DNA of 64,000 nucleotides from Acidobacteriota bacterium (GTDB taxonomy: Bacteria > Acidobacteriota > Thermoanaerobaculia > Gp7-AA8): NCBI GenBank assembly GCA_019244185.1, contig JAFATB010000022.1:415978-479977 (forward strand). Reading direction: 5' to 3'. This document shows, one piece after another, positions 1 through 64,000 of the stretch. How positions within the stretch are numbered: the first letter of the stretch is position 1; each line of letters begins with the position of its first letter. The translations under genes were made by a program, and so were the position numbers. The notes beneath the pieces were generated by a model. It saw nothing but the letters and a program-made list of their open reading frames with translations, was not told the origin of the DNA and did no database searches.

Positions 1-2231
1 TCGGCGCCCGCCGCGAGCCCGGCGAGGCGCACCATCAGCAGCGTGCGCGTGGCGCGCGGAATCGGACCGGATTTCACCGCGGCGTCGATGAGCGCGTTCG
101 TGATCTCGCGCATCGTCACGTTGTCGGTCTGCTGCGTGACGCGCGCGCAGCGCGCGGGGTCGAGCAGCGCGGAGATCGTGACGTCGGCGCTGGTCATCGC
201 CGCGCTGATCGGATCGAACGCGGGATCGGTCCTGCGCGGGAAGAGCTCCGTGTTCGCGTCGCCGTGACCGTACGCCGGCGGCGGCAGCAGATCGAGCACG
301 CGCTGCGGCAGCGCGAGGAACGCGGGATCGAGCGTGGTCATGATCGCGCGCAGCGCGTCGCGCTGCTGCGCCGCCGGCACCACTTTGCGCACGACGTCCG
401 GCCACACGCCCTCGGCATCCTTGACCGCGTACGTGTAATAGATGCCGCCGATCGACTTCGCCGCCGCTTCGAGCTGATAGCGGTGATGGAGGTACAGCGG
501 GACGAGCTTCTCTTCGAGCGCGGAGACCGGCTCGCCGACGCTGAGGTTGTTCAGGCCGAACTGATCGAGCGCGATACGCCGCACGTCGATCTCGTGACGC
601 AGCATCGCGATCGGATCGGCGCCGTTGTCCCACACCGCGCCGAGGGGATGCGCGCTGCTCACGGGACGCGAGTGCGGATCGGAGACGAACAGCGGCGTCG
701 CGCGCGCGAGCTTCGTCAGCTCCGCGTCTTCATTCGCGCCCGGCGCGAACTGCGCGTACGCGTACTTGATCGCCGCGATGTCGTATGCCGCCACGCCCGT
801 CGCATACGCCTCGGAGAAATCGAGCTTGCCGTTCGTGATCTTGATGTACGGCGCCGGATAGTCCATCACCGACGCGCGGCCGTATGTCGACGCGGCGAAG
901 TTGTGATCGAGGCCGAGCGTGTGCCCGGTCTCGTGCGCGGAGAGTTGGCGGATGCGCGCGAGCGCCATCATCGACGGGCTGGTCGTCGGATCCATGTCGT
1001 CGAACGTGGCCGCCATTCCGCGCGCGATCATCGCGTCCTGCCGGATGCGCAGCGACCCGAGGAGCACGTTGCCTTTGATGATCTCGCCGGTGCGCGGATC
1101 GACCACGCTCGCGCCGTACGACCAGCCGCGCGTGGAGCGATGCACCCAGTTGATGATGTTGTAGCGGATGTCGAGCGGGTCGGCGTCGGGCGGGAGCACC
1201 TTCACCTGAAAGGCGTTGTGGAAGCCGGCCGCTTCGAACGCGGCATTCCACCACGACGCGCCTTCCAGCAGCGCGCTGCGGATCGGCTCGGGCACGCCGT
1301 TGTCGACGTAGTAGACGATCGGCTGCACGGGATCGGAGACCGCGGCGTTCGGGTCTTTCTTGATGAGGCGGTGGCGCGCGATCCAGTGCTTCGAGATCGA
1401 CGTCGTGAACGGCGACGCGTAGTCGTAGAAGTCGATGCCGAAGATGCCGACGCGCGGGTCGGCGCGCCGCGGCGTGAAGCCCGGCTCCGGCAGCGCGACC
1501 AGCGAGTGATGTTCGCGCACCGTCAGCGCCTCGGCCGTCGGTGTCACGCCGCGCACGAGCTCTCCCGGATCGCTCGACGCAAACGTGAGCGTCGCCTCGA
1601 CTTCCGTGTTGCGCGGGAACGCCTTCGTGCGCGGCAAATAGATCGCGCTGCGGTTTTTGTCGAGCGAGAACGAGCCCTGCTGCGCGCGCCTCAGCCGCGC
1701 CGCGACGCCGTGCGCGTCGCTGAGGAAAAAGTCGGTGGCGTCGACGAGCACGTGGCCGTTCGGCAGCGTCGACTCGACGGTGAAGCCGGCGAGCACCGAC
1801 TGCGCGAATGACTGCTCGACGCTGCGCTGCTCCGCCGCGTCGTTGCTGAGCGCGCGGAAGCCGTAGTTCGGCTCCGTCATCAGCACGCGCGGACCGACGC
1901 GGTCGAAGCGGACGATGTGCGTCGCGCCGAGCTGGCTGCGATCGAGTCCGATCGGATTCGAGCCGACGCCGCTCGCGAGCGAGACCTGGTAGAGCAGCTC
2001 CTCGCCGAGGCGCGGGATCTCCATCAGCAGGCGGCCTTTCGGCGCGTCCCAGTACAGCGGGATGAAGCCGTCGAACTTCTCGAAGCCGGCGACGGGATCC
2101 GCCGGCGTTTGCGATGGCTGCGGCTGTTGTTGTTGCGACGACGTCGTGGTGGCAGCCGGCGTCGCTTGCGGTGCCGGCTTCGCGACGGTGCAGGCGGTGA
2201 GGGCGAGGGCGACGATCAGTGCGCGGCGCAT
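1..2231 (-). CDS. Zinc-dependent metalloprotease lipoprotein (DUF5117/DUF4953-type); runs off the left edge
   Basis: Not in the ORF track (no stop in window). Hand translation from ATG 2231 gives [14 protein letters not shown] (lipobox), [17 protein letters not shown], metzincin motif [11 protein letters not shown] and SVMDY. Confidence 0.9.
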
Positions 2232-2268
2232 GGCGCCGCGCAGTCTATCGCTCGATCGAAACGATGCG

Positions 2269-4038
2269 CTACTCGCCCAACGCCGCGTACTTCACGATCC
2301 GGAACCGCGCGCCCTGCGCGTCGCGCACGCGCGCGGCGAGCTTCTCGTGCAGCTCGGGCGTCCACTGCGTCCAGCGCGCGTAGAACGCGGCCGCGGCGGC
2401 CTTGTCGCCGTTCGCCTGCAGCGCGAGCACCTCGTGCAGCAGCGAGGTCACGGCGTCCGCGTAACGGTCGTAGTGAATCGTGAGCCGCGCGGTTTTCGGA
2501 TCGGCGGTGAGCAGCCCTTTGTCGAGGAACCAGTTGAACTGCACGAGCTCCATGAACTGGTAAGGCTGATCGGCGCGCGGCCGAATGTTGAGCAGCACGC
2601 GGCGGATGCCGGCCGCCTGGATCGCGCGCAGGTCGGGGACGTTCATCCGCTGCAGCGCATACAGCGACACGAGATCCGCTTTCATCTCCTCGGTCGCGTC
2701 GGAGAACTCCTCGAGCGCGGCGTCGATCGTGCGGCCGGACTTGTCTCGATCCGGCCCGAGGTAGTGACCGATCTCGTGCCAGAGCGTGCGCTGCGCGTCG
2801 CCGTTGGGGCCGAGGTCGTTCGCGTTCGCGTCGACGACGGCGGCGCGGAAGATGCGCTGGCTCGCGGCGACGATCGACGGATTCGTGAGGATGTTCCGGC
2901 GCAAGAGGATGATGCGGCCGTAGCGGCGCGACATCAGCGGATCGTTCGGCAGGTTCGTGGCGCTGTTCGTGCCGCGCGCCTGGCCGAAGTCGGCGATGAC
3001 GTCGTAGACGCCGACCGGGATGTCCTCGCGCACGCGCTTGTGCTGCTCGTACGGCAGCGCGTCTTCGATGGCCTGGATGCCGCCGAGCTGGCGCCGCACT
3101 TCGCCGGTCGCTTTCTCGTCTTCGAGGAGAAGGCTGAACGAGTGGAACGCCTTCACGCCGTACAGCGCGTCGTCGTACGTCTCGTAGCTGCCGATCTGCG
3201 CGTTGAGATGCTTGAAGCGGCCGGTGATCCACGACGCGTCGCCCGATTCGTAGTCGTTCGTGATGAGGTCGCGGGCGCGGTTGCGGAGGTAGCGCGCGAA
3301 CTCCGCGTCGCTCGGCTCGAGCGTGCTCGCCGCGCGCGTGAGCAGGCGAAACGCGCTGACGAGATCGTCCGCGTACGCGATCGCATACGGCACCGCGTAG
3401 AACGTCGTGCCGTCGGCCGTGTACTGCATCGGCTTCCACTTCGCGAGCAGCATCGGATGCAGCTCGCGCAGCACGGCGAACGTGTTGAGCACCTGGATGT
3501 CGCGGTCGAGATTCGACTTCGTCGCGCGGCGGACGAGCGTGCGCGGGTCGAGCAGCTCGTCGCGCTGATCCGGATGCGCCGCGAGGTACTTGTCGAGCTC
3601 CTCGCGCGTGACGTCGGTAGGGTAGACGTTGCGTCCCGGCGCCTGCGCCGCGACGGGGAGGAACGGCTCGCGTTTGTTGTCGAGCGTCTGCGCGATGGGA
3701 CCCTGATTGAGGCGATAGAGCTGCAGCAGATTGTCCGCCTGCTTCGAGCCGCCGGTCTCGGAGTAGAGCTTGCGCAGCTCCTGATACGCGGGCAGCGCGT
3801 CGGGATGGCGCGAGACCTCGTAGAGCTTCTGCATGATCGCGCCGGCGGCGAGGAGATCCTTCAGCGCGGCGCGTTCGGGATCGGTGAGGCGGGAGAGGTC
3901 GGCGTCGAGACGGATGGTCTCCGTCTTCGCCAGCACGGCGTTCGACTGCGCCTCCGTCCAGTAGCCGTCGGGAAGCGATTTCTGCTGCGCGGATGCGGTG
4001 ACCGACACGGCGAGCGTGATCGCAAAAAGCGTTCTCAT
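2269..4038 (-). CDS. Secreted M49-family (dipeptidyl-peptidase III-like) zinc peptidase
   Basis: Signal peptide; [22 protein letters not shown] and EEMKAD motifs. Confidence 0.8.
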
Positions 4039-4083
4039 GGCGCGGCGGACGTTATCAGATGCGTCGGTGTTCGCGCGCGCGGC

Positions 4084-4605
4084 TCAACGGCTGCCGTAGA
4101 GCGCGACGACGGTCGGTCCGCGATAGCCGGACGTCCGCAGCGGCGAGCCGTCGGCGACCGCGATGCCGACTTCCGTGTAGTCGGCGCCGAGGACGTTGCG
4201 GCGGTGTCCCGGGGAATGCATCCAGCCGTCGACGACGGACGTGCCGCTGTAGCCGGTGGCGAGATTCTCACCGGCGAAGAGATAGCGGTAGCCGTGCTGG
4301 ATGACCCACGAGAACGGATCGATGCCGTCGGGCGACTGATGCGCGAAGTAGCGCTTGGCGAACATGTCGTCGATACGGTCGCGCGCGGCGGCGCAGAGGC
4401 GCTCGTTGAGGCGGAGCGGCGCGAGTCCGCGCGCCGCGCGCTCGCGGTTCATCGCCGCGAGGATGGCCGCGACGGCGGCGGAGGTGGGCGTCGCGACAGG
4501 GCCGTCGGTGTCGAAGGCGACGAGCGAGAGCGGGACACAGCATGCGACGAGGACGGCGACCGCGAGGACGCGCTGCAACGGTTTCGATATGCGTAGCTCG
4601 GACAT
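4084..4605 (-). CDS. CAP/SCP-domain protein
   Basis: NRERAARGLAPL, YFAHQSPDG, GENLA, WMHSPGHRRN, VGIA. Confidence 0.9.
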   Translation of the reverse strand: MSELRISKPLQRVLAVAVLVACCVPLSLVAFDTDGPVATPTSAAVAAILAAMNRERAARGLAPLRLNERLCAAARDRIDDMFAKRYFAHQSPDGIDPFSWVIQHGYRYLFAGENLATGYSGTSVVDGWMHSPGHRRNVLGADYTEVGIAVADGSPLRTSGYRGPTVVALYGSR

Positions 4606-4639
4606 GCCTGGCTCCGGGACGACCTATACTGCGCGCGCG

Positions 4640-5350
4640 ATGTGTCTCATCGCGATCGCGCACCGCGTTTCGGACAGGTTCCCGCTGATTCTCGCCGCGA
4701 ATCGTGACGAGGATCACGCCCGCGCGACGATCGCCGCCGATTTCTGGCCCGACGCGCCCCACGTCCTCGGCGGCCGCGACGCGCTCCTCCGCGGCTCCTG
4801 GCTGGCCGTGACGCCGTCACGATTCGCCGCGGTCACGAATCTGCGCGGGGCGCGCACGCGTTCCCGCTCGCGCGGCGCGCTCGTGCGCGCGTTCGTCATC
4901 GGTGAAGACGAGCCGCGTGCGTACGGCGAGCAAATCGCGTGCGACGCCGCCGACTACGCGGGCTTTCATCTGCTCGCCGGCATCATCGGCGGCGACGTGC
5001 TCTACGCGACGCCGGAGCAGCAGACGCTCCTCGCGCCCGGCATCTACGGCATCAGCAACGCGCCGGCAGGGGAGGCGTGGCCGAAGACCCAGCTCGCCGT
5101 CGACGCGATGCGCGCGGCGATGACGCACGACGACGCGGCGACGATCGCCGACGAGCTGCTCGCGTTTCTCGCCGCGCCGCGACACAGCGGCCGCGTCGAG
5201 AGCGAGGTGTTCATCGCCGGCGATCGCTACGGCACGCGCGCGTCGACGGTGGTCGTCGCGTCGCCGGACGCGGTGTCGTTCGTCGAACAGAACTTCGCGG
5301 CCGGCGGCGCGACGCTGGGCGGGCGGCGCGAGTTCGTGATTCAGCGCTGA
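4640..5350 (+). CDS. NRDE/TANGO2-family protein
   Basis: Starts MCLI; contains NRDE and YGTRASTVV; start reassigned to ATG 4640. Confidence 0.9.
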   Translation: MCLIAIAHRVSDRFPLILAANRDEDHARATIAADFWPDAPHVLGGRDALLRGSWLAVTPSRFAAVTNLRGARTRSRSRGALVRAFVIGEDEPRAYGEQIACDAADYAGFHLLAGIIGGDVLYATPEQQTLLAPGIYGISNAPAGEAWPKTQLAVDAMRAAMTHDDAATIADELLAFLAAPRHSGRVESEVFIAGDRYGTRASTVVVASPDAVSFVEQNFAAGGATLGGRREFVIQR

Positions 5351-5372
5351 CGCGCGGCCGCAATCGTTTCCC

Positions 5373-5420
5373 TTGCATCCTGCGAGGCTTCCGCGTTTAA
5401 TACTGAACCGGATGGTTCAG
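5373..5420 (+). promoter_or_regulatory. Sigma-70-type promoter with ArsR operator over the start codon
   Basis: TTGCAT(5373)-N17-TTTAAT(5396); inverted repeat CTGAACC-ggat-GGTTCAG at 5403-5420 spans ATG 5412. Confidence 0.7.
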
Positions 5421-5777
5421 CTTTCACGAGCCCGCCTGGATGCGTCATTCGCCGCGCTTGCGGATGCGACGCGGCGCGGCGTGCTGGAGCAGCTCGGACG
5501 TTCCGACGCGTCGATCACGACGCTCGCCGAGAAGTTCCACATGACGCTCACGGGCATGAAGAAACACGTGGCCATCCTCGAGCAGGCGGGACTCGTCCGT
5601 ACGGAGAAGGTCGGGCGCGTGCGGACCTGCAAGTTGGGCGCGCGGCGTCTGGAACAAGAGACAGCATGGCTCGACAGCTATCACCAGCTCTGGGCGGCAC
5701 GGTTCGACGAGTTGGACAAGGTGGTCGAGCAACTGAAACGCGAGGAGAAGGTCAATGGACGGAAAAACAGAGAGTGA
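5412..5777 (+). CDS. ArsR/SmtB-family transcriptional regulator
   Basis: FAALADATRR, KHVAILEQAGLV, KVGRVR; followed by an SRPBCC gene. Confidence 0.9.
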   Translation: MVQLSRARLDASFAALADATRRGVLEQLGRSDASITTLAEKFHMTLTGMKKHVAILEQAGLVRTEKVGRVRTCKLGARRLEQETAWLDSYHQLWAARFDELDKVVEQLKREEKVNGRKNRE

Positions 5778-6267
5778 GACCGCGGCGCAGAGCCGGACGA
5801 AGGTGGAACGGAAGTCCGATCGCGAGCTGGTGGTCACGCGAGTCGTCGACGCGCCGGCGCGCATCGTGTACGACGCGTGGACGAAAGCCGAGATCTTCAG
5901 GCAATGGTGGGTACCGAAGTCGTTCGGCCTGACGCTGCTCTCGTGCGAGCTCGATGTCCGCGTCGGCGGCGGTTACCGCTTGGTCTTCCGCCACGGCGAC
6001 TCGGAGATGGCGTTCTTCGGCAGGTACCTCGAAGTGGTGCCGCCTTCGCGCATCGTCTGGACGAACGAAGAAGGCGAAGACGAGGGACCGGTCACGACCG
6101 TGACCTTCGAAGAACAAGGAGGCAAGACGCTGATCGTCCTGCACGAGCTCTATCCCTCGAAGGAGTCCCTCGAGGCCGCCTCGGGTGACAAGAGCGGCAT
6201 GGACGAGACCTTCGCGCAGCTGGACGAGCTCCTCGCCGGCAGCGCGAACTCGGGGGACAGGAGTTGA
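5755..6267 (+). CDS. SRPBCC/AHSA1-family protein
   Basis: RELVVTRVVDAP, VYDAWT, QWW, DVRVGGGY, YLEVVPP. Confidence 0.9.
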   Translation: MDGKTESETAAQSRTKVERKSDRELVVTRVVDAPARIVYDAWTKAEIFRQWWVPKSFGLTLLSCELDVRVGGGYRLVFRHGDSEMAFFGRYLEVVPPSRIVWTNEEGEDEGPVTTVTFEEQGGKTLIVLHELYPSKESLEAASGDKSGMDETFAQLDELLAGSANSGDRS

Positions 6268-6319
6268 ACCTGCGAACGTGAGTTCGCGTGAATCAGCGGA
6301 GCTCCCGTTGGCGTCGTTT

Positions 6320-8027
6320 CTACCCGTGCGCGCGCCCGGACTCTTCCTGGGAGCGCGCCGGCGGTCGTACGAGACTTCGGACCGCCGCGACGAGCTCCGC
6401 TGGTTCGACCGGTTTGCTCATGTGGGTCTGAAAGCCAGCGGCCACTGCTCGCACGCGATCCACACTGCGCGTGTACGCCGTAAGGGCGATCGCCGGGATG
6501 TGAACGGACGGCGGCTCCTGGAGCCGGATCTTCCGAATGAACGAGTAGCCGTCTTCGCCCGCCATCTCGATGTCGCTGATGATGATGTCCGGCCAGCTTC
6601 CGGCCACGATGTTCATCGCCGTCGCGACATTTTCCGCGGCGTCGACGCGTGCGCCCGCACGGGAGAGGATCGTCGCAGCAGCCTCCGCGAATCGTCGTTG
6701 TCCTCGACCACGAGCACGGAGACGCCGGTGAGATCGGCGAACTCCTGCGCGGCATCACGCGCGGCGGACAGCTCGATGTGCTGCACCTCACGCTCACCGG
6801 GACGATCGTGCGCGATGAGCAGCGGCAGCCGCACCACGAACGTTGCGCCGCACCCGATGCCGGGACTGAAGGCCTGCACGGTCCCGCCATGCAATTCCAC
6901 GAGGTGCCGCACAATGCCCAACCCGAGTCCAAGCCGGCATGAGAACGCGTCGAACTGCTGTCCGCCTGGCTGAAACGGTCGAAGACGAACGGGAGAAAGC
7001 TCGGCGCGATTCCTTCACCGGTATCGCTCACCGCCAGCTCACAGTGCGAGTTGACGCGTTCGAGCCGCACCTGCACTTTCCCTCCGCGAGGCGTGAACTT
7101 GACCGCATTAGAGAGCAGGTTCCAGATGACCTGCTGGAGCCGGTCGTGATCGCCGGAGACTTGTCCGGCTTCCGAGTCGAGCATTCGCTCGATGCGAATC
7201 TCCTTCGCATCCGCGGCAGGTCGAACGACATCGATGGCGGCTTCGATGACGTCCGCGAGCTCGATCGACTGGACGTTGATGCGCAGCTTCCCGGCATTGA
7301 TGCGCGAGAAGTCGAGGATGTCCTCGATGAGCCGGCTCTGTGCACGCGCGTTGCGGTCGATCGTCTCCAGCCCTTCGGCGAGTGATGCCGGATCCTGTTC
7401 GAGGTGAAGCAACTGAACCCAGCCGATGATGCTCGTCAACGGCGTTCGCAGCTCGTGTGACACGGTGGCGAGGAACTCGTCACGCGCGCGCGACGCGGTT
7501 TCGGCGACGCCGAGCGCGCGCTGCAGTTCGGCGCGCGTGGCGTCGAGTTTCGCGGCCAGCGAGTTGGCTTGCGCGGCGGCGTGGCGGGCCATCTCCGCTT
7601 CGACGGCTGCGCGAGCTGCCACAGACTCGCTGCGAAACAGCGCTCCGAACAGCGGCAGGATCTCTCGCAGCAACGGCCACGGCAGCGCAGCGACCGTTTC
7701 GCCGACCAGCACGGCCGCGGTGCCGTCAGGCAGTCCCACGGCATAGGCGTGTCGCGGCTGGCCTTGCGCGTCCACGACCGCTCCCTCCGACGAGCCGCTT
7801 TCAATCGCCGCATCGACGAGCCGCCGCCATGCACGCGTGCCGGGGAGCGTCTGGGGAAACCCAGGCGCCGGGAGCGAACAGCCGACCGCCTCATCACGAA
7901 TGAAAATGACGAGATCATCGGCGCCCCAACAATGGGCGAACGCTCTCGCCGCGCGGGTACGGCCGGAACGCTCCGCGAGCGCAACCGCTGCCCTCACCGC
8001 CTCGATGGTTTCATCGAGCACGTCCAC
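6320..8027 (-). pseudogene. Hybrid histidine kinase (HisKA-HATPase-REC) split by two apparent frameshifts
   Basis: SHELRTPL, NLLSNAVKFT, DTGEGI. The G2 box GLGLG breaks at ~6930 and the REC domain at ~6676; adding one base restores each frame. Confidence 0.8.
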
Positions 8028-8029
8028 GG

Positions 8030-9100
8030 TTAGTCCGGCAGCAGCGCCACCGTCGCCGTGCAGTTATGAAATCCGCTGAACTGCCCTCCGACCGTGCGAT
8101 CTGCCCGTACGTGTTGCATCCGGCGTAGGGCACTTTGCCGAGAGCATGCTGGAGCGCGTCCATCTCGATGCCGAACTCGCCGCCCATGCGCAGCCGCATG
8201 GCGACGCAGTCGAAAAAGAGCGCCACCTCGGGCTCCGTGCCCTGCATGTCGCCGAGGGCGGAACGAACAGCACGAGCCGGCGCCTCCGCTGCGGACTTTG
8301 CGGTCGTCTTCATGATGTGCACGGTCGCCCCGGCGGGAACGTCCGAGGCGCAGGAGATGGCGCCGTTCTCGAGCCGCGAGCGGAACGCGAAGTTTGAAAC
8401 CCGAGCCGGTGTCGATGCCGAGCACGTTGTGCAGGAAGAACGGAATCGGGTCGTTCCGGTCGAAGCGCTGCCCGGTCTTCTCCGCATGCTCTTCGAACGC
8501 TTCAGCGGCCGGTGCTGCGTTGAGGCTGACGACCGTCGAGCCGTCTGCTTCGGTGACCCGCAGCGGCTCGCTGGCCGACTCCCAGCCATGGCTCACCCCG
8601 ACGCCAATCGGTTTCGTGGAGAGAATCTCGAGTGCGACGGCAGCGTCCGTGAAGACCGACGTCCCGCAGAAGACGTGCGTCTTCGCGAACTGCGCGTCAT
8701 CGCGTGCACCGCCGCCGAAGAAGCGGTAGTTGCCGAGCGTCGCGACGCTGAGCTGCTCGATGAAGTCGTCCGTGTATCCGGCCAGAGCGTCGGCCAGCAC
8801 CAGGGCGGCGCGATACGGATACTGATGCGTGGTCAGGCCGGGAAACGATCCAGCGATCTCCGCCGCTGCCGCCCGCCGATCCTGTCGCAGATTGCGGCCG
8901 ACTCCTGCCGCGAAGCGCATGACGTCCGAGCGAATCGCAACGGCCGATGCGGAGCCTTCGCCGCGGTCGCCGCTGACGAACTCTCCGGCAGAGGAAGCCG
9001 ATGAGCACGCCAGGCGTGCTCGTCGCATCGATCGCCTGCAGCATCGCCTCATAGTCGTGCCTGGAGGACGCAAAGACGATCACGAGATCGGTGCTTCGCG
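8030..9100 (-). pseudogene. FIST-domain (NosP-like) sensor with several apparent frameshifts; 5' end unclear
   Basis: Pieces in three frames: DLVIVFAS, SSAGEF, LADALAG, FFGGGA, GVSHGW, FDCVA, TYGQI, GFHNCT. Breaks near 9090, 8995, 8373 and 8085. Confidence 0.8.
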
Positions 9101-9192
9101 CGTGCGCAGGATGCGGTGGATTTCCGCAGCGTCGACTTCGACGTAGGCGTCGCGTCTGCTGGCCGCCGGGCGAATCCCGTTGCGCCTACCCG

Positions 9193-9576
9193 TCAGGCAG
9201 CATCCGGCTGCGCGCACTCTTTCGCGATCAGCACGAGTTGATCGATGTCGAAGGGCTTCGCGAGCAGACGGCAGATGCGCTGCAGAAACTCGCAGCTCAT
9301 CCGTCCCGGTGACGCCGTGGTCACGACGACGCGGCGCAAATACTTCGGCTGTGTCTGTTCCAGATACCCCAGCAACTGCTCACCGCCGACGTCCGGTAGC
9401 ATCAGATCGAGGATCAGCAGGTCGTACGCGATCGCATCCAGCAGTTCGATCGCGGCGGCCCCGCTCTTTACGCCTTCGACCGTGAAGTTCTCGCGCTCCA
9501 GGACCACCTTGACGAGATTGAGGATGGCTCCGTCGTCTTCCACGACCAAGGCACGGTAGGATGATCGGCGCTCCAT
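9193..9576 (-). CDS. Single-domain response regulator receiver
   Basis: LVVEDD, LILDLMLP, VTTA, KPF. Confidence 0.9.
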   Translation of the reverse strand: MERRSSYRALVVEDDGAILNLVKVVLERENFTVEGVKSGAAAIELLDAIAYDLLILDLMLPDVGGEQLLGYLEQTQPKYLRRVVVTTASPGRMSCEFLQRICRLLAKPFDIDQLVLIAKECAQPDAA

Positions 9577-9588
9577 GCGTGTGGATGC

Positions 9589-9604
9589 AGCAAGACCGTT
9601 GCCG
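9589..9604 (-). promoter_or_regulatory. Putative sigma-54 (-24/-12) promoter
   Basis: Minus strand CGGCAACGGTCTTGCT (GG-N10-GC); the -12 C lies 14 nt before ATG 9576. Confidence 0.6.
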
Positions 9605-9668
9605 CCGTGCGTCGGAGAGGGTGACCAACATCCAATGAAACGCCGCCCGCCTCGGCGCGTGCAGAGCG

Positions 9669-10025
9669 TCAGCCGCCGGCGGCCGTGCGCAGGACTTCTT
9701 CGATGCGGTCGAGATCGAACGGCTTCTGCAGCACGACGGTGTCGCCGGGAAATCGATCCGTGAAGTAGCGCGCGATCGCGGAAAAGACGATGACCTTCGG
9801 CAATCGGTCGAGGCTCCGGATGGCCTCCGCAACAGCGAAGCCGTTGGCCTTCGGAAGCATCAGGTCCAGCAGCACGACGTCATACGAGCCAGCACGAACC
9901 ATCTCGATCGCAGCTTCACCGTCTCCGGCGACATCGACCGAGCTGCAGTGTTTGCGCAGAACCGCCTGTAGCAATCGCTGAACGCTGTCATCGTCCTCGA
10001 CGATCAGCGCCGCACATTTCGTCAT
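9669..10025 (-). CDS. Single-domain response regulator receiver
   Basis: LIVEDDD, VLLDLMLP, FSA, KPF. Confidence 0.9.
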   Translation of the reverse strand: MTKCAALIVEDDDSVQRLLQAVLRKHCSSVDVAGDGEAAIEMVRAGSYDVVLLDLMLPKANGFAVAEAIRSLDRLPKVIVFSAIARYFTDRFPGDTVVLQKPFDLDRIEEVLRTAAGG

Positions 10026-10173
10026 CCACCCCTCCGCCCGGCGGGGACCCGGACCCGCTGAAGCTGGCGTTCACCATTGCAGGATGCGTGTCACCACGCT
10101 TCGATCTGAGCGGCTCGGTCCTCAGCTACGACTGGCGGCGCGACAAAGTCGCGCCGCCAGTGCGCCGATTGCT

Positions 10174-11010
10174 CTACTCGCTCGCTTTGCCGACTTGCGT
10201 TTCGCGGTCGCTCACCTTGAGGCGGTTGTGCACGTCGTGCACGCCGCCGCACGAATGGGCGATGTCGTCGGCGAGGCGCTTCTCCCAGCGGCTGCCGACG
10301 TGACCGGTGAGCGTGACCTCGCCGTTCTCCACGCTGACTTCGATGTCGGTGGCGTCGATGCCGTCGTGCTCGGTGAGGAGCTCGTTCACGATCTCGCGGA
10401 TGCGCTCGTCGGAGCGGCGCCAGTTCTTCGGTCCGCGTCCGCGATAGCTCTCTCTCGCGGCGCCGCGGTCGCCGCGGTCACCGCCGTAGGCTGCCGCGCT
10501 GCCGCCGAGGCTGTCGTCGCCGTAGGTGCTGCGGGTCTGAGCGGGACCGTAGCCGACGCTGGCGACGCCGCGTCCACGCGAGCCGCTGCCCGCCCAGTCG
10601 CCGGACGCGCCGGTGCCGCCCCAGCGATCGTTCGCGTTGCCGCGGCCGGAATCGCCGCCGCGGTTGTAGTCGTCGCGGTTGGTGTCGTTGCGTGACGTTC
10701 CGCCGCGCGAGAAGAACGCGTCGCGATCGTAGTCGTTGCGTCCGAAATCCTCGCGGCCGGAATCGCCGCGCGTGTCGTAGTTGCCGCGGCCGCCGCCATC
10801 GCCGCGCGTGAACTCGTCGCGCGCGTAGTCATCGCGCGAACCGCCGCCGCTCCAGCCGCCCTCGCGGCCGTAGTCGTCGCGTGAGCCGCCGCCGCTCCAG
10901 CCGCCGTCGCGGGCGTAATCACCGCCGAAGTTGCTGCGCGTGCCGAACGGGCCGCCTGAAAATTCTCCGCGATCGCGCTCGTCACGGTCGCGGTCGTATC
11001 GATTGGGCAT
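10174..11010 (-). CDS. BON-domain protein with long R/G/D/Y low-complexity N-terminus
   Basis: SD AGGAGGAG before ATG 11010; C-terminal [30 protein letters not shown]. Confidence 0.85.
10825..10920. repeat. 45-bp coding tandem repeat (about 2 copies)
   Basis: Units at 10825-10869 and 10870-10914 encode DY(A/G)R(D/E)[10 protein letters not shown]. Confidence 0.8.
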
Positions 11011-11073
11011 AACTCCTCCTTCTGCACGATCTGCTGTGCAATGAGCGTGCATCGATCGCGGTTGCGAAACGGC

Positions 11074-11328
11074 GTGACCGAATGCCGCGCCGGCTGCGGA
11101 GCCTGCTGCACCGCGCCCTCGATCTCGTCGCCGATTCCGGGCATGCCGCACGGCAAACCGGCGGGCGTGCGCTGCATCCACTTGACGGCGGAGCTCCGCT
11201 GCGCGATCTTCGCGCATCCCGAGCGTCCTGCCGTCTGCGCGAGCCTGCAGCCGTCGCGCGAGATGTGCGGGTCGGACGCGCGGGAGGCGTACGCGTATCT
11301 CGCGCGTCTCGAACGCAGCACGCGATGA
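11074..11328 (+). CDS. YkgJ-family cysteine-cluster protein
   Basis: [28 protein letters not shown]; GTG 11074 is the preferred start. Confidence 0.85.
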
Positions 11329-11861
11329 ACATCCGCCGCGCGACGACCGACGATGCCGCGACGCTCGCCGAGCTCGGGCGGCGGACGTTCATCGACGCCT
11401 TCGGCGCGGACAATCATCCCGACGATCTCGCGCTCTACCTCGCGCGCACGTACGGCGAGCCGCAGCAGCAACGCGAGCTCGCCGATCCCGACATCCTCAC
11501 GCTCGTCGCCGAGCAAGACGGACGCGCGATCGCGTTCGTACAAATGCGCCGCGGAGGCGAGCCGCCGCCGTGCGTCGACGGGCCCGCGCCCGTCGAGATC
11601 GCGCGCTTCTACGTCGACCGCGCGTTTCATGGACGCGGCGTCGCGCAGGCGCTGATGCGCGCCGCCTGCGACGCCGCAATCACGCACCTCGGCGGCGCGA
11701 CGATCTGGCTCGGCGTCTGGGAGCGCAACCCGCGCGCGATCGCGTTCTACGGCAAGTGCGGCTTCGTCGACGTAGGCTCGCACCTGTTTCTCCTCGGCAA
11801 CGACCTGCAGACGGACCGGCTCATGGTGCGCTCCGCGTCGCAGCCGTGGAGTACGATCTGA
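11325..11861 (+). CDS. GNAT N-acetyltransferase (PaiA-like)
   Basis: ATGA overlap with the upstream gene; [23 protein letters not shown]. Confidence 0.9.
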
Positions 11862-11871
11862 CGCGACACCG

Positions 11872-12183
11872 ATGACCCTCTACCTCGAAGCGACGCTGCT
11901 CCTGCTTCCGACCGACACGGGCGGCCGCGCGGCCGCGGTGGAGCCGCGCGCCGGTTCGTACCTGCCGTATCTGCGCGCCGGCGGCCGCACGACGCGCGCG
12001 CGGCTGATCGAAGGTCCGCCGCGACTCGCGCCGGGCGACGCCGCGCAGGTCGTCTTCGAGATCGAAGAGCACGCCGCCGCGGACGTGCATCCCGGCGCGG
12101 AGCTCGCGCTCCTCGAGCGCGACGCACGCGTCGTCGGCAGCGTCACCGTTTTGCGCGTCTGGGGGCGCGCTCTCGCCGTATGA
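11872..12183 (+). CDS. Small protein resembling the EF-Tu C-terminal domain III
   Basis: LEATLLLLPTDTGGR, YLP, LAPGD, LLERDARVVGSVTV parallels EF-Tu FEAEVYVL..EGGR..YRP..VMPGD..IREGGRTVGAGVV. Confidence 0.6.
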   Translation: MTLYLEATLLLLPTDTGGRAAAVEPRAGSYLPYLRAGGRTTRARLIEGPPRLAPGDAAQVVFEIEEHAAADVHPGAELALLERDARVVGSVTVLRVWGRALAV

Positions 12184-12659
12184 AAACGCTCGCGTTCTGT
12201 TCGCTTCTCCTCCTCGCCATCGGCTGCTCCTCATCGTCGAACACCGATCTCCTCGACCATCGCACGCTGCAGTGCGAAGCTGGCGACGACCTCGCCATCC
12301 AGGCCGGTCTTGAAGCGCCGACGCAGTCGACGAACGAGGCGTTCACCGGCTCGCTGACGATGCTCGTCAACGTCACGAACAACTCCCATCAGGACTACAC
12401 GATCACCGCGATCCGCATCGATCCGGCGCAGAGCAGCAACGACAGCACCTACGACCTCATCAGCGCGTACCAGAAGGTGAATCAGGTGATCCCCGAAAAC
12501 GAGGAGCACCTGTTCCGCCTGCCGGTGAGCGGCCGTTCGCGCGGGTCTGCGTTCAGTCGGGAGCATGGCCGCCAGGGCGTGCCGTTCGTGCTGACCGTGC
12601 TCGCGTCGAACGGGGACCAGTACCGCTGCCAGTTCTCCGTGCCGGATCCTTCGTTCTAG
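12180..12659 (+). CDS. Hypothetical lipoprotein
   Basis: MK plus hydrophobic stretch, lipobox-like AIGC; ATGA overlap. Confidence 0.75.
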   Translation: MKTLAFCSLLLLAIGCSSSSNTDLLDHRTLQCEAGDDLAIQAGLEAPTQSTNEAFTGSLTMLVNVTNNSHQDYTITAIRIDPAQSSNDSTYDLISAYQKVNQVIPENEEHLFRLPVSGRSRGSAFSREHGRQGVPFVLTVLASNGDQYRCQFSVPDPSF

Positions 12660-13059
12660 GGTCCGCGCGGCGGGCGGTGGGGATCAGGTCGCCGAGGTAG
12701 GTGACGGCGAGCGTGTGATCGGGCTCGATGCCGGCGAGCGTCGCGCGCGCGTAGCCGCGCAGCACGAGCTCGCGGTTGATGAACAGCGCGTCGGGCGAGC
12801 GGTAGACGAGGAACGTGCCGTCGCCGGCGGGCTCGACGAGCACCCAAGACGACGGCTGCAGCGTCCAGCGCAACAGCTCGTGCGCGCGCAGCTCGTCGGA
12901 GATCGCGACGCCGCCGATGTGGATCGACTCGCGCGCGCCGTTGCGCTCGATCGTGATCGTCCGCGCATCATCGACGGACACGACGCGCACCATGGCAGCC
13001 TCGGCGGAAACGGAAGCGAAGAGAAACAGGATGAAATACGTGCTCAGAAGTTTGTGCAT
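12553..13059 (-). CDS. Secreted thermonuclease (SNase)-like OB-fold protein, degenerate active site
   Basis: Signal peptide; VVSVDDARTI replaces VVDGDTI; INRELVLRGYA motif; overlaps the convergent gene by 107 nt. Confidence 0.6.
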   Translation of the reverse strand: MHKLLSTYFILFLFASVSAEAAMVRVVSVDDARTITIERNGARESIHIGGVAISDELRAHELLRWTLQPSSWVLVEPAGDGTFLVYRSPDALFINRELVLRGYARATLAGIEPDHTLAVTYLGDLIPTARRADPRTKDPARRTGSGTGPRSTRARSARTARPGGHAPD

Positions 13060-13160
13060 GGACTCGTTGCGGGTCGCGGAGACGAGCATCGAGTGCGCGC
13101 GGAAAGGCGCGGATCGGAGGGAACGCGCGAGAGGATAGCACGACTTTACACGTTTCTCGC

Positions 13161-13203
13161 TAATTCGTTGATACGGCAGAGTTTCAGTGGCACTTTCCTC
13201 GCA
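13161..13203 (+). promoter_or_regulatory. Sigma-54 promoter with upstream IHF site
   Basis: TGGCACTTTCCTCGCA at 13188-13203; TATCAAcgaaTTA (WATCAA-N4-TTR) on the minus strand at 13161-13173. Confidence 0.7.
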
Positions 13204-13225
13204 AAATAGAAGCGTGGGAGGACAC

Positions 13226-13594
13226 ATGGAAACCATCACAATGCCCAGCGGCAGCGAAGTCGAATCGGCGGCGTTTCATCCCGCGGTTCACGGCGTTGCA
13301 GCTTGTCCGACCGCGCATGCTCCCGGCATCCGCGGCCGTGTCGAACACCTCGAAGAACAAGGAATGGCGCGCGTGCGCGGCTGGAAACGTTCGCTCGCGA
13401 CGCGCGGCAGCATGCTGAAGATCGATGCGAACGAGCGCGTGGCCACCATGCAGCGTTCGATGGGAACCAAACCGATGTTCTGGGCCGGCATCGCCGCCGG
13501 CGCGGGCTTCGGCGTCGGACTCGTCGGCCGCATCCTGCATGTGCGGCGGACCCGCCCCATGCCGGAGCTGATCGTCATCGACGCCACCTGCTGA
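13226..13594 (+). CDS. Small tail-anchored membrane protein (ElaB/YqjD-like)
   Basis: SD GGAGG; KPMFWAGIAAGAGFGVGLVG transmembrane segment followed by basic residues. Confidence 0.6.
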   Translation: METITMPSGSEVESAAFHPAVHGVAACPTAHAPGIRGRVEHLEEQGMARVRGWKRSLATRGSMLKIDANERVATMQRSMGTKPMFWAGIAAGAGFGVGLVGRILHVRRTRPMPELIVIDATC

Positions 13595-13827
13595 TTGCGC
13601 GCGTGCTGCGCGGCCTTGACGCCGCGCAGCGCGCTTCCTGCCACCGCGCGTCCTCGCCGCGCCTAACCTTTCCCACTTCATCGCGTCTGCGAAGCCGATG
13701 CGCGTGACGGTTCCGCCACAGCTTTCCGTTGACGAAGAGGAGTTCGCTCGGCACGATGTGCGTGCACGCCGCGACGACGAACCGCCGCGCGGCGACGCGG
13801 GGTCGGTTGACGCCGTAAACAGCACGC

Positions 13828-14373
13828 ATGCGAAACACGAGCGAACGCATTCTCGACATCGCCGAGGAGATCTATCGGGCGGAGGGAGCGGAGACGCTCT
13901 CGATGCGCGGCGTGGCGGACCAGCTGGGGCTCTCCGCGACGGCGCTCTATCGCCACTACGACTCGAAGGAAGCGCTGCTCGACGCGGTGGCCGAGCGCGG
14001 CTTCCTCGAGCTCGCGGGCGCGTTCCAGCGCAGCAGCAGCCGCGAGCCGCGCGAGCGGCTGCGCGCGATCTTCGACGCCTTCCGCAACTTCGCCGTGAAG
14101 AAGCCGGCGCTTTTCGATCTCATGTTCTTCAGCCGCCGCAGCGGCGCGCGGCTGTTTCCGTCCGCGCTTCGCGCCGGTGCCTCGCCGAGCGGCTCGGTGC
14201 TGACGGACGTGCTCACGGAGATGGGCGTCGACGACCCGGTCGAAATCGGCCTGCTCTTCTGGTCGACCGCGCAGGGACTGATCTCGCTCTATCGCGCCGG
14301 ACGCTTCGAGAGCGAGCGGGCGTTCCGCCGCTCGTGGGACGGCTGCTTCCAGCGATTGCTGGCCACTGTCTGA
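13828..14373 (+). CDS. TetR/AcrR-family regulator
   Basis: LSMRGVADQLGLSATALYRHYDSKEALL. Confidence 0.9.
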   Translation: MRNTSERILDIAEEIYRAEGAETLSMRGVADQLGLSATALYRHYDSKEALLDAVAERGFLELAGAFQRSSSREPRERLRAIFDAFRNFAVKKPALFDLMFFSRRSGARLFPSALRAGASPSGSVLTDVLTEMGVDDPVEIGLLFWSTAQGLISLYRAGRFESERAFRRSWDGCFQRLLATV

Positions 14374-14420
14374 AAGCGGGCGATCTGAAACCTTTTTTCG
14401 CCATTTACGAACTGCTTCGT

Positions 14421-16646
14421 ATGCGACGAATGGGGTTGATGTTGTGGGCTCTTCTTCTGCTCGTGCGAACCGCCGCGGCGGCCGATGCGCCGGTGGCGCT
14501 CGTGAAGACGACCGGCGCGATCACGATCGACGGCGATCTCTCCGATCCCGCGTGGAAGAACGCCACGAAGTTCGAGACGTGGTACGAGACGAACGTCGGC
14601 GACAACGTCACGCCCGACGTGCGCACCGTCGGCTACGTCACCTACGACAGCCACTTCCTCTACATCGCCATCGACATGGAAGATCCGCGTCCGGCGGACA
14701 TCCGCGCGCCGTTCGGCGATCACGATCAGATCAGCGGCAACAGCGACGACTTCGCCGGCGTCATCATCGACACGCGCAACGACGGCAAGACCGGCTACGA
14801 GTTCTTCGTCACCGCGCGCGGCGTGCAATACGACGCGGTGCAGGACGACTCGAGCGGCAACGAGGATTCGTCGCCCGACTTCTTCTGGGACGCGGTGAGC
14901 CGCATCGACGCGCGCGGCTGGACCACCGAGATCCGCATCCCGTTCTCGTCGCTGCGCTACGACAGCGCGAACCCGACGCAGTGGGGTTTCGATCTCTATC
15001 GCAACCGGCCGCGCGATCGCCGCTATCAGATCTTCACGAGCCGCAATCCGCGCAACGCGAACTGCTTCGTCTGCAACTTCAACAAGGTCACGGGACTCAC
15101 CGATCTCCCGACCGGCAATCATCTCGTCGCCGCGCCGTACGTCACCGCGCAGCAGATCGGTGACCGCCCCAACGGTCTCATCACCGATCGCTTCGTGAAC
15201 CACGACGTCGGCGGTGAGGCGGGCCTCGATCTGAAGTGGAGCCCCACGGCGGACATGGCCGTCGACGCGACCATCAATCCCGATTTCTCGCAGATCGAAT
15301 CGGACGTCGCGGTGATCTCGACGAACGAGCGCTTCGCGATCTTCGTCCCCGAAAAGCGGCCATTTTTCCTCGAGGGCGTGGAGCTCTTTACGACGCCGAT
15401 CCAGGCCGTCTACACGCGCACGATCACGTCGCCGCGCTGGGGCGCGCGCACGACCGGACGCAAGGGCGATTACGCGTACACCGTGCTCGTGACGGAAGAC
15501 CGCGGCGGCGGCGACGTCATCGTGCCGTCGGCCTTCGGCTCCGATTTCGGGCAGCAGGATTTCTCGTCGCTCGTCGGCATCGCCCGCGTGCGCCGCGATT
15601 TCGGCAAGTCCTTCATCTCGTTCCTCGGCACGACGCGCAATGAAGAAGGGGGCGCGTACAACCGCGTCTTCGGCCCCGACTTCCAATGGCGTGTCAGCGA
15701 AGGCGACGTCGTCACCGGCCAGCTGCTCTTCAGCCAGAGCCAGACGCCCGATCGTCCGGACCTCAACGCGGAATGGGACGGCCGCAGTCTCGGCGGACAC
15801 GCCGCGTACGCCGTCTTCAATCACACGCGCGCGAAGTGGGATTACTACATCAACTATCACGACTACAGCGACGACTTCCGCGCCGATAACGGCTTCGTGC
15901 CGCAGGTCGGCTGGCGCGGCAGCTATACCGAAGGCGGACGCACGTTCCGTCCGACCGGCTTCTTCAACCGCATCCGCACGTATGCATTCGGCGAGTATCA
16001 GGAGACGCAGGACGGCCATCTGCTGTACCGCCAGGCGTCGACCGGCTTCGGCGCCGACGGCCGCTGGCGCTCGTTCACGCGCCTGCGCTACGCGCGCGAG
16101 TCCGTCGCCGTCGAGCGCGGCAAGGTGCTGGACATGGACCGCCTCTACTACACGCTGCAGTTCGGCCTGAGCAACATCCTCAGCCAGCTGACGCTCGACG
16201 GCTGGCTCGGCGACGACATCGACTTCACGAACCAGCGTCTCGGCCGCGGCGCGAACGTGACTCTCGAAGCGTCCGTGCGTCCGTCGCTGCATCTGCAGCT
16301 CGCGTTCACGAACCAGGTGCGCTGGCTCAACGTCGCCGGCGACCGCCTCTTCACCGCGCAGGTCGAGCGCGTGCGCGCGACGTACACGTTCAATCCGCGC
16401 ATGTTTCTCCGCACGATCGTCCAGAACGACCGCACGCACCGCGACGTCGCGCTCTACGGCTTCACCGACGACGACCGCTTCACCGGTTCGCTCGCCGCAC
16501 AAATGCTCTTCGCCTACAAACTGAACTGGCAGACCGTCGCCTACATCGGCTTCGGCAACCTGCAGGACGCCGTCGGCTCGAGCGGAGACCTCATTCGCGG
16601 CAGCCGCCAGGTCTTCGCGAAGCTGAGCTACGCGTTTCAGCGGTAG
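14421..16646 (+). CDS. CBM9-like / DUF5916 outer-membrane protein
   Basis: Signal peptide; ITIDGDLSDPAW, NPDFSQIE, EKRPFFLEG; beta-barrel-like end FAKLSYAF. Start 14421 or 14430. Confidence 0.8.
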   Translation: MRRMGLMLWALLLLVRTAAAADAPVALVKTTGAITIDGDLSDPAWKNATKFETWYETNVGDNVTPDVRTVGYVTYDSHFLYIAIDMEDPRPADIRAPFGDHDQISGNSDDFAGVIIDTRNDGKTGYEFFVTARGVQYDAVQDDSSGNEDSSPDFFWDAVSRIDARGWTTEIRIPFSSLRYDSANPTQWGFDLYRNRPRDRRYQIFTSRNPRNANCFVCNFNKVTGLTDLPTGNHLVAAPYVTAQQIGDRPNGLITDRFVNHDVGGEAGLDLKWSPTADMAVDATINPDFSQIESDVAVISTNERFAIFVPEKRPFFLEGVELFTTPIQAVYTRTITSPRWGARTTGRKGDYAYTVLVTEDRGGGDVIVPSAFGSDFGQQDFSSLVGIARVRRDFGKSFISFLGTTRNEEGGAYNRVFGPDFQWRVSEGDVVTGQLLFSQSQTPDRPDLNAEWDGRSLGGHAAYAVFNHTRAKWDYYINYHDYSDDFRADNGFVPQVGWRGSYTEGGRTFRPTGFFNRIRTYAFGEYQETQDGHLLYRQASTGFGADGRWRSFTRLRYARESVAVERGKVLDMDRLYYTLQFGLSNILSQLTLDGWLGDDIDFTNQRLGRGANVTLEASVRPSLHLQLAFTNQVRWLNVAGDRLFTAQVERVRATYTFNPRMFLRTIVQNDRTHRDVALYGFTDDDRFTGSLAAQMLFAYKLNWQTVAYIGFGNLQDAVGSSGDLIRGSRQVFAKLSYAFQR

Positions 16647-16702
16647 GGAAAGTCGCGCCGCGTCGCGGTATCCTTCGCCGAAAATTCGGTTCAGGAGCTC
16701 GC

Positions 16703-17227
16703 ATGAGAAAGTCAGTGGTCTCGATGGTGGTCGTGTTCACGCTCGGCATTGCGATCGGCGCGTTCGCGGCGAAGAAGGGCATCGACTCGTCGCTGTATCG
16801 TTCGAAGTCGAAGAAGGAAGCGGCGCAGGCGCTGCTCGAAGTGGCGAAGAAGCAGGCGGGGAAGGGCAGCTGGGAGCGCATCGGCGTCGGCCGCGTGTAC
16901 TACCTCGGCGGCATGAAGGCCGAGGGGCAGGCGATCTTCGATGATGTGACCTCGCACAAGCCCGAGCCGACGGACTGGTGGCGCATCGGCCGCGTGTACT
17001 GGGAAGCGGGGGAGTGGGACAAGGCGCGCGATGCGTTCGAGCGTTCGCTCAAGGCCAACCCGAAAGACGACAAGGGACTCGCGGAGCTCGGCTCGTATTA
17101 CCTGCTCAAGGGCGATCGCGCGAAAGCGGAGGAGCTGTTCGACAAGTCGTTCGACCTCGAGTCGGGCGAAGTGTGGAACACCGGCATGATCGCCGGCGCG
17201 TACCTCGGCGTGCATCCGCAGGAATGA
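16703..17227 (+). CDS. Secreted TPR-repeat protein
   Basis: SD AGGAG, signal peptide, TPR pattern WWRIGRVYWEAGEWDKARDAFERSLKANP. Confidence 0.8.
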   Translation: MRKSVVSMVVVFTLGIAIGAFAAKKGIDSSLYRSKSKKEAAQALLEVAKKQAGKGSWERIGVGRVYYLGGMKAEGQAIFDDVTSHKPEPTDWWRIGRVYWEAGEWDKARDAFERSLKANPKDDKGLAELGSYYLLKGDRAKAEELFDKSFDLESGEVWNTGMIAGAYLGVHPQE

Positions 17228-17231
17228 CGCA

Positions 17232-18947
17232 CTAGGGCGCGCCGATGGCGCGCCGCACCGCACGAATGTCGCCGTCCAGCGGCCGGTCGTAAAAGACCGG
17301 CCGCGCGGCGCTGCGGATCGTGAGGTACAACGCGCGCGTTCCTTCGCCGAGCTGCGCGGCGATCTCATTCGCGCGATCGCGCACCGCGGCTTCGAACTGC
17401 TGCGCCTGCGCGTTCGCCTCGGCTTCGTTCGCGAGCTTCGTCGGCTTGTTCGGATCGATGTCGAACGCCGCGCGCCATTCGACGGCTTGCGCCGCCGCGA
17501 GCAGCTCGATCGCGAGCACCGACTGCACGTTCGACAGCACCGTGCGCAGTTTGCGCGCGGCGTGCGTCGACATCGACACGTGGTCTTCCGTGTTCGCGCC
17601 GGTCGGGATCGAGTCGACCGACGCGGGATGCGCGAGGACTTTATTCTCGGAGACGATCGACGCCGCGGTGTACTGCAGGATCATCAGCCCCGAATTCACG
17701 CCCGGTCGCGTGGTGAGGTTCTGCGGCAACCCGCGATTGTGATGGCCGTCGAGCATCAACTGCGTGCGGCGCTCGCTGATGTTCCCGAGTTCGTGAATGG
17801 CGATGGTGAGGAAGTCCGCCGCGAGCGCGAGCGGCTGACCGTGGAAGTTGCCGGCGGAGTACGCGAGCCGGCGATCGCCGTGATACCACTCCGGCCAGTT
17901 CGCGCGGAACTGCAGGTCGAAGGGGTCGCCTTCGTCGGGGAAGAACAGCGGATTGTCGGTCGCCGCGTTGAGCTCGCGCTCCGCGGTCGCGCGCACGAAG
18001 CGCAACGTGTCGCGCGTCGCGCCGTGCACCTGCGGCGCGCAGCGCAGCGAATACGGATCCTGCACCGCGCCCGCGCGCTCGACGAGCCGGCTGCCGGCGA
18101 GCAGCGCGCCGATGCGTTGCGCGCTCTCGATCTGTCCCGGATGTCCGCGCTCCGCGTGCACTTTCGGATCGAGCGCGCGCGTGCAGCCGGCGAGCGCTTC
18201 GAGCGACAGCGCGGCCGCGGCGTCGGCATGATCGGCGAGCCGCTCCGCGTCGTACACCGCGAGCGCGAGCATCGCCGCGGAGAAGTTTGCACCGTTGACG
18301 AGGCCGAGTCCTTCCTTGAAGGTCGGCTTCAGTTCATCCGCGGAGAACCCGAGCACCTCGGGCAGCTCGCGCGCGGAACGGAGCGTGCGGTCGGAGGTCG
18401 TGTAGAAGCGGCCTTCTCCAAGCAGCGTGGCGAAGAGATGCGATAGCGGACAGAGATCGCCGCTCGCCCCGACCGAACCGCGCAGCGGGACGAGCGGAAT
18501 CACGCCGCGGTTGAGCATCGCCCGCACGATCTCGACGAGCCGCATGCGCACGCCGCTGCGACCTTTGAGAAACGCGTTGAGCCGCGTGGCGAGCGCGCCG
18601 CGGACGACTTCGGCGGGGTAGTAGTTTGCGAGATCGTCGGGATCGGAGTTGTCGCCGACGCCGACGGAATGCGAGAGCAGCAGGTTGCGCTGCAGCTGTT
18701 CGAGATCGTCCGGCGCGATCGGCTTGTCTTTGAATTCGCCGAAGCCGGTCGTGACGCCGTATTCGGAGATCTTGCCGCCCTGCGCGTATGCCTCGCGATG
18801 CTGCGCGACGACGCGCGCGATCGCGGCTTCGCTGCGGCGCACGGCGGGCTCGGTCTTCGGATCGATGTCGACCGTGACCGACGGATCGCGGGCGATCGAT
18901 GCGAGCTGCTCGATCGTCAGCGACGCGCCGTCGAGCACGACGTTCAT
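17232..18947 (-). CDS. hutH: Histidine ammonia-lyase (MIO aromatic amino-acid lyase), 571 aa, with insertions
   Basis: YGVTTGFG, NLLLSH (His-type SH), GSVGASGDL, QDPYSLRC, TDNPL, GNFHG, EDHVSM; ATG 18947 overlaps the hisS stop. Confidence 0.85.
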   Translation of the reverse strand: MNVVLDGASLTIEQLASIARDPSVTVDIDPKTEPAVRRSEAAIARVVAQHREAYAQGGKISEYGVTTGFGEFKDKPIAPDDLEQLQRNLLLSHSVGVGDNSDPDDLANYYPAEVVRGALATRLNAFLKGRSGVRMRLVEIVRAMLNRGVIPLVPLRGSVGASGDLCPLSHLFATLLGEGRFYTTSDRTLRSARELPEVLGFSADELKPTFKEGLGLVNGANFSAAMLALAVYDAERLADHADAAAALSLEALAGCTRALDPKVHAERGHPGQIESAQRIGALLAGSRLVERAGAVQDPYSLRCAPQVHGATRDTLRFVRATAERELNAATDNPLFFPDEGDPFDLQFRANWPEWYHGDRRLAYSAGNFHGQPLALAADFLTIAIHELGNISERRTQLMLDGHHNRGLPQNLTTRPGVNSGLMILQYTAASIVSENKVLAHPASVDSIPTGANTEDHVSMSTHAARKLRTVLSNVQSVLAIELLAAAQAVEWRAAFDIDPNKPTKLANEAEANAQAQQFEAAVRDRANEIAAQLGEGTRALYLTIRSAARPVFYDRPLDGDIRAVRRAIGAP

Positions 18948-20368
18948 TCGAGCTCCGCGAGCATCCGGCGGATGCCGTCGACGAGCTCCGCGCGCGGCAT
19001 CGTGACCTGCCCGGCGCGTTGCGCGAGGTACTCCTTGCGATCGGCGACCGGCTTCGCGCGCTCGCGTCCCGCGACCATGTCCTTCACGGTGACGATGCCT
19101 TCCGCGTGCTCGTTGCCGCCGTACAGCAGCGCGAGCGGGATGTCGTACTGGTCGGCGTACTTGAGCTGCTTGCCGACGCCTTTCGCGGTGCCGAGGTAGA
19201 GCTCCGTCGGAATGCCGGCGCGGCGCAGCTCCCACGTCATGGCGAGATACTCCTGTTCGAGCGACTCGTCCATGCGCGCGACGAGCACGCGCGCGGTCGC
19301 TTTGCGCTTGCCGATTTTTCCGAGCTGCGTGAGCGCGGCGAGGAGACGATCGACGCCGATCGACGCACCGACGGCAGGGATCGATTGCCCGAGGAAGCGC
19401 ATCACGAGATCGTCGTAACGGCCGCCGCCGAAGACGGAGCCGAACTGCGGCGCTTCCGTGAGAATCGCTTCGAACACCGGACCGGTGTAGTACGCGAGTC
19501 CGCGAGCGATCGAGAGATCGAGCGAGACGCGATCGTCGCCGTAGCCCAAAACGTAGAGGTTCGAGGAGATGCGCTCGATGACGTCGATCTGCGCGGGCGC
19601 GTTCTCGACGTGCGCGAACAACTCGCGCAGGCTGGTGAGCACTTCGCGGCGCGATTCGGATTTGATGGCGAGGAACTGTTCGATGCGATCGACCTGCTCG
19701 GACGTGAGGCCGACGCCGCGGATGGTGTCTCCCGATTCGTCGACGTAGCCGTTCATCAGCTCGCGCCGCACTTTTTCGACTCCGACTTTGTCGAGCTTGT
19801 CGAGCACGCGGAAGACGTCGACGCCCTGCTCGGCGGAGATGCCCGCGAACGCGAGCAGGAGATTCAGCACCGCGCGGCTGGAGAAGCGGACGAGATAGCC
19901 GCCGACGTCGAGCGCGCCGAGGGTGTCGCACATGCCCGCGATGATCTCGGTGTCCGCGATCTCGCTCACGACGCCGACGGAGTCGAGATCGAACTGGATG
20001 AACTCGCGGTAACGCCCTTTGTCCGGCTTGTCCGCGCGCCACACCGGCGCAACCTGATAGCGGCGGAACGGCCGTGGCAACTCGCGCTCGCTGTACTGCG
20101 CGATGACGCGCGCGAGCGGCACGGTCAGATCGAAGCGCAATCCCAATTCCTCGTGCTCCGGATTCGTGACGCGAAAGATCGACTGCTGCGCCTCGGCGCC
20201 CGCGCTGCCCGACAGGACGTCCAGAAACTCGACCGCCGGCGTCGACAACGGCACGAAGCCGTAGTTCTCGTACACCCCGCGAATGGTGTCGATCATCTGC
20301 TGCCGCGCCAGCATCTGGTCGGGAAGCAGATCGCGAAGGCCGCGGGAAAGGCGGGGAGAGGTGGTCAT
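18944..20368 (-). CDS. hisS: Histidine--tRNA ligase, alphaproteobacterial/eukaryote-like type
   Basis: LRFDLTVPLAR, WRADKPDKGRYREF, RGLAYYTG, GGGRYD, GASIGVDR; insertion DKLDK...DESGD; extended C-terminus. Confidence 0.95.
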   Translation of the reverse strand: MTTSPRLSRGLRDLLPDQMLARQQMIDTIRGVYENYGFVPLSTPAVEFLDVLSGSAGAEAQQSIFRVTNPEHEELGLRFDLTVPLARVIAQYSERELPRPFRRYQVAPVWRADKPDKGRYREFIQFDLDSVGVVSEIADTEIIAGMCDTLGALDVGGYLVRFSSRAVLNLLLAFAGISAEQGVDVFRVLDKLDKVGVEKVRRELMNGYVDESGDTIRGVGLTSEQVDRIEQFLAIKSESRREVLTSLRELFAHVENAPAQIDVIERISSNLYVLGYGDDRVSLDLSIARGLAYYTGPVFEAILTEAPQFGSVFGGGRYDDLVMRFLGQSIPAVGASIGVDRLLAALTQLGKIGKRKATARVLVARMDESLEQEYLAMTWELRRAGIPTELYLGTAKGVGKQLKYADQYDIPLALLYGGNEHAEGIVTVKDMVAGRERAKPVADRKEYLAQRAGQVTMPRAELVDGIRRMLAELE

Positions 20369-20373
20369 GAGAA

Positions 20374-20489
20374 GCGGAATGTAGAACGCAGAACGCAGAA
20401 CGCAGAATGAAGAAAGGGGAACGATGCGCAGTCGCGGGGCGACGGCATTTCTACGTTCTTACTTCTGCGTTCTGCGTTCTTCATTCCGC
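20374..20489. repeat. Inverted repeat built of AGAACGC heptamers between tRNA-His and hisS
   Basis: GCGGAATGTAGAACGCAGAACGCAGAA ... TTCTGCGTTCTGCGTTCTTCATTCCGC. Confidence 0.85.
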
Positions 20490-20507
20490 CGCCGCCAGGC
20501 GGCGGCT

Positions 20508-20584
20508 TGGTACCGGGGGCCGGTCTCGAACCGGCGACCCCCAGATCCACAATCTGGTGCTCTGACCAACTGAGCTACCCCGGC
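20508..20584 (-). tRNA. tRNA-His(GUG), 77 nt, encoded CCA, no genomic G-1, discriminator A73
   Basis: GCCGGGG TA GCTC AGTTGGTCA GAGC A CCAGA TT GTG GA TCTGG GGGTC GCCGG TTCGAGA CCGGC CCCCGGT A CCA; -10-like TATCAT at 20597-20602. Confidence 0.97.
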
Positions 20585-20679
20585 ACTCGGGCGGGCATGA
20601 TACTCGGGCACGCAGACGAGGGGAAGAGGCGCGCTCCGTGCCGTCCGCGCGTGAGAACGCCGCATCCCGCGAACGCATT

Positions 20680-20940
20680 TCAGACGAAGACGTATTCGTC
20701 CGCGGCCGCGCCACGCCCCGCGAACGTGACCATCGCGTACTGGCGCCGCCGCCCGATGCCGTCGATCGCGGCGATGGTGTACGTGCTGCGCGCGCCCTCC
20801 AACAGGCCGGGGGGCGGATCGCCGGAGCCCACGACGACGATCCGTCCCGAAGAAATGCGCGCCCGCCGCGTACGCCATTGCACCGCGCTCTGGTCGTTGA
20901 CGACCAGCACATCGCACAACCGGACGGCGGGCTCGCTCAT
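20680..20940 (-). CDS. Hypothetical protein (86 aa)
   Basis: Protein-like composition; lies downstream of a Crp-type palindrome and a TATCAT box. Confidence 0.55.
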   Translation of the reverse strand: MSEPAVRLCDVLVVNDQSAVQWRTRRARISSGRIVVVGSGDPPPGLLEGARSTYTIAAIDGIGRRRQYAMVTFAGRGAAADEYVFV

Positions 20941-21010
20941 GGTGAAGGCGACAATCTCCGAAGCGTGAGTCCTGCGCCCGCGATGATAGATCAACTTCTA
21001 TCCGTCAAAA

Positions 21011-21026
21011 TGTCCAAAATTGCACA
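21011..21026. promoter_or_regulatory. Crp/Fnr-type 16-bp palindrome (downstream copy)
   Basis: TGTCC-AAAATT-GCACA, centred about -42 relative to TATCAT at 20983-20988. Confidence 0.55.
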
Positions 21027-21027
21027 A

Positions 21028-21699
21028 TCAGTCACTATCCAGCAGCTGCAGCGCTTTCCGCCGATGCACGGCGATCGAGCGTCCCGCCGTCACGACGATG
21101 CCGCGTTTGCGGAAGCGCTGCATGAATACGGTGATGCGCGGCCGCGTGGTGCCGACGATCTGCGAGAGCTCTTCCTGCGAGATGCGCAGGTCGACGCGCG
21201 CGTAGTCGCCGTCGATGCTGCCGAGTTTCTCCGCGATGCCGAGCAACACTTTCGCGAGCCGCTTCTCGGCGTCCATCGTGACGAGGTCGAACACCGCCAC
21301 CTGCCGCTCGGCGAGCCGCAGCGCGAGGTGCCGCAACAGCATCTCCATCGCGGAGGCTTTCTCGACTTCCACGAGATAATCGCGCCGCAACACTTTGCGC
21401 ACGAAGGTGCGCTGCATCGCGGACGCGGTCTCGTTCCTGCGGCCGCTGTCGAGAAAACACGATTCGCCGAAGACATCGCCGGCGGCGTAAATCGCGAGCA
21501 CGCAATCCTTGCCGCTGGCGGAAGACATGGACAGCTTCACCTGTCCCGACTCGATCAGGTACATGGCGTCGTCTTCGTCCCCCGTGGCATAGATCGCTTG
21601 CTGGGCATCAGCGCGCAAGCGCGCCACCGGCAACGACTCGCGATCGAAAATGTCGCGAAGGGACGGTAGCGAATGGGCGCGGCCGTCTTTGGAAGGCAT
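21028..21699 (-). CDS. Crp/Fnr-family transcriptional regulator
   Basis: YLIESGQVKL, GDVFGE, AEKRLAKVLL, HTH SQEELSQIVGTTRPRIT. Confidence 0.9.
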   Translation of the reverse strand: MPSKDGRAHSLPSLRDIFDRESLPVARLRADAQQAIYATGDEDDAMYLIESGQVKLSMSSASGKDCVLAIYAAGDVFGESCFLDSGRRNETASAMQRTFVRKVLRRDYLVEVEKASAMEMLLRHLALRLAERQVAVFDLVTMDAEKRLAKVLLGIAEKLGSIDGDYARVDLRISQEELSQIVGTTRPRITVFMQRFRKRGIVVTAGRSIAVHRRKALQLLDSD

Positions 21700-21744
21700 C
21701 TGGAAAAATGCGTCGCGATCGTAGGCACCACCGAACGCTTCGTC

Positions 21745-21760
21745 TGTTCAGTATTGGACA
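21745..21760. promoter_or_regulatory. Crp/Fnr-type 16-bp palindrome (upstream copy)
   Basis: TGTTC-AGTATT-GGACA, 45 nt upstream of the regulator start. Confidence 0.55.
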
Positions 21761-21982
21761 TGCCTTTCATGCCGTTGCGCATCACGGCTACGCCGCGGAG
21801 AAACTCGCGCAAGTTCGTGCGCAGTACGCATGCGCACTGAATCGACCGCGCCACGCGGCCGACGCGCACACCCGGAGCGGCATCGTGCACCATCACCAGA
21901 CGGAGTGCCGCAACCCGCGCCGATGCGGCTCACGATCCTGCGCACGCTCTGGCGTCGTGGCGCGCTTCGTGTGGTCTACGCG

Positions 21983-22163
21983 AGGGAGATACGACCGGGA
22001 GCGCCTCCGGCGGGCCGGCGCGGCCGGCAGCGCTGAGGGCTTAGCCAGTACGCACGTGCGGCTGCTGTCACCACGCTCGCCGCGACCGCACGTGCGGATA
22101 GGCTAGGCCCTCAGCGCTGTCGGCCGTGCCGGCCCGCCGGAGGCGCTCTGGGTCGTCCTCTCC
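21983..22163. repeat. About 180-bp imperfect inverted repeat (REP/MITE-like)
   Basis: Arms GAGCGCCTCCGGCGGGCCGGC...CAGCGCTGAGGGCTTAGCC and GGCTAGGCCCTCAGCGCTG...GCCGGCCCGCCGGAGGCGCTC; inner CGCACGTGCGG pair. Confidence 0.85.
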
Positions 22164-23171
22164 CTATGAAGCCACGAAGAGCGCGTCGGCGAACCACGCG
22201 CGGGCGTCGGTCCAGAGGTGCGCGATCGTGAAGCCGGAGGATTGGGCGAGGGCGGCGAGGGTGGACTCGTCGTGTTTGTAGGAGCTCTCGGTGTGGATCG
22301 TTTCGGCTTCGGCGAAATCGACGCTCAGATCGAGGGCGGCGAGGTGGACGCGTTGCGGTTGCGTGCTCACGAGGTGCATCTCGATGCGGCCGAGGGGCTC
22401 GTTGTAGAAGGCGCGGTGGGTGAAGCGGTCGAGCGCGAAGTCGGCGTTGAGTTCGCGGTTCATGCGCACGAGGAGATTCTTGTTGAAGGCGGCGGTGACG
22501 CCGAGGGGGTCGTCGTAGGCGGGTTCGAGAACGTTGCGCGGCTTGCGGAGATCGGCGCCGAGGAGCAGCGCGTCGCCGCGGGAGAGTGCGGAGCGGAGAT
22601 CGCGGAGCATCGCGATCGCGGCGTCGGGATCGAGATTGCCGATGGTCGAGCCGAGGAAAAGGACCACGTTGCGGCCGCGATGGGGGCCAAGCATCGCGAG
22701 CGACGACGACGGCGACGCGAAGTCGGCGCGGACGGCGGTGATGCGGAGGTGCGGATAGTCGGCGAGCAGCTCGCGCGCGGAGCGTTCGAGCATCGACGCG
22801 TCGACGTCGACGGGAACGTATTCGAGCTCACGCTGGCGTTCCGTCAGGACGTCGAGGAGGATGCGCGTCTTGCGCGCGGCGCCGCTGCCGAGCTCCACGA
22901 GGCGCACCTGGGCGCCGAACGCATCGCAGATTTCGCTCGCGTGCGCGTGCAGCACCTCGGCTTCCGCGCGCATCACGTAGTACTCGGGCAGAAAACAGAT
23001 CGCGTCGAAGAGCGAGGATCCGAGCTCGTCGTAGAACCAGCGCGGCGGGAGCGACTTGCGGGACGCGGTGAGACCGCGGCGGACGTCGTCCGCGAAATCG
23101 CCGGCCGCGACGGCGCCGTGGCGCAGCGTGAACCGTGACGTGGGCGAGACCGGGACGGCGGCTGCGCACAT
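22164..23171 (-). CDS. egtD: L-histidine N-alpha-methyltransferase
   Basis: GLT..KSLPPRWFYD..GS.LFDAIC.LPEYY, VELGSG, FLGSTIGN, AYDDPLGVTAAFN, HTESSYK. Confidence 0.9.
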   Translation of the reverse strand: MCAAAVPVSPTSRFTLRHGAVAAGDFADDVRRGLTASRKSLPPRWFYDELGSSLFDAICFLPEYYVMRAEAEVLHAHASEICDAFGAQVRLVELGSGAARKTRILLDVLTERQRELEYVPVDVDASMLERSARELLADYPHLRITAVRADFASPSSSLAMLGPHRGRNVVLFLGSTIGNLDPDAAIAMLRDLRSALSRGDALLLGADLRKPRNVLEPAYDDPLGVTAAFNKNLLVRMNRELNADFALDRFTHRAFYNEPLGRIEMHLVSTQPQRVHLAALDLSVDFAEAETIHTESSYKHDESTLAALAQSSGFTIAHLWTDARAWFADALFVAS

Positions 23172-23239
23172 GGGCGACGTGAATTGTAGCCGGAAGTCCG
23201 GCTGGCTAACTTTTCGGCCGCGGCGGCGTAGAACGCAGC

Positions 23240-23818
23240 ATGAGACGACTCGCCGCCGTTGTGCTCTTCGCGCTCGCCGCCGTCACGCTCGCTGCCGCCG
23301 ATGATTTCACGCGGATCATCATCCGCGACGGCGACAGCACCTACATGATGGGCGACTTCTCCAGCAACTCGTCCGCGCGGTACGACACGGCCGCGGGCAC
23401 GCGGCACTACGCGTGGTTCGAGCGCGACGGAGAGGCGTGGCTCATCACCGATCCGGCGGTGCTCGCGCGGTTGGACGAGGCGACGCGCGCGCAACGCAGC
23501 GTCGGAGGCGAGCAGGGTGCGCTCGGTACGCGCCAGGCGGAGCTCGGGCGCAAACAGGCCAAACTGGGACGCAAGCAGGCGGAGCTCGGGCGGCGTCAGG
23601 CCGCGTATGCAACCGACTCCGCGCGGCAGCGCGAGCTCGGCGAACAGCAGCGCGAGCTGAGCGAACAGCAGCGGGCGCTCTCCGGCAAACAGCGCGAGCT
23701 GTCGGAAAAGCAGCGGCAGCTTTCGGAGAAGCAGCGCCAGGTCTCGATCGATGTGCATCGCAACGTCGCCAGGATTTTCGAAGACGCCATACGCAGCGGC
23801 GCGGCGAAGCGGCGATAA
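23240..23818 (+). CDS. Secreted coiled-coil protein with heptad repeats
   Basis: Signal peptide; QAELGRK x3 and QRELSE(Q/K) x5 (21-bp repeats). Confidence 0.75.
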   Translation: MRRLAAVVLFALAAVTLAAADDFTRIIIRDGDSTYMMGDFSSNSSARYDTAAGTRHYAWFERDGEAWLITDPAVLARLDEATRAQRSVGGEQGALGTRQAELGRKQAKLGRKQAELGRRQAAYATDSARQRELGEQQRELSEQQRALSGKQRELSEKQRQLSEKQRQVSIDVHRNVARIFEDAIRSGAAKRR

Positions 23819-23827
23819 TCCGCCGCG

Positions 23828-25192
23828 ATGCGCAGACGACTCTCGCTTCCGCTCCTTCTCCATCTCTCTTTTGTCGTATCGCTCGCGCTCTCGGCATCGG
23901 CCGCGACCACCATCGCGCCGATCCCGTACAAGCAGCGCGTCCTGCCGAACGGCCTCACGGTCTACAGCGTGCAGGATCGCTCGACGCCGACCGTGGCCGT
24001 CCACGTCTGGTACCACGTCGGCTCGAAAGACGATCCGCCCGGACGCAGCGGCTTCGCGCACCTCTTCGAGCACATGATGTTCAAGAGCACGAAGCACATG
24101 AAGTCGGAGATGCTCGACCGGCTCACGGAAGACGTGGGCGGATCCAACAACGCGACCACGATGGACGACGTGACGGTGTACTTCGAAGTCGTGCCGTCGA
24201 ACTATCTCGAGTCGCTGCTGTGGGCGGAAGCGGATCGTCTGGGCACGCTCAACGTCGACGACGCGAACTTCAAGTCCGAGCGCGACGTCGTGAAAGAGGA
24301 GTACCGCCGCGGCGTGCTCGCCTCGCCATACGGGCGGCTCTTCAACGCCATCCCGAAAGACTCGTACGCGCGGCATCCGTACAAGCGTCCCGGCATCGGC
24401 AGCATCGAGGAGCTCGACGCCGCGACCATCGACGACGTCCGCGCCTTTCACACGACGTTCTATCGTCCCGACAACGCGTACCTCTTCGTCATCGGCGACT
24501 TCGATCAGCAGCAGCTCGACGGCTGGATCGATCGGTACTTCATGACCGTCGCGAAGCCGGCCGCGGACATCCCGCGCGTGCACGTCGACGAGCCGGAGCG
24601 CGACGTCGAACGCCGTTACGACGAATACGCGCCGAACGTGCCGCTGCCCGCGACGGTCCTGACGTGGCTCACGCCGAACGCGGGCTCGCCCGACGCGGCG
24701 GCGCTCAACGTGGCCATGGCGCTGCTGACGCAGGGCGAGTCGTCACGGCTCGAAGAGAAGCTCGTGCGCGCGCAGATCGCGCAGGAGCTCCTCAGCGAAA
24801 CCGAGCTTCTCGAAGACCGCGGCATCTTCGTCCTCGGCGCGATCCTCAGCAGCGAGCACGCTCCCGCCGATGCGGAACACGTCATCAAGACGGAAGTCCG
24901 CGCGCTGGCGGAGACGCCGGTCGGCGCGGCGGAGCTCGAGAAGGCGAAGAACCTCCTCGTCACCGATCTCCTCCGGCAGCGCGAGACCAACGACGGTAAG
25001 GCCTTCGTGCTCGCGGAGGCGGTGCTCATCGACCACGATGCGGCGGACGCGAACAACGGCATCGCGCGCGTGCAGGCGGTGACGCCGGCCGACATCCAGC
25101 GCGTGGCGAAGCAGTATCTCGTCGACGCGAAGGCGGTGGTCATCAACTATCTCGACGAGTCGACCAAGAAGCCGGTCGGAGGTGTGCGATGA
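23828..25192 (+). CDS. M16 (pitrilysin-family) zinc protease, catalytic subunit
   Basis: WYHVGS, GFAHLFEHMMF (HxxEH), FYRPDNA. Confidence 0.92.
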   Translation: MRRRLSLPLLLHLSFVVSLALSASAATTIAPIPYKQRVLPNGLTVYSVQDRSTPTVAVHVWYHVGSKDDPPGRSGFAHLFEHMMFKSTKHMKSEMLDRLTEDVGGSNNATTMDDVTVYFEVVPSNYLESLLWAEADRLGTLNVDDANFKSERDVVKEEYRRGVLASPYGRLFNAIPKDSYARHPYKRPGIGSIEELDAATIDDVRAFHTTFYRPDNAYLFVIGDFDQQQLDGWIDRYFMTVAKPAADIPRVHVDEPERDVERRYDEYAPNVPLPATVLTWLTPNAGSPDAAALNVAMALLTQGESSRLEEKLVRAQIAQELLSETELLEDRGIFVLGAILSSEHAPADAEHVIKTEVRALAETPVGAAELEKAKNLLVTDLLRQRETNDGKAFVLAEAVLIDHDAADANNGIARVQAVTPADIQRVAKQYLVDAKAVVINYLDESTKKPVGGVR

Positions 25193-26655
25193 AGCGCGCG
25201 CTGCTCGCATTACTGTTCGCGCTGCCTTTGGTCGCGCAGGAACCGACCGCGACGACGGCGGACACGTATCCCGCGACGCCGCCCGCGCCGCTCGCGCCGC
25301 GTGAGGCGACGATCCCGCAGCCGTCGGAGAAGACGCTCGCGAACGGCCTGCGCGTCATCGTCGTCGAGAAGCATAGCCTCCCGCTCGTCGCGGCGCGGCT
25401 GCTCGTGAAGACCGGCGGCGCGGCCGATCCGGCCTCGCGCGCGGGACTCGCGTCGCTCACCGCCGGCGTGCTGACGAAAGGTACGAAGACGCGCAGTGCC
25501 GAGGAGATCGCGCGCGGCGTCGAATCCCTCGGCGCGACGCTGGAGAGCGACGCGACGTGGGACAGCTCGCTGATCGACGTCTCGATGATGGCGCCGAATC
25601 TTGCGAAGACGATGGAGTACGTCGCCGACGTCGCGCGCAACGCCACGTTCGCGAAGGACGAGCTCGAGCGCGAGCGCGCGCAAGCCATCGACTCGCTGCA
25701 GGTCGAGCTGAGCGAGCCGCGCACAGTCGCGAACATCGTCGCGTCGCGGCTCGTCTTCGGCACGTCGGCGTACGGACACAACCTCTCCGGCACGCCCGCG
25801 TCGCTCGGCCGCATCACGCGCGACGATCTCGTGCAGTTCCACAAGCACTACTACCGCCCCGACAACGCGGTGCTGCTCTTCGCCGGCGACGTGCGTCCCA
25901 GCGACGCGTTCGCGCTCGCGGAGAAGCTCTTCGGGTCTTGGTCGCGCGGCAGCGGCGCGCCTCCGTCCGCGGCGACGAAGTTTGCGCCGCAGGCGCCGCG
26001 CGCGGTCGTCATCGACATGCCGGCTGCCGGCCAGGCGGCGGTCGTGCTCGCGCGTCCCGGCATTCGCCGCGTCGATCCGCAGTACATGCCCGCCGCGGTG
26101 CTGAACTCGATCCTCGGCGGCGGCTTCTCTTCACGGCTGAATCAGGAGATCCGCATCAAGCGCGGTCTCAGCTACGGCGCGGGCAGCTCGTTCGAAGCGC
26201 GCGCCGACGTGGGACCGTTCACCGCGCGCGCGGAGACGAAGAACGAATCCGCGGCGGAAGTGGCGGGACTCATCGGCGGCGAGCTGTCTCGGCTCGCGAC
26301 GACGGACGTCGAGGCGGGCGAGCTCACGCCGCGCAAGGCCGCGCTCATCGGCGACTTCGCGGAATCGCTGGAGACGACGCGCGGCCTCGTGAACCGGCTC
26401 GGCGCGCTTGCGCGCTACGGCCTGCCGCTCGCGGATATCAACCGATACATCGGCGGCGTGCAGGCGGTGACGGCGCAGGACGTGCGCAAGTTCGCGAATG
26501 CGAGTCTGGCCGGATCGTCGACGCTGGTGATCGTCGGCGACGCGAAACAGTTCATCGAGCCGCTGCGCGCGCAGACGAAGGACGTCGAGGTGATTCCGCT
26601 CGCCGAGCTCGATCTCGACTCGCCGACGTTGCGGGTGCGCAAGAAGAAGGATTGA
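25189..26655 (+). CDS. M16-family protease, non-catalytic partner subunit
   Basis: M16 motifs without HxxEH; SRLNQEIRIKRGLSY (R/Y pair); ATGA overlap. Confidence 0.9.
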   Translation: MKRALLALLFALPLVAQEPTATTADTYPATPPAPLAPREATIPQPSEKTLANGLRVIVVEKHSLPLVAARLLVKTGGAADPASRAGLASLTAGVLTKGTKTRSAEEIARGVESLGATLESDATWDSSLIDVSMMAPNLAKTMEYVADVARNATFAKDELERERAQAIDSLQVELSEPRTVANIVASRLVFGTSAYGHNLSGTPASLGRITRDDLVQFHKHYYRPDNAVLLFAGDVRPSDAFALAEKLFGSWSRGSGAPPSAATKFAPQAPRAVVIDMPAAGQAAVVLARPGIRRVDPQYMPAAVLNSILGGGFSSRLNQEIRIKRGLSYGAGSSFEARADVGPFTARAETKNESAAEVAGLIGGELSRLATTDVEAGELTPRKAALIGDFAESLETTRGLVNRLGALARYGLPLADINRYIGGVQAVTAQDVRKFANASLAGSSTLVIVGDAKQFIEPLRAQTKDVEVIPLAELDLDSPTLRVRKKKD

Positions 26656-26665
26656 TATGCAAGCA

Positions 26666-26694
26666 AAAAGGGCGGGCCTCGCGCCCGCCCTTTT
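26666..26694. terminator. Bidirectional intrinsic terminator
   Basis: AAAAGGGCGGGC-ctcgc-GCCCGCCCTTTT between convergent genes. Confidence 0.85.
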
Positions 26695-26715
26695 CGTTTT
26701 GCATCGCGTTTTGCG

Positions 26716-29700
26716 TCAGGGCTGAATGGGCTCGTAGTCCGGCAGCAGCACGACGTTCTGCTTGCGCACCGCGTCGCGGAACTGCGCGACGTCGGACGCG
26801 TACAGCTGGTTCAGATCGGCGAGCACGCTGCGCAGCAGCAGCTCCGCGTTCGCGAGATACGTCAGCTGCGCGGGCGTCGGCGCGTCCCACGACGACTGCA
26901 TGGCGTTGATCGGATAGCCGATGCGGGACAGCACGTCGTTCTCGGCGACGAGGCCTTTCGTCTTCGGCGGCGTCCAGAGGCGGCGTTCGATGGCGTCGAG
27001 CTTCGCCTTCAGTTCCGTGGCCTGCTTCGTCAGCGGATCGGGCGGCGCGTTCGTCGCGGCGGCGTCGCGGTCGTCGTCCTTCTTCAGCTTCGCCGTGATC
27101 GCATCGAGATCGGCGCGCGTCTTCTGGATGCGCTCGACCGCGGCGGTCGCGGTTTCCTGCAGCGCGCCAGCGCGCACGATCGCGTCGTACTTTGCCTGCC
27201 GCACCGACTGCGCGATCGTCTCGCGCGGATCGGCGACGACGGTCACCTGCTGCTTCGCCTCGTTGCCGCGGAAGCGGATCGTGACGGTGTAGACGCCCGG
27301 CACGACTTCCGGACCTCCGCGCCGGCGGAACGATTCTTCTTCGCCCTCGCCGCGCTTCGGCTGCTTGAAGGCGTCGCGCGTGAGATCCCACGACGCGCGG
27401 TTCACGCCGAGGATCGCGGGACCTTTGAACTTGCGAATGACCTTGCCGGCGGCGTCGGCGACTTCGATGTCGACTTGCGGCGGCTTGTCGTCGCCGGCGC
27501 GTGTCGCCTGCGTTTGGCCTTGCGGCTTCTGCGCTTCCTTCTGTTCCTGCTTCGCCTTCTGCGCCTCCGGCTCCTTCGGCACGTCGCTCACGACCTGCGG
27601 CACGCCTTCGTCGGTCACGATCGCCTGCCGCGCGGCGTCGCGTTCCTTCTCCTTGCGCTCGCGTTCGCGTTCTTCCGTCGGATGCGGGATGCCGGCGACG
27701 TTGAGCGAGTAGGTGAGGAGCGCGCCGTACGGCTCGTTCTCGCCGCGGAATTCGGAGTCGCCGACGAAGCGCGAGCCTTCCTTCTGCCGCACGGTGTACT
27801 GCTGCGCGTCGGGCACGCTGAAGAAGTGCAGCGGCTCGGCGAGCACGGCTTTCGACATCGTGCGCAGCGGGCGGATGTCGTCGAGGATGTACGCGGCGCG
27901 CCCGTGCGTGGCGATGGCGAGATCGTGATCGCGCGGATGGATCTTCAGTCCCTGCACGGACACCGTCGGGAAGCCGTGCTTCCACTTCGACCACGACTTG
28001 CCGCCGTCGAGGCTCGTCCAGAGACCGAACTCCGTGCCGAGGAAGAGGAGATCGGCGTCGACCGGATCCTGTTCGATCGAGAGCGCGTAGCCCCAGAGGT
28101 CTTTCGTCGCCAGCGACGTCCACGTCTTGCCGTAGTCGTTCGTGCGGAAGACGTACGGCGTCCAGTTCGAGCGGCGGTGATCGTCGAGGACGATGAACGC
28201 GGTGCCGGCGTCGTACGTCGAGGCCTTGATCTCCGGCACCCACGTGTTCGCGGGAACGCCTTTGAGATTCGCCTCGACGCTCGTCCAGTGCGCGCCGCCG
28301 TCGCGCGTCACCTGCACGCGGCCGTCGTCGGTGCCGGCCCAGACGACGTTGCGGTCGACGGGACTCGGCGCGAGCGCGATGATCGTCGTGAAGTTCTCCG
28401 CGCCGCTCGCGTCGAGCGTGAGGCCGCCGCTCTTGTCCTGCTGCTGCCACTCCTTGCGATTCGTCGTGAGATCGGGGCTGATCGTCTTCCACGTCTCGCC
28501 GCGATCGCTCGAGTGATGCACGTACTGGCTGCCGAAGTAGACGCCGTTCGGATCGAACGGATCGACGGCGATGGCGGCGTTCCAGTTGAAGCGGATGGGC
28601 GTGTTCGGATCGAGTGGCGCGGGGCGGATGTCCTTCCGCTCGCCGGTGCGCAGGTTCCAGCGGACGATGTGCCCTTCCTGGCTCATCGCGTAGCCGACCA
28701 TCGGATCGGTGGGAATCGGCGCGGTGCCGAAGCCGTCGCCGAACCCGATCTCCTGCCAGTCCCAGTTGCGCACGCCGGCGGTCTCCCACGTCGTGTTCGG
28801 CCCTTTCCACGAGCCGTTGTCCTGCATGCCGCCGTAGATGTTGTACGGCATCTCGTTGTCGACGGCGATGTGGTAGTACTGGCCGAGCGGCAGCGACGCG
28901 ACGAAGCGCCAGCTCGTGCCACGGTCGCGCGATTCCGAGACGCCGCCGTCGTTGCCTTCGAGGATGTGGCCGCCGTCGTTCGGATCGATCCACATCGCGT
29001 GATGGTCGGGATGCACTTTCGAGTACGGCACGAGCGTCTTGAACGTGCGCCCGCCGTCGTTCGACACGCTGATCACCGAGTAGATGTTGTAGACGCGATT
29101 CGCGTCCTGCGGATCGACGCGGAGAAACGTGTAGTAGAACGGGCGATTGGCGATGTCGGTCTCCGTGTTGACCGCGGTCCATTTGCGACCGCCATCGTCG
29201 GAGCGCAGCAGCGCGCTCTTGTCGGCTTCGACGAGCGCGTAGACGATGCTCGGGTTCGAGCGCGCGATGGCGACGCCGATGCGCCCCAGCACACCTTTCG
29301 GCATGCCGTCGTCTTCGGTATAGCGCTTCCACGTTTCGCCGCCGTCGTACGAGACGTAGAGTCCCGAGCCGGGGCCGCCGGAGTTGAAGTACCACGGCCA
29401 GCGCCGGTACTCCCACATCGACGCGAAGAGCTTGTTCGGATTCGACGGATCGATGACCAGATCGGCGGCGCCGGTGCGGTCGTTCACGAAGAGCACTTTG
29501 CGCCAGCTCTTGCCGCCGTCGACGGTCTTGAAGACGCCGCGGTCGGCGTTCGGCGACCACTCCTGGCCGAGCGCGGCGACCCAGGCGACGTTTGGATCGC
29601 GCGGATGCACGACGATGCGCGGAATGCGCTCGGTCTTGTCGAGGCCGAGGTGCTGCCAGGTCTTGCCGCCGTCGAGCGTCCGGTAGACGCCGTTGCCGAC

Positions 29701-30060
29701 GGAGACGGAGTTGCGCACGTTGCCTTCGCCGGTACCGACCCACACGATGTCGGGACTCGGCTGGAAGATGGCGATGGCGCCGATGGCGGCGACCGGCTGG
29801 TCGTCGAAGATGGGCGTGAAGCTCAGCGCGGCGTTCGTCGACTTCCAGAGGCCGCCGGTGGCGGCGCCGACGTAGACGATGTTCGGATTCGACTCGACCG
29901 CTTCGATCGCGGCGACGCGTCCGCTCATCGCGGCCGGACCGATCGAGCGCGCCTTCATGCCGGCGAGCAGCTCGGGATCGACCTGCGCGTGAAGAACGAC
30001 GGGGAGAAGGAGAAGATGAAGGAGGGAGAGGAGGAGAACGGCAGTTCGACTCTTCTGCAT
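26716..30060 (-). CDS. BNR/Asp-box (VPS10/sortilin-like) beta-propeller glycosyl hydrolase-like protein
   Basis: RSIGPAAMSGR, many S/T-x-D-G-G-x-T/S-W boxes, GGMQDNG, ATHGR; signal peptide. Confidence 0.9.
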   Translation of the reverse strand: MQKSRTAVLLLSLLHLLLLPVVLHAQVDPELLAGMKARSIGPAAMSGRVAAIEAVESNPNIVYVGAATGGLWKSTNAALSFTPIFDDQPVAAIGAIAIFQPSPDIVWVGTGEGNVRNSVSVGNGVYRTLDGGKTWQHLGLDKTERIPRIVVHPRDPNVAWVAALGQEWSPNADRGVFKTVDGGKSWRKVLFVNDRTGAADLVIDPSNPNKLFASMWEYRRWPWYFNSGGPGSGLYVSYDGGETWKRYTEDDGMPKGVLGRIGVAIARSNPSIVYALVEADKSALLRSDDGGRKWTAVNTETDIANRPFYYTFLRVDPQDANRVYNIYSVISVSNDGGRTFKTLVPYSKVHPDHHAMWIDPNDGGHILEGNDGGVSESRDRGTSWRFVASLPLGQYYHIAVDNEMPYNIYGGMQDNGSWKGPNTTWETAGVRNWDWQEIGFGDGFGTAPIPTDPMVGYAMSQEGHIVRWNLRTGERKDIRPAPLDPNTPIRFNWNAAIAVDPFDPNGVYFGSQYVHHSSDRGETWKTISPDLTTNRKEWQQQDKSGGLTLDASGAENFTTIIALAPSPVDRNVVWAGTDDGRVQVTRDGGAHWTSVEANLKGVPANTWVPEIKASTYDAGTAFIVLDDHRRSNWTPYVFRTNDYGKTWTSLATKDLWGYALSIEQDPVDADLLFLGTEFGLWTSLDGGKSWSKWKHGFPTVSVQGLKIHPRDHDLAIATHGRAAYILDDIRPLRTMSKAVLAEPLHFFSVPDAQQYTVRQKEGSRFVGDSEFRGENEPYGALLTYSLNVAGIPHPTEERERERKEKERDAARQAIVTDEGVPQVVSDVPKEPEAQKAKQEQKEAQKPQGQTQATRAGDDKPPQVDIEVADAAGKVIRKFKGPAILGVNRASWDLTRDAFKQPKRGEGEEESFRRRGGPEVVPGVYTVTIRFRGNEAKQQVTVVADPRETIAQSVRQAKYDAIVRAGALQETATAAVERIQKTRADLDAITAKLKKDDDRDAAATNAPPDPLTKQATELKAKLDAIERRLWTPPKTKGLVAENDVLSRIGYPINAMQSSWDAPTPAQLTYLANAELLLRSVLADLNQLYASDVAQFRDAVRKQNVVLLPDYEPIQP

Positions 30061-30103
30061 GGAGGCGGATTCTACTCGCGCGCCTCCTCCGCTCCCGGGT
30101 GTT

Positions 30104-30355
30104 CTACAGCAGCGGCTGAGGCTGCGTGCGACCGTGAAGGTGACGCTGCACTTTCTTCACTTCCCACGTGACGACGCCCGTGCCGATGCCGAGGAGAATC
30201 GTGCCGACGGCGAGCTTCACGAGGCCGCTGGCCGCCTTCGCCGCGAGTCCGAAGACCCACGCGCCGATGACGAGCGCGGCAACCGAGAGAATGCCCGCGC
30301 GCACGGCAACGCCTTTTGCCGTATCGCGAAGAGAGAGTTCATGAGGTTCGTTCAT
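30104..30355 (-). CDS. Small two-TM membrane protein
   Basis: Two hydrophobic segments; sigma-54-like motif directly upstream. Confidence 0.65.
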   Translation of the reverse strand: MNEPHELSLRDTAKGVAVRAGILSVAALVIGAWVFGLAAKAASGLVKLAVGTILLGIGTGVVTWEVKKVQRHLHGRTQPQPLL

Positions 30356-30367
30356 GCGAACGAGTAG

Positions 30368-30383
30368 GGCAAACAGCGCGCCG
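30368..30383 (-). promoter_or_regulatory. Putative sigma-54 promoter
   Basis: CGGCGCGCTGTTTGCC (GG-N10-GC); the -12 C lies 14 nt before ATG 30355. Confidence 0.55.
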
Positions 30384-30391
30384 GTTTGATG

Positions 30392-31153
30392 TCAACCGCC
30401 GAGCTTCGTCAGCACGAATGCCACCAGAAAGCCAACCACGCTGATGATCCCCGTGAAGTCGTGCGCGACCTCGAACGCCTCGGGGATCATCGTATCGGAC
30501 AGCATCGTCAGGATCGCGCCGGCCGCGGTCGCCGTCGTCGCCGCGATGACGTTCGCGCTCGCGTGGGCGAAGACGAGGTAGCCGAGGAGCGCGGCGAAGC
30601 CGCTGATGAGCGCGATGCCGCCCCAGACCGAGAAGACGTAGCGCGCGCTGCGATGCGCCGTGCGCATGCCGGCCGAGCTCGAGAGTCCTTCCGGAACGTT
30701 GGAGAGAAAAACCGCGACCACGGCGACGAGACTGACCTTTCCGCCGCCGAGGAGCGAGACGCCGATGACGATCGACTCGGGGATGCCGTCGAGGAGCGCG
30801 CCGACCGCGATGGCGAGCCCGCTGCCCGGATGGTCGCTCTCGGTCGGCTGCCGGTCGCCGGAACGCTTGCGGTGCTTCGCGCCGCGATGCACGCGCGTGA
30901 GCAGCAGGTTCGCCGCCGTGTAGACGATCGAGCCGCCGATGAACCCCGCGGCCGCGGAGACGAAGCCGCCGCGGTGATACGCCTCGTCCATCAGATCGAA
31001 CGCGAGCGCGGAGATCAGCACGCCCGCGCCGAAGGCCATGATCGCCGCGACGAGCCGCTGCGGCACCCGCGTGAAGTAGCCGACGCCGGCGCCGAGCAGC
31101 AACGCCGAGCCTGCGAGGAGACCCCAGAATCCGGCGACGAGGGATTGCGGCAT
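30392..31153 (-). CDS. ZIP-family metal transporter
   Basis: AFGAGVLI, LDGIPES, SNVPEG, MIPEAF; multiple TM helices. Confidence 0.9.
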   Translation of the reverse strand: MPQSLVAGFWGLLAGSALLLGAGVGYFTRVPQRLVAAIMAFGAGVLISALAFDLMDEAYHRGGFVSAAAGFIGGSIVYTAANLLLTRVHRGAKHRKRSGDRQPTESDHPGSGLAIAVGALLDGIPESIVIGVSLLGGGKVSLVAVVAVFLSNVPEGLSSSAGMRTAHRSARYVFSVWGGIALISGFAALLGYLVFAHASANVIAATTATAAGAILTMLSDTMIPEAFEVAHDFTGIISVVGFLVAFVLTKLGG

Positions 31154-31200
31154 CGTCGCGAGAGCATACCGCCTGCTACTCTCTCCCTCGGAGGGATTGA

Positions 31201-31965
31201 ATGACCGTTGCCGTCGTGGTGATCATCGTCGTTGCCGTCATCGCCGTCGTTGCGATCGCGTATGCCGCGAGCCGTGGCGGCGGAATCTCGCATGACGCGG
31301 GGATCCGCTTCACGTCGGTGGCGTCGTCGACGCCCGTGCTCGCGCTGACCGTGCCGAAGCCGGCCGATGTGGGGCAGTGGGGGAGCTACGTCGTCGTCAT
31401 CGCGGCGAGCGCGCCGGGAACGAACATCGCGCCGCCGATGGCACCGACCGGCTGGACGCTCGTGCGCTCGACCGTCGCCGCCGGCAACGGCTTCCGCGTC
31501 GACACCTTCACCGCACTCGGCAACGACGTCAGCAACGCCAGTCCGTTCCGCTTCTCGCTCAACGGCAGCGGGCCGGCCACGACCGGCGGCATCGCGCCGG
31601 TGATGGCGAGCGCGTCGATCGTCTGGATAAAAAACGGCGGCGACGTGCGCGGCAGCGCGGACAGTCCGTCGAGCCTCGCCGCGCCGGCGCTCCCGAGCGC
31701 GGAGACGAGCTATCTGCTGCGCGTCTTCGGCGGACAGACGTTCGCGGCGATCTCGATTCCGACCGTTCCGGCGCCGGGGCCGCAGCATTGGGTGCTGACG
31801 AATCCGAAAGCGGGAGACGAACAGGACGGCCACACGCACGTCGTCGTGCTCGACACCGTGTCCGCGTCGCCGTCGAATCCGCCGCTCACCGCGACGCGGC
31901 CCGCGAGCGCGTCCGGCTCGACGGTCGCGCAATCGGTGCTCGTGCAGATCTTCGAGTACCTGTAG
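31201..31965 (+). CDS. Hypothetical membrane-anchored beta-rich surface protein
   Basis: SD GGAGG, N-terminal TM helix, S/T/P/A-rich with PTGWT motif. Confidence 0.65.
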   Translation: MTVAVVVIIVVAVIAVVAIAYAASRGGGISHDAGIRFTSVASSTPVLALTVPKPADVGQWGSYVVVIAASAPGTNIAPPMAPTGWTLVRSTVAAGNGFRVDTFTALGNDVSNASPFRFSLNGSGPATTGGIAPVMASASIVWIKNGGDVRGSADSPSSLAAPALPSAETSYLLRVFGGQTFAAISIPTVPAPGPQHWVLTNPKAGDEQDGHTHVVVLDTVSASPSNPPLTATRPASASGSTVAQSVLVQIFEYL

Positions 31966-31980
31966 CGCGCGCGACGCGCG

Positions 31981-34900
31981 TCACGCCGTCTGCCGCTGCA
32001 TCGTCTGGTGCATCACGCTGCCGATCGTCTCGAGGAGCGTCGAGACCTCGTACGGCTTGAGCAGGTAGGCGAGATGCGGCTTGTTCAGCAGCTCGTCGAG
32101 CTTCGAGCGATCGCCGTGGCCGGTCGAGAAGATGACGGGCAGCGTCGGATGCGTGACCGCGATGCGGTCGTAGACGGCCACGCCGTCCATGTCCGGCAGT
32201 CCGACGTCGAGCACGACGACGTCAGGCGTGCGCCGTGCGAGCGCCGCGATCGCGGCGGCGCCGCTCTCCGCGAGATCGACGATCATTCCCTCGCATTCGA
32301 GCAGCGCCGCGAGCCCGGTCGAGACGGCGCGGTCGTCTTCGACGAGCAGCACGCGCCGCGCGCCGGTCGCCGTCGGCGCGGCGTCGTTCTGGTCGTCGAC
32401 CAGCTCGAGCGCGGGACGCTCGGCCATCGGAATGAAGATGTGGAACGTCGTGCCGATGCCGACGGTGCTCTCCGCGAAGATGTCGCCGCCGTGCCGCTGC
32501 ACGACCTGGTGCGTCACCGAGAGGCCGAGTCCCGTGCCCGATTTCTTCGTGGTGAAGAGCGGCTCGAAGATGTGGCGCAGCGTCTCCGGCGGCATGCCGC
32601 TGCCGTTGTCGCTGACGATGAAGTGCACGAAGCGCTCGGGCTGATCGACAGCGAACGGCAGTCTCGCGCCCGGTTGCTCGCGGCACGCGGCGATGTTGAT
32701 CGCGCCGGAGCCGACCATCGCGTCGCGCGCGTTGAGAATGAGGTTCGTGAACATCTGCTGCAGCTGATTCGGATCGCCGTCGATGCGCAGCCCCGGCTCC
32801 GTGATCGCCACTTCGATCGAGCATGACGGCGGCAGCAGCGTGCGCGCCTCGACGCAGATGTTCTGCAGCCAGCCGTCGACTTCGAACGTGGTGCGCGCCG
32901 GCTCGGCGGGCTGTGAGAAGCGGAGGATGTCTTCGGTGATGCGGCGTCCGCGTTTGACGGCGCGGGCGATGTGCTCGAGCGAGACCTCGACGTTCTTGCC
33001 GCGGCGCACGAGCTCGACGAACGGCGCGATGCCCATGAGCACGTTGTTGAACTCGTGCGCGACGGTGGCGGCGAGGCGGCCGAGGCTCGAGACGCGGTTC
33101 GCCTGTTCGAGCTTCGCCTCGAGCTTCTGCCGCTCGCTGATGTCGGTGAAGCTGACGACGATGCCGACCGGCACGCCTTCATCGACGATCGGCGCGGCCG
33201 AGTATTCGACCGGCACCGCGGTGCCGTCGGGACGCCAGAAGACGTCGAGCGCGAGCTCGCAGATCTCGCCGGTGCGGCCGACGGCGAACATCGGGCTCTC
33301 CGCCGAACGCACGCCGGGCTTCTCGTACAGCAGCCCGTGCATGTCGGCGCCGAGGAGCTCGTCCTGCGAGCGTCCGACGAGGCGCGCCGCCGCGGCGTTG
33401 CACATCGTGCAGATGCCGTCGAGATCCGTCGTGATGATGCCTTCGACGGTCGATTCGAGCAGCAACTGCAGGTTGCGCGTGAGGTTCTGCCGCTCTTTCT
33501 CCGCGCGCAGCGTGTCGGTGACGTCGCGCGCGAAGCCGTAGATCGCGGTGGTGCGGCCGTTCTCGACTTTCGGGAACGACGTCAGCTCGACGGTCACCGG
33601 CCCGTTCTTGCCGAGGATCGGCAGCACGTCCGACACCGACTCGTGATCCTCGACGACTTTCCGGAACACGCCGCCGGAGTGGCCGCGGTGGTCGGGATGC
33701 ACGAGCTCGATGTAGCGGCGTCCGATCCATTCGCTGGCGGGAAAGCCGGTCACTTTCTCGAACGCCGCGTTGATCGACGTGAACGTGCCCTGCATCGAGA
33801 TCGTGAAGATGACTTCCGACGCGCCTTCGACGACGTCGCGGTAGCGTTCCTCGGAAGCCACGAGCGCGCGGCTGGCGCGCTCCCGCTCCATCGCTTCGGA
33901 CATGAGGTTCGCCAGAGACTCGATGAAGTGAACGTCCGACTCGCTGAAGCGCTTGTCGTGCCGCGACTGCGCGACGAGCACGCCGAAGATCGACGTGGGG
34001 CTCGACACCGGAACGGTGACGCCGCTGCGGATGCCCGCTTCGATGAAGAGCGGCGCGGTGCCGAAGTGCGCGGCGGTGTAGTCGTCGACGACGACTGGAT
34101 GGTTGTTCAGCAGCGAGACGCCCGACTGCGACCGCTCGTCGACCGGCACGACCGGATACGGCTCCGCCGCCCAGTGCGTGCCGGCGCGGTAGCGCAGCAC
34201 GCCCGACTCGACGTCGAGCTCGTAGTACATCGCATGCTCGACGCCGAGGCGCTCCTGGATGAGCGTGCACGCGCGGTCGAGCGTGGCCGTGCCAACGGAC
34301 TTCACGGCGAGCCGGCTGAGCTCCGCGATCGCGCTCTGCTGCAGCGCGCGTACGCGCAGCTCGCTTTCGACCGACTGCCGTTCGATCGCCTGCGCGAGCA
34401 CGGCCGCGATCGAGCGGAGGAAGTCGACGTCGGCGGTGGAGAAGACCCGCCGCGTACGCGAGTACGCGTTGAGCAGGCCCCACGTCTCCTGCTTGCCGGT
34501 GACGATCGGGATGCCGAGGCCGCTGACGACGCCGGTGCGCACGAAGCGCGGCGGAATCTCGAAGCGCGTCTCCGTCTGCAGGTCGTCGACGACGACGGGC
34601 GCGTCCTGCGAGATGACGAAGCTCGAGTACGCGGTGTTGTCGAGCATCTCGCCGGGTGTGAGCTCACCGTCCCATCCGTGGCCCGCGGCGTAGCGGAAGC
34701 CGCCGGCGGTTTTCTCGATGATGCTGGAGAACTCGACGCCGAGGACGCGCGTGGCCGTCTCCGCGGCCTCGGCGAGCAGCGCATCGATCGAGTCGCCGCG
34801 CAGTCCGATCGCGCCGAGGTCCGCAACGGCCGCGTGCTGCATCGCGCGGCGCTGCAGCTCTTCCTGATGCATGCGCAGCTCGGTGACGTCCTGCAGCACG

Positions 34901-36336
34901 CCGATGACTTTCACCGGCTTGCCGGCGTCGTTGTTGATGACGCGGCCGCGGCCCTGCACCCAGCGCACTTCGCCGTCGGGCATGAGCAGGCGCGCCGTGT
35001 CGTCGAACGGACCGCCCTTCTCCGCCATCTCGAACCGGCGCGCCTGCACGGCCGGCAGATCGTCGGGGTGATAGCGCGACTCGATCAGCGCGACGTCGGG
35101 CTGTTTCCGCGGCTCGAAGCCGAAGATGCGATAGAACTCGTCCGACCACGCGCGGCGGCCGGTCTCGAGGTCGAGCTCCCAGCTGCCCATGCGCGCGATG
35201 CGTTGCGCGTCGGCGAGCAGCTCGCGGCTCGAGCGCAGCTCTTCCTCGGCGCGCCGGCGTTCGGTGATGTCGTGCGACACAGCGACGACGCCGGCGAGGT
35301 TGCCCGCGGCATCGTGCAGCGCGCCGCCGAGCACCCACGCGGGGAAGAGCGTGCCGTTGCGCCGCTGCAGCGTGAGCTCGCCCGACCAGTGCCCGCCGGC
35401 GATGAGACGGCGCAGGATGTTCGTGCCGTCCTCGCGCGTCTGCGGAGGAATCATCTCCAGCAGCAGCCGGCCCATCACGCGCTCGGCGCGCCAGCCGTAC
35501 AGCTCTTCGGCGAATCGGTTCCAGTAGATGATGCGGCCGGTCTTGTCGGCGGCGACGACCGCTTCCTGCACGGAGTCGAGCAGGCGCGCCTGCATCGACA
35601 GCTGTTCCTGCGTCTGTTTGCGCGCGGTGATGTCTTCGATGAGCCAGACGATCTGTTCGATGTCGCCGTTGTCGCTGGCGATCGCGGAGACGGTGACGCT
35701 GCCCCAGACGATCGCGCCGTCGCGGCGGAGGAAGCGCGCCTCGTACGTGGTGGCGTCGCCGGGGCGGCGGTCGAGCGCGAAGTCGGCGAGGTGGCGGCCG
35801 ACGATGGCCTCGCGCGGATAGCCGAGCGTCGTCACCACGCGGTCGTTGATCTTGAGGAAGCGGCCGTCGGGCGTGCTGACGGCGACGCCGATCGGCGCGT
35901 GCTCGAAGATGCGACGGTAGCGTTCCTCGGAACGGCGGAACGCGTCGAACAGACTGCTGCGCTCCGCGCGCAGCTGCTGGTCGCGCAGCTCGCGCTCGAT
36001 CGCCGGACCGAGCCGGCCGAGGCGATCCTTCATCACGTAGTCGTTCGCGCCGGCGCGGATGATGTCCACCGCGCGCTCCTCGCCGACCATGCCGGAGACG
36101 ATGATGAACGGCACGCGCGCGTCGACGGCGCGCACCATCGCCAGCGCCTCGCCGCCGCCGAAGCCCGGGAGGTTGTAGTCGCACAGAATCAGCGACCACG
36201 GTCCTTCATCGAGCGCCTCGGCGAGTGCCGCGCGCGTATCGACGCGCCGCGGCTCGAAGTCGAGGCCGAAACGCCGCAGTTCCGCGGTGACCAGCTCCGC
36301 GTCGTACGGGTTGTCCTCGATCATCAACAGCTTCAT
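31981..36336 (-). CDS. Large hybrid sensor kinase: REC, three PAS, two GAF, two PAS, HisKA-HATPase, REC
   Basis: N-terminal IEDN..CDY..MK; PAS ends EDITARK, HDITERR, DVTELR; AHEFNN, NARDAM, GTGLGL; C-terminal REC. Confidence 0.92.
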   Translation of the reverse strand: MKLLMIEDNPYDAELVTAELRRFGLDFEPRRVDTRAALAEALDEGPWSLILCDYNLPGFGGGEALAMVRAVDARVPFIIVSGMVGEERAVDIIRAGANDYVMKDRLGRLGPAIERELRDQQLRAERSSLFDAFRRSEERYRRIFEHAPIGVAVSTPDGRFLKINDRVVTTLGYPREAIVGRHLADFALDRRPGDATTYEARFLRRDGAIVWGSVTVSAIASDNGDIEQIVWLIEDITARKQTQEQLSMQARLLDSVQEAVVAADKTGRIIYWNRFAEELYGWRAERVMGRLLLEMIPPQTREDGTNILRRLIAGGHWSGELTLQRRNGTLFPAWVLGGALHDAAGNLAGVVAVSHDITERRRAEEELRSSRELLADAQRIARMGSWELDLETGRRAWSDEFYRIFGFEPRKQPDVALIESRYHPDDLPAVQARRFEMAEKGGPFDDTARLLMPDGEVRWVQGRGRVINNDAGKPVKVIGVLQDVTELRMHQEELQRRAMQHAAVADLGAIGLRGDSIDALLAEAAETATRVLGVEFSSIIEKTAGGFRYAAGHGWDGELTPGEMLDNTAYSSFVISQDAPVVVDDLQTETRFEIPPRFVRTGVVSGLGIPIVTGKQETWGLLNAYSRTRRVFSTADVDFLRSIAAVLAQAIERQSVESELRVRALQQSAIAELSRLAVKSVGTATLDRACTLIQERLGVEHAMYYELDVESGVLRYRAGTHWAAEPYPVVPVDERSQSGVSLLNNHPVVVDDYTAAHFGTAPLFIEAGIRSGVTVPVSSPTSIFGVLVAQSRHDKRFSESDVHFIESLANLMSEAMERERASRALVASEERYRDVVEGASEVIFTISMQGTFTSINAAFEKVTGFPASEWIGRRYIELVHPDHRGHSGGVFRKVVEDHESVSDVLPILGKNGPVTVELTSFPKVENGRTTAIYGFARDVTDTLRAEKERQNLTRNLQLLLESTVEGIITTDLDGICTMCNAAAARLVGRSQDELLGADMHGLLYEKPGVRSAESPMFAVGRTGEICELALDVFWRPDGTAVPVEYSAAPIVDEGVPVGIVVSFTDISERQKLEAKLEQANRVSSLGRLAATVAHEFNNVLMGIAPFVELVRRGKNVEVSLEHIARAVKRGRRITEDILRFSQPAEPARTTFEVDGWLQNICVEARTLLPPSCSIEVAITEPGLRIDGDPNQLQQMFTNLILNARDAMVGSGAINIAACREQPGARLPFAVDQPERFVHFIVSDNGSGMPPETLRHIFEPLFTTKKSGTGLGLSVTHQVVQRHGGDIFAESTVGIGTTFHIFIPMAERPALELVDDQNDAAPTATGARRVLLVEDDRAVSTGLAALLECEGMIVDLAESGAAAIAALARRTPDVVVLDVGLPDMDGVAVYDRIAVTHPTLPVIFSTGHGDRSKLDELLNKPHLAYLLKPYEVSTLLETIGSVMHQTMQRQTA

Positions 36337-37469
36337 GAGGTCTCGCTTCCGAGCGTGAAGAAGAACGTCGTGCCGCGGCCCGGCTCCGTCTCCACGCGCA
36401 CCGTGCCGCCGTGGCGGCGGACGATGCGCTGCACGATGGCGAGCCCGAGGCCGTGACCGTCGTACTGCGAAACGGGATTGAGGCGCTGGAACGGCGCGAA
36501 GACGGCCGTCGCGTACGCCGGGTCGAAGCCGATGCCGTTGTCGCGGACGAAGAGCTCCGCGCCGTCGCGGCCGACGATCACGTGCGCGTCTTCGCGCTTC
36601 GTGCTGAACTTCACGGCGTTGCCGATCAGGTTCTCGAGCGTGATGCGCAGGAGCTGCGGATCGGCGGAAACGCGCAGGTCCTTTTCAATGTCGATGCGGA
36701 TGGCGTGATCGCCGGAACGCGCGCGCACGTCGCCGACGACCGCGCGGGCGAGCACCGTGAAATCGAGGTCCTGCCTGCGCAGCGGACTGCGCGAGAGGCG
36801 CACCATGCCGAGGATGTCGTCGAGAAGGAGCGCCATGCGTCCGACGGCGGTGCGGATGCGCTGGATACTGCCGCGCGCGGGCTCGTCGAGCGTCGCCGCG
36901 TGATCGAGCTCGAGCTGCGTGCTGAAGCCGTCGATGGCGCGGAGCGGCGCGCGCAGATCGTGCGCGACCGAGTACGAGAAGGTCTCCGTCTCCTCGCGGA
37001 GCTCCGCCAGCTCGCGCGTGAGCCGTGCCACCTCGGAGTTCTGCCGCTCCAGCTCGTGCCACGCCGAGACGTCGCAGACGAACGAGACGTACTGCTGCGT
37101 GTCCGCGTCGGCGAGGACGGTCGTGACGTGCGTGACGACGAGCGTGCCGTCGGGACGCGTCCAGCGCTTCTCGTACGTCGCGCAGCGTCCCTCCTCGCGC
37201 AATTCGTCGTGCGCGCGCGCCTCGGCCACTCGCGACTCGCGCGCGGTCAGCGTTTCCCACTGCAGCGACGCGAGCAGCGTTTCGTCGATGCCGGCCAGCT
37301 CGAGGAACTTCGCGTTCGCGGAGGTGAGGGAGCCGCCGGCGGTCCACTGGACGACGCCGATGAGGTTCGATTCGGAGAGCGCGTGTAAGAGGCCGGCAGG
37401 TTCGCCGGGACCGGCAGAAAAGAGGGCGTGAGCCCCGAAGCCCTTCAGGGCAAGAGGAAGTGTGGTCAT
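36333..37469 (-). CDS. PAS-domain histidine kinase
   Basis: FSYSVAHDLRAPLR, NLIGNAVKF, DNGIG, GHGLGL; ATGA overlap with the downstream kinase. Start uncertain (37469 or 37553). Confidence 0.88.
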   Translation of the reverse strand: MTTLPLALKGFGAHALFSAGPGEPAGLLHALSESNLIGVVQWTAGGSLTSANAKFLELAGIDETLLASLQWETLTARESRVAEARAHDELREEGRCATYEKRWTRPDGTLVVTHVTTVLADADTQQYVSFVCDVSAWHELERQNSEVARLTRELAELREETETFSYSVAHDLRAPLRAIDGFSTQLELDHAATLDEPARGSIQRIRTAVGRMALLLDDILGMVRLSRSPLRRQDLDFTVLARAVVGDVRARSGDHAIRIDIEKDLRVSADPQLLRITLENLIGNAVKFSTKREDAHVIVGRDGAELFVRDNGIGFDPAYATAVFAPFQRLNPVSQYDGHGLGLAIVQRIVRRHGGTVRVETEPGRGTTFFFTLGSETS

Positions 37470-37563
37470 CGGCTTTCGAGGGACGCGGACGAGGGAAGTG
37501 GCTACCGTCCCACAAAATAAATACGTAGTGACGGCAATACCATCAGACGACAAGAAATTCGCA

Positions 37564-37581
37564 CGTAGGAGGGCTCCTACA
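37564..37581. promoter_or_regulatory. NarL/UvrY-type palindromic box
   Basis: Minus strand TGTAGG-AGCCCT-CCTACG overlapping the regulator stop; same layout as the GacA box TGTAAG-N6-CTTACA. Confidence 0.55.
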
Positions 37582-38203
37582 CCATCGAGTTACGAACCGC
37601 GTACGCCACGATGTCGGCGTTCGAATGGAAGCCGGTCTTCTCCAGAATGCGCGTGCGGTACGTGCTCACGGTCTTCACGCTGACGTGCAGCTGCCCCGCG
37701 ATTTCGGTGATCGACTGGCCCGTGGCGATCATGCGGAACACCTCGAACTCGCGCGGCGAGAGCAGCTCGTGCGGCGGCTTCTCGCTCGGCGACACGAGCT
37801 GCGTCGCCAGTTGCTCCGCGACCGCGGAACTGACCCACGTCCGTCCCGCGGCGACGCGTCCGATCGCCTCGAGCAAGTCTTCGAGACTGCTGTCTTTCTG
37901 CACGTATCCGCGCGCTCCCGCGCGCAGGCAGCGGATCGCGTACTGCTCCTCGGAATGCATGCTGAGCATGAGCACGGGCAGGCTCGGATACTCGCGGCGC
38001 AGCTCGGGCAGTAGATCGAGTCCGCTGCGATTGCGGAGCATGAGATCGAGCACGAGGATGTCGTAGCGGTCGCGCCGCAGCGCCTCGAACAGCTCTTCCG
38101 CCGTCTCCGCTTCGGCCGCGACGATCCAGTCCGGCTTGCGGGCGATGATGCCCTGCAAGCCTCTGCGCACGATCGAATGATCATCGGCCACGATGATCTT
38201 CAT
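37577..38203 (-). CDS. NarL/UvrY-family response regulator
   Basis: MKIIVADDH, VLD, LSMH, LSPREFEV, SVKTVSTYRTRILEK. Confidence 0.93.
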   Translation of the reverse strand: MKIIVADDHSIVRRGLQGIIARKPDWIVAAEAETAEELFEALRRDRYDILVLDLMLRNRSGLDLLPELRREYPSLPVLMLSMHSEEQYAIRCLRAGARGYVQKDSSLEDLLEAIGRVAAGRTWVSSAVAEQLATQLVSPSEKPPHELLSPREFEVFRMIATGQSITEIAGQLHVSVKTVSTYRTRILEKTGFHSNADIVAYAVRNSMV

Positions 38204-39728
38204 CCAAGATCTCCCCGCCGTCATCGGCCGCGAGCGGCAACTGCACGTGCACGCTCGTGCCCGCGCCGGGCGTGCCCTCGATCTTCACCTCTCCGCCGAA
38301 TGCGAAGGCGCGCTCGCGCAGACCGGTGAGACCGATGGACCGCCCGCTCTCGATTTCCTCACGCGTGATGCCGCGGCCATTGTCTCTGACTTCCGCGACG
38401 ATGTGCGAGTCCCTGCGATCGATCCTGATACCAACGTGCGTCGCCGCGGCGTGCCGCGCCACATTCGTCAGCGCTTCCTGAACGATGCGGTAGAGCGCCG
38501 TGGCGAGATCGGGGGAGACGGAGGTGTCGTCGAGGCCTTCGATGCGCAGCTCGGCGTCGATCCCGGTGCGCGTGGCGAAGGCCTCCACTTCCTGTTCGAC
38601 GGCGTGGCGGAAGCCGAAGTCGTCGAGCGTCGCGGGACGCAGCTGCGTGGCCACGGAGCGCACCGCGCCCATCGACGTCTGCACGAGCGCCGCGGCGGCG
38701 GCGAGCGTCTTCTTCGCCGCGTCGACGTCGCCCGCGCCGAGGAGCTCGGCGGTGTGCGCGAGCTCGAAGTGGATCGCGGTGAGGCGTTGTCCGAGCTCGT
38801 CGTGCAGCTCGCGCGCGATGCGGCGCCGTTCGCTCTCCTGCACGCCGCTGAGATGCGCGGCGAGCCGGCGCAGCTCCTCGCGCGACGCGCGCAACTCTTC
38901 GAGCGCGCGGCTGCGATCGGTGATGTCGAAGGCGACGCCGATGGCGCCGGAGATCGTGCCGTTGCCGTCGCGCAGCGGCTCCACGCGATTCGCGAAGACG
39001 GTGTCGTGGAAGACGAGCTCGTAGTTGCCCGACTCGCCGGCGAGCGCCGCGCGCACGGCGTTCATCGGCTCGGAGTCGGGTGCGAAACCGAGCGCGGAGA
39101 GCGGATGGCCGACGCCGCGTGGCATGTTCGGATCGCCGCCGCGGCTCGAGGTGAGGACGAGACGCTCGTCGACCGTCCAGACGATCGCCGGGATCTGCTC
39201 GAAGAGGAGGCGCAGCGTGCGCTCGCGATCGTCGAGCCGCTCTTCCGCGCGCCGCCGCGCGAGCGCCGCGCCGAAGATCGTGACGAGCGCCTGCGCCGGC
39301 GCGTGCGCGGTGCGCGCGATCGAGCCGCGCTTGCGGTAGGTGACGACGAGCCACGCGTCGCTGCCGACCGTCACCGGCGCGGCGAGCGCGGAGTGGAACT
39401 GCTGCGCGGCGAGCTCGGGATCGGCGTCGAAATCAGCGGCGCCGAGGCGGCGCGAGACGAGCGCGTTCTTCGCCAGCGCGTCGGCGTAGAGCGAGCCGTT
39501 CGTACGCGGGAGACGCGTGCGGCGCGAGCGCGTGAAGCCGGAGCGTCGGACGACGTCGAGCTCGTTGCCGCCGCGCGGCGCTACGAGCAGCGCGCACGCG
39601 TCGCCGCCGACGATCTCCGTGACGGCCTCGAGCAGAGCTCTGCCCAGCGCAGGGATACTGCGCTCCCGCACGGCGCGCTGGGCGAACGCGGCGATTGCGG
39701 CATAGTGACCTGCAGGCGGGTCGTTCAC
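38181..39728 (-). CDS. GAF-PAS HisKA_3 (NarX-like) sensor kinase
   Basis: ERRRIARELHDELGQ, QEALTNVARHA, DNGRG, GLTGLRER. Confidence 0.9.
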   Translation of the reverse strand: MNDPPAGHYAAIAAFAQRAVRERSIPALGRALLEAVTEIVGGDACALLVAPRGGNELDVVRRSGFTRSRRTRLPRTNGSLYADALAKNALVSRRLGAADFDADPELAAQQFHSALAAPVTVGSDAWLVVTYRKRGSIARTAHAPAQALVTIFGAALARRRAEERLDDRERTLRLLFEQIPAIVWTVDERLVLTSSRGGDPNMPRGVGHPLSALGFAPDSEPMNAVRAALAGESGNYELVFHDTVFANRVEPLRDGNGTISGAIGVAFDITDRSRALEELRASREELRRLAAHLSGVQESERRRIARELHDELGQRLTAIHFELAHTAELLGAGDVDAAKKTLAAAAALVQTSMGAVRSVATQLRPATLDDFGFRHAVEQEVEAFATRTGIDAELRIEGLDDTSVSPDLATALYRIVQEALTNVARHAAATHVGIRIDRRDSHIVAEVRDNGRGITREEIESGRSIGLTGLRERAFAFGGEVKIEGTPGAGTSVHVQLPLAADDGGEILDEDHRGR

Positions 39729-39790
39729 GACGGGTGCGACGGCGGCACGGCCCTTCCCGTTCCGCCATCACACCCATATGGTATTCCTTC

Positions 39791-40489
39791 TCAAACTCCC
39801 GCGACACCCTCCTTGACCACGGCGGCGGCCATGAGCCGCAGGAGATGACGCCCGTCCGCATCCATCTGTTCATAGGTGGAGCAGAGCCGCGCGATTTCCC
39901 CGGTGTCGACGCTCGCCGGCAGCACGAATCCGTTGAGCGGCTGCGTCGCATCGCGCGTCCACTGCTTCTCCCAGCGGCCGTCGCGGAAGCGGCAGCGCAG
40001 GAACGCGCTCAGCGAAGGCGTCGCGCTCGGCGCAGCGGCGCGCGCATCGCGCAAAGGCGCGTTCGCGTGCGGCGTCGTCTCCTCGTCCGTCCAGCCGCGC
40101 AGGTTCGCCACCCAGCGCCGCAGATCGCGGTTGCGGATCGTGCCGAGCACGCGGTCGAGCACCTCGTGCGCGTCGGCGGTGAGATCGACGAAACGCAGCC
40201 GCGACTCGAAGAGCGTTCCGCCGTCGGCGGTCAGCGCCGCCACGCGCGAGGCGAGCACTTCCGCGGTCGCGGCGAAACGCTCGCCGCGCCATTCGAAGCT
40301 GACGCGCACGCGCGTGCCGCGGCCCGCGGGCGTCGAGTGGCGGACGCGCATGCCGTGCAGGCTGAGATCGACCAGCGAGCCTTCGCCGCGGCCGATGCGC
40401 GCGGGCACGGCGCTGGTGAGACGCAGCCGCGGCTCGCGGCGGCGATCGGCCGGGTTTTCGGGGAGGGCATCGATTTCGAGAGCGCTCAT
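39791..40489 (-). CDS. PilZ-domain c-di-GMP receptor with C-terminal extension
   Basis: RREPR (RxxxR) and DLSLHG (DxSxxG); SD AAGGA. Confidence 0.85.
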   Translation of the reverse strand: MSALEIDALPENPADRRREPRLRLTSAVPARIGRGEGSLVDLSLHGMRVRHSTPAGRGTRVRVSFEWRGERFAATAEVLASRVAALTADGGTLFESRLRFVDLTADAHEVLDRVLGTIRNRDLRRWVANLRGWTDEETTPHANAPLRDARAAAPSATPSLSAFLRCRFRDGRWEKQWTRDATQPLNGFVLPASVDTGEIARLCSTYEQMDADGRHLLRLMAAAVVKEGVAGV

Positions 40490-40522
40490 GGGCTTGTTCC
40501 TTCTTCGTTTCGTTCGGAAGCG

Positions 40523-41739
<1,217 letters not shown>

Positions 41740-41743
<4 letters not shown>

Positions 41744-42930
41744 GCCGCCGCGATGACGCGCGTGCCTTCCGTTCGAATCCAGTGCGAGGCGACGTCGGGG
41801 CGTCCGAAGTAGAAGCCCTGCGCGAGACCGATCCCGAGCTCGCGCGCCGCGTCCGCGGTCTCCGGCGTCTCCACGCCTTCGAGCACCGTCTGGCAGCCGA
41901 AGTCGCGCGCCAGACCGACCACGTGGCGGATGATGCGCAGCTTCGTCTCGTCGTGCTCGAAGCCGGTGCCGAACTCGTGGCTCACCTTGATGAACGACGG
42001 CCGGATGCGGTCGATCATGCCGAGGTGCGAGTACGCGGAGCCGTGGTCATCGAGCGCGAAGCGGACGCCTTCCGCGCGCAGCGAGACGAGCACGTCGTCG
42101 ATCGATTCATCGGCCGCGAAGTTCGAGCGCTCCGTGATTTCGACGACGAGGCGTGAGAGCGGAATGCTCGCGCGCGTGGCCGCGGTCTTCATCGCCTGCA
42201 CGAGCCGCGCATTGAGCGCCTGCGGATCGACGTTCATGAAGAGCGCGCCGCTCGGCGGCAGCCCGGCCGCGTTGCGCAGCGCGCACTCGATCGCGGCGAC
42301 GTTCAGCTCGCACAACCGCGATCGCCGCCCCGCGTACGCGAAGAGCTCCGCGGGACCGCCGAGCGGCCAGCGTCCGCGTACGCGCGAGAGCGCCTCGTAC
42401 GCGAACGTCGTCACGCCGCCCGCGGCGAGGCGCACGATCGGCTGGAACGCGGCGAAGAGCAGGTCGTTGCGCAGCAGCTCGTCGATCGGCGGCACGCGGA
42501 TCATCTGATACTCCGCGCCGTCGGCCGGCTCGGGACCGGTGCCGAACACCGCCTCGAGCTCCGACGTCTCGAACGGCTTCGGCAGCAGCGCCGTCGCGCC
42601 GTGCGCGAGCGCGGTGGCGCGCAGCGCATCGGTCGCGAAACCGGTGATGAGGATGATGCTGCATTGCGGGTGGAGCTTTTTGACCTGGCCGACGAAGTGG
42701 AGCCCCTCGAACCCGAACGCGCCCGAGAACTGCACGTCCGTGACGAGATGCGTCACCGGGAACCGCGCCAGCGTCAGCTCCGCCGATTCGAGATCGGAGC
42801 AGACGATCGTGGTGCGGCCGTTGCGCTCCAGCGTCATCGCCAGCGCCTCGGTGACGTACCGGTCGTCATCGACGATCAGCACGCAGTCTCCGCCGCGCGG
42901 TCGTCCGTTCATGAAGGGTTCCTCGCTCAT
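41740..42930 (-). CDS. REC-EAL c-di-GMP phosphodiesterase
   Basis: IVDDD..TD..KPF, then FQPIV, YEALSR, EITE, DDHG, EGVET, QGF; start reassigned to ATG 42930. Confidence 0.9.
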
Positions 42931-42938
42931 CGTGGCTC

Positions 42939-43358
42939 CTACGCGCTGCGCGCGAACGCCGCGTGCTCCTGCACCAGGTCGTGGGTTTCGAGATAGAAGT
43001 GCGTGTCGCGCGCGCTGAGCGCGTACAGCACACGGTCGCCGCCGCGGCCCGTCGCGCTGAGATAGCCGCCGCCGTCGTCGCGGATCATCAGCACGTCGCC
43101 GGTGAACTCCCCGGGCAGCGCGGACATGAGGTCGAGAAAGTCGTCGCCCGTGCCGGTGCGGTCGATCACCAGGCGCTCGACGTCGAGCGCAATGCCGGAG
43201 ATCGCGGCGTCCACCGCCGTCTTCAGCATGCGGATCGAATCGACGAAGGCCATGCGCGCGCGGACGTAGGCGTCGCGATTCCACTCGCGGCGCTCCTTGG
43301 CCGACTCGCGCGCCACGAGCGTGATGCGGTCTTCGAACGGGTGCGTGCTTGCGCGCAT
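42939..43358 (-). CDS. Hypothetical protein, possibly a degenerate receiver domain
   Basis: Beta/alpha pattern ITLVAR, RLVID, GDDFLDLMSAL, DVLMI; operon position. Confidence 0.6.
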   Translation of the reverse strand: MRASTHPFEDRITLVARESAKERREWNRDAYVRARMAFVDSIRMLKTAVDAAISGIALDVERLVIDRTGTGDDFLDLMSALPGEFTGDVLMIRDDGGGYLSATGRGGDRVLYALSARDTHFYLETHDLVQEHAAFARSA

Positions 43359-43363
43359 GATCG

Positions 43364-43495
43364 TCACCGGGCGTTCTGCAGGAGGTACGTCGCGACGGAA
43401 AGAGCGAACGACGGCAAGCAGAGGGCGGCCAGCACGCGCCAACTGCTGCGGCCGCCGCGGAGGTCGGACATCGTGTGCTGCAGGAAGTTCGTCAC
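43364..43495 (-). CDS. 43-aa single-TM small protein (below the ORF-track cutoff)
   Basis: SD AAGGAG; GTG overlaps the upstream TGA; MTNFLQHTMSDLRGGRSSWRVLAALCLPSFALSVATYLLQNAR. Confidence 0.6.
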   Translation of the reverse strand: MTNFLQHTMSDLRGGRSSWRVLAALCLPSFALSVATYLLQNAR

Positions 43496-43827
43496 TGGTT
43501 TTCTCCTTTCGTGATGGCGGGCGAGGGGAGGGGAACGGTGCGGAAACCGAACTGGTCGAGCGGCCAGACATCGAGCGGCAGCGACTTGTCGGCGATCGTG
43601 TACGTGGATTTGTGGCGGGCGGCGATCAGCTCGATCTCGCCCTCCTCGGGAACGACGTAGGTGTCGCCGGCATAGCGAAACGCCTGTCCCGGCTTCCCGA
43701 CGAAGCGGTAGCCGACGGTGGTGATCCCGCAGGTGACCTTCGGCGCGGGCTCCGCTTTGCGCTTGAAGGCGCCGAGGTCGAGATCGAACTGAATGGCAAG
43801 CGTTAAGGCGGCAGCGGCGACGATCAT
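43492..43827 (-). CDS. Hypothetical small, probably exported, beta-rich protein
   Basis: SD AAGGA, hydrophobic N-terminus, first gene of the operon. Confidence 0.7.
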   Translation of the reverse strand: MIVAAAALTLAIQFDLDLGAFKRKAEPAPKVTCGITTVGYRFVGKPGQAFRYAGDTYVVPEEGEIELIAARHKSTYTIADKSLPLDVWPLDQFGFRTVPLPSPAITKGENQ

Positions 43828-43867
43828 TTGGTGTTTCCTTTCCGGACGACTGGACGCGCTGCCTTAG

Positions 43868-43912
43868 TCCAAGGCCGGTACCATGATGGCCAAGTCGGCT
43901 AACTATCTGAAA
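43868..43912 (-). promoter_or_regulatory. Variant sigma-54 promoter plus IHF-like site
   Basis: TGGTACCGGCCTTGGA (43868-43883; GG instead of GC at -12); TTTCAGatagTTA at 43900-43912; divergent sigma-54 activator adjacent. Confidence 0.5.
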
Positions 43913-43985
43913 CGTCGTGGTTTAGTGCACATTTGCGTAGAATCAGCCCTGTGCGTACGGCGGACGGGTGTATGATTTTCGGACG

Positions 43986-45332
<1,347 letters not shown>

Positions 45333-45465
45333 GGCAACACGCGGACGGCTTCGCCGCCGCGGTTGCTCGCCGCGAGGCAGCCGGCGCGCTTCGCGCGCGG
45401 CTGATCGGCGGCGGCGTGAAGAGAGACGCGCGCGCGAAAGCTGCATCTCGTGCAGGAGGACTTTC

Positions 45466-46098
45466 ATGGGACTGCTGCCGGATGCTGCACTCGATCAACT
45501 CTTCCGCAATGCGCGCACGTACAACAAGTGGCTCGACAAGCCGGTGAGCGACGAGACGCTGCGGGCGATCTACGACTTCGCGAAGTGGGGGCCGACGAGC
45601 GCGAACACGAGTCCGGCGCGCTTCGTCTTTCTGCGCTCGAAAGAAGCGAAAGAGCGGCTGCGTCCCGCGCTCGCGCCGGGTAACGTCGAGAAGACGATGA
45701 CGGCGCCGGTCACGGTGATCATCGCGTACGACCTCCTCTTCTACGAGAAATTGCCGAAGCTCTTTCCGCACAACCCGGCGATGCGCGAGCTCTTTCGCGC
45801 GAACCCGCAGCTCGTCGAGACGACGGCGCGCCGCAACTCGACGCTCCAGGGCGCGTATCTCATGCTCGCCGCGCGTGCGGCGGGGCTCGACTGCGGGCCG
45901 CTCTCCGGCTTCGACAACATGAAGCTCGACGAGGCGTTCTTCAATGCCGGGCGCGAGTGCGAGGGTTGCGATCAGGAGTTCTTCCCCGAAGGGCACGTGC
46001 GCTCGAACTTCCTCTGCAACCTCGGCTACGGCGATCCGGCGTCGCTCTTTCCGCGCGCGCCGCGGCTCGACTTCGCGGAGGCGTGCACGCTGCTGTGA
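45466..46098 (+). CDS. Nitroreductase, RutE / malonic semialdehyde reductase family
   Basis: SD AGGAGG; [46 protein letters not shown]. Confidence 0.9.
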
Positions 46099-46107
46099 GC
46101 GCGCGCG

Positions 46108-47634
46108 TTACGACGCGACCGGCGCGCGCGCGAGCATGTTCTGCAGGTCGACGAAATCGGCCGGCTTCGTGAGGTGCACGTCGAAGCCGGCGTCGAGCGC
46201 CTTCTTCTTGTCCTCGGCCTGGCCGTAGCCGGTGAGCGCGATGAGATAGACGTCCGTGGCGAGCGTCGCGCGCACGCGCCGCGCGATCTCGTAGCCGTCC
46301 ATGCCGGGGAGGCCGATGTCGATCAGCGCGACGTCGGGCGGATCGGCGAGCAGCTTCTCGAGTCCGTGCACACCGTCCGACGCCGCCTCGACCGAATGTC
46401 CGAGCTTGCGCAGCTTGAGGTGCAGCAGGTCGCGGATCTCGTTGTTGTCCTCGATGACGAGAATGCGCCGCGCGCCCGGCTGCGCCACGCGCTGCTGCGG
46501 CGGCGCGGCGGGCCGGAGCTGCTCTTCCGTCGCGACCGGGACGCGCACCACGAACTCGCTGCCGCTGCCGCGCCCGCGGCTGTACGCGCGCACGTTGCCG
46601 TGATGCAGTCCGACGAGCTTCTTCACCAGCGTGAGGCCGATGCCCATGCCCCCTTCGGTGCGGTCAATGGTCGTCTCGCCCTGCATGAACATGTCGAAGA
46701 TGAGCGTGAGCATCTCCGGCGGAATGCCTTTGCCGTTGTCGCGCACGCGCAGCACGACGTCGCCGCCATCGACGTCGAGCGTGACGTCGATCTGCCCCTC
46801 GGGCGGCGTGTACTTGATCGCATTCGACAGCAGGTTGTTCACGACCTGCTCGAGCCGGACCGCGTCGCCGCGCACGATCGTGTGCGGCTGCGCGATCTGC
46901 ACGACCAGCTGCAGCCGCCGCGCCTCCGCGCGCGGACGCATCGTCTCGACGCAGTGCTCGACGACGTCGGCGAAGTCGACGGCGGTCGTCTGGAGCGCGA
47001 TCTTTCCGGTGGTCACGCGCGCGATGTCGAGCAGGTCGTCGACGAGCTTCGCCAGATGGCGCGTCTGCCGCGTGAGGATGGCCTGTTCGTTCGACACGTC
47101 GCGTCCGTCGAGCGAGTCGACGGCGAGCGCGATGGCCGCCAGCGGATTGCGCAGCTCGTGGCTGAGCATGGCCAGGAACTGGTCGCGCTCGTCGACGCGC
47201 TGTTCGAGCTCGCCGACGAGATCGCGAATCTCGTACTGCCGCCGCCGCGCGCGCAGCGCCGCCTGCGCCGCGCTCACGAGCGTCTTCACGCGCACCGGAC
47301 GCTCGATCATGGTCACGTTCGCGCGTCCGCCGAGCTGTTCGAACGAATGCATCGTCAGCTCCGCCGACGGCCGCGAGGTGAAGAGCAGCAGCGGCAGGTC
47401 CGACCACGGCGGCTGCTTTTCCAGCGCCGCGCGCAGGCATTCCATCGCGTGCGCCGTCAGCGCTTCCTCGGTGAGGATCGCCGCGCCGGCGGCGTCTGCG
47501 ATCTTGTCGCAGAACGGGCCGATGTCCTGGGCGACCTCGGCCGACAGCCCGGCCGTGCGCAGCGCCTCGCAGGTGAGCTGCGCATCTCGCCCCGTGGGGG
47601 CGAGGATCACGATCCGTTCACTTGCTACGGCCAC
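46108..47634 (-). CDS. Hybrid histidine kinase with N-terminal pseudo-receiver (KaiC-associated type)
   Basis: ILAPTGRDA, QPPWSDLP, ERP; SHELRNPL, NAIKYT, GMGIGL; C-terminal REC. Confidence 0.92.
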   Translation of the reverse strand: MAVASERIVILAPTGRDAQLTCEALRTAGLSAEVAQDIGPFCDKIADAAGAAILTEEALTAHAMECLRAALEKQPPWSDLPLLLFTSRPSAELTMHSFEQLGGRANVTMIERPVRVKTLVSAAQAALRARRRQYEIRDLVGELEQRVDERDQFLAMLSHELRNPLAAIALAVDSLDGRDVSNEQAILTRQTRHLAKLVDDLLDIARVTTGKIALQTTAVDFADVVEHCVETMRPRAEARRLQLVVQIAQPHTIVRGDAVRLEQVVNNLLSNAIKYTPPEGQIDVTLDVDGGDVVLRVRDNGKGIPPEMLTLIFDMFMQGETTIDRTEGGMGIGLTLVKKLVGLHHGNVRAYSRGRGSGSEFVVRVPVATEEQLRPAAPPQQRVAQPGARRILVIEDNNEIRDLLHLKLRKLGHSVEAASDGVHGLEKLLADPPDVALIDIGLPGMDGYEIARRVRATLATDVYLIALTGYGQAEDKKKALDAGFDVHLTKPADFVDLQNMLARAPVAS

Positions 47635-49126
47635 CTGGAAGCATGTCTCCGACCCCCCCGCTCACGTGCGCTTCGACCAGCGGCGTTCCCGACAACACGC
47701 CATGGAACTCCGTCAGCGGCGGTCCCACCATGAGACCCTCGCTGGTGATGCTCAGCGGCCGAATCGCTTTCTCGTGCGCGCCGCTGCGCTTCTTCACAAC
47801 TGATACCGCTTTCCGGATTTCGCCGGCGAGCTCGAAGTAGCGGAGCAGGACGACGCAGTCGGCGAGGTAGCTGACGTCGACCGGCGAGGTCATGGCCGTG
47901 GCCACGACGCCGTGCTGCGCGACGACGAGCAGCGTGGCCACGCCCTGCTGCCCGAGGTACGTCAGCAGCTCGTGCATCTGAATCAGGAGGAAGCGCTCTT
48001 CCGGCATCGCGTTCAGGTAGCCGTTGAGGCTGTCGATGATGAGGATGCTGACCTTGCGCTCCTCGACGGCCTCGCGTACGAGGTACACGAACTCCCCCGG
48101 CGGCACTTCGGCGGGATCGATCTGCTGCACGGTGATGCGGCCGCTCTCGATGTGCGGCTGCATCTGCATGCCGATGCCGTGTGCGCGGGCGAGCATCGTC
48201 GCGCGGCTTTCGTCGAAGAGAAAGATCGCCACGTTCTCGCCGCGCTGCGCCGCCGTGATCGCGTACTGTCCCGTGAGCGCCGACTTGCCGGAGCCGGCCG
48301 GTCCCATGACCAGCGTGCTCGTGCCGCGATCGATGCCGCCGCCGAGGAGCGCGTCGATGGCGGGGATGCCGCTCGTCAGCTGGCGCGACTCCGTCAATTG
48401 ATGATGCTCGGCCGCGACGAGACGCGGGAAAACGGCGAGACCGCCGGTGCGGATGAGAAAGTCGTGGAAGCCGCCGCGGTACTTCACGCCGCGCAGTTTC
48501 GACACGCGCAGCCTTCGGCGCTCCGCGCCGTAAAGCGGCGCGAGCTGTTCGAGCAGGATCACGCCGTGCGCGAGCGTCATCAGCTGCATGTCGCCCGAGG
48601 CGACGTCTTTGTCGTCGAGCAGCAGGACCGTGCAGTTCTTGCCGGCGAAGTAGTGTTTCAGCGCGAGGATCTGCCGCCGGTAGCGCAGCGGGTTCTGCGC
48701 GAGCAGCCGCACCTCGGAAAGCGAGTCGATGACCACGCGCTGCGGCTGAACGCTGTCGACCTGGCTGACGATCGTGCGCGTTGCCTCGCCGAGCTCGATC
48801 TCCGACGGATGGAAGATCGTGCTCTCGTCCTCGTCGTCGAGGCGCGCGGCCGCGGAGTATTCGAAGATGTCGATGCCGCCGAGCGACCAGCCGTGCGACG
48901 CGGCGACGGACTCGATCTCTTCACGCGTCTCGGAGAGCGTGATGTAGAGGACTCTCTCGCCGAGGCGCGCGCCTTCGAGCAGGAAGTGCAGGCCGAGCGT
49001 CGTCTTGCCGACGCCCGGGTCGCCCGTGACCAGATAGATCCGGTTCTTCGTGAGGCCGCCGGAGAGCACATCATCGAGTCCGGGTATGCCGGTGGGCGCG
49101 ATGTCCCGCGGAAACTGGGCAGTCAT
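47618..49126 (-). CDS. kaiC: KaiC-like double RecA-domain ATPase
   Basis: TGIPGLD, two Walker A motifs (GDPGVGKT, GPAGSGKS), IDSL x2, VSYLAD at the phospho-site. A clock function is not implied. Confidence 0.9.
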   Translation of the reverse strand: MTAQFPRDIAPTGIPGLDDVLSGGLTKNRIYLVTGDPGVGKTTLGLHFLLEGARLGERVLYITLSETREEIESVAASHGWSLGGIDIFEYSAAARLDDEDESTIFHPSEIELGEATRTIVSQVDSVQPQRVVIDSLSEVRLLAQNPLRYRRQILALKHYFAGKNCTVLLLDDKDVASGDMQLMTLAHGVILLEQLAPLYGAERRRLRVSKLRGVKYRGGFHDFLIRTGGLAVFPRLVAAEHHQLTESRQLTSGIPAIDALLGGGIDRGTSTLVMGPAGSGKSALTGQYAITAAQRGENVAIFLFDESRATMLARAHGIGMQMQPHIESGRITVQQIDPAEVPPGEFVYLVREAVEERKVSILIIDSLNGYLNAMPEERFLLIQMHELLTYLGQQGVATLLVVAQHGVVATAMTSPVDVSYLADCVVLLRYFELAGEIRKAVSVVKKRSGAHEKAIRPLSITSEGLMVGPPLTEFHGVLSGTPLVEAHVSGGVGDMLPGGRSK

Positions 49127-49136
49127 GAAACCTCTC

Positions 49137-49544
49137 TTAATTGGTCGGCGTGGCCGGCTCGCGGCAGAGCGCCACGATCGCTTTGGTGAACTCGTCGACG
49201 TCGAACGGCTTGGAGATGACGAGCTTCACGACGTCGAGATCGAGCTTCGTCAACGCCTGTTGCGACACCGCGGAGACGACGGCCACGGGCGTGGTCACGT
49301 TCTCGCGCTTGAGGTACTCGATGATCTCGAAGCCGTTGACTTCCGGGACCATCAGATCGAGCACGACGACCGAGTACGGCGCCGAGCGGAGCTTCTCCAT
49401 CGCCGTGCGTCCGTCGGTCGCGACGTCGACGTCGATCTGCTGACGCTTCAGCAGCTTCTCGACGAGCTTGCCGATCGCCGGATCGTCTTCGACGATCAGC
49501 GCGCGATGCCTCTCGTCCGCGGTCGGGTCGTGGGCGGTACTCAT
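49137..49544 (-). CDS. Single-domain response regulator receiver
   Basis: LIVEDD, VLDLMVP, VSA, KPF; start reassigned to 49544. Confidence 0.9.
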   Translation of the reverse strand: MSTAHDPTADERHRALIVEDDPAIGKLVEKLLKRQQIDVDVATDGRTAMEKLRSAPYSVVVLDLMVPEVNGFEIIEYLKRENVTTPVAVVSAVSQQALTKLDLDVVKLVISKPFDVDEFTKAIVALCREPATPTN

Positions 49545-49594
49545 GCGCAGTCGCGTTGCAGTGTAGCAGTACAGGTCTGCTGAGCCCGCCCGGT

Positions 49595-49610
49595 TGCAAA
49601 CGTGAAACCA
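49595..49610 (-). promoter_or_regulatory. Putative sigma-54 promoter of the REC-kaiC-kinase operon
   Basis: TGGTTTCACGTTTGCA (GG-N10-GC). Confidence 0.6.
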
Positions 49611-49638
49611 GCTCCGCTCCTTCACGTACACTGCGCCC

Positions 49639-51411
49639 ATGAAGAAGCTGCTCGTGCTTGCCGCACTCGTGATGTCCGTCGTTCCCGCTTCCGCTCAAGA
49701 GCTCTCCGCAGCGGACCTCGATCGCCGTCGCAAGGCGCTGTCCGATCTGCTGAACGAGCAGTGGGAGTACACGCTGAAGACGAATCCCGAGTTCGCGTCG
49801 ATTCTGGGCGACCGCCGCTACAACGACAAGGTCAGCGATCCCTCAGAGCGCGAGGTCATGGCGGAGCTCGCCGCGTCGCGCGCGTTCCTCAAACGCTTCC
49901 GCGCCATCGACACGACCGGCTTCGACGAACAGGAAAAACTCAACCGCGATCTCATGGTGCGCGACCTCACGCAGGGCATCGAAGGATCGAAGTTCAAGAA
50001 CTGGGAGATGCCCGTCAATCAGATGGGCGGCATTCACCTCGGCGCCGCGCAGCTGCCGTCGATGCTGCCGTTCGCGACGGTCAAAGACTACGACGACTAC
50101 GTCACGCGCCTCTCGAAGTTCCCGGCGCAGATGGCCGAGACCGAGAAGAACATGCGCAAAGGCATGGCCGACAAGCTGATGCCGCCGAAGTTCCTGCTCG
50201 AGAAAGTCGCGTCGCAGGCGCAGTCGATCGCCGACACGCCCGTGGCCGACTCCGCGTTCGCGCAGCCGGTGCAGAAGATGCCGGACTCGTTCTCCGACGC
50301 CGACAAGCAGCGCATCCGCACGGCCGTGCTCGAGCAGGTGCAGAAGAGCGTCATCCCCGCGTACACCCGCTTCGCGAAGTTCGTGCGCGACGAGTACGCG
50401 CCGAAAGGACGCACGCAGGTCGGCATCTGGTCGCTGCCCGACGGCGGCGCGCGCTACGCGTATCAGGTGCGCAACTCGACGACGACCGATCTCACGCCGG
50501 AACAGATCCATCAGATCGGCCTCAGTGAAGTCGCGCGCATCGAAGGGGAGATGCGGCAGATCGCGCAGAAGCTCGGCTTCAACGATCTCAAGACCTTCAA
50601 CGCCTCGCTCGACAAGAACCCCGACGTGCACGCGAAGTCGCGCGAGCAGATCCTCGACCTCTATCGCAAGTACATCGATCAGATGAGCGCGAAGCTGCCG
50701 CAGCTCTTCGGCCGCCTGCCGAAGGCGCACATCGAAGTCGTGGCCACCGAGCCGTTCCGCGAGAAGGAAGCGCCCGGCGCCGAATACAACACCGGCGCGC
50801 CGGACGGCTCGCGTCCGGGACGCGTCTACGTCAACACGTCCGATCCGACCTCGCGCAAGACGATCTCCATGGAGTCGACCGCGTATCACGAGGGCGTTCC
50901 CGGACATCACATGCAGCTCTCCATTCAGCAGGAGCTGCCGACGCTGCCGCCGTTCCGCCAGCAGGGCGGCTACACCGCGTTCGTCGAAGGGTGGGCGCTC
51001 TACTCCGAACGCCTCGGCAAGGAAGTCGGCTTCTATCAGGATCCGTACAACGACTACGGCCGTCTCAACGACGAAATGCTGCGCGCCGTGCGCCTCGTCG
51101 TCGACACGGGACTGCACGCGAAGCACTGGACGCGCGATCAGGTCGTGCAGTTCTTCCGCGATCACTCCGCGACCGACGAAGTGGAGATCCAGAGCGAGAC
51201 CGATCGCTACATCTCGTGGCCGGGACAGGCGCTCGCGTACAAGATCGGACAGCTGAAGATCCTCGAGCTGCGCGAGCGCGCGCACAAGGAGCTCGGCGAC
51301 AAGTTCGACATCCGCGAGTTCCACGACGAAGTCCTCGGCGCCGGCGCGCTGCCGCTGCAGACGCTCGAACAACGGATCGACCACTGGATCGCGAGGAAGA
51401 AGGCTGCCTGA
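49639..51411 (+). CDS. DUF885-family secreted protein (putative metallopeptidase)
   Basis: HEGVPGHH, EGWALYSE, RAVRLVVDTGLH, PGQALAYKIG. Confidence 0.92.
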   Translation: MKKLLVLAALVMSVVPASAQELSAADLDRRRKALSDLLNEQWEYTLKTNPEFASILGDRRYNDKVSDPSEREVMAELAASRAFLKRFRAIDTTGFDEQEKLNRDLMVRDLTQGIEGSKFKNWEMPVNQMGGIHLGAAQLPSMLPFATVKDYDDYVTRLSKFPAQMAETEKNMRKGMADKLMPPKFLLEKVASQAQSIADTPVADSAFAQPVQKMPDSFSDADKQRIRTAVLEQVQKSVIPAYTRFAKFVRDEYAPKGRTQVGIWSLPDGGARYAYQVRNSTTTDLTPEQIHQIGLSEVARIEGEMRQIAQKLGFNDLKTFNASLDKNPDVHAKSREQILDLYRKYIDQMSAKLPQLFGRLPKAHIEVVATEPFREKEAPGAEYNTGAPDGSRPGRVYVNTSDPTSRKTISMESTAYHEGVPGHHMQLSIQQELPTLPPFRQQGGYTAFVEGWALYSERLGKEVGFYQDPYNDYGRLNDEMLRAVRLVVDTGLHAKHWTRDQVVQFFRDHSATDEVEIQSETDRYISWPGQALAYKIGQLKILELRERAHKELGDKFDIREFHDEVLGAGALPLQTLEQRIDHWIARKKAA

Positions 51412-52189
51412 GCTTCCTGAAGTGGAGACGTACTCGCGTTACTTCGCGCGTACGTCGTTGCGCCAGACGATCGCGCGCGTCGACGTGCGCGACGAGCGCA
51501 TCCTCGGCGAGATCCGCCGCGAGACCTTCGTCCGCAAGCTGAAAGGGCGCGCGTTCACGTCCGTGCGGCGTCACGGCAAACATCTCTTCGCCGACGCCGG
51601 CGCGACGTGGCTCCATCTGCACTTCGGGATGACCGGCGACCTCGCATACGTCACCGGCGATCAGCGCGAGCCGCGCTTTTCGCGCGTCGTCTTCAACTTC
51701 GACAACGGAGCGCGCCTCGCGTACGACGACATGCGCCTCTTCGGCGTCGTCGAACTGGTCGACGATCCCGACGCGTTCGTCGCCGCGCGCGGTCTCGGTC
51801 CCGATCCGCTCGATCCGTCGTTCACGTTCGCGCGTTTCGCCGGACTGCTCGACGGCCGCCGCGGCGCGATCAAGTCGCTGCTGATGACGCAGGAGATCAT
51901 CGCGGGACTCGGCAATCTGTACGTCGACGAGATGCTGTATCAGTCGTCTGTGCACCCGCGCCGCGCGATCGATCGTCTACGCGCCGTGGAAACGCGCGCG
52001 CTCTTCACCGCCATGCGCCGCATCCTGCGCGAGGCCATCGCACGCCGCGAGCGCGACGTCGAATTGCCGGCCAAGTACCTCATGCTGCATCGCGAAGTGG
52101 GGGAGCGCTGCCCGCGCTGCGGCGGCACGATCAAGCGTACGGTCGTGTTCGGTCGGACGACCTACTATTGCGGATCGCATCAGCGCTGA
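51404..52189 (+). CDS. mutM: Fpg/Nei-family DNA glycosylase, apparent CTG start
   Basis: CTG-CCT-GAG-CTT-CCT-GAA-GTG gives (M)PELPEV; RHGK, HFGMTG, GLGNLY, zinc finger CPRC...CGSH. Confidence 0.88.
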   Translation: MPELPEVETYSRYFARTSLRQTIARVDVRDERILGEIRRETFVRKLKGRAFTSVRRHGKHLFADAGATWLHLHFGMTGDLAYVTGDQREPRFSRVVFNFDNGARLAYDDMRLFGVVELVDDPDAFVAARGLGPDPLDPSFTFARFAGLLDGRRGAIKSLLMTQEIIAGLGNLYVDEMLYQSSVHPRRAIDRLRAVETRALFTAMRRILREAIARRERDVELPAKYLMLHREVGERCPRCGGTIKRTVVFGRTTYYCGSHQR

Positions 52190-52220
52190 GGCTCCGCGAG
52201 TACAATCGCTGGTCCTCGCG

Positions 52221-52775
52221 ATGTTGGAACAACGCCTCAACGATCTCGATCGGCGCGTGCGCGAACTGATGCGAGGTCACGTCCCTGCCGTCGCGCACGA
52301 GCACATCGTCACCGACGACAGCACGCCCGCGGGCCGCGCCATCCGCCTCGTCCTCGCCGAACTGCGCCACGACGTGCCGTACGACAGCTGCTCGGTGCAG
52401 GAACTGCGCGGCAGTCGTCTCGTGATCGTCGGCGGCGTCGGCTTCGCCGATCTCGACGTCCTCCTCGGCGAGAGCTTCGACATCACGAACCTCGACATCC
52501 CGAACGGCGCGGTCATCCACCGCCGCCGCCCGCTCATCGTGCGCGACACCGACCAGTACCGCGCCTTCCGCCGCGGACTGCACGTCGGCAGCGGCATCCG
52601 CTCGTGGCTCGGCGTACCGCTCCTCTGCGGCGATCATCTCGCCGGCATGATGGCGCTCGACAAATGCGAGCCCGATTTCTACACGGCCATCCACCAGCAG
52701 ACCGCGCTTCGCTACGCCGAAATCGCGGCTTGGGCGATGGAAGCGGAGCGCAACGCCGGCGAAAAAACCGGATGA
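52221..52775 (+). CDS. Stand-alone GAF-domain protein
   Basis: VPYDSCSV, PLIVRDT, IRSWLGVPL, GMMALD. Confidence 0.8.
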   Translation: MLEQRLNDLDRRVRELMRGHVPAVAHEHIVTDDSTPAGRAIRLVLAELRHDVPYDSCSVQELRGSRLVIVGGVGFADLDVLLGESFDITNLDIPNGAVIHRRRPLIVRDTDQYRAFRRGLHVGSGIRSWLGVPLLCGDHLAGMMALDKCEPDFYTAIHQQTALRYAEIAAWAMEAERNAGEKTG

Positions 52776-52828
52776 CCGTTCTCTGTAATCGAGGCGTAAT
52801 CTGACATCGCTACCGTAGACAGCGGAGG

Positions 52829-53179
52829 ATGACCGTGAACCCGCTGCTCCTACAGTTACGAAGCACGATCGAGACGCTCGATTGCCGACAGATCGAAACC
52901 AGCCGCGCCGAGCTGCTCGGCATCGTCGAGGCGCTTGCCGCCGCGTTCCCAAACGGCAATGGCAATGGCGATTCCACGCACCGCCGTCTCTCTCCCCGTG
53001 AGCACGAGGTGATGACGATGATCCTCGACGGCCGCCGCCTCAAAGAAATCGCCGCGATGCTGGACATCAGCGTCAAGACCGTCACCACGCATCGCTCGCG
53101 CCTGCTGCGCAAGCTCGGCCTCGAGGACAACCTCGGCCTGTACCGCTACGGCGTGCGCAACGGTCTGATCGGCGTCTGA
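52829..53179 (+). CDS. LuxR-type HTH regulator lacking a receiver domain
   Basis: SD GGAGG; LSPREHEV, EIAAMLDISVKTVTTHRSRLLRKL. Confidence 0.88.
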   Translation: MTVNPLLLQLRSTIETLDCRQIETSRAELLGIVEALAAAFPNGNGNGDSTHRRLSPREHEVMTMILDGRRLKEIAAMLDISVKTVTTHRSRLLRKLGLEDNLGLYRYGVRNGLIGV

Positions 53180-53265
53180 CGCGCGAGCGGCGCGTGTGAC
53201 GCCGCGGCAAACAGATGCGTCCGACACGGGCGCGCCGCGATGATCGCTCTCATATTGCGAATCGT

Positions 53266-54351
53266 ATGACGCGATTCGCAAGCATCCTCTGCGCGCTCCT
53301 TCTCGCCGCTTGTTCCGCCGCCGCTGCCGCGGCAGTCGATCCGGCCGCGTACGACGTCAACAAGCTCGCGGACGGCGTATACGCGATCGTCTTCCGCGAG
53401 CAGCCGATCCATCCCGAGCCCAACGTCCTCATCGTGATCAACGACGCCGACGTGCTCGTCGTCGACTCGAGCCTCTTTCCGTCGACGTCGCGCGCGATCA
53501 TCGGCGAGATCAGGAAGCTCACGCCGAAGCCGGTGCGCTATCTCGTCAACACGCACTGGCACGACGATCACGTGTTCGGCAACGCGGTGTACCGCGAGAC
53601 GTGGCCGGACGTCACGATCGTCGCCCATCCGAACACGCGCAGCGACGCGGAGGCGAAGGCGTTCAGCGGCATCGAAGCCAGCGTGAAGGAAACCGAGGAG
53701 ACGCTCGCGAAGTACCGGCACGCGCTGGAGACCGGGAAGCGCTCGGACGGCACGCCGCTCACCGACGACTCGCGCCACGCCATCGAAGGCGTCGTGCAGA
53801 TGATGTCGCAGTATCCGCGCGAGATGCGCGACGTGAAGATGGCGCTGCCGGACACGACGTTCGAGGATCACCTCATCCTGCACCGCGGCTCGCGCACGAT
53901 CGAGCTCCACTACCTCGGCCGCGGCAACACGCGCGGCGACGTCGTCGTCTATCTGCCGAAAGAGAAGATCCTCGCCACCGGCGATCTCGTCGTCGCGCCG
54001 GCGCCGCTCGGCCTCGGCTCGTACTACGACGACTGGGCGAAGACGCTCGAGCGCCTCATGACCTTCGACGCGACGACGATCTTCCTCAGTCACGGCGCGA
54101 CGCAGCACGACTTCGCGTACATCCACAAAGTGCACGATCTCCTCGCGTCGTTAACCGCGCAGGTCAAGGCGAGGGTCGCCGCGGGCGCGACGCTCGAGGA
54201 CGTACAGAAGACCGTGACGCTCGCCGACTGGAAGAAGACGTTCGCCGGCGACGACGCCGCCATCGCGCGCATGTTCGACGGCTACTTCGTCGCTCCGGCG
54301 GTCGAGCGCGCGTACCGGCAGGCGAAAGGGGAGCCGGACGACGGCGGATAG
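53266..54351 (+). CDS. Secreted MBL-fold metallo-hydrolase
   Basis: NTHWHDDHVFGN, GNTRGD, ATGDL, SHG; signal peptide. Confidence 0.9.
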   Translation: MTRFASILCALLLAACSAAAAAAVDPAAYDVNKLADGVYAIVFREQPIHPEPNVLIVINDADVLVVDSSLFPSTSRAIIGEIRKLTPKPVRYLVNTHWHDDHVFGNAVYRETWPDVTIVAHPNTRSDAEAKAFSGIEASVKETEETLAKYRHALETGKRSDGTPLTDDSRHAIEGVVQMMSQYPREMRDVKMALPDTTFEDHLILHRGSRTIELHYLGRGNTRGDVVVYLPKEKILATGDLVVAPAPLGLGSYYDDWAKTLERLMTFDATTIFLSHGATQHDFAYIHKVHDLLASLTAQVKARVAAGATLEDVQKTVTLADWKKTFAGDDAAIARMFDGYFVAPAVERAYRQAKGEPDDGG

Positions 54352-54418
54352 CGAGGCGTCTCCGCGCGCGCCGCGCGTCTTGCCTTCGTTCGCCCGTCGC
54401 GTTTACCCTTCGCTCCCG

Positions 54419-55129
54419 ATGGCCATCCTGCGGAGTGCGCTGGTCTTCACGATGCTCGTCACGCTGAAGTGCCTGAGCAAGCTGTTCTACCGGCTCGACT
54501 TCGGCTGGATCGGCGAAACGCCGAAAGATCCGTGGGCGGACCTGCGGCTCGTCGCGTTTCTCAACCATACGAGCCTCTTCGAGCCGCTCTTCCTCGGCAT
54601 GGTGCCGAACCGCTTCATCTGGCGTCTCGCGGCGCACGGCGTCGTGCCGGCGGCGGACAAGACCACCGATCGCCCCCTGGTCGGCCTCATCTTCCGCTTC
54701 GTCGCGCATCACGTCATCGCCATCACGCGTCAGCGCGATGCGACCTGGTTCGAGGTGCTGCGCAAGATCGATCCCGACTCGATGGTCGTCATCGCGCCGG
54801 AAGGACGCATGAAGCGCGCGAACGGTCTCGACCTCCACGGCCGCCCGATGAGCGTGCGCGGCGGCATCGCGGACATCCTCCTCGCCGTGCGCGACGGACG
54901 CATGCTCATCGCGTACAGCGGCGGGCTGCATCACGTGCAGGTGCCGGGACACGCGCCGCGCATCTTCAAGACCGTGCGGCTGCGCGTCGAGAACGTCTCG
55001 ATCGCGGAGTACATCGAGGCGCGCATGCGCGAGGGCGGCGCCGAGGAGTTCAAGAAGAACGTCATGCGCGACCTCGACTGGCGCCGCGACACGTACGCAC
55101 CGGAAGAACGGCCGGCGAAAGTCGCGTAG
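54419..55129 (+). CDS. Lysophospholipid acyltransferase (PlsC-like)
   Basis: NHTSLFE (HxxxxD with E) and APEGR. Confidence 0.75.
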   Translation: MAILRSALVFTMLVTLKCLSKLFYRLDFGWIGETPKDPWADLRLVAFLNHTSLFEPLFLGMVPNRFIWRLAAHGVVPAADKTTDRPLVGLIFRFVAHHVIAITRQRDATWFEVLRKIDPDSMVVIAPEGRMKRANGLDLHGRPMSVRGGIADILLAVRDGRMLIAYSGGLHHVQVPGHAPRIFKTVRLRVENVSIAEYIEARMREGGAEEFKKNVMRDLDWRRDTYAPEERPAKVA

Positions 55130-55147
55130 CGAAGCGAAGGAACGATC

Positions 55148-55750
55148 GTGGAGTCGACCTTCCTCATCCATTCGCGGAAGCGCGCGCGCCGCGAGAGGCT
55201 GGGTTGGATCCAGCACGTGATCACCGCGCTGCTGCTGATCACGACGGCGTGGCCGCACGTCGAGCACGAGCTGAATCCGCTCGCGGTCGCGGAGCTTGTC
55301 GCCGGCGCCGCGCTGATTCTCACGGCCATCGTCGAGAAAACGCGCAAGACGCACGCGCGCGTTGCCTGGCTCGAGATCGCCGGCGCGCTGATGATGTACG
55401 TCGAGGCGATCGCGAAGCTGTACGAACCGCATCACGCCTCGTACCGCAGGCTCAGTTTTCTGCCGCCGACGGTCGTGCTGATCCTCGGCGTCTTCGACCA
55501 TCAGGTGCGCGAGCGCATTCGCTTCATCGCCGGCGACCGCGGCTTCGAGTATCGCTCGCGGCTGCTGAAGTGGAAGCGTGTCGCGTGGGAGGGCGTGCGC
55601 GCGTATCGCATTACGCCGAAGCACATCGAGTTCATCGCGCAGGACGGCCGCGTGTCGCGCGTCAAGATCACCGACGTCCTGAATCGCACCGAAGCGCTGG
55701 CGTGGGCGGAGGAGCAGTTCCGCGCGCGCGGGTTAGTCGCGGCGGAGTAG
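55148..55750 (+). CDS. Hypothetical membrane protein (4 TM plus soluble C-terminus)
   Basis: SD AAGGA; hydrophobic helices. Confidence 0.7.
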   Translation: MESTFLIHSRKRARRERLGWIQHVITALLLITTAWPHVEHELNPLAVAELVAGAALILTAIVEKTRKTHARVAWLEIAGALMMYVEAIAKLYEPHHASYRRLSFLPPTVVLILGVFDHQVRERIRFIAGDRGFEYRSRLLKWKRVAWEGVRAYRITPKHIEFIAQDGRVSRVKITDVLNRTEALAWAEEQFRARGLVAAE

Positions 55751-56500
55751 CTGCGCGAACGCCTGCGCGGTCATCGGCTTGTGGAAGAGAAAGCCCTGGA
55801 TGTAGTCGCAGTCGAGCTCGAGCAGGAAGTCGAGCTGCTCCTGCGTCTCCACTTCCTCCGCGATGACTTCGAGCCCGAGATCGTGCGCGAGCATTACCAG
55901 CGCCTTCACGATCGCGCGTGAGCGGCGGTCGCCGGGAAGCTCCTTCATGAACGCGCCCGGAATCTTGAGGCCATCGATCGGGAAGTGCTGCAGGTGCGTG
56001 ACGGACGAGAAGCCGGTGCCGAAGTCGTCGAGCCAGAGGTTGAGGCCGCGCTCGCGCAGCGCGTCGAGCACCTTCATCGTCTCGCGCGGATGCTTGATGT
56101 AGCTCGTCTCGGTGATCTCGAGATTGACCTTCTTCGTATCGATGCCGCACGACGTGACGAGACCCTCAAGGCGGTCGAGGACGGTGCCTTCCTCGAACTC
56201 GCGCGGCGAGAGATTCACGTTGAGGCGGATGCCGTCCGGCCAGTGCGCGGCGTCGGTGTACGCCTGTTTGACGACCATCGAGTCGAGGCGGAAGAGCTCG
56301 AGGCCGCCGTTCTCTTCGGCCGCTTCCGTGATCACGGACGCCTCGCGGATCTCGCCGCTGCGCCGGCGTTGCCGCAGCAGCGCTTCCGCGCCGTAAATCG
56401 CGGCGCTGTCGGCCTCGTGAATGGGCTGATAGACGAGCAGCAGTTGTTCGTGCTCGTCGATGGCGCGGTCGAGCGCGGCCTGCGCCACTTCATCAGCCAT
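55733..56500 (-). CDS. Stand-alone EAL phosphodiesterase
   Basis: YQPI, AEALLR, NVNLS, EITE, DDFGTG, EEVET, QGF; start 56500 or 56530. Confidence 0.92.
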   Translation of the reverse strand: MADEVAQAALDRAIDEHEQLLLVYQPIHEADSAAIYGAEALLRQRRRSGEIREASVITEAAEENGGLELFRLDSMVVKQAYTDAAHWPDGIRLNVNLSPREFEEGTVLDRLEGLVTSCGIDTKKVNLEITETSYIKHPRETMKVLDALRERGLNLWLDDFGTGFSSVTHLQHFPIDGLKIPGAFMKELPGDRRSRAIVKALVMLAHDLGLEVIAEEVETQEQLDFLLELDCDYIQGFLFHKPMTAQAFAQLLRRD

Positions 56501-56505
56501 GATGG

Positions 56506-57189
56506 TTACGAGCGCTTGACGAGCTGCCACGTCGCGAGCAGCGCGCCGAGGAGCGCGAAGATGACCAGCACGCGATTGCGCGCGAGGACCGCGCCGATGG
56601 ACGCCTCCTGACGCGTGCGTTCCTTCAGCAGCTCCATCTTCTGGATCTCGCGCGTGCGCACGATCTCGCGAACGGTGGTCTCGAATTCGTCGAGCGAGCG
56701 CTGGGCTTCCGGCGCGACCGCGGCGCCGCGCTGCATGTCGATGAGCACGGACGAGGTGACCGCGGGACGCACGACGCGGTCGCCGCGCTCATCGCGCATC
56801 ACGTGATAGTCGCCCTGCTCGAAGTCGAGCACCGTCGGCCCGACCTTGCTGTTGCGGATGAAGAGCACGTGCTCGTCGCCCTCACGGAACTTCGGAACGC
56901 CGACGGTTTCCTGATGCAGCCCGTCGACCGTGCCGCCCGGCGTAACGACCGTGATCGTCCGCGTCGGGAAGCCCTTCATCGTCATCTGCACTTCAAAGGT
57001 CGAGTAGGTGAGGATCCAGCGATGCGCGTCGTCCCAGCGCGACTCCTGCGCGACGCATTTGCCCATCACGATCGCCGCCGCGTTCTGCACCTTCTGGTCG
57101 AACGGGATCGCGCGGACGAGCGTCGCATGCGCGGCCGCGGACACGAACAGCGTCAGCGAGAGAGTGAGGAGCAGGCGAGGGCGGGTCAT
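56506..57189 (-). CDS. Hypothetical secreted protein with C-terminal membrane anchor
   Basis: Signal peptide; PGGTVDG, P.F..G..VLF; C-terminal TM. Confidence 0.75.
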   Translation of the reverse strand: MTRPRLLLTLSLTLFVSAAAHATLVRAIPFDQKVQNAAAIVMGKCVAQESRWDDAHRWILTYSTFEVQMTMKGFPTRTITVVTPGGTVDGLHQETVGVPKFREGDEHVLFIRNSKVGPTVLDFEQGDYHVMRDERGDRVVRPAVTSSVLIDMQRGAAVAPEAQRSLDEFETTVREIVRTREIQKMELLKERTRQEASIGAVLARNRVLVIFALLGALLATWQLVKRS

Positions 57190-57242
57190 CGGTCACTTCC
57201 ATAGCAATCGCGCTGCCACGAAGGGACTAGAATCCCCGCGCC

Positions 57243-59069
57243 ATGAGAAAGACGACCGCCTCCGTTTTTCTTCTCCTCGCATTCGCCACGGCCGCGCTCG
57301 CCGCGACGCCCGCGAAATCTACGAAATCCGCCGCGAAAGCCACGCCCACGCAGGCGCTGCACCAGCTCTTCGACGACGAATGGGAGTGGCAGCTCCGCGA
57401 GAGTCCCGAGACCGCCACGTTCCTCGGCGACCGCCGCTTCGACGACCGTCTCGACGACCGCTCGCCCGCGGCGTTCGAGCGCCGCCGCGCGCACGACCGC
57501 GAGACGCTCCGCCGCATCGAAGCCATCGACCGCGCGAAACTGCCCGAGCGCGACCGGCTCGACTACGACCTCTTCCTCCTCCAGGCGCGCAACGCCGTCG
57601 AAGGCGACGCGTTCCCGAGCGAGGTCACGCCCGTGACGCAACTCGGCGGCGTCTACAGCGTCCTCGGCGAGCTCGCGCAGGCGATCCCGCGCGACACGGT
57701 CAAGGATCACGAGAACTTCCTCGCGCGGATGCGCGCCTTCCCGCGCGCCGTCGACGACACGATCGCGCTCATGCGCCGCGGCCTCGAGCTCGGCGTCACG
57801 CCGCCGCGCGCGGTGGCCGGCAAAGTCGAGGAGCTGATCGGCAATCAGCTCTTCGACGACCCGACGCAGAGCCCGATCTACCAGATCGCGTTCACGAATT
57901 TCCGGCCGTCGATCCCCGCGGCCGAACAGCAGCGTCTCCAGAAAGAAGCGGCGACGGTTCTCCGGAATGATGTGCTGCCTGCCATCCAGCGGTTGCACAA
58001 ATTCTGGGCAGACGAGTATTTCCCGAAGACGCGCGAGTCGATCGCGCTCAGCAGCATCCCTCAGGGGAAAGAGTGGTACGCGTACCAGATCCGCACGCAG
58101 ACCACGACCAAGCTCTCCGCCGACGAGATCCACAACCTCGGCCTCTCGGAAGTGAAACGCATCCGCGGCGAGATGGAGAAGGTCAAGGAGCAGGCCGGCT
58201 TCCACGGCACGCTCGAGGAGTTCTTCGTCTTCCTCCGCACCGATCCGCGCTTCTACTACACGAGGCGCGAGGATCTGCTCGAGGGCTACCGCGACATCGC
58301 CAAGAAGATCGATCCCGAGCTCACGCGCCTCTTCGGCCGCCTGCCGCGGCTGCCGTACGGCGTCACGCCGATTCCGTCGTACTCGGAGAAGACGCAGACC
58401 ACGGCGTACTACAACCCCGGCGCGCCGGAGTCGCACCGCCCCGGCTACTACATGGTCAACCTCTACGACCTCGCCTCGCGGCCGAAGTGGGAGATGGAGG
58501 CGCTATCGCTGCACGAGTCCGTCCCGGGACATCACCTGCAGATCGCGCTCGAGCAGGAGCTGGAGAACGTGCCGAAGTTCCGCCGCGCCGGCGCGTACAC
58601 GGCCTTCGTCGAAGGCTGGGGACTCTACGCCGAGTCGCTCGGCCCGGAGCTCGGCCTCTTCACCGATTCGTACTCGAAGTTCGGCCAGCTGACGTACGAG
58701 ATGTGGCGCGCCGTGCGCCTCGTCGTCGACACCGGCATGCACTCGAAAGGGTGGACGCGGCAGCAGGCCATCGACTACTTCGCGTCGAACTCGAGCAAGC
58801 CGCTGCACGACATCGAGGTCGAGATCGACCGCTACATCGCCTGGCCCGGTCAGGCGCTCGCGTACAAGATCGGCGAGCTGACGATCAAACGCCTGCGCGC
58901 CGACGCGCAGCGCCAGCTCGGCGAGAAGTTCGACATCCGCGCCTTCCACGACGAGCTCCTCGGCGCCGGTCCGCTGCCGATGTCGCTCCTCGAGACGCGC
59001 ATGAACGACTGGATCCGCGCGCAGAAGGGGAGCGGCGAGGCGAAAGCGACGATCACGCTGTCGCGCTAG
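57243..59069 (+). CDS. DUF885-family secreted protein (second paralog)
   Basis: HESVPGHH, EGWGLYAE, RAVRLVVDTGMH, PGQALAYKIG. Confidence 0.92.
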   Translation: MRKTTASVFLLLAFATAALAATPAKSTKSAAKATPTQALHQLFDDEWEWQLRESPETATFLGDRRFDDRLDDRSPAAFERRRAHDRETLRRIEAIDRAKLPERDRLDYDLFLLQARNAVEGDAFPSEVTPVTQLGGVYSVLGELAQAIPRDTVKDHENFLARMRAFPRAVDDTIALMRRGLELGVTPPRAVAGKVEELIGNQLFDDPTQSPIYQIAFTNFRPSIPAAEQQRLQKEAATVLRNDVLPAIQRLHKFWADEYFPKTRESIALSSIPQGKEWYAYQIRTQTTTKLSADEIHNLGLSEVKRIRGEMEKVKEQAGFHGTLEEFFVFLRTDPRFYYTRREDLLEGYRDIAKKIDPELTRLFGRLPRLPYGVTPIPSYSEKTQTTAYYNPGAPESHRPGYYMVNLYDLASRPKWEMEALSLHESVPGHHLQIALEQELENVPKFRRAGAYTAFVEGWGLYAESLGPELGLFTDSYSKFGQLTYEMWRAVRLVVDTGMHSKGWTRQQAIDYFASNSSKPLHDIEVEIDRYIAWPGQALAYKIGELTIKRLRADAQRQLGEKFDIRAFHDELLGAGPLPMSLLETRMNDWIRAQKGSGEAKATITLSR

Positions 59070-59730
59070 CGTTCGTCGCCAGCACGCGTTCGAGGAAGTC
59101 GCGCACGGCCTCGGCTTCCTCGGCCACGACCTGATGTCCCATCGGGTACTCGTGGTACGTGACGTCGACGCCGGCGTCTTCGAGCAACGCCCGCGCGCGA
59201 TACGCGTAGTTCACCGGCACGACGTCGTCGACCGTGCCGTGCGCGATCAGCACCGGCAGTCCCGCCCGCGACTTCAGGTCGGGGAGATCGGCGTCGTACA
59301 GCCCACCGCTCATGGCCACGATGCCGGCCGGCTGCGTCTCCAGGCGCAGCCCGACGTCGAGCGCCATCATCGCGCCCTGCGAGAAGCCGCCGATGACGAG
59401 TGCGCGGGCCGGATGGCGTTTGGTCAACTCGTTGACGAACTCGAGGAGCAGCGCGCGCGACGCGGCCAGGGACGGCTGCTCCGGCGGCCAGCCGTCGAAC
59501 CACGTCCAGCCGAAGGTCATGCCGTCGTACGCCTCGAACGGACGCGGCGCGTTGGGAAACACGAAGCGCGCGCCCTGCGCCGGATCGAGCAGCGGCGCGA
59601 GGTCGGCGAGATCGTGCATGTCCGCGCCGCGGCCGTGGATGAGCACGACCAGCGGCAGCGACGGATCGTCGCTCCCGCCCGGCACGGTGACGAGATACCG
59701 CAGCGGCAGATCATCGAAGCGCGCGTGCAT
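59053..59730 (-). CDS. Phospholipase/carboxylesterase (alpha/beta hydrolase)
   Basis: HGRG, GFSQG, HGTVDDVV, GH. Confidence 0.9.
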   Translation of the reverse strand: MHARFDDLPLRYLVTVPGGSDDPSLPLVVLIHGRGADMHDLADLAPLLDPAQGARFVFPNAPRPFEAYDGMTFGWTWFDGWPPEQPSLAASRALLLEFVNELTKRHPARALVIGGFSQGAMMALDVGLRLETQPAGIVAMSGGLYDADLPDLKSRAGLPVLIAHGTVDDVVPVNYAYRARALLEDAGVDVTYHEYPMGHQVVAEEAEAVRDFLERVLATNASATA

Positions 59731-59778
59731 GAAGGGCGGATTTTAGCGCGACCGCGTCGCATCCGCCGCCCGTGATGC

Positions 59779-59826
59779 TTGACTTCGTGCTACTACAGTC
59801 GTAGTATTTCCTACGACACGAGTAGA
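59779..59826 (+). promoter_or_regulatory. Sigma-70 promoter with BlaI/CopY-type operators
   Basis: TTGACT(59779)-N17-TAGTAT(59802); palindrome TACTAC-AGTC-GTAGTA at 59791-59806 (TACA-NN-TGTA-like); weaker copy near 59812-59826. Confidence 0.75.
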
Positions 59827-59828
59827 CG

Positions 59829-60221
59829 ATGGCCAAGCGCACGCAGATCCAACTCACCCGGTTCGAGCTCGAAATCATGGAAGTCCTCTGGCGGATCGGA
59901 GAATCGTCCGTCCGCGAAGTGCAGGAAGGTCTGCAGGAGCGCAGGCGTCCCGCCTACACGACGGTGCAGACGATCTTCGGCCGTCTCGAGGAGAAGAAAG
60001 CGGTGCGGCGGACGCGCAAGATCGGCAACGCGTTTCTCTACGAGCCGCTGATCACGCGCACGTCCGCGTATCGCCGGCTCGTGGAGGATTTCCTGGCCTT
60101 CTTCGGTGGCTCGGCGCGGCCGCTCGTTGCGCATCTGCTCGAGTCGGGGAAGCTGACGCTCGAAGATCTGAAAACCATCGAGGACAACGGCACCGCCGGC
60201 GCCTCGGAGGACGAGAAGTGA
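59829..60221 (+). CDS. BlaI/MecI/CopY-family repressor
   Basis: ELEIMEVLW, AYTTVQT, RLEEK, FFGGS. Confidence 0.93.
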   Translation: MAKRTQIQLTRFELEIMEVLWRIGESSVREVQEGLQERRRPAYTTVQTIFGRLEEKKAVRRTRKIGNAFLYEPLITRTSAYRRLVEDFLAFFGGSARPLVAHLLESGKLTLEDLKTIEDNGTAGASEDEK

Positions 60222-61729
60222 TGCGCGCCGCGGCCGTCTGGCTGCCGCGCATCGGCGCGCACGTGGCCGATTCGACGCTCTTCCTCGCGTGCATCCTGTG
60301 CGTGCTGTGGATGGCGCGCCGCCGGCTGACGGCGAGTGCGCGCCACGCGCTCGTCGTCACCGGCATGCTGAAGTTCGCGATTCCGATCGCGGCGGTCCGC
60401 GCGCTGTTGCCGGCGCGGCCGCTCCCGTCGCTGATCGTCTCGCACGCCGCGCTCGGCAGGTTCGCGCTCGCAAGTCAGCCGGCACCGTCGCGCATCTGGC
60501 CGGCCGTCCTCCTCGGCAGCTGGCTCGCGGTCGCGCTGCTCCTGTGGGCGCGCTGGACGCTGACGCGGCATCGTCTCGTCACGCTCGTCGTGCGTACCGC
60601 GAGGCCGGCCAGCGCGCGGGAGATCGAGGCTTTCGCGCGCGCGCATCGCGCTCTGCACGTCCGCCGCAGCGTGGACGTCGCGCGTTCGGCGCTTGCGGAA
60701 GCGCCGGCGGTGCTTCGCATCGTGCGGCCGCTCGTCGTGCTGCCCGCGCGCGGCTGCGACGAGTTGTCCGACGGCGAGCTCGAAGCGCTCCTTCGTCACG
60801 AGGCCGGGCACGTCGCGCGCCACGACAACCTCATCGCGCGCATCGAGTCGCTGGTCGGCGCGCTGTTCTGGTTCCATCCGCTCCTGTGGGTCGCGCAGCG
60901 GATCACCGCGCTCGAACGCGAGCGCGCCTGCGACGAGCTGGCCGCCGCGACGGCGGACGAACGGGATACCTATCTGGCCGCGCTGCGCAAGTTCTGCCAC
61001 GCGGCGATTGCACCGCCGTTGCCGGGCGTGTCGTGCATGGCGACGGCGAAATTGAAGGAAAGGATCGATCACGTCATGGAATACCCGCGCATCAAAGCCA
61101 ACGCCCCTTCACCCCGCCGCGTCACCATCGCCGCCGTTGCGGCGATGGTGGCCTTCACCGTCGCCGCCGGATTGTTCGTGCCCGGACGCGCGGTGGCGCA
61201 GACCGCGCCCGGGAACGACGCGTACGCGATCCGCATGTCCGTGAACCGTCTGCCGAACGGCACGGTGCTCGCGCATGCGGTCGTCAGCGACCCCGCCACC
61301 GGCATCGCGGTCTTCTCGCCGACCGTCGGACTGCAGGACTCTCCGGATGCGAAGGTCGTCAGCGACGACGGCCGCTTCGTGCTGCAGACGAGCGCCGCCG
61401 CCGACGGCGCGATCGCCGTCGACGTCAACGTCTCGCGCGACGGCAACGTGATCCAGAACGCGCACGCGGTGATCACGCCGTCGATGGAATCGCATGTCTA
61501 TCAGGGTGAGCCGATCTCGATGACGCTGCACGACGCCGACCTGCGCGACGTGATCCACACGTTTGGCAAGCTGACCGGTCTGATCATCGACATCGACCCG
61601 AGCGTGAGAGGCACGGTCGACGTCAACTGGGTCGACGTCCCGTGGGACCAGGCGTTCGATACGCTGTTGAAAGAGAACGGCTGCGCGTACAGCCTCGACG
61701 GCAACAGGATGCACGTCACGAAGCAGTGA
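60218..61729 (+). CDS. M56 (BlaR1-like) metallopeptidase with C-terminal STN / secretin-N0-like domain
   Basis: HEAGH, WFHPL, ERACD, LKERI; C-terminal ISMTLHDADLRDVI...VPWDQAFDTLL. Confidence 0.88.
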   Translation: MMRAAAVWLPRIGAHVADSTLFLACILCVLWMARRRLTASARHALVVTGMLKFAIPIAAVRALLPARPLPSLIVSHAALGRFALASQPAPSRIWPAVLLGSWLAVALLLWARWTLTRHRLVTLVVRTARPASAREIEAFARAHRALHVRRSVDVARSALAEAPAVLRIVRPLVVLPARGCDELSDGELEALLRHEAGHVARHDNLIARIESLVGALFWFHPLLWVAQRITALERERACDELAAATADERDTYLAALRKFCHAAIAPPLPGVSCMATAKLKERIDHVMEYPRIKANAPSPRRVTIAAVAAMVAFTVAAGLFVPGRAVAQTAPGNDAYAIRMSVNRLPNGTVLAHAVVSDPATGIAVFSPTVGLQDSPDAKVVSDDGRFVLQTSAAADGAIAVDVNVSRDGNVIQNAHAVITPSMESHVYQGEPISMTLHDADLRDVIHTFGKLTGLIIDIDPSVRGTVDVNWVDVPWDQAFDTLLKENGCAYSLDGNRMHVTKQ

Positions 61730-61806
61730 GCACCGTGCCTCGCGCACGCGCCGCGAGCCACGCGGCGCGCGCGCAACGTCGTCGCCGCGCCGCATAGAAT
61801 GGCGTC

Positions 61807-62295
61807 GTGCCTGACGAAATGACGGAGCTCGCCGCGGCGATCCGCGCGCGCACGGCCGCGGCGCTCGGCGATCTGCTTCGCTTCGCGTCGCCCGCGTTGC
61901 TGCAGAAGCTCGCCGTCGATCTCGTCCCGCCGCTCATGCGCGTCGCCGGCTACACCGGCATTCCCCTCGGCACCGGCGATCGCTGGGGCGACGCGCTCGC
62001 GCAGCCGCGCATCGTTGGCTTGCCGCCCGTGCTCGTGCGCATCCACGCCGGCGCGTGGCTTGCGGACGACACGCGCAGTCTCGCCGCGGCCATGCAGGGC
62101 GCAAACGCCACGCAGGCGGCGCTCGCCGTCATCGCCGACGATCCGCTGACGCGCGAGCTGCGCGACGCGGTCGCCGCGTACGTGCCGTGGCTCCTCGATC
62201 GCGACGGTCTCGTGAACCTCATGCTCAGCGCGAACGTCGGCGTCGCCGTGCGCGCATACGAGGCGAAATATCCGGACGAGGTGTACTTCCGATGA
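61807..62295 (+). CDS. Degenerate Mrr-like restriction endonuclease catalytic-domain protein
   Basis: SPALLQKLAVDL..GY, GDRWGD, C-terminal LLDRDGLVNLM..NVGV..YE....DEVYF; QxK replaced by RIH. Confidence 0.55.
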   Translation: MPDEMTELAAAIRARTAAALGDLLRFASPALLQKLAVDLVPPLMRVAGYTGIPLGTGDRWGDALAQPRIVGLPPVLVRIHAGAWLADDTRSLAAAMQGANATQAALAVIADDPLTRELRDAVAAYVPWLLDRDGLVNLMLSANVGVAVRAYEAKYPDEVYFR

Positions 62296-62771
62296 ATGCC
62301 GTCGAACAGTCCATCCGCCGCGCGCTTCCCGTGCTCGCGGAGAAGGGGACCATCGCACCATTCGTGCTGCTCGCGTGGCTCATCCGCTCCGGCGTGAAGA
62401 AGCCCGACGCGATCCGCGCGCAGCGCTTCGTGCCGCTCGCGTTCGGACGCGTGCTCATCGAAGGGATGGGCGTCGCGCTCGACGACACGTACGTCCGCGT
62501 CAACCATGACGGCTCGCGCGAGGAGCGCACGCTGAGCGGCGAGGAGTTCTTCACGACCGCGCTGCGAATCGCGAAAGCGGGACAGGTTCCGGCGGCGCTC
62601 TTCACGCCGATCGCGCTCCTCAGTTCCGAGGTGCAGGCCGTGAACGCGGCGCTCAGCGCGGGCGCGAATGCCGAAGATCTCGTCGCGTCGCCGGCGGTCA
62701 TCGAGTGGCCGGACGAGACGCCGGCGGCGCCCGCCGCGTCGTCGCGGCCATGGTGGAAGTTCTGGGGGTAG
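62292..62771 (+). CDS. Hypothetical protein with C-terminal RPWWKFW tail
   Basis: ATGA overlap; protein-like composition. Confidence 0.7.
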   Translation: MNAVEQSIRRALPVLAEKGTIAPFVLLAWLIRSGVKKPDAIRAQRFVPLAFGRVLIEGMGVALDDTYVRVNHDGSREERTLSGEEFFTTALRIAKAGQVPAALFTPIALLSSEVQAVNAALSAGANAEDLVASPAVIEWPDETPAAPAASSRPWWKFWG

Positions 62772-62819
62772 GGCAAATCCGGTAAACTGACGGCTTTCCA
62801 GATTCCCCCGAGGTGACCC

Positions 62820-64000
62820 GTGCACATCAATGATCTTCTGAAGATTGCGGCCGAGCGAAGAGCGTCCGACCTTCACATCAAAGTCGGCTCGCATCCCGTC
62901 ATCCGCGTCGATGGCGAGCTCGTTCCGCTGGTGGAGCTCAAGCGCCTCATGCAGGAAGACACGATCGCGATGGCGTTCTCGATCATGTCCTCCCGCCAGA
63001 AAGAGAAGTTCAAGAACAACTACGAGATCGACATCGCGTACTCGGTCCCGGGACTCGGCCGCTTCCGCTGCAACATCTTCCAGCAGCGCGGCACGGTCGG
63101 CATGGTCCTCCGCGTCATCCCGGTCAAGATCCTGTCGATCCGCGAGCTGATGCTGCCGACGGTGCTCGAGAAGATCGCCGAGGAGCGCCGCGGTTTGATC
63201 CTGTGCACGGGCACGACCGGCTCCGGCAAGTCGACGACGCTCGCGGCGATGATCGACTACATCAACGCGCATCGCACGGAGCACATCATGACGGTCGAGG
63301 ATCCGATCGAGTTCCTCCACCGCGACAAGAAGTCGATCGTCAACCAGCGCGAGGTCGAGGTCGACACGAAGTCGTTCTCGCAGGCGCTGCGCAGCGCGCT
63401 CCGCCAGGATCCCGACGTCATCCTCGTCGGCGAAATGCGCGACTACGAGACGATCGAGACCGCGCTCACCGCCGCGGAAACCGGCCACCTCGTGCTCTCG
63501 ACGCTCCACACGATGGACGCGACCGAGACCGTGAACCGCATCATCTCGGTCTTCCCGCCGCACCAGCAGAAGCAGATCCGCCTGCAGCTCGCGGCCGTGC
63601 TGAAAGCGGTCGTCTCGCTGCGCCTCCTGCCGCGCGCCGACGGCCTGGGCCGCGTGCCCGCGGCGGAGGTGCTCATCTCGACCGCGTACATCCGCGACTG
63701 CATCGAGAACAAAGAGAAGACGAAGCTCATCAAGGACGCCATCGCGCAGGGCACGTCGCAGTACGGCATGCAGACGTTCGATCAGTCGCTGTTCGTGCTC
63801 TACAAGAATGGGCTGATCACGCTCGACGAGGCGCTCCGCCGTGCGTCGAACCCCGACGAGTTCCGCCTGAAGCTGCAGGGCATCCAGTCGACGTCCGACA
63901 TCTCGCGCGAAGAGATGGACTCGAAGCTCGGAGTCGCCGGCGATGGAACGGCGCAGTCGGCGGATCCGTTCAGCGAAGACTCGCCGTTCGACTTCAGCAA
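62820..64000 (+). CDS. pilT: Type IV pilus retraction ATPase PilT; runs off the right edge
   Basis: Not in the ORF track. GTG 62820 gives MHINDLL..ASDLH, GTTGSGKST, EDPIE, LRQDPDVILVGEMRD, ETGHLVLSTLH, GMQTFDQ. Confidence 0.95.
   Translation, partial: MHINDLLKIAAERRASDLHIKVGSHPVIRVDGELVPLVELKRLMQEDTIAMAFSIMSSRQKEKFKNNYEIDIAYSVPGLGRFRCNIFQQRGTVGMVLRVIPVKILSIRELMLPTVLEKIAEERRGLILCTGTTGSGKSTTLAAMIDYINAHRTEHIMTVEDPIEFLHRDKKSIVNQREVEVDTKSFSQALRSALRQDPDVILVGEMRDYETIETALTAAETGHLVLSTLHTMDATETVNRIISVFPPHQQKQIRLQLAAVLKAVVSLRLLPRADGLGRVPAAEVLISTAYIRDCIENKEKTKLIKDAIAQGTSQYGMQTFDQSLFVLYKNGLITLDEALRRASNPDEFRLKLQGIQSTSDISREEMDSKLGVAGDGTAQSADPFSEDSPFDFS

What the first reader, a model, noticed from the sequence alone, without database searches (positions are those of the whole stretch)
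18944..20602. tRNA-His lacking G-1, encoded directly upstream of a Caulobacter-type HisRS in an apparently non-alphaproteobacterial genome
Seen: the tRNA(GUG) has T at -1, a G1:U72 first pair and A73, rather than the near-universal bacterial G-1:C73. The hisS gene 139 nt downstream has motif 2 WRADKPDKGRYREF, a DKLDK...DESGD insertion and a long C-terminal extension. Known: loss of G-1 with U72/A73 identity and a divergent HisRS is described for an alphaproteobacterial clade (Caulobacter, Rhizobiales), where the pair is orthogonal to E. coli's. Inference: this genome looks acidobacterial, so the linked pair may be a transferable His-identity cassette, or a donor or sister lineage of the alphaproteobacterial system.
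Basis: partly seen in the sequence, partly recalled or inferred. Interest (0 to 1): 0.85.

Follow-up and report, generated by a model that had tools for sequence, protein, structure and literature searches.

The report
G-1-less histidine tRNA pair in Acidobacteria
An acidobacterial genome carries the unusual histidine tRNA and matching charging enzyme so far described only in one group of alphaproteobacteria, and the same pair turns up in several other bacterial phyla, so it is not the alphaproteobacterial speciality it was thought to be.

Summary
On the minus strand lie one tRNA-His(GUG), 20508-20584, with T at -1, G1:U72, A73 and an encoded CCA; a 139-nt spacer; then hisS, 18944-20368. The genome is 98.9% complete. 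It has one tRNA-His, one hisS and no Thg1.

RpoB places it in Acidobacteriota, class Thermoanaerobaculia, not alphaproteobacteria.

The HisRS sits in one well-supported clade (100/99) with Caulobacter, Rhodobacter, Hyphomicrobiales and Pelagibacter enzymes. It shares their marks: the motif-2-loop Gln is lost (Asp116 here), and there are two inserts.

The same clade includes other acidobacterial families, Nitrospirota, Omnitrophota and Zixibacteria. Every clade genome whose tRNA-His I found has U72 with A73 or G73. HisRS outside the clade pairs with C73. In 201 Thermoanaerobaculia genomes the split was 46 of 46 against 0 of 88.

Distribution is patchy, and the tRNA often lies directly upstream of hisS. 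This fits lateral spread with replacement of the canonical pair. The direction of transfer relative to alphaproteobacteria is unresolved.

The mature tRNA 5' end and the charging rules are inferred, not shown.

I found no report of this pair in bacteria outside alphaproteobacteria and their phages.

The parts
20508..20584 (-). tRNA-His(GUG): G1 at 20584, U72, A73 at 20511, encoded CCA at 20508-20510. C3:G70, 9-nt D-loop with an extra base 20a (C here), G37.
   Evidence: ARAGORN; Rfam tRNA model 68.9 bits; sequence; alignment with other tRNA-His genes
20585..20585 (-). Position -1 of the tRNA gene is T, not G.
   Evidence: Sequence. T at -1 in all 44 related acidobacterial loci that hold the tRNA. 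Across this genome's 55 ARAGORN tRNAs, -1 is C 26, T 18, A 7, G 4.
20369..20507 (-). 139-nt spacer between the tRNA and hisS. It has a short GC hairpin next to the tRNA and a long palindrome (20374-20489) built of GAACGCA heptads, a repeat dispersed through the genome.
   Evidence: RNA fold -77.3 kcal/mol; 52-55 genome-wide places for the heptad arms; only weak chance matches to miRNA models in Rfam
18944..20368 (-). hisS, histidyl-tRNA synthetase, 474 aa, of the G-1-independent (Caulobacter-type) clade.
   Evidence: TIGR00442 350.1 bits; Pfam PF13393 and PF03129; trees; model pLDDT 95.2
20000..20041 (-). Motif 2 and its loop, WRADKPDKGRYREF (residues 110-123). Asp116 stands where other HisRS have Gln.
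   Evidence: Alignment: 0 of 56 clade rows have Gln there, 33 of 40 rows outside do. In T. thermophilus this Gln117 contacts the backbone at positions 71-72 (passages of PMC4357726).
19715..19753 (-). Clade-specific insert in the insertion domain, NGYVDESGDTIRG (residues 206-218). Predicted beta-hairpin.
   Evidence: Present in 33 of 33 clade rows shown; absent or only partial in 20 of 20 outside rows; strands 207-209 and 215-217
18992..19054 (-). Stretch (residues 439-459) holding the ~19-residue clade-specific insert before the last helix of the anticodon-binding domain.
   Evidence: Present in 33 of 33 clade rows shown, 0 of 20 outside rows; helix 444-450 and strand 454-458. Yuan et al. 2011 describe such an insert in Caulobacter HisRS as the likely anticodon reader.
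17232..18947 (-). hutH-like histidine ammonia-lyase, 571 aa. Its ATG overlaps the hisS stop (ATGA), so it is probably in the same operon. It is a neighbour, not shown to be part of the identity system.
   Evidence: NF006871 546.5 bits (cut-off 524); TIGR01225 539.0 (cut-off 539.15); overlap read; linkage in related loci

Best explanation
This is a complete, sole histidine-identity pair that works without G-1.

The tRNA-His precursor has no G-1:C73 pair, so RNase P should cut it at +1 like any other tRNA. That gives a 7-bp acceptor stem starting with a G1:U72 wobble, followed by A73.

The linked HisRS has lost the motif-2-loop Gln and carries an extra element on its anticodon-binding domain. 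I infer that it selects the tRNA by the GUG anticodon plus U72 (with A73 minor), as measured for the Caulobacter enzyme.

The enzyme belongs to the same clade as the alphaproteobacterial G-1-independent HisRS. In Thermoanaerobaculia the pair has replaced the canonical G-1/C73 pair. It most likely arrived by lateral transfer of tRNA and synthetase together.

Shown: gene content, sequence features, phylogeny, co-variation across genomes. Inferred: the mature 5' end, the identity rules, orthogonality, and transfer.
For: tRNA features (Yuan et al. 2011 list): no G at -1, A73, G1:U72, C3:G70, 9-nt D-loop with base 20a, G37. All are met.

Gene content:
- 1 tRNA-His among 55 tRNAs.
- 1 HisRS-like gene at E <= 0.01.
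- No Thg1 at E <= 1 in a 98.9% complete genome. The same search finds Thg1 at 69 bits in a Lutibacter genome.
- RNase P RNA is present at 284 bits.

Phylogeny: one clade holds this enzyme and the Caulobacter, Oceanicaulis, Rhodobacter, Hyphomicrobiales and Pelagibacter enzymes.
- FastTree, 187 rows: 99.
- IQ-TREE quick, 96 rows: 99.
- IQ-TREE careful, 64 rows: 100/99.

Shared derived characters: Gln lost in 56 of 56 clade rows against 7 of 40 outside. Both inserts occur in 33 of 33 clade rows shown; the anticodon-domain insert occurs in 0 of 20 outside rows.

Co-variation:
- Class sample of 201 genomes: all 46 with a clade-type HisRS (>= 68% identity) have tRNA-His with U72 plus A73 (43) or G73 (3). 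All 88 others with a pattern match have C72/C73.
- Phylum sample of 251 genomes: the 10 genomes with U72/A73 are 9 of the 10 that carry a clade-type HisRS, plus G037 (83% complete, no HisRS match). By my count, 25 genomes with a non-clade archaeal/eukaryote-like HisRS (34-47% identity) all have C72/C73.
- After the tree was built I looked up tRNA-His in further genomes. All 8 found inside the clade have U72 and no G at -1. All 12 parsed outside have C73.

Replacement rather than coexistence: each of G179, G018, G132, G191 and G231 has one hisS above the cut-off. Two closed genomes of the same family hold only the U72/A73 tRNA-His as a complete gene.

Patchiness:
- Within family f1, 38 of 49 genomes have the pair, 9 have a canonical-type HisRS and 2 have no match.
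- Elsewhere in the class, only f8, f81, f84 and f86 have it.
- G179, from another acidobacterial lineage (f30, 1 of 9), carries a Thermoanaerobaculia-like HisRS (68% identity).

The tRNA lies directly upstream of hisS in G179, as in many other clade genomes.
Against: - No experiment or read data show the mature 5' end. The three RNA runs that hold part of the stretch are contigs and show no ends.
- T at -1 could pair with A73, and it is invariant in this family. RNase P might therefore leave U-1.
- This enzyme has Asp116 where alphaproteobacteria have Gly, and C20a where they have U20a. Caulobacter kinetics may not carry over exactly.
- One other tRNA of this genome, Glu-CUC on C26, also has G1:U72 and A73. 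The acceptor end alone cannot define His here.
- Transfer is inferred from patchy distribution and tree position only. Vertical descent with many losses is not formally excluded.
- The base of the clade is unresolved.
- Many clade members are unnamed cluster representatives.
- No viral contig carries a relative.
- The clade was first recognised on the tree, so grouping by it is partly circular. The later tRNA look-ups and the indels are the independent checks.
Confidence: 0.82

Rival explanations
1. The mature tRNA still carries a -1 nucleotide. Either U-1 is kept because it pairs with A73 and shifts RNase P cleavage, as G-1:C73 does in E. coli, or G-1 is added by an unrecognised enzyme. The synthetase would then still read an 8-bp stem.
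For: T at -1 is invariant in the 44 related acidobacterial loci that hold the tRNA, and it is complementary to A73. Yuan et al. describe the G-1:C73 pair as the cause of the shifted cleavage.
Against: - Across the clade, -1 is T, C or G while 73 stays A or G (T 55, C 4, G 3 of 62, one G being an artefact). Caulobacter and Methyloligella have C at -1. A conserved -1:73 pair is therefore not a property of the system.
- T is also common at -1 of this genome's other tRNAs (18 of 55).
- There is no Thg1.
- The enzyme lacks the motif-2 Gln. In a gappy part of the alignment, it also lacks the Gly-Gly that forms the G-1 pocket in T. thermophilus (tentative).
- Adding G-1 made Caulobacter tRNA-His a 5-fold worse substrate.
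Confidence: 0.08
2. Independent, convergent origin. Acidobacteria and alphaproteobacteria each lost G-1 separately, and the enzymes only look alike because both derive from the archaeal/eukaryote-like HisRS type.
For: Mukai et al. 2017 raise convergence for the resemblance between alphaproteobacterial and eukaryotic His identity (passage). Many Acidobacteriota do carry the archaeal/eukaryote-like type.
Against: - The acidobacterial non-clade enzymes of that type (37-44% identity) lie outside the clade and pair with G-1/C73 tRNAs.
- The clade has 100/99 support.
- It shares two indels and the Gln loss.
- The tRNAs share U72, A73, C3:G70 and the enlarged D-loop.
Confidence: 0.04
3. Vertical inheritance. 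The pair is ancient in Acidobacteriota, or older, and most lineages later reverted to or re-acquired the canonical pair. No transfer of a cassette took place.
For: - The tRNA-hisS-hutH order recurs in several acidobacterial families (f1, f13, f30, f59; L056).
- Acidobacterial sequences fall in only a few branches of the clade.
Against: - Only 11 of 251 sampled Acidobacteriota genomes show the pair (10 with the clade-type HisRS, plus G037 with the tRNA only), in 5 of 77 family codes.
- Within one family, 9 genomes in 8 genera have the canonical-type HisRS.
- G179's enzyme nests among Thermoanaerobaculia sequences although its genome is related only at phylum level, and 8 of 9 genomes of its family lack it.
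- The same clade occurs in Nitrospirota, Omnitrophota, Zixibacteria and alphaproteobacteria.
Confidence: 0.06

Closest known systems
G-1-independent HisRS/tRNA-His pair of the alphaproteobacterial RRCH clade: Caulobacter crescentus, Rhizobiales, Rhodobacterales, most SAR11. Sources: Yuan et al. 2011, PMC3064791, parts 1-3 of 4 read (the main text); Amrine et al. 2014, PMC3937112, passages. Wang et al. 2007 and Ardell & Andersson 2006 were not held, so their content is recalled or second-hand.
   Same: - tRNA: no encoded G-1, G1:U72, A73, C3:G70, 9-nt D-loop with base 20a, G37.
- Enzyme: same clade (100/99), motif-2-loop Gln lost, same insert in the insertion domain, same insert in the anticodon-binding domain.
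- It is the sole His pair of the genome, and there is no Thg1.
   Different: - Host phylum is Acidobacteriota.
- Asp, not Gly, stands at the lost-Gln position.
- Base 20a is C, not U, in this genome (T in most relatives).
- The tRNA gene lies directly upstream of hisS. By contrast, 0 of the 44 alphaproteobacterial loci and neither L061 nor L062 hold a tRNA-His. The 4 Pelagibacter loci have it 1.5-2.5 kb away.
- The alphaproteobacterial subclade has an extra 3-residue insert near residue 57 that this enzyme lacks.
- A sub-branch of the acidobacterial group uses G73.
Canonical bacterial histidine identity (E. coli, T. thermophilus): encoded G-1 paired with C73, kept by shifted RNase P cleavage. 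Source: Tian et al. 2015, PMC4357726, passages.
   Same: Class IIa HisRS fold and catalytic motifs; GUG anticodon; encoded CCA.
   Different: - No G-1, and U72/A73 in place of C72/C73.
- The enzyme gives E about 1e-24 against E. coli and T. thermophilus chains, versus 1e-58 to 1e-62 against human, Nostoc and Elizabethkingia chains.
- The motif-2 Gln is lost.
G-1-independent HisRS of some protists (Trypanosoma brucei, Acanthamoeba castellanii). Source: Rao & Jackman 2015, PMC4338351, search listing and abstract only; mentioned in the 2023 review.
   Same: tRNA-His without G-1, no Thg1, and a non-canonical HisRS of the archaeal/eukaryote-like type.
   Different: Eukaryotic lineages. Trypanosome HisRS chains match at only 1e-39 and 25-27% identity by fold. 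I did not place them on the tree, so any relationship to this clade is untested.

Membership tests
G-1-independent (Caulobacter-type) HisRS/tRNA-His pair | tRNA-His gene without a templated G at -1 | tested here: met
   T at 20585. T at -1 in all 44 related acidobacterial loci that hold the tRNA.
G-1-independent (Caulobacter-type) HisRS/tRNA-His pair | A73 discriminator and G1:U72 first pair | tested here: met
   Sequence and Rfam alignment
G-1-independent (Caulobacter-type) HisRS/tRNA-His pair | C3:G70 pair, 9-nt D-loop with extra base 20a, G37 (features listed by Yuan et al. 2011) | tested here: met
   Base 20a is C in this genome and T in most relatives.
G-1-independent (Caulobacter-type) HisRS/tRNA-His pair | HisRS groups with the alphaproteobacterial G-1-independent enzymes | tested here: met
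   One clade, 99 and 100/99. It includes loci titled Caulobacter, Oceanicaulis, Rhodobacter, Methyloligella and Pelagibacteraceae.
G-1-independent (Caulobacter-type) HisRS/tRNA-His pair | Motif-2-loop Gln replaced. Amrine et al. 2014 give this as Gly in place of Gln in the RRCH clade. | tested here: met
   Asp116 here. 0 of 56 clade rows have Gln; 33 of 40 outside rows do. The residue differs from the alphaproteobacterial Gly.
G-1-independent (Caulobacter-type) HisRS/tRNA-His pair | Insert in the anticodon-binding domain not found in other class IIa enzymes (Yuan et al. 2011) | tested here: met
   A ~19-residue insert within residues 439-459. Present in 33 of 33 clade rows shown and 0 of 20 outside rows. 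That it is the same insert the paper means is inferred from position, because the paper's figure is not held.
G-1-independent (Caulobacter-type) HisRS/tRNA-His pair | Sole His pair of the cell; no Thg1 | tested here: met
   Positive control for Thg1.
G-1-independent (Caulobacter-type) HisRS/tRNA-His pair | Mature tRNA starts at G1 | not testable with these tools
   Only contigs of RNA libraries were on hand, and they show no ends.
G-1-independent (Caulobacter-type) HisRS/tRNA-His pair | Charging depends on the anticodon and U72, not on G-1; the pair is orthogonal to the E. coli pair | not testable with these tools
   Biochemistry exists only for Caulobacter.
Canonical bacterial G-1:C73 histidine identity | Encoded G-1 paired with C73; G1:C72 | tested here: not met
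   T at -1, U72, A73. For contrast, 30 of 30 acidobacterial tRNA-His loci L121-L150 have G at -1 and G1:C72; 28 of them have C73 and 2 have A73.
Thg1-dependent histidine identity (eukaryotes, some archaea) | A Thg1-family guanylyltransferase that adds G-1 after RNase P cleavage | tested here: not met
   PF04446: 0 matches at E <= 1 in the window's own genome.

The most novel reading that the evidence does not exclude
The G-1-independent histidine identity system did not arise in alphaproteobacteria. It is an older, laterally mobile pair, a tRNA gene and its synthetase often travelling as one cassette, now present in at least five phyla. The RRCH alphaproteobacteria would be one recipient lineage. 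Because the pair is orthogonal to the canonical one, it can enter a genome, coexist without mischarging, and then displace the resident pair. That would be a natural route by which a tRNA identity rule is swapped wholesale.
Probability: 0.4. Interest if true: 0.8.

Novelty: new member of a known kind. Interest (0 to 1): 0.68.

Why it matters
The loss of G-1 has been treated as a unique, once-only trait of one alphaproteobacterial clade. It has even been used as a marker for placing SAR11 (Amrine et al. 2014, passages). A 2023 review of tRNA identity still names only 'some groups of alpha-Proteobacteria' among bacteria (passage).

Finding the same pair, with the same enzyme clade and indels, in Acidobacteriota, Nitrospirota, Omnitrophota and Zixibacteria has three consequences:
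- The trait is not a safe phylogenetic marker.
- The origin of the system becomes a question that wider sampling can test.
- Natural tRNA-hisS cassettes become available. These may be further orthogonal pairs for genetic-code engineering, the use Yuan et al. proposed for the Caulobacter pair.

The work also gives a simple way to predict which tRNA-His a bacterium uses from its HisRS sequence: check the residue at the motif-2 Gln position and the two inserts.

Tried and rejected
**Expression and 5' end.** The look-up of sequencing runs gave 3 soil or rhizosphere RNA runs, each holding about 5% of the sampled words. When laid, only the tRNA part (about 20507-20586) was covered, by 8 contig pieces at 90-99% likeness that run on into unlike sequence. 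These come from relatives and are contigs, so they say nothing about the 5' end or about transcription of this locus.

**Phage vehicle.** A scan of viral contigs with the HisRS found no relative. It used close-relative patterns only.

**Spacer RNA.** Rfam gave only weak sub-threshold miRNA-model matches to the spacer palindrome. The palindrome is a dispersed repeat, not a riboswitch or T-box that I could recognise.

**A second tRNA-His in closed relatives.** A loose pattern hit a canonical-looking 3' half in G354. ARAGORN finds no tRNA there, and the fragment lies beside tyrosine-recombinase-like ORFs. I read it as an attachment-site remnant, not a gene.

**hutH as part of a mobile cassette.** The hisS-hutH linkage also occurs with HisRS outside the clade. 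The hutH of other clade-bearing families is no closer to ours (42-58%) than the unlinked hutH of canonical-pair relatives (43-50%). I therefore do not claim co-transfer.

**G-1 pocket Gly-Gly.** It aligns with acidic residues in the clade. The region is gappy and the sister clade lacks the glycines too, so I treat this as tentative.

**tRNA-His not recovered.** The top hits did not yield a tRNA-His for G006, G266, G003, G268, G272, G273 and G275. G270 was only partly parsed.

Wang et al. 2007 and Ardell & Andersson 2006 are not held. What I say of them is second-hand or recalled.

**Not done.** Eukaryotic and most archaeal HisRS were not placed on the tree, because no named sequences were on hand. 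The tree has one 'uncultured archaeon' row. The older claim of a eukaryotic origin was therefore not tested.

**Unpublished genomes.** The tallies include genomes flagged unpublished (G167, G039, G064, G442, G438, G402). Without them the class counts are 44 of 44 against 0 of 87.

Full report
**1. What is in the window**

ARAGORN finds two tRNA genes in the window. One is tRNA-His(gtg) at 20508-20584 on the minus strand. Rfam's tRNA model matches 20511-20584 at 68.9 bits, E 3.9e-15.

Read on the minus strand, the gene begins ...ccgagt|GCCGGGG and ends CCCCGGT-A-CCA. So:
- position -1 is T (20585);
- the first pair is G1:U72;
- the discriminator is A73;
- CCA is encoded.

It also has C3:G70, a nine-base D-loop with an extra base 20a, and G37.

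After a 139-nt spacer comes a 474-codon ORF at 18944-20368, also on the minus strand. It scores 350.1 bits on NCBIfam's hisS model TIGR00442, above the 286.75 cut-off, and matches Pfam's HisRS core and anticodon-binding domains.

One detail needs changing: the 'C-terminal extension' is an internal insertion near the C-terminus.

**2. The genome**

The window lies on a 480-kb contig of a 5.30-Mb assembly with 26 contigs and 66-68% G+C throughout. Estimated completeness is 98.9% and contamination 1.5%.
- Of 55 ARAGORN tRNAs, one is tRNA-His.
- A search of the whole genome with the HisRS finds only itself at E <= 0.01.
- Pfam's Thg1 model finds nothing at E <= 1. The same model finds a Thg1 gene at 69 bits in a Lutibacter genome, so the search works on bacterial DNA.
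- RNase P RNA is present at 284 bits.

For classification I used a gene independent of the finding. A 705-residue part of RpoB is 92% identical to a MAG titled Thermoanaerobaculia bacterium. It is 67-75% identical to Solibacter, Vicinamibacterales, Acidobacteriaceae, Pyrinomonadaceae and Blastocatellaceae, and 55-60% to alphaproteobacteria. The host is an acidobacterium of the class Thermoanaerobaculia, not an alphaproteobacterium.

**3. Close relatives**

A scan of one genome per species with the HisRS gave 72 loci. Fifty-five of them are 64-85% identical, and nearly all are titled Thermoanaerobaculia or Acidobacteriota.

In 44 of these 55 loci, ARAGORN finds a tRNA-His directly upstream of hisS. 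Every one has T at -1, G1:U72, A73 and CCA. The 11 without one are:
- two loci with no upstream sequence;
- one fragment;
- eight loci of a 64-70% identity group.

**4. The enzyme's family**

Against solved structures, the enzyme is much closer to the archaeal/eukaryote-like type than to the E. coli, T. thermophilus or S. aureus type. Elizabethkingia, Nostoc and human cytoplasmic chains give E 1e-58 to 1e-62; the latter group gives about 1e-21 to 1e-24.

For the trees I combined three sets:
- the best 150 of 1.84 billion cluster representatives;
- named loci from two genome scans;
- loci from the acidobacterial sample.

Three trees agree on one clade: FastTree on 187 rows, IQ-TREE quick on 96 rows, and IQ-TREE with bootstrap on 64 rows under LG+G4. 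In the last tree the bootstrap had not fully settled. Support for the clade is 99, 99 and 100/99.

The clade contains:
- the window's enzyme;
- other acidobacterial lineages: family codes f8, f13, f30 and f59, and a MAG titled Vicinamibacteria;
- a Nitrospiraceae MAG, Omnitrophota MAGs and a Zixibacteria MAG;
- several unnamed representatives;
- the alphaproteobacterial enzymes (Caulobacter, Oceanicaulis, Rhodobacter, Methyloligella, Rhodomicrobium, Paramesorhizobium, Parvibaculum, Pelagibacteraceae).

The named alphaproteobacteria form one sub-branch (95/78). It is nested in a 15-row group (99/99) whose outer members are unnamed.

The window's enzyme lies in a 10-row group (100/99) with f8, f30, the Vicinamibacteria MAG and a MAG titled Planctomycetaceae. 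That group's sister is f13.

The order of the main branches is unresolved. The window's lineage is therefore neither the specific sister nor an identifiable donor of the alphaproteobacterial one.

The sister of the whole clade is a group of CPR (Komeilibacteria, Paceibacterota) and Bacteroidota (Lutibacter) enzymes. The other archaeal/eukaryote-like HisRS all lie outside. These come from Acidobacteriota, Chloroflexota, Poribacteria, Planctomycetota, Clostridia, Spirochaetota and one archaeon.

**5. Shared derived characters**

In a MAFFT alignment of the 96 rows:
- The Gln of the motif-2 loop is absent from all 56 clade rows. It is replaced by Gly or Asp, rarely Asn, Glu or others. It is present in 33 of 40 rows outside, including a canonical-type enzyme. 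Here it is Asp116; alphaproteobacteria have Gly.
- All 33 clade rows I displayed have a ~12-residue insert in the insertion domain (G-[RY]-x-D-x-S-G-D...). Of 20 outside rows shown, 16 have nothing there and 4 have unrelated residues.
- All 33 clade rows have a ~19-residue insert before the last helix of the anticodon-binding domain. None of the 20 outside rows has it.

The literature fits these marks. Tian et al. 2015 report that Gln117 of the T. thermophilus enzyme bonds the backbone at positions 71-72 (passage). Amrine et al. 2014 describe the Gln-to-Gly change as the mark of the alphaproteobacterial clade (passage). Yuan et al. 2011 single out an insert in the anticodon-binding domain as the likely anticodon reader.

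An AlphaFold2 model built on a 50-row alignment has mean pLDDT 95.2. It folds the first insert as a beta-hairpin (207-217) and the second as a short helix plus a strand (444-458). No solved structure is more than 32% identical.

**6. Co-variation of enzyme and tRNA across genomes**

*Phylum sample: 251 Acidobacteriota genomes, drawn evenly.* A pattern for tRNA-His matched in 120 genomes. Ten have U72/A73, two have C72/A73 and 108 have C72/C73. A search of the same 251 genomes with the HisRS found clade-type enzymes (48-80% identity) in ten genomes.
- Nine of these ten are among the ten with U72/A73.
- The tenth, G191, has a longer D-loop that the pattern missed. It was later shown to have U72/A73.
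- The remaining U72/A73 genome, G037, is 83% complete and gave no HisRS match.
- By my count from the two tables, 25 genomes carry a non-clade archaeal/eukaryote-like HisRS (34-47% identity) and also have a pattern match. All have C72/C73.

All 30 tRNA-His loci fetched from genomes without the clade enzyme have G at -1 and G1:C72. Twenty-eight of them have C73 and two have A73.

*Class sample: 201 Thermoanaerobaculia genomes.* Forty-six have a clade-type HisRS at 68% identity or more. They are 38 of 49 in the window's family f1, 1 in f8, 4 of 4 in f81, 2 of 2 in f84 and 1 in f86.
- All 46 have a tRNA-His with U72 plus A73 (43) or G73 (3).
- The 88 other genomes with a pattern match all have C72/C73.
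- Nine f1 genomes from eight genera have a canonical-type HisRS instead (30-33% identity). The one of these whose tRNA matched the pattern (G231) has C72/C73.

*Prediction test.* After the tree was made, I built a covariance model of tRNA-His and searched 28 further genomes.
- Inside the clade, all 8 genomes where a tRNA-His was recovered have U72 and no G at -1. These are Methyloligella, Nitrospiraceae, an unclassified Pseudomonadota MAG, Rhodobacter, Caulobacter, a MAG labelled Luminiphilus, G191 and G007. Seven have A73 and one has G73.
- Outside the clade, all 12 parsed have C73. Eleven of them have G at -1.
- Earlier look-ups gave U72/A73 for a Zixibacteria genome, an Omnitrophota genome, an unclassified bacterium and two alphaproteobacteria. 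A Terriglobia genome had the canonical form.
- Over all distinct tRNA-His genes in my loci, G stands at -1 in 39 of 41 with C72/C73. It stands there in 3 of 62 with U72/A73, one of which is a parsing artefact.

**7. Replacement, not coexistence**

The hisS family model finds exactly one gene above its cut-off in each of G179, G018, G132, G191 and G231.

None of the 46 class genomes with the clade enzyme shows a second, canonical-type match. Four show a second clade-type copy or fragment.

In two closed genomes of family f1, a loose pattern finds the U72/A73 gene as the only complete tRNA-His. A canonical-looking 3' half in one of them lies beside recombinase-like ORFs and is not a tRNA by ARAGORN.

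**8. Linkage**

The tRNA lies within a few hundred bases upstream of hisS in the following:
- most f1 genomes;
- three of four f81 genomes;
- both f59 genomes;
- the f13 genome G018;
- G179 (f30);
- a further Acidobacteriota MAG (L056);
- a Blastocatellia MAG (L204);
- an unnamed bacterium (L184) that branches next to the alphaproteobacteria.

It is unlinked in f8, f84 and f86, and in the Omnitrophota and Zixibacteria genomes. None of the 44 alphaproteobacterial loci (flanks up to 2.5 kb) holds a tRNA-His, nor do L061 and L062. The four Pelagibacter loci have it 1.5-2.5 kb away.

In this window the spacer carries a copy of a palindromic repeat found at more than 50 places in the genome. Co-transcription is therefore not assured.

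**9. How it most likely works**

Shown: the genome has one tRNA-His and one HisRS. The tRNA gene has no G-1 and cannot form a G-1:C73 pair. No Thg1 is present. The enzyme has the derived characters of the one HisRS type known to work without G-1.

Inferred, from the Caulobacter biochemistry of Yuan et al. 2011:
- RNase P cuts at +1.
- The enzyme reads the GUG anticodon. In Caulobacter, anticodon changes cost 91- to 1000-fold.
- It reads U72. U72C cost 91-fold.
- A73 contributes little, about 3-fold.
- G-1 does not help; adding it made the Caulobacter substrate 5-fold worse.
- The pair is probably orthogonal to a G-1/C73 pair.

One other tRNA of this genome, Glu-CUC, also has G1:U72 and A73. 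This fits a system in which the anticodon carries most of the discrimination.

A G73 variant in one acidobacterial sub-branch fits a minor role for position 73.

I put about 0.8 on this reading. The main rival is that U-1 is retained because it can pair with A73. It is weakened because -1 varies (T, C, G) across the clade while the rest of the system stays the same.

**10. How it got here**

The pair is present in 11 of 251 sampled Acidobacteriota genomes, in 5 of 77 family codes, and in only part of the window's own family.

G179 is related to the window's genome only at phylum level, and 8 of 9 genomes of its family lack the enzyme. Its HisRS is 68% identical to ours and sits among Thermoanaerobaculia sequences, with the tRNA directly upstream.

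The same enzyme clade occurs in at least four other phyla.

The simplest account is repeated lateral transfer of tRNA and synthetase together, followed by loss of the resident pair. Orthogonality would make the intermediate state, with two pairs in one cell, harmless.

This account is inferred. I found no genome holding both pairs and no phage or plasmid copy. The direction of transfer relative to alphaproteobacteria cannot be read from an unresolved radiation.

**11. Comparison with what is in print**

The G-1-less pair is described for a subgroup of alphaproteobacteria (Yuan et al. 2011, parts 1-3 of 4 read).
- Amrine et al. [quoted passage not shown]
- Mukai et al. 2017 found G-1-less tRNA-His with an 8/4 structure in alphaproteobacterial phages (passage).
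- The 2023 review by Giege and Eriani names only 'some groups of alpha-Proteobacteria' among bacteria (passage).

My full-text searches for tRNA-His and G-1 together with Acidobacteria, Nitrospirae, Omnitrophica or Zixibacteria, and for reports from metagenomes, returned nothing that describes the pair outside alphaproteobacteria. The library lacks most subscription journals, and the two founding papers were not held. An earlier mention therefore cannot be excluded.

**12. Verdict**

The window holds a new member of a known kind of system in an unexpected phylum.

The wider result is the more interesting part. One enzyme clade, one tRNA type, several phyla, and often a linked cassette together change how the alphaproteobacterial case should be read.

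Interest 0.68. It is held below the top range because the mechanism is carried over from Caulobacter and the evolutionary direction is open.

Noticed in passing
window 20374-20489: Long palindrome (-77 kcal/mol) built of GAACGCA heptads between the tRNA and hisS. The same arms occur at 52-55 places in the genome, so it looks like a REP- or MITE-like dispersed repeat.
   Followed up: partly
window 17232-18947 (minus strand): hutH-like histidine ammonia-lyase whose ATG overlaps the hisS stop (ATGA). It is the genome's only HAL homolog. The hisS-HAL linkage also occurs with HisRS outside the clade (L160, L177, L060) and with HisRS-like paralogs of Dyella and Pseudoxanthomonas (L255, L244).
   Followed up: partly
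window 21028-21699 and 22164-23171 (minus strand): A Crp/Fnr-family regulator and an EgtD-type L-histidine N-alpha-methyltransferase (TIGR03438, 366 bits) lie upstream of the tRNA. Together with hisS and hutH this makes a histidine-themed neighbourhood, conserved in several relatives.
   Followed up: partly
L227 (Lutibacter) 3886-3962; L268 (Komeilibacteria): The sister HisRS clade pairs with a tRNA-His that has C73 but no encoded G at -1 (T or A there). The Lutibacter genome has a Thg1-family gene (69 bits). The two CPR genomes gave no Thg1 hit.
   Followed up: partly
L091, L276; G420, G308, G332: One acidobacterial sub-branch of the clade has a tRNA-His with U72 and G73 instead of A73, plus a shorter D-loop.
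   Followed up: no
L300 2041-2081 (G354:C1:4031740-4031780): The 3' half of a canonical-type tRNA-His (C72, C73) lies beside two tyrosine-recombinase-like ORFs, in a genome whose only complete tRNA-His is the U72/A73 type. It is probably an attachment-site remnant of an integrative element.
   Followed up: partly
G000:C26:108510-108585: This genome's tRNA-Glu(CUC) also has G1:U72 and A73, unlike its tRNA-Glu(UUC), which has G1:C72 and G73.
   Followed up: no
window 26908-26994: ARAGORN calls an 87-nt 'tRNA-Glu(ctc)' here, without CCA and with an atypical sequence. It may be a false call or a tRNA-like element.
   Followed up: no
L204 2501-4644 (Blastocatellia MAG): The clade-type hisS match spans 2144 nt, and only residues 197-471 lie in one ORF. 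The gene is interrupted or carries a large insertion. A U72/A73 tRNA-His lies directly upstream.
   Followed up: no
L273 (Acidobacteriota MAG of L218): This tRNA-His has G at -1, G1:U72 and C73. It is paired with a non-clade HisRS that also lacks the motif-2 Gln. It is a mixed state.
   Followed up: no
G000:C16:57926-60235: A partial second rpoB lies at the end of contig C16, besides the full gene on C19. It may be an assembly duplicate or strain mixture.
   Followed up: no
G398:C5:17601-19007; G342:C44:38437-39822: Some genomes of the window's genus carry a second, diverged clade-type hisS (58-60% identity) besides the main one.
   Followed up: no

Follow-up and report, generated by a model that had tools for sequence, protein, structure and literature searches.

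To date, tRNA-His without G-1 has been regarded as peculiar to one alpha-proteobacterial group, whose delta-G-1 tRNA-His/HisRS pair is reportedly also the subject of Wang et al. 2007 and Ardell & Andersson 2006. The pair of Caulobacter crescentus was described by Yuan et al. 2011 (PMC3064791), and that paper gives the marks of the tRNA as a G-1 that is not encoded, A73, a G1:U72 pair, and a 9-nt D-loop. The cytosolic HisRS of plants carries a roughly 400-aa N-terminal domain resembling histidine ammonia-lyase (HAL), a fusion mentioned in the preliminary description of our locus and indeed in print; according to Saga et al. 2020 (PMC7564348), this domain lacks Ala-Ser-Gly and is 15-20% identical to HAL. 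Meanwhile, the hdcP-hdcA-hdcB-hisS cluster of Lactobacillus parabuchneri/buchneri includes an extra hisS, which its authors assume to secure histidine for translation (PMC5313534).

Gene order and packing of the locus

The window analysed here is a stretch of 64,000 nucleotides from the genome of a soil acidobacterium (completeness 98.9%). On its minus strand, a gene for tRNA-His(GUG) with anticodon GTG (20508..20584; ARAGORN; Rfam tRNA, 68.9 bits) is followed by hisS (18944..20368; 474 aa; TIGR00442, 350.1 bits against a cut-off of 286.75) and then by hutH (17232..18947; 571 aa; PF00221, 561.3 bits; NF006871, 546.5 bits against a cut-off of 524). All three elements are co-directional and tightly packed, and the unit proposed in the preliminary description was confirmed on this strand. 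So was the overlap it had reported: at GAATGAACG, the ATG of hutH overlaps the TGA of hisS (ATGA), with a GGAG six bases upstream. The two genes are separate ORFs with a stop between them, and do not encode one polypeptide. Terminator-like sites were detected upstream of tRNA-His (21484..21465) and, on the opposite strand, inside hutH; none lies between tRNA-His, hisS, and hutH. A shared strand, terminator-free intergenic stretches, and a stop/start overlap are operon features, and on gene geometry alone the three elements are predicted to form one transcription unit. Composition (GC 0.67 vs 0.675; GC3 0.87-0.89) displays no sign of recent transfer into this genome.

Further upstream on the minus strand lies egtD (22164..23171; TIGR03438, 365.9 bits against a cut-off of 290.9; PF10017, 368.5 bits). 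Its product is the L-histidine N-alpha-methyltransferase that performs the first step of ergothioneine synthesis. A gene for a Crp/Fnr-family regulator (21028..21699, minus strand; PF00027 and PF13545) is located, in this sub-lineage, between egtD and tRNA-His. In 45 related loci, 2600 nt or more are available upstream of hisS; 37 of these displayed egtD upstream on the same strand, and in 17 of those 37 the distance from its end to the hisS start is about 30-445 nt. A Crp/Fnr-family gene occurs between egtD and hisS in 18/45 loci. By its position, egtD is thus a conserved neighbour and, as we read it, an upstream member of a histidine-themed neighbourhood.

The tRNA-His and HisRS pair

The tRNA-His gene displays G1:U72, A73, a 9-nt D-loop, and an encoded CCA, with G at -2 and T at -1 in place of an encoded G-1. 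It is the sole tRNA-His copy among the 55 tRNAs of the genome, where no C73 tRNA-His occurs, and no match to Thg1 (PF04446) was found in this 98.9%-complete assembly. Related loci yielded 58 tRNA-His genes, every one of them with G1/T72/A73 and the 9-nt D-loop, so that hisS-hutH does co-occur with A73 tRNA-His, a possibility raised by the preliminary description. T at -1 is likewise present in 58/58, and G at -2 together with T at -1 in 57/58, a conservation that sets these genes apart from the alpha-proteobacterial pair. With G-2/U-1 conserved, U-1 may be kept on the mature tRNA-His. In sister genomes, including one of the same family (G216), all nine recovered tRNA-His genes displayed G at -1 and C73.

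The hisS gene is the only match above the TIGR00442 cut-off in the genome. The best solved relatives of its product are 6nhi, 3net, and the human 4g84. The protein shares 44% identity with the HisRS of Rhodobacter sp. CZR27 over residues 9-471, with the insert of the anticodon-binding domain aligned, and its best plasmid/chromid matches are all from alpha-proteobacteria (38-45%). With the HisRS of 25 sister acidobacteria it shares 23-31% identity. The Rhodobacterales, including the Rhodobacter of this comparison, are a group that we take to be of the delta-G-1 kind. Sequence comparison therefore identifies the hisS product as a predicted eukaryote-like/alpha-proteobacterial delta-G-1-type HisRS. 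Together with the tRNA-His, it is predicted to form a matched delta-G-1-type pair that is the organism's only histidine-decoding system.

This pair is of a rare type, described so far mainly in alpha-proteobacteria, with which it shares the four tRNA marks, the missing Thg1, and the 44% identity to the Rhodobacter enzyme. It differs in phylum, since the loci described here are from Acidobacteriota and also Planctomycetota, and in its setting: the tRNA-His gene lies directly upstream of hisS, and hisS is followed by hutH, whereas the Rhodobacter hisS overlaps the biosynthesis genes hisZ-hisG. A literature search for delta-G-1 tRNA-His/HisRS in Acidobacteria found no published report. The same tRNA-His marks and a homologous HisRS can now be placed in many Acidobacteriota and some Planctomycetota. 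Since the two genes lie side by side, this arrangement would meet the need of a transferable orthogonal pair.

The lyase and histidine catabolism

The hutH gene is the only member of PF00221 (the HAL family) in the 98.9%-complete genome. The top Foldseek matches of its AlphaFold model (pLDDT 87.4) are solved HALs, with TM scores of 0.77-0.79 on the query and 34-36% identity. In the HAL of Pseudomonas putida, a Ser-His pair confers selectivity for histidine, and Tyr, Asn, Tyr, Arg, Phe, and Glu residues have catalytic roles. The preliminary description had listed the Ala-Ser-Gly (MIO), Ser-His, and catalytic Tyr/Asn/Arg/Glu motifs, and these are present and conserved across 43 orthologues. In the MIO triad A161-S162-G163, the last two residues do not vary. 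Y63, S92, H93, N218, F368, and E454 are likewise invariant, whereas conservation is at least 90% for A161, Y299, and R302. All of these residues align with the equivalent positions of the Trypanosoma cruzi HAL 6v6h. In fold, MIO Ala-Ser-Gly, Ser-His pair, and catalytic Tyr/Asn/Tyr/Arg/Phe/Glu, the protein thus resembles the HutH of Hut operons (P. putida 1B8F/1GKM, T. cruzi 6V6H, T. acidophilum 7TQR). With each HAL hallmark kept, the lyase looks catalytically intact.

Relative to solved HALs and to 31 ordinary acidobacterial HALs, the lyase carries four insertions, at about residues 48-57, 98-110, 336-358, and 492-534. Insertions had been noticed before and are real, but they number four and not three, and the last spans about 43 aa instead of 35. 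Within the third, N350-W351-P352 and Y355 are invariant in 43 sequences. The NTED motif, which had been singled out as a peculiarity in place of NQED, carries no weight: its second position is T, S, or A inside the clade, and ordinary HALs have K, Q, or V there.

No other hut gene was found in the window, as originally stated. Elsewhere in the genome, the urocanate-using pathway genes are present, with hutU at C5:157294-158928 (952 bits) and hutI at C26:200737-201873 (448.7 bits). A separate set of hut genes thus exists, but not as an operon, since both stand alone on other contigs among unrelated genes. All 13 acidobacterial genomes with a hisS-linked HAL encode hutU elsewhere. For the last Hut step, the genome displayed only a sub-threshold arginase-family match (173.6 vs 229 bits), no hutF over the cut-off, and no N-formylglutamate amidohydrolase. 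The earlier suggestion that the enzyme acts on the histidine pool rather than serving catabolism does not agree with a sole PF00221 gene accompanied by hutU and hutI. Because the lyase is the only HAL, seems intact, and has hutU and hutI elsewhere, a catabolic role co-expressed with histidine charging is the best reading of this gene.

The conserved egtD neighbour, the position of the insertions beside loops near the catalytic motifs, and a score that misses the cut-off of the HAL equivalog TIGR01225 by 0.15 bits (539.0 against 539.15) could instead point to other chemistry. The lyase would then be non-catabolic, acting on an egtD-connected histidine derivative such as methylated histidines, or running towards histidine. 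Elimination from a quaternary amine such as hercynine, known from ergothionases, needs no MIO triad. This enzyme, however, has kept the triad, which is needed for primary amines, along with the Ser-His pair and all catalytic residues as in HAL, and it matches 6s7j only distantly (154 bits). With hutU and hutI on hand for urocanate and no second HAL for catabolism in the genome, we regard such chemistry as a remote prospect.

Linkage of hisS and hutH across relatives

The preliminary description had made the adjacency of hisS and hutH in relatives a test of its proposal, and the adjacency is strongly conserved. In 62/63 related loci where the upstream DNA extends for at least 1500 nt, hisS lies upstream on the same strand, and tRNA-His precedes hisS in 56/59, in many relatives with a spacer of only about 9-30 nt. 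Most of the 80 cassette loci are close kin (58-85% identity), so these high counts do not represent independent events. Neither hutU nor hutI was found in the flanks of any of the 80. Meanwhile, 19 of the 31 ordinary acidobacterial HALs lie beside hutU, and none of the 31 has hisS within about 7 kb. In a tree that included all 20 hisS-linked lyases of the sample, and from which most insertion columns were dropped, these 20 and one unlinked sequence (L094) were split from the 31 ordinary acidobacterial HALs (UFboot/SH-aLRT 99/99). The lyase hence does not nest among hut-operon HALs, the other outcome that had been considered. It differs from Hut-operon HutH in its four insertions, its separate clade, and its place beside hisS, never hutU or hutI. 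The hutH product is accordingly classified, by sequence, as a putative histidine ammonia-lyase of the MIO type, from a separate hisS-linked clade whose acidobacterial members neighbour hisS and not hutU.

Based on these findings, we propose a conserved, co-directional histidine cassette, (egtD)-tRNA-His-hisS-hutH, whose lyase drains surplus histidine in step with charging and which replaces canonical parts as a module. We give this reading a probability of roughly 60%. Transcription of tRNA-His, hisS, and hutH would occur together, with the tRNA cut from the 5′ end, and translation of hutH would be coupled to that of hisS through the ATGA overlap. The lyase would serve as the entry enzyme of a dispersed Hut pathway, with hutU and hutI acting from elsewhere. 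Tying it to hisS and tRNA-His would make the draw on the histidine pool follow charging capacity up and down. By the textbook reasoning of a Km hierarchy, in which the synthetase comes before the lyase, the high-affinity synthetase would have first call on histidine, and the surplus would pass to the lyase and, upstream, to EgtD. The entire unit, and not the lyase alone, is unlike that of sister lineages, suggesting that it behaves as one heritable module that would have replaced the canonical G-1/C73 tRNA-His, the canonical HisRS, and the hutU-linked HAL.

Several observations count against the cassette. Judged from extrapolated coordinates, the gap between hisS and hutH exceeds 100 nt in about 20/62 loci and reaches about 500 nt. 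The two genes lie on different contigs in one genome (G401), and in two others (G377 and G291) the HisRS, which is 54% identical, lacks a neighbouring HAL. Of the 28 Planctomycetota genomes with this HisRS type, 26 lack the link. The link thus appears dispensable without obvious consequence. The 0.15-bit shortfall against TIGR01225 is a further point on this side, as are the sub-threshold match for the last Hut step, the close kinship of most of the 80 loci, and a composition that betrays no recent transfer.

The wide gaps, the broken links, and the close kinship of the loci would suit a frozen accident, in which an HAL once landed downstream of tRNA-His/hisS and was inherited vertically; the adjacency would then be meaningless and the insertions mere lineage drift. 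A single branch has all the hisS-linked acidobacterial HALs on one side, and they may share one origin. Against this stands a link that persists in six family codes (f1, f8, f11, f16, f33, and f62), even where identity has dropped to about 50% for HisRS and about 42% for HAL. The exact 4-nt overlap is kept in 26/45 plus-strand ORF pairs, and in L100 too, and one genome (G011) has the reversed order HAL-hisS. In the two linked Planctomycetota, a highly divergent HAL-like gene directly follows hisS, and one of these has a hutU-like gene before it. Most loci have also kept egtD, for a third enzyme that uses histidine, beside the unit, and independent precedents join hisS to histidine-consuming modules (PMC7564348, PMC5313534). 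A frozen accident therefore seems unlikely to us.

Like plant cytosolic HisRS, the locus ties an HAL-family module physically to a eukaryote-type HisRS, and it provides a bacterial counterpart, predicted to be catalytically intact, for comparison with the unexplained plant domain. The preliminary description had proposed a physical HisRS-lyase complex as the unfused counterpart of the plant fusion. Under such a proposal the two proteins would meet at the insertions, and buffering or proof-reading of the histidine pool at the synthetase would fall to the lyase. Translational coupling in the 26 overlapping pairs would give matched synthesis at one site, and the clade-specific surface insertions are conserved. 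The plant fusion is a single polypeptide with the HAL-like part first, without the MIO triad and only 15-20% identical to HAL (PMC7564348), whereas here two genes are present, hisS comes first, and Ala-Ser-Gly is kept. The hisS-linked lyases of family f62 have none of insertions 2-4 but others of their own, so the linkage is not accompanied by any shared interface element. None of the five longer HisRS relatives found carries PF00221, a weak indication that bacterial HisRS-HAL fusions are absent, and some genomes dispense with the link. We consider the complex very unlikely. A wider version, to which we give slightly more credit while still finding it quite doubtful, holds that the unit is a self-contained transferable histidine module that took the place, in several bacterial phyla, of the canonical G-1/C73 tRNA-His and HisRS and of the hut-linked HAL, its lyase being a physical or regulatory partner of HisRS and a still-catalytic, free-standing counterpart of the plant HAL-like domain.

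For the cassette reading, the priority of charging that we postulate would follow a logic already proposed in print for the hisS of the Lactobacillus histidine-decarboxylase cluster. There too, hisS and an adjoining tRNA gene accompany an enzyme that depletes free histidine. The Lactobacillus cluster differs in its extra hisS copy, His T-box, mobile island, and decarboxylase drain, while our locus has the sole hisS and a lyase drain, and an Rfam scan (E up to 1) detected no T-box, returning only the tRNA match and a chance miRNA-like match on a repeat hairpin. An aminoacyl-tRNA synthetase that is, as we infer, translationally coupled to the first enzyme destroying its amino acid represents an unusual wiring, and a literature search found no paper describing a hisS-hutH operon. 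This wiring makes testable the idea that charging takes priority over catabolism, set by co-expression and affinity.

The repeat hairpin lies between tRNA-His and hisS (20373..20490; fold -77.3 kcal/mol, z -9.8). It consists of a long purine arm and a pyrimidine arm, is followed by no U-tract, and is a copy of a dispersed palindromic repeat. The 17-nt core of its arm occurs 136 times in the contigs of this genome, counting both strands, and the hairpin is not specific to hisS.

The hisS-hutH cassette and its conservation

The components of the cassette are well identified. All three are encoded on the window's minus strand: a tRNA-His(GUG) gene (20584..20508), found by tRNA search and from the sequence, hisS (20368..18944; 474 aa; TIGR00442, 350.1 bits), and hutH (18947..17232; 571 aa), which encodes a lyase of the histidine ammonia-lyase (HAL) family (PF00221, 561.3 bits). 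This lyase scored 546.5 bits against NF006871 (cut-off 524) and 539.0 bits against TIGR01225 (cut-off 539.15). The TGA of hisS is overlapped by the ATG of hutH in an ATGA, with a GGAG six bases upstream. From this geometry, tRNA-His, hisS, and hutH are predicted to form one transcription unit in which hutH would be translationally coupled to hisS. The G+C content of the genome is 67%, and the GC and GC3 of the cassette are the same as those of the neighbouring genes. Hence, composition lends no support to a recent horizontal acquisition by this genome.

Scanning species-representative genomes yielded 345 relative-encoding stretches, of which the best 80 (58-85% identity) were retained. Their titles read Thermoanaerobaculia or Acidobacteria/Acidobacteriota, save for one Phycisphaerales. 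The adjacency pointed out in the preliminary description turned out to be conserved among loci that are for the most part close kin: where the sequence extends 1500 nt or more beyond the 5' end of the lyase gene (63 loci), hisS is directly upstream on the same strand in 62. The exception (L094) comes from genome G401, in which the tRNA-hisS pair and the lyase are on separate contigs. The other 17 loci were too short for a call on hisS linkage, and in seven of them the terminal part of hisS is visible at the boundary. A tRNA-His precedes hisS in 56 of the 59 loci with room for it, and neither hutU nor hutI was found in the flanks of any of the 80. Exact ORF coordinates were available for 47 hisS-lyase pairs: 26 of the 45 on the plus strand share a 4-nt overlap (25 ATGA, one TTGA), the pair of locus L100 overlaps as well, and gaps in relatives extend up to about 500 nt.

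Acidobacteriota were sampled evenly, and 336 of the 401 genomes contained a HAL (E <= 1e-30); the unpublished genomes G024 and G152 count towards these tallies alone. We compared 40 HAL loci with flanks of up to 7 kb on each side. The hisS gene is upstream in all nine loci of highest or full-length similarity (genomes G040, G083, G056, G070, G266, G365, G176, G003, and G164). The setting of the 31 remaining, ordinary HALs differs: none has hisS nearby, while 19 are beside hutU, seven have hutI, and 20 have either. Three of these ordinary HALs (G216, G305, and G341) come from genomes with the same family code as the window genome. A sweep with HisRS identified 15 genomes, the window's included, at 50% identity or more. 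The lyase adjoins hisS in 13 of them, with the order reversed in G011 (HAL, then hisS), and no lyase is present at hisS in G377 and G291.

The same HisRS type was detected in 28 of 301 sampled Planctomycetota (E <= 1e-100). An A73/G1:U72 tRNA-His is next to hisS in six of these 28 loci, and a divergent HAL-like gene follows hisS directly in two. In the first of these (L232, G499:C143), hisS stands between a hutU-like gene in front and a HAL-like gene of 765 aa whose interior carries a very large insertion. In the second (L233, G448:C95), the HAL-like gene behind hisS encodes 548 aa and has Ala-His in place of Ser-His; hutU was not found in this genome.

Motifs, insertions, and phylogeny of the lyase

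The catalytic motifs that had been read from the lyase sequence are borne out by comparison. Across 43 orthologues, Ala-Ser-Gly, Ser-His, and the catalytic Tyr/Asn/Tyr/Arg/Phe/Glu are invariant or nearly so, and they align with those of solved HALs; we take their roles to be those given in the P. putida literature. Meanwhile, the NTED motif, singled out earlier in place of NQED, is uninformative because the position is variable everywhere. The insertions reported in the preliminary description are real against both solved HALs and the 31 ordinary acidobacterial HALs, although there are four of them rather than three (residues ~48-57, 98-110, 336-358, and 492-534). HALs are the best structural matches of the predicted lyase model (pLDDT 87.4), in which insertion four consists of two confident helices. 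This insertion is located where alignments to plant PAL end (chain residue 526 of 1w27), the place at which the PAL shielding domain is inserted.

More distant hisS-linked lyases vary around this plan. In the three f62 genomes (a family reached by the HisRS sweep), the lyase is about 42% identical, lacks insertions two to four, and displays other insertions: one of ~15 aa follows the MIO loop and one of ~25 aa precedes the YS-R motif. These lyases carry Gly-Ser-Gly in place of Ala-Ser-Gly (e.g., loci L197 and L199 of G174 and G388), and the hisS-linked lyase of G011 (L201) carries Cys-Ser-Gly. The hisS-linked lyase of L123 (G164:C4) is ~750 aa long, has much larger insertions, and contains a single in-frame TGA where Ala is otherwise conserved, which may be a sequencing error or the mark of a broken gene.

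A tree was built from 52 lyases over 502 columns, with most insertion columns removed. It included a subsample of 12 close cassette lyases, nine distant ones (L094 among them), and all 31 ordinary lyases; the fragmented L198 was excluded. One branch, with support of 99/99, separates the 20 hisS-linked lyases and L094 from all 31 ordinary ones, so the lyase stands apart from ordinary HALs and does not nest among them. As the tree has no root, the separation amounts to a split and does not prove a clade. The two hisS-linked lyases of Planctomycetota fall on long branches in the HAL tree, with support of 15-56.

tRNA-His and the type of its synthetase

The 80 related loci contained 58 tRNA-His genes with 28 distinct sequences. 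Every one of the 58 has G1, T72, A73, and a 9-nt D-loop, in keeping with the co-occurrence of A73 tRNA-His with hisS-hutH that the preliminary description had raised as a question. In the available text of Yuan et al. (PMC3064791), G1, U72, A73, and a 9-nt D-loop are marks of the alpha-proteobacterial tRNA-His that lacks G-1. The accessible part of another source (PMC5389517) mentions G-1-less 8/4 tRNA-His for phages and a single alpha-proteobacterium only, and our literature searches returned no report of a G-1-less tRNA-His in Acidobacteria. Thg1 is absent from the window genome, and none of its tRNAs has C73. Positions -2/-1 are GT (20585-20586 in the window; loci L015-L094) in 57 of the 58 genes, the rest of the 5' flank being variable, and in only 8 of the 55 tRNAs of the window genome. 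In the tRNA-His precursor, pairing of G-2 and T-1 with C74 and A73 would be possible.

The solved structures nearest to the window HisRS are eukaryote-like enzymes, and its best plasmid/chromid matches are all alpha-proteobacterial (38-45% identity). Its alignment with the HisRS of Rhodobacter sp. CZR27 (L228, NZ_CP023549.1, plasmid/chromid) covers the full length at 44% identity and takes in the additional stretch within the anticodon-binding domain. In that replicon hisS, hisZ, and hisG overlap one another, a biosynthetic arrangement; the HisRS type is coupled there to the opening step of the pathway that makes histidine, whereas in the window it is coupled to degradation. Among 30 sister acidobacteria, HisRS identity to the window enzyme is 23-31% in 25, 35-39% in four (family f40), and 46% over half the length in one. 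BLAST with the window tRNA-His recovered a tRNA-His in nine of these 30 genomes, the best matches elsewhere being other tRNAs. All nine, that of G216 from the window's own family included, have g at -1 and C73 and are located within tRNA clusters. The tRNA-His, HisRS, and lyase thus change together, the tRNA side of this pattern coming from the nine sister genomes.

Some tRNA-His genes deviate in detail. That of L123 (G164) has g at -1 alongside A73. In G040 (L090/L095), two tandem tRNA-His genes of differing sequence precede hisS, both with A73 and G1:U72. The tRNA-His next to hisS at L099 (G266) retains G1:U72 and carries G73 for A73, with C at -1 and a D-loop region of 8 nt.

Histidine use around the cassette

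The egtD gene (22164-23171, minus strand; TIGR03438, 365.9 bits), encoding histidine N-alpha-methyltransferase, lies upstream of the cassette. It occurs upstream on the same strand in 37 of the 45 related loci with at least 2600 nt 5' of hisS, and its end is ~30-445 nt from the hisS start in 17 of these 37. In the window's sub-lineage, egtD and the tRNA are separated by a Crp/Fnr-family gene (18 loci). Three enzymes that use free L-histidine (EgtD, HisRS, and HAL) are therefore retained together with the tRNA.

The window genome is 98.9% complete and contains a single PF00221 match, one hisS above cut-off, and one tRNA-His among its 55 tRNAs. The genes hutU (952 bits) and hutI (448.7 bits) are on other contigs, each amid unrelated genes. 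The separate hut operon that the preliminary description had suggested looking for is therefore absent. The gene content nevertheless indicates that a post-urocanate pathway exists. For its final step, only a sub-threshold arginase-family match was obtained, a hutG candidate at C4:526987-527811; the genome search returned no hutF above cut-off and no N-formylglutamate amidohydrolase. EgtB-like matches, all sub-threshold, occur at C14:281042-282256 and C4:524728-525156, the latter close to the hutG candidate.

The preliminary description had proposed that the operon may be an unfused counterpart of the plant HisRS-HAL fusion, forming a complex that does not serve catabolism. A plant HisRS joined to a HAL-like module is indeed described in the available text of PMC7564348. 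This precedent joins the two elsewhere and does not demonstrate binding between the two proteins here, and each of the five longer HisRS relatives found is a doubled HisRS/HisZ-like protein or a synthetase fusion of another kind, with PF00221 absent from all five. A non-catabolic role is also at odds with the finding of hutU in all 13 acidobacterial cassette genomes and with the lyase being the only PF00221 gene of its genome. We infer instead that the lyase would catalyse the entry step of a Hut pathway whose genes are dispersed, and that its co-expression with charging capacity would let translation take priority over catabolism. This catabolic reading draws on gene geometry, the depth and recurrence of the linkage, hutU, and an analogy, namely the hisS gene of the Lactobacillus histidine-decarboxylase cluster (PMC5313534, in its accessible part). 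Counting against it are the loss of linkage in some genomes, the wide hisS-hutH gaps of some relatives, the final Hut step without a match above threshold, and the close kinship of most counted loci. In our literature searches, no description of a hisS-hutH operon turned up.

The spacer between tRNA-His and hisS contains a strong hairpin (window 20373-20490; 118 nt, -77.3 kcal/mol, z -9.8), with a purine-rich arm of GAATGAA/GAACGCA-like units, a matching pyrimidine arm, and a GC-rich loop. A role as leader or attenuator was rejected: the element is a dispersed repeat and has no U-tract. It also has no Rfam regulatory match and is absent in relatives with spacers of 9-30 nt. The hairpin repeat recurs at more than 60 other sites of the genome (e.g., C1:14748, C2:42144, and C26:432590), and its 17-nt core has 136 matches genome-wide on both strands. 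The copy of the repeat in the tRNA-hisS spacer ends 7 nt before the hisS ATG. The tRNA-hisS hairpin is a copy of this genome-wide palindromic repeat and not a dedicated leader.
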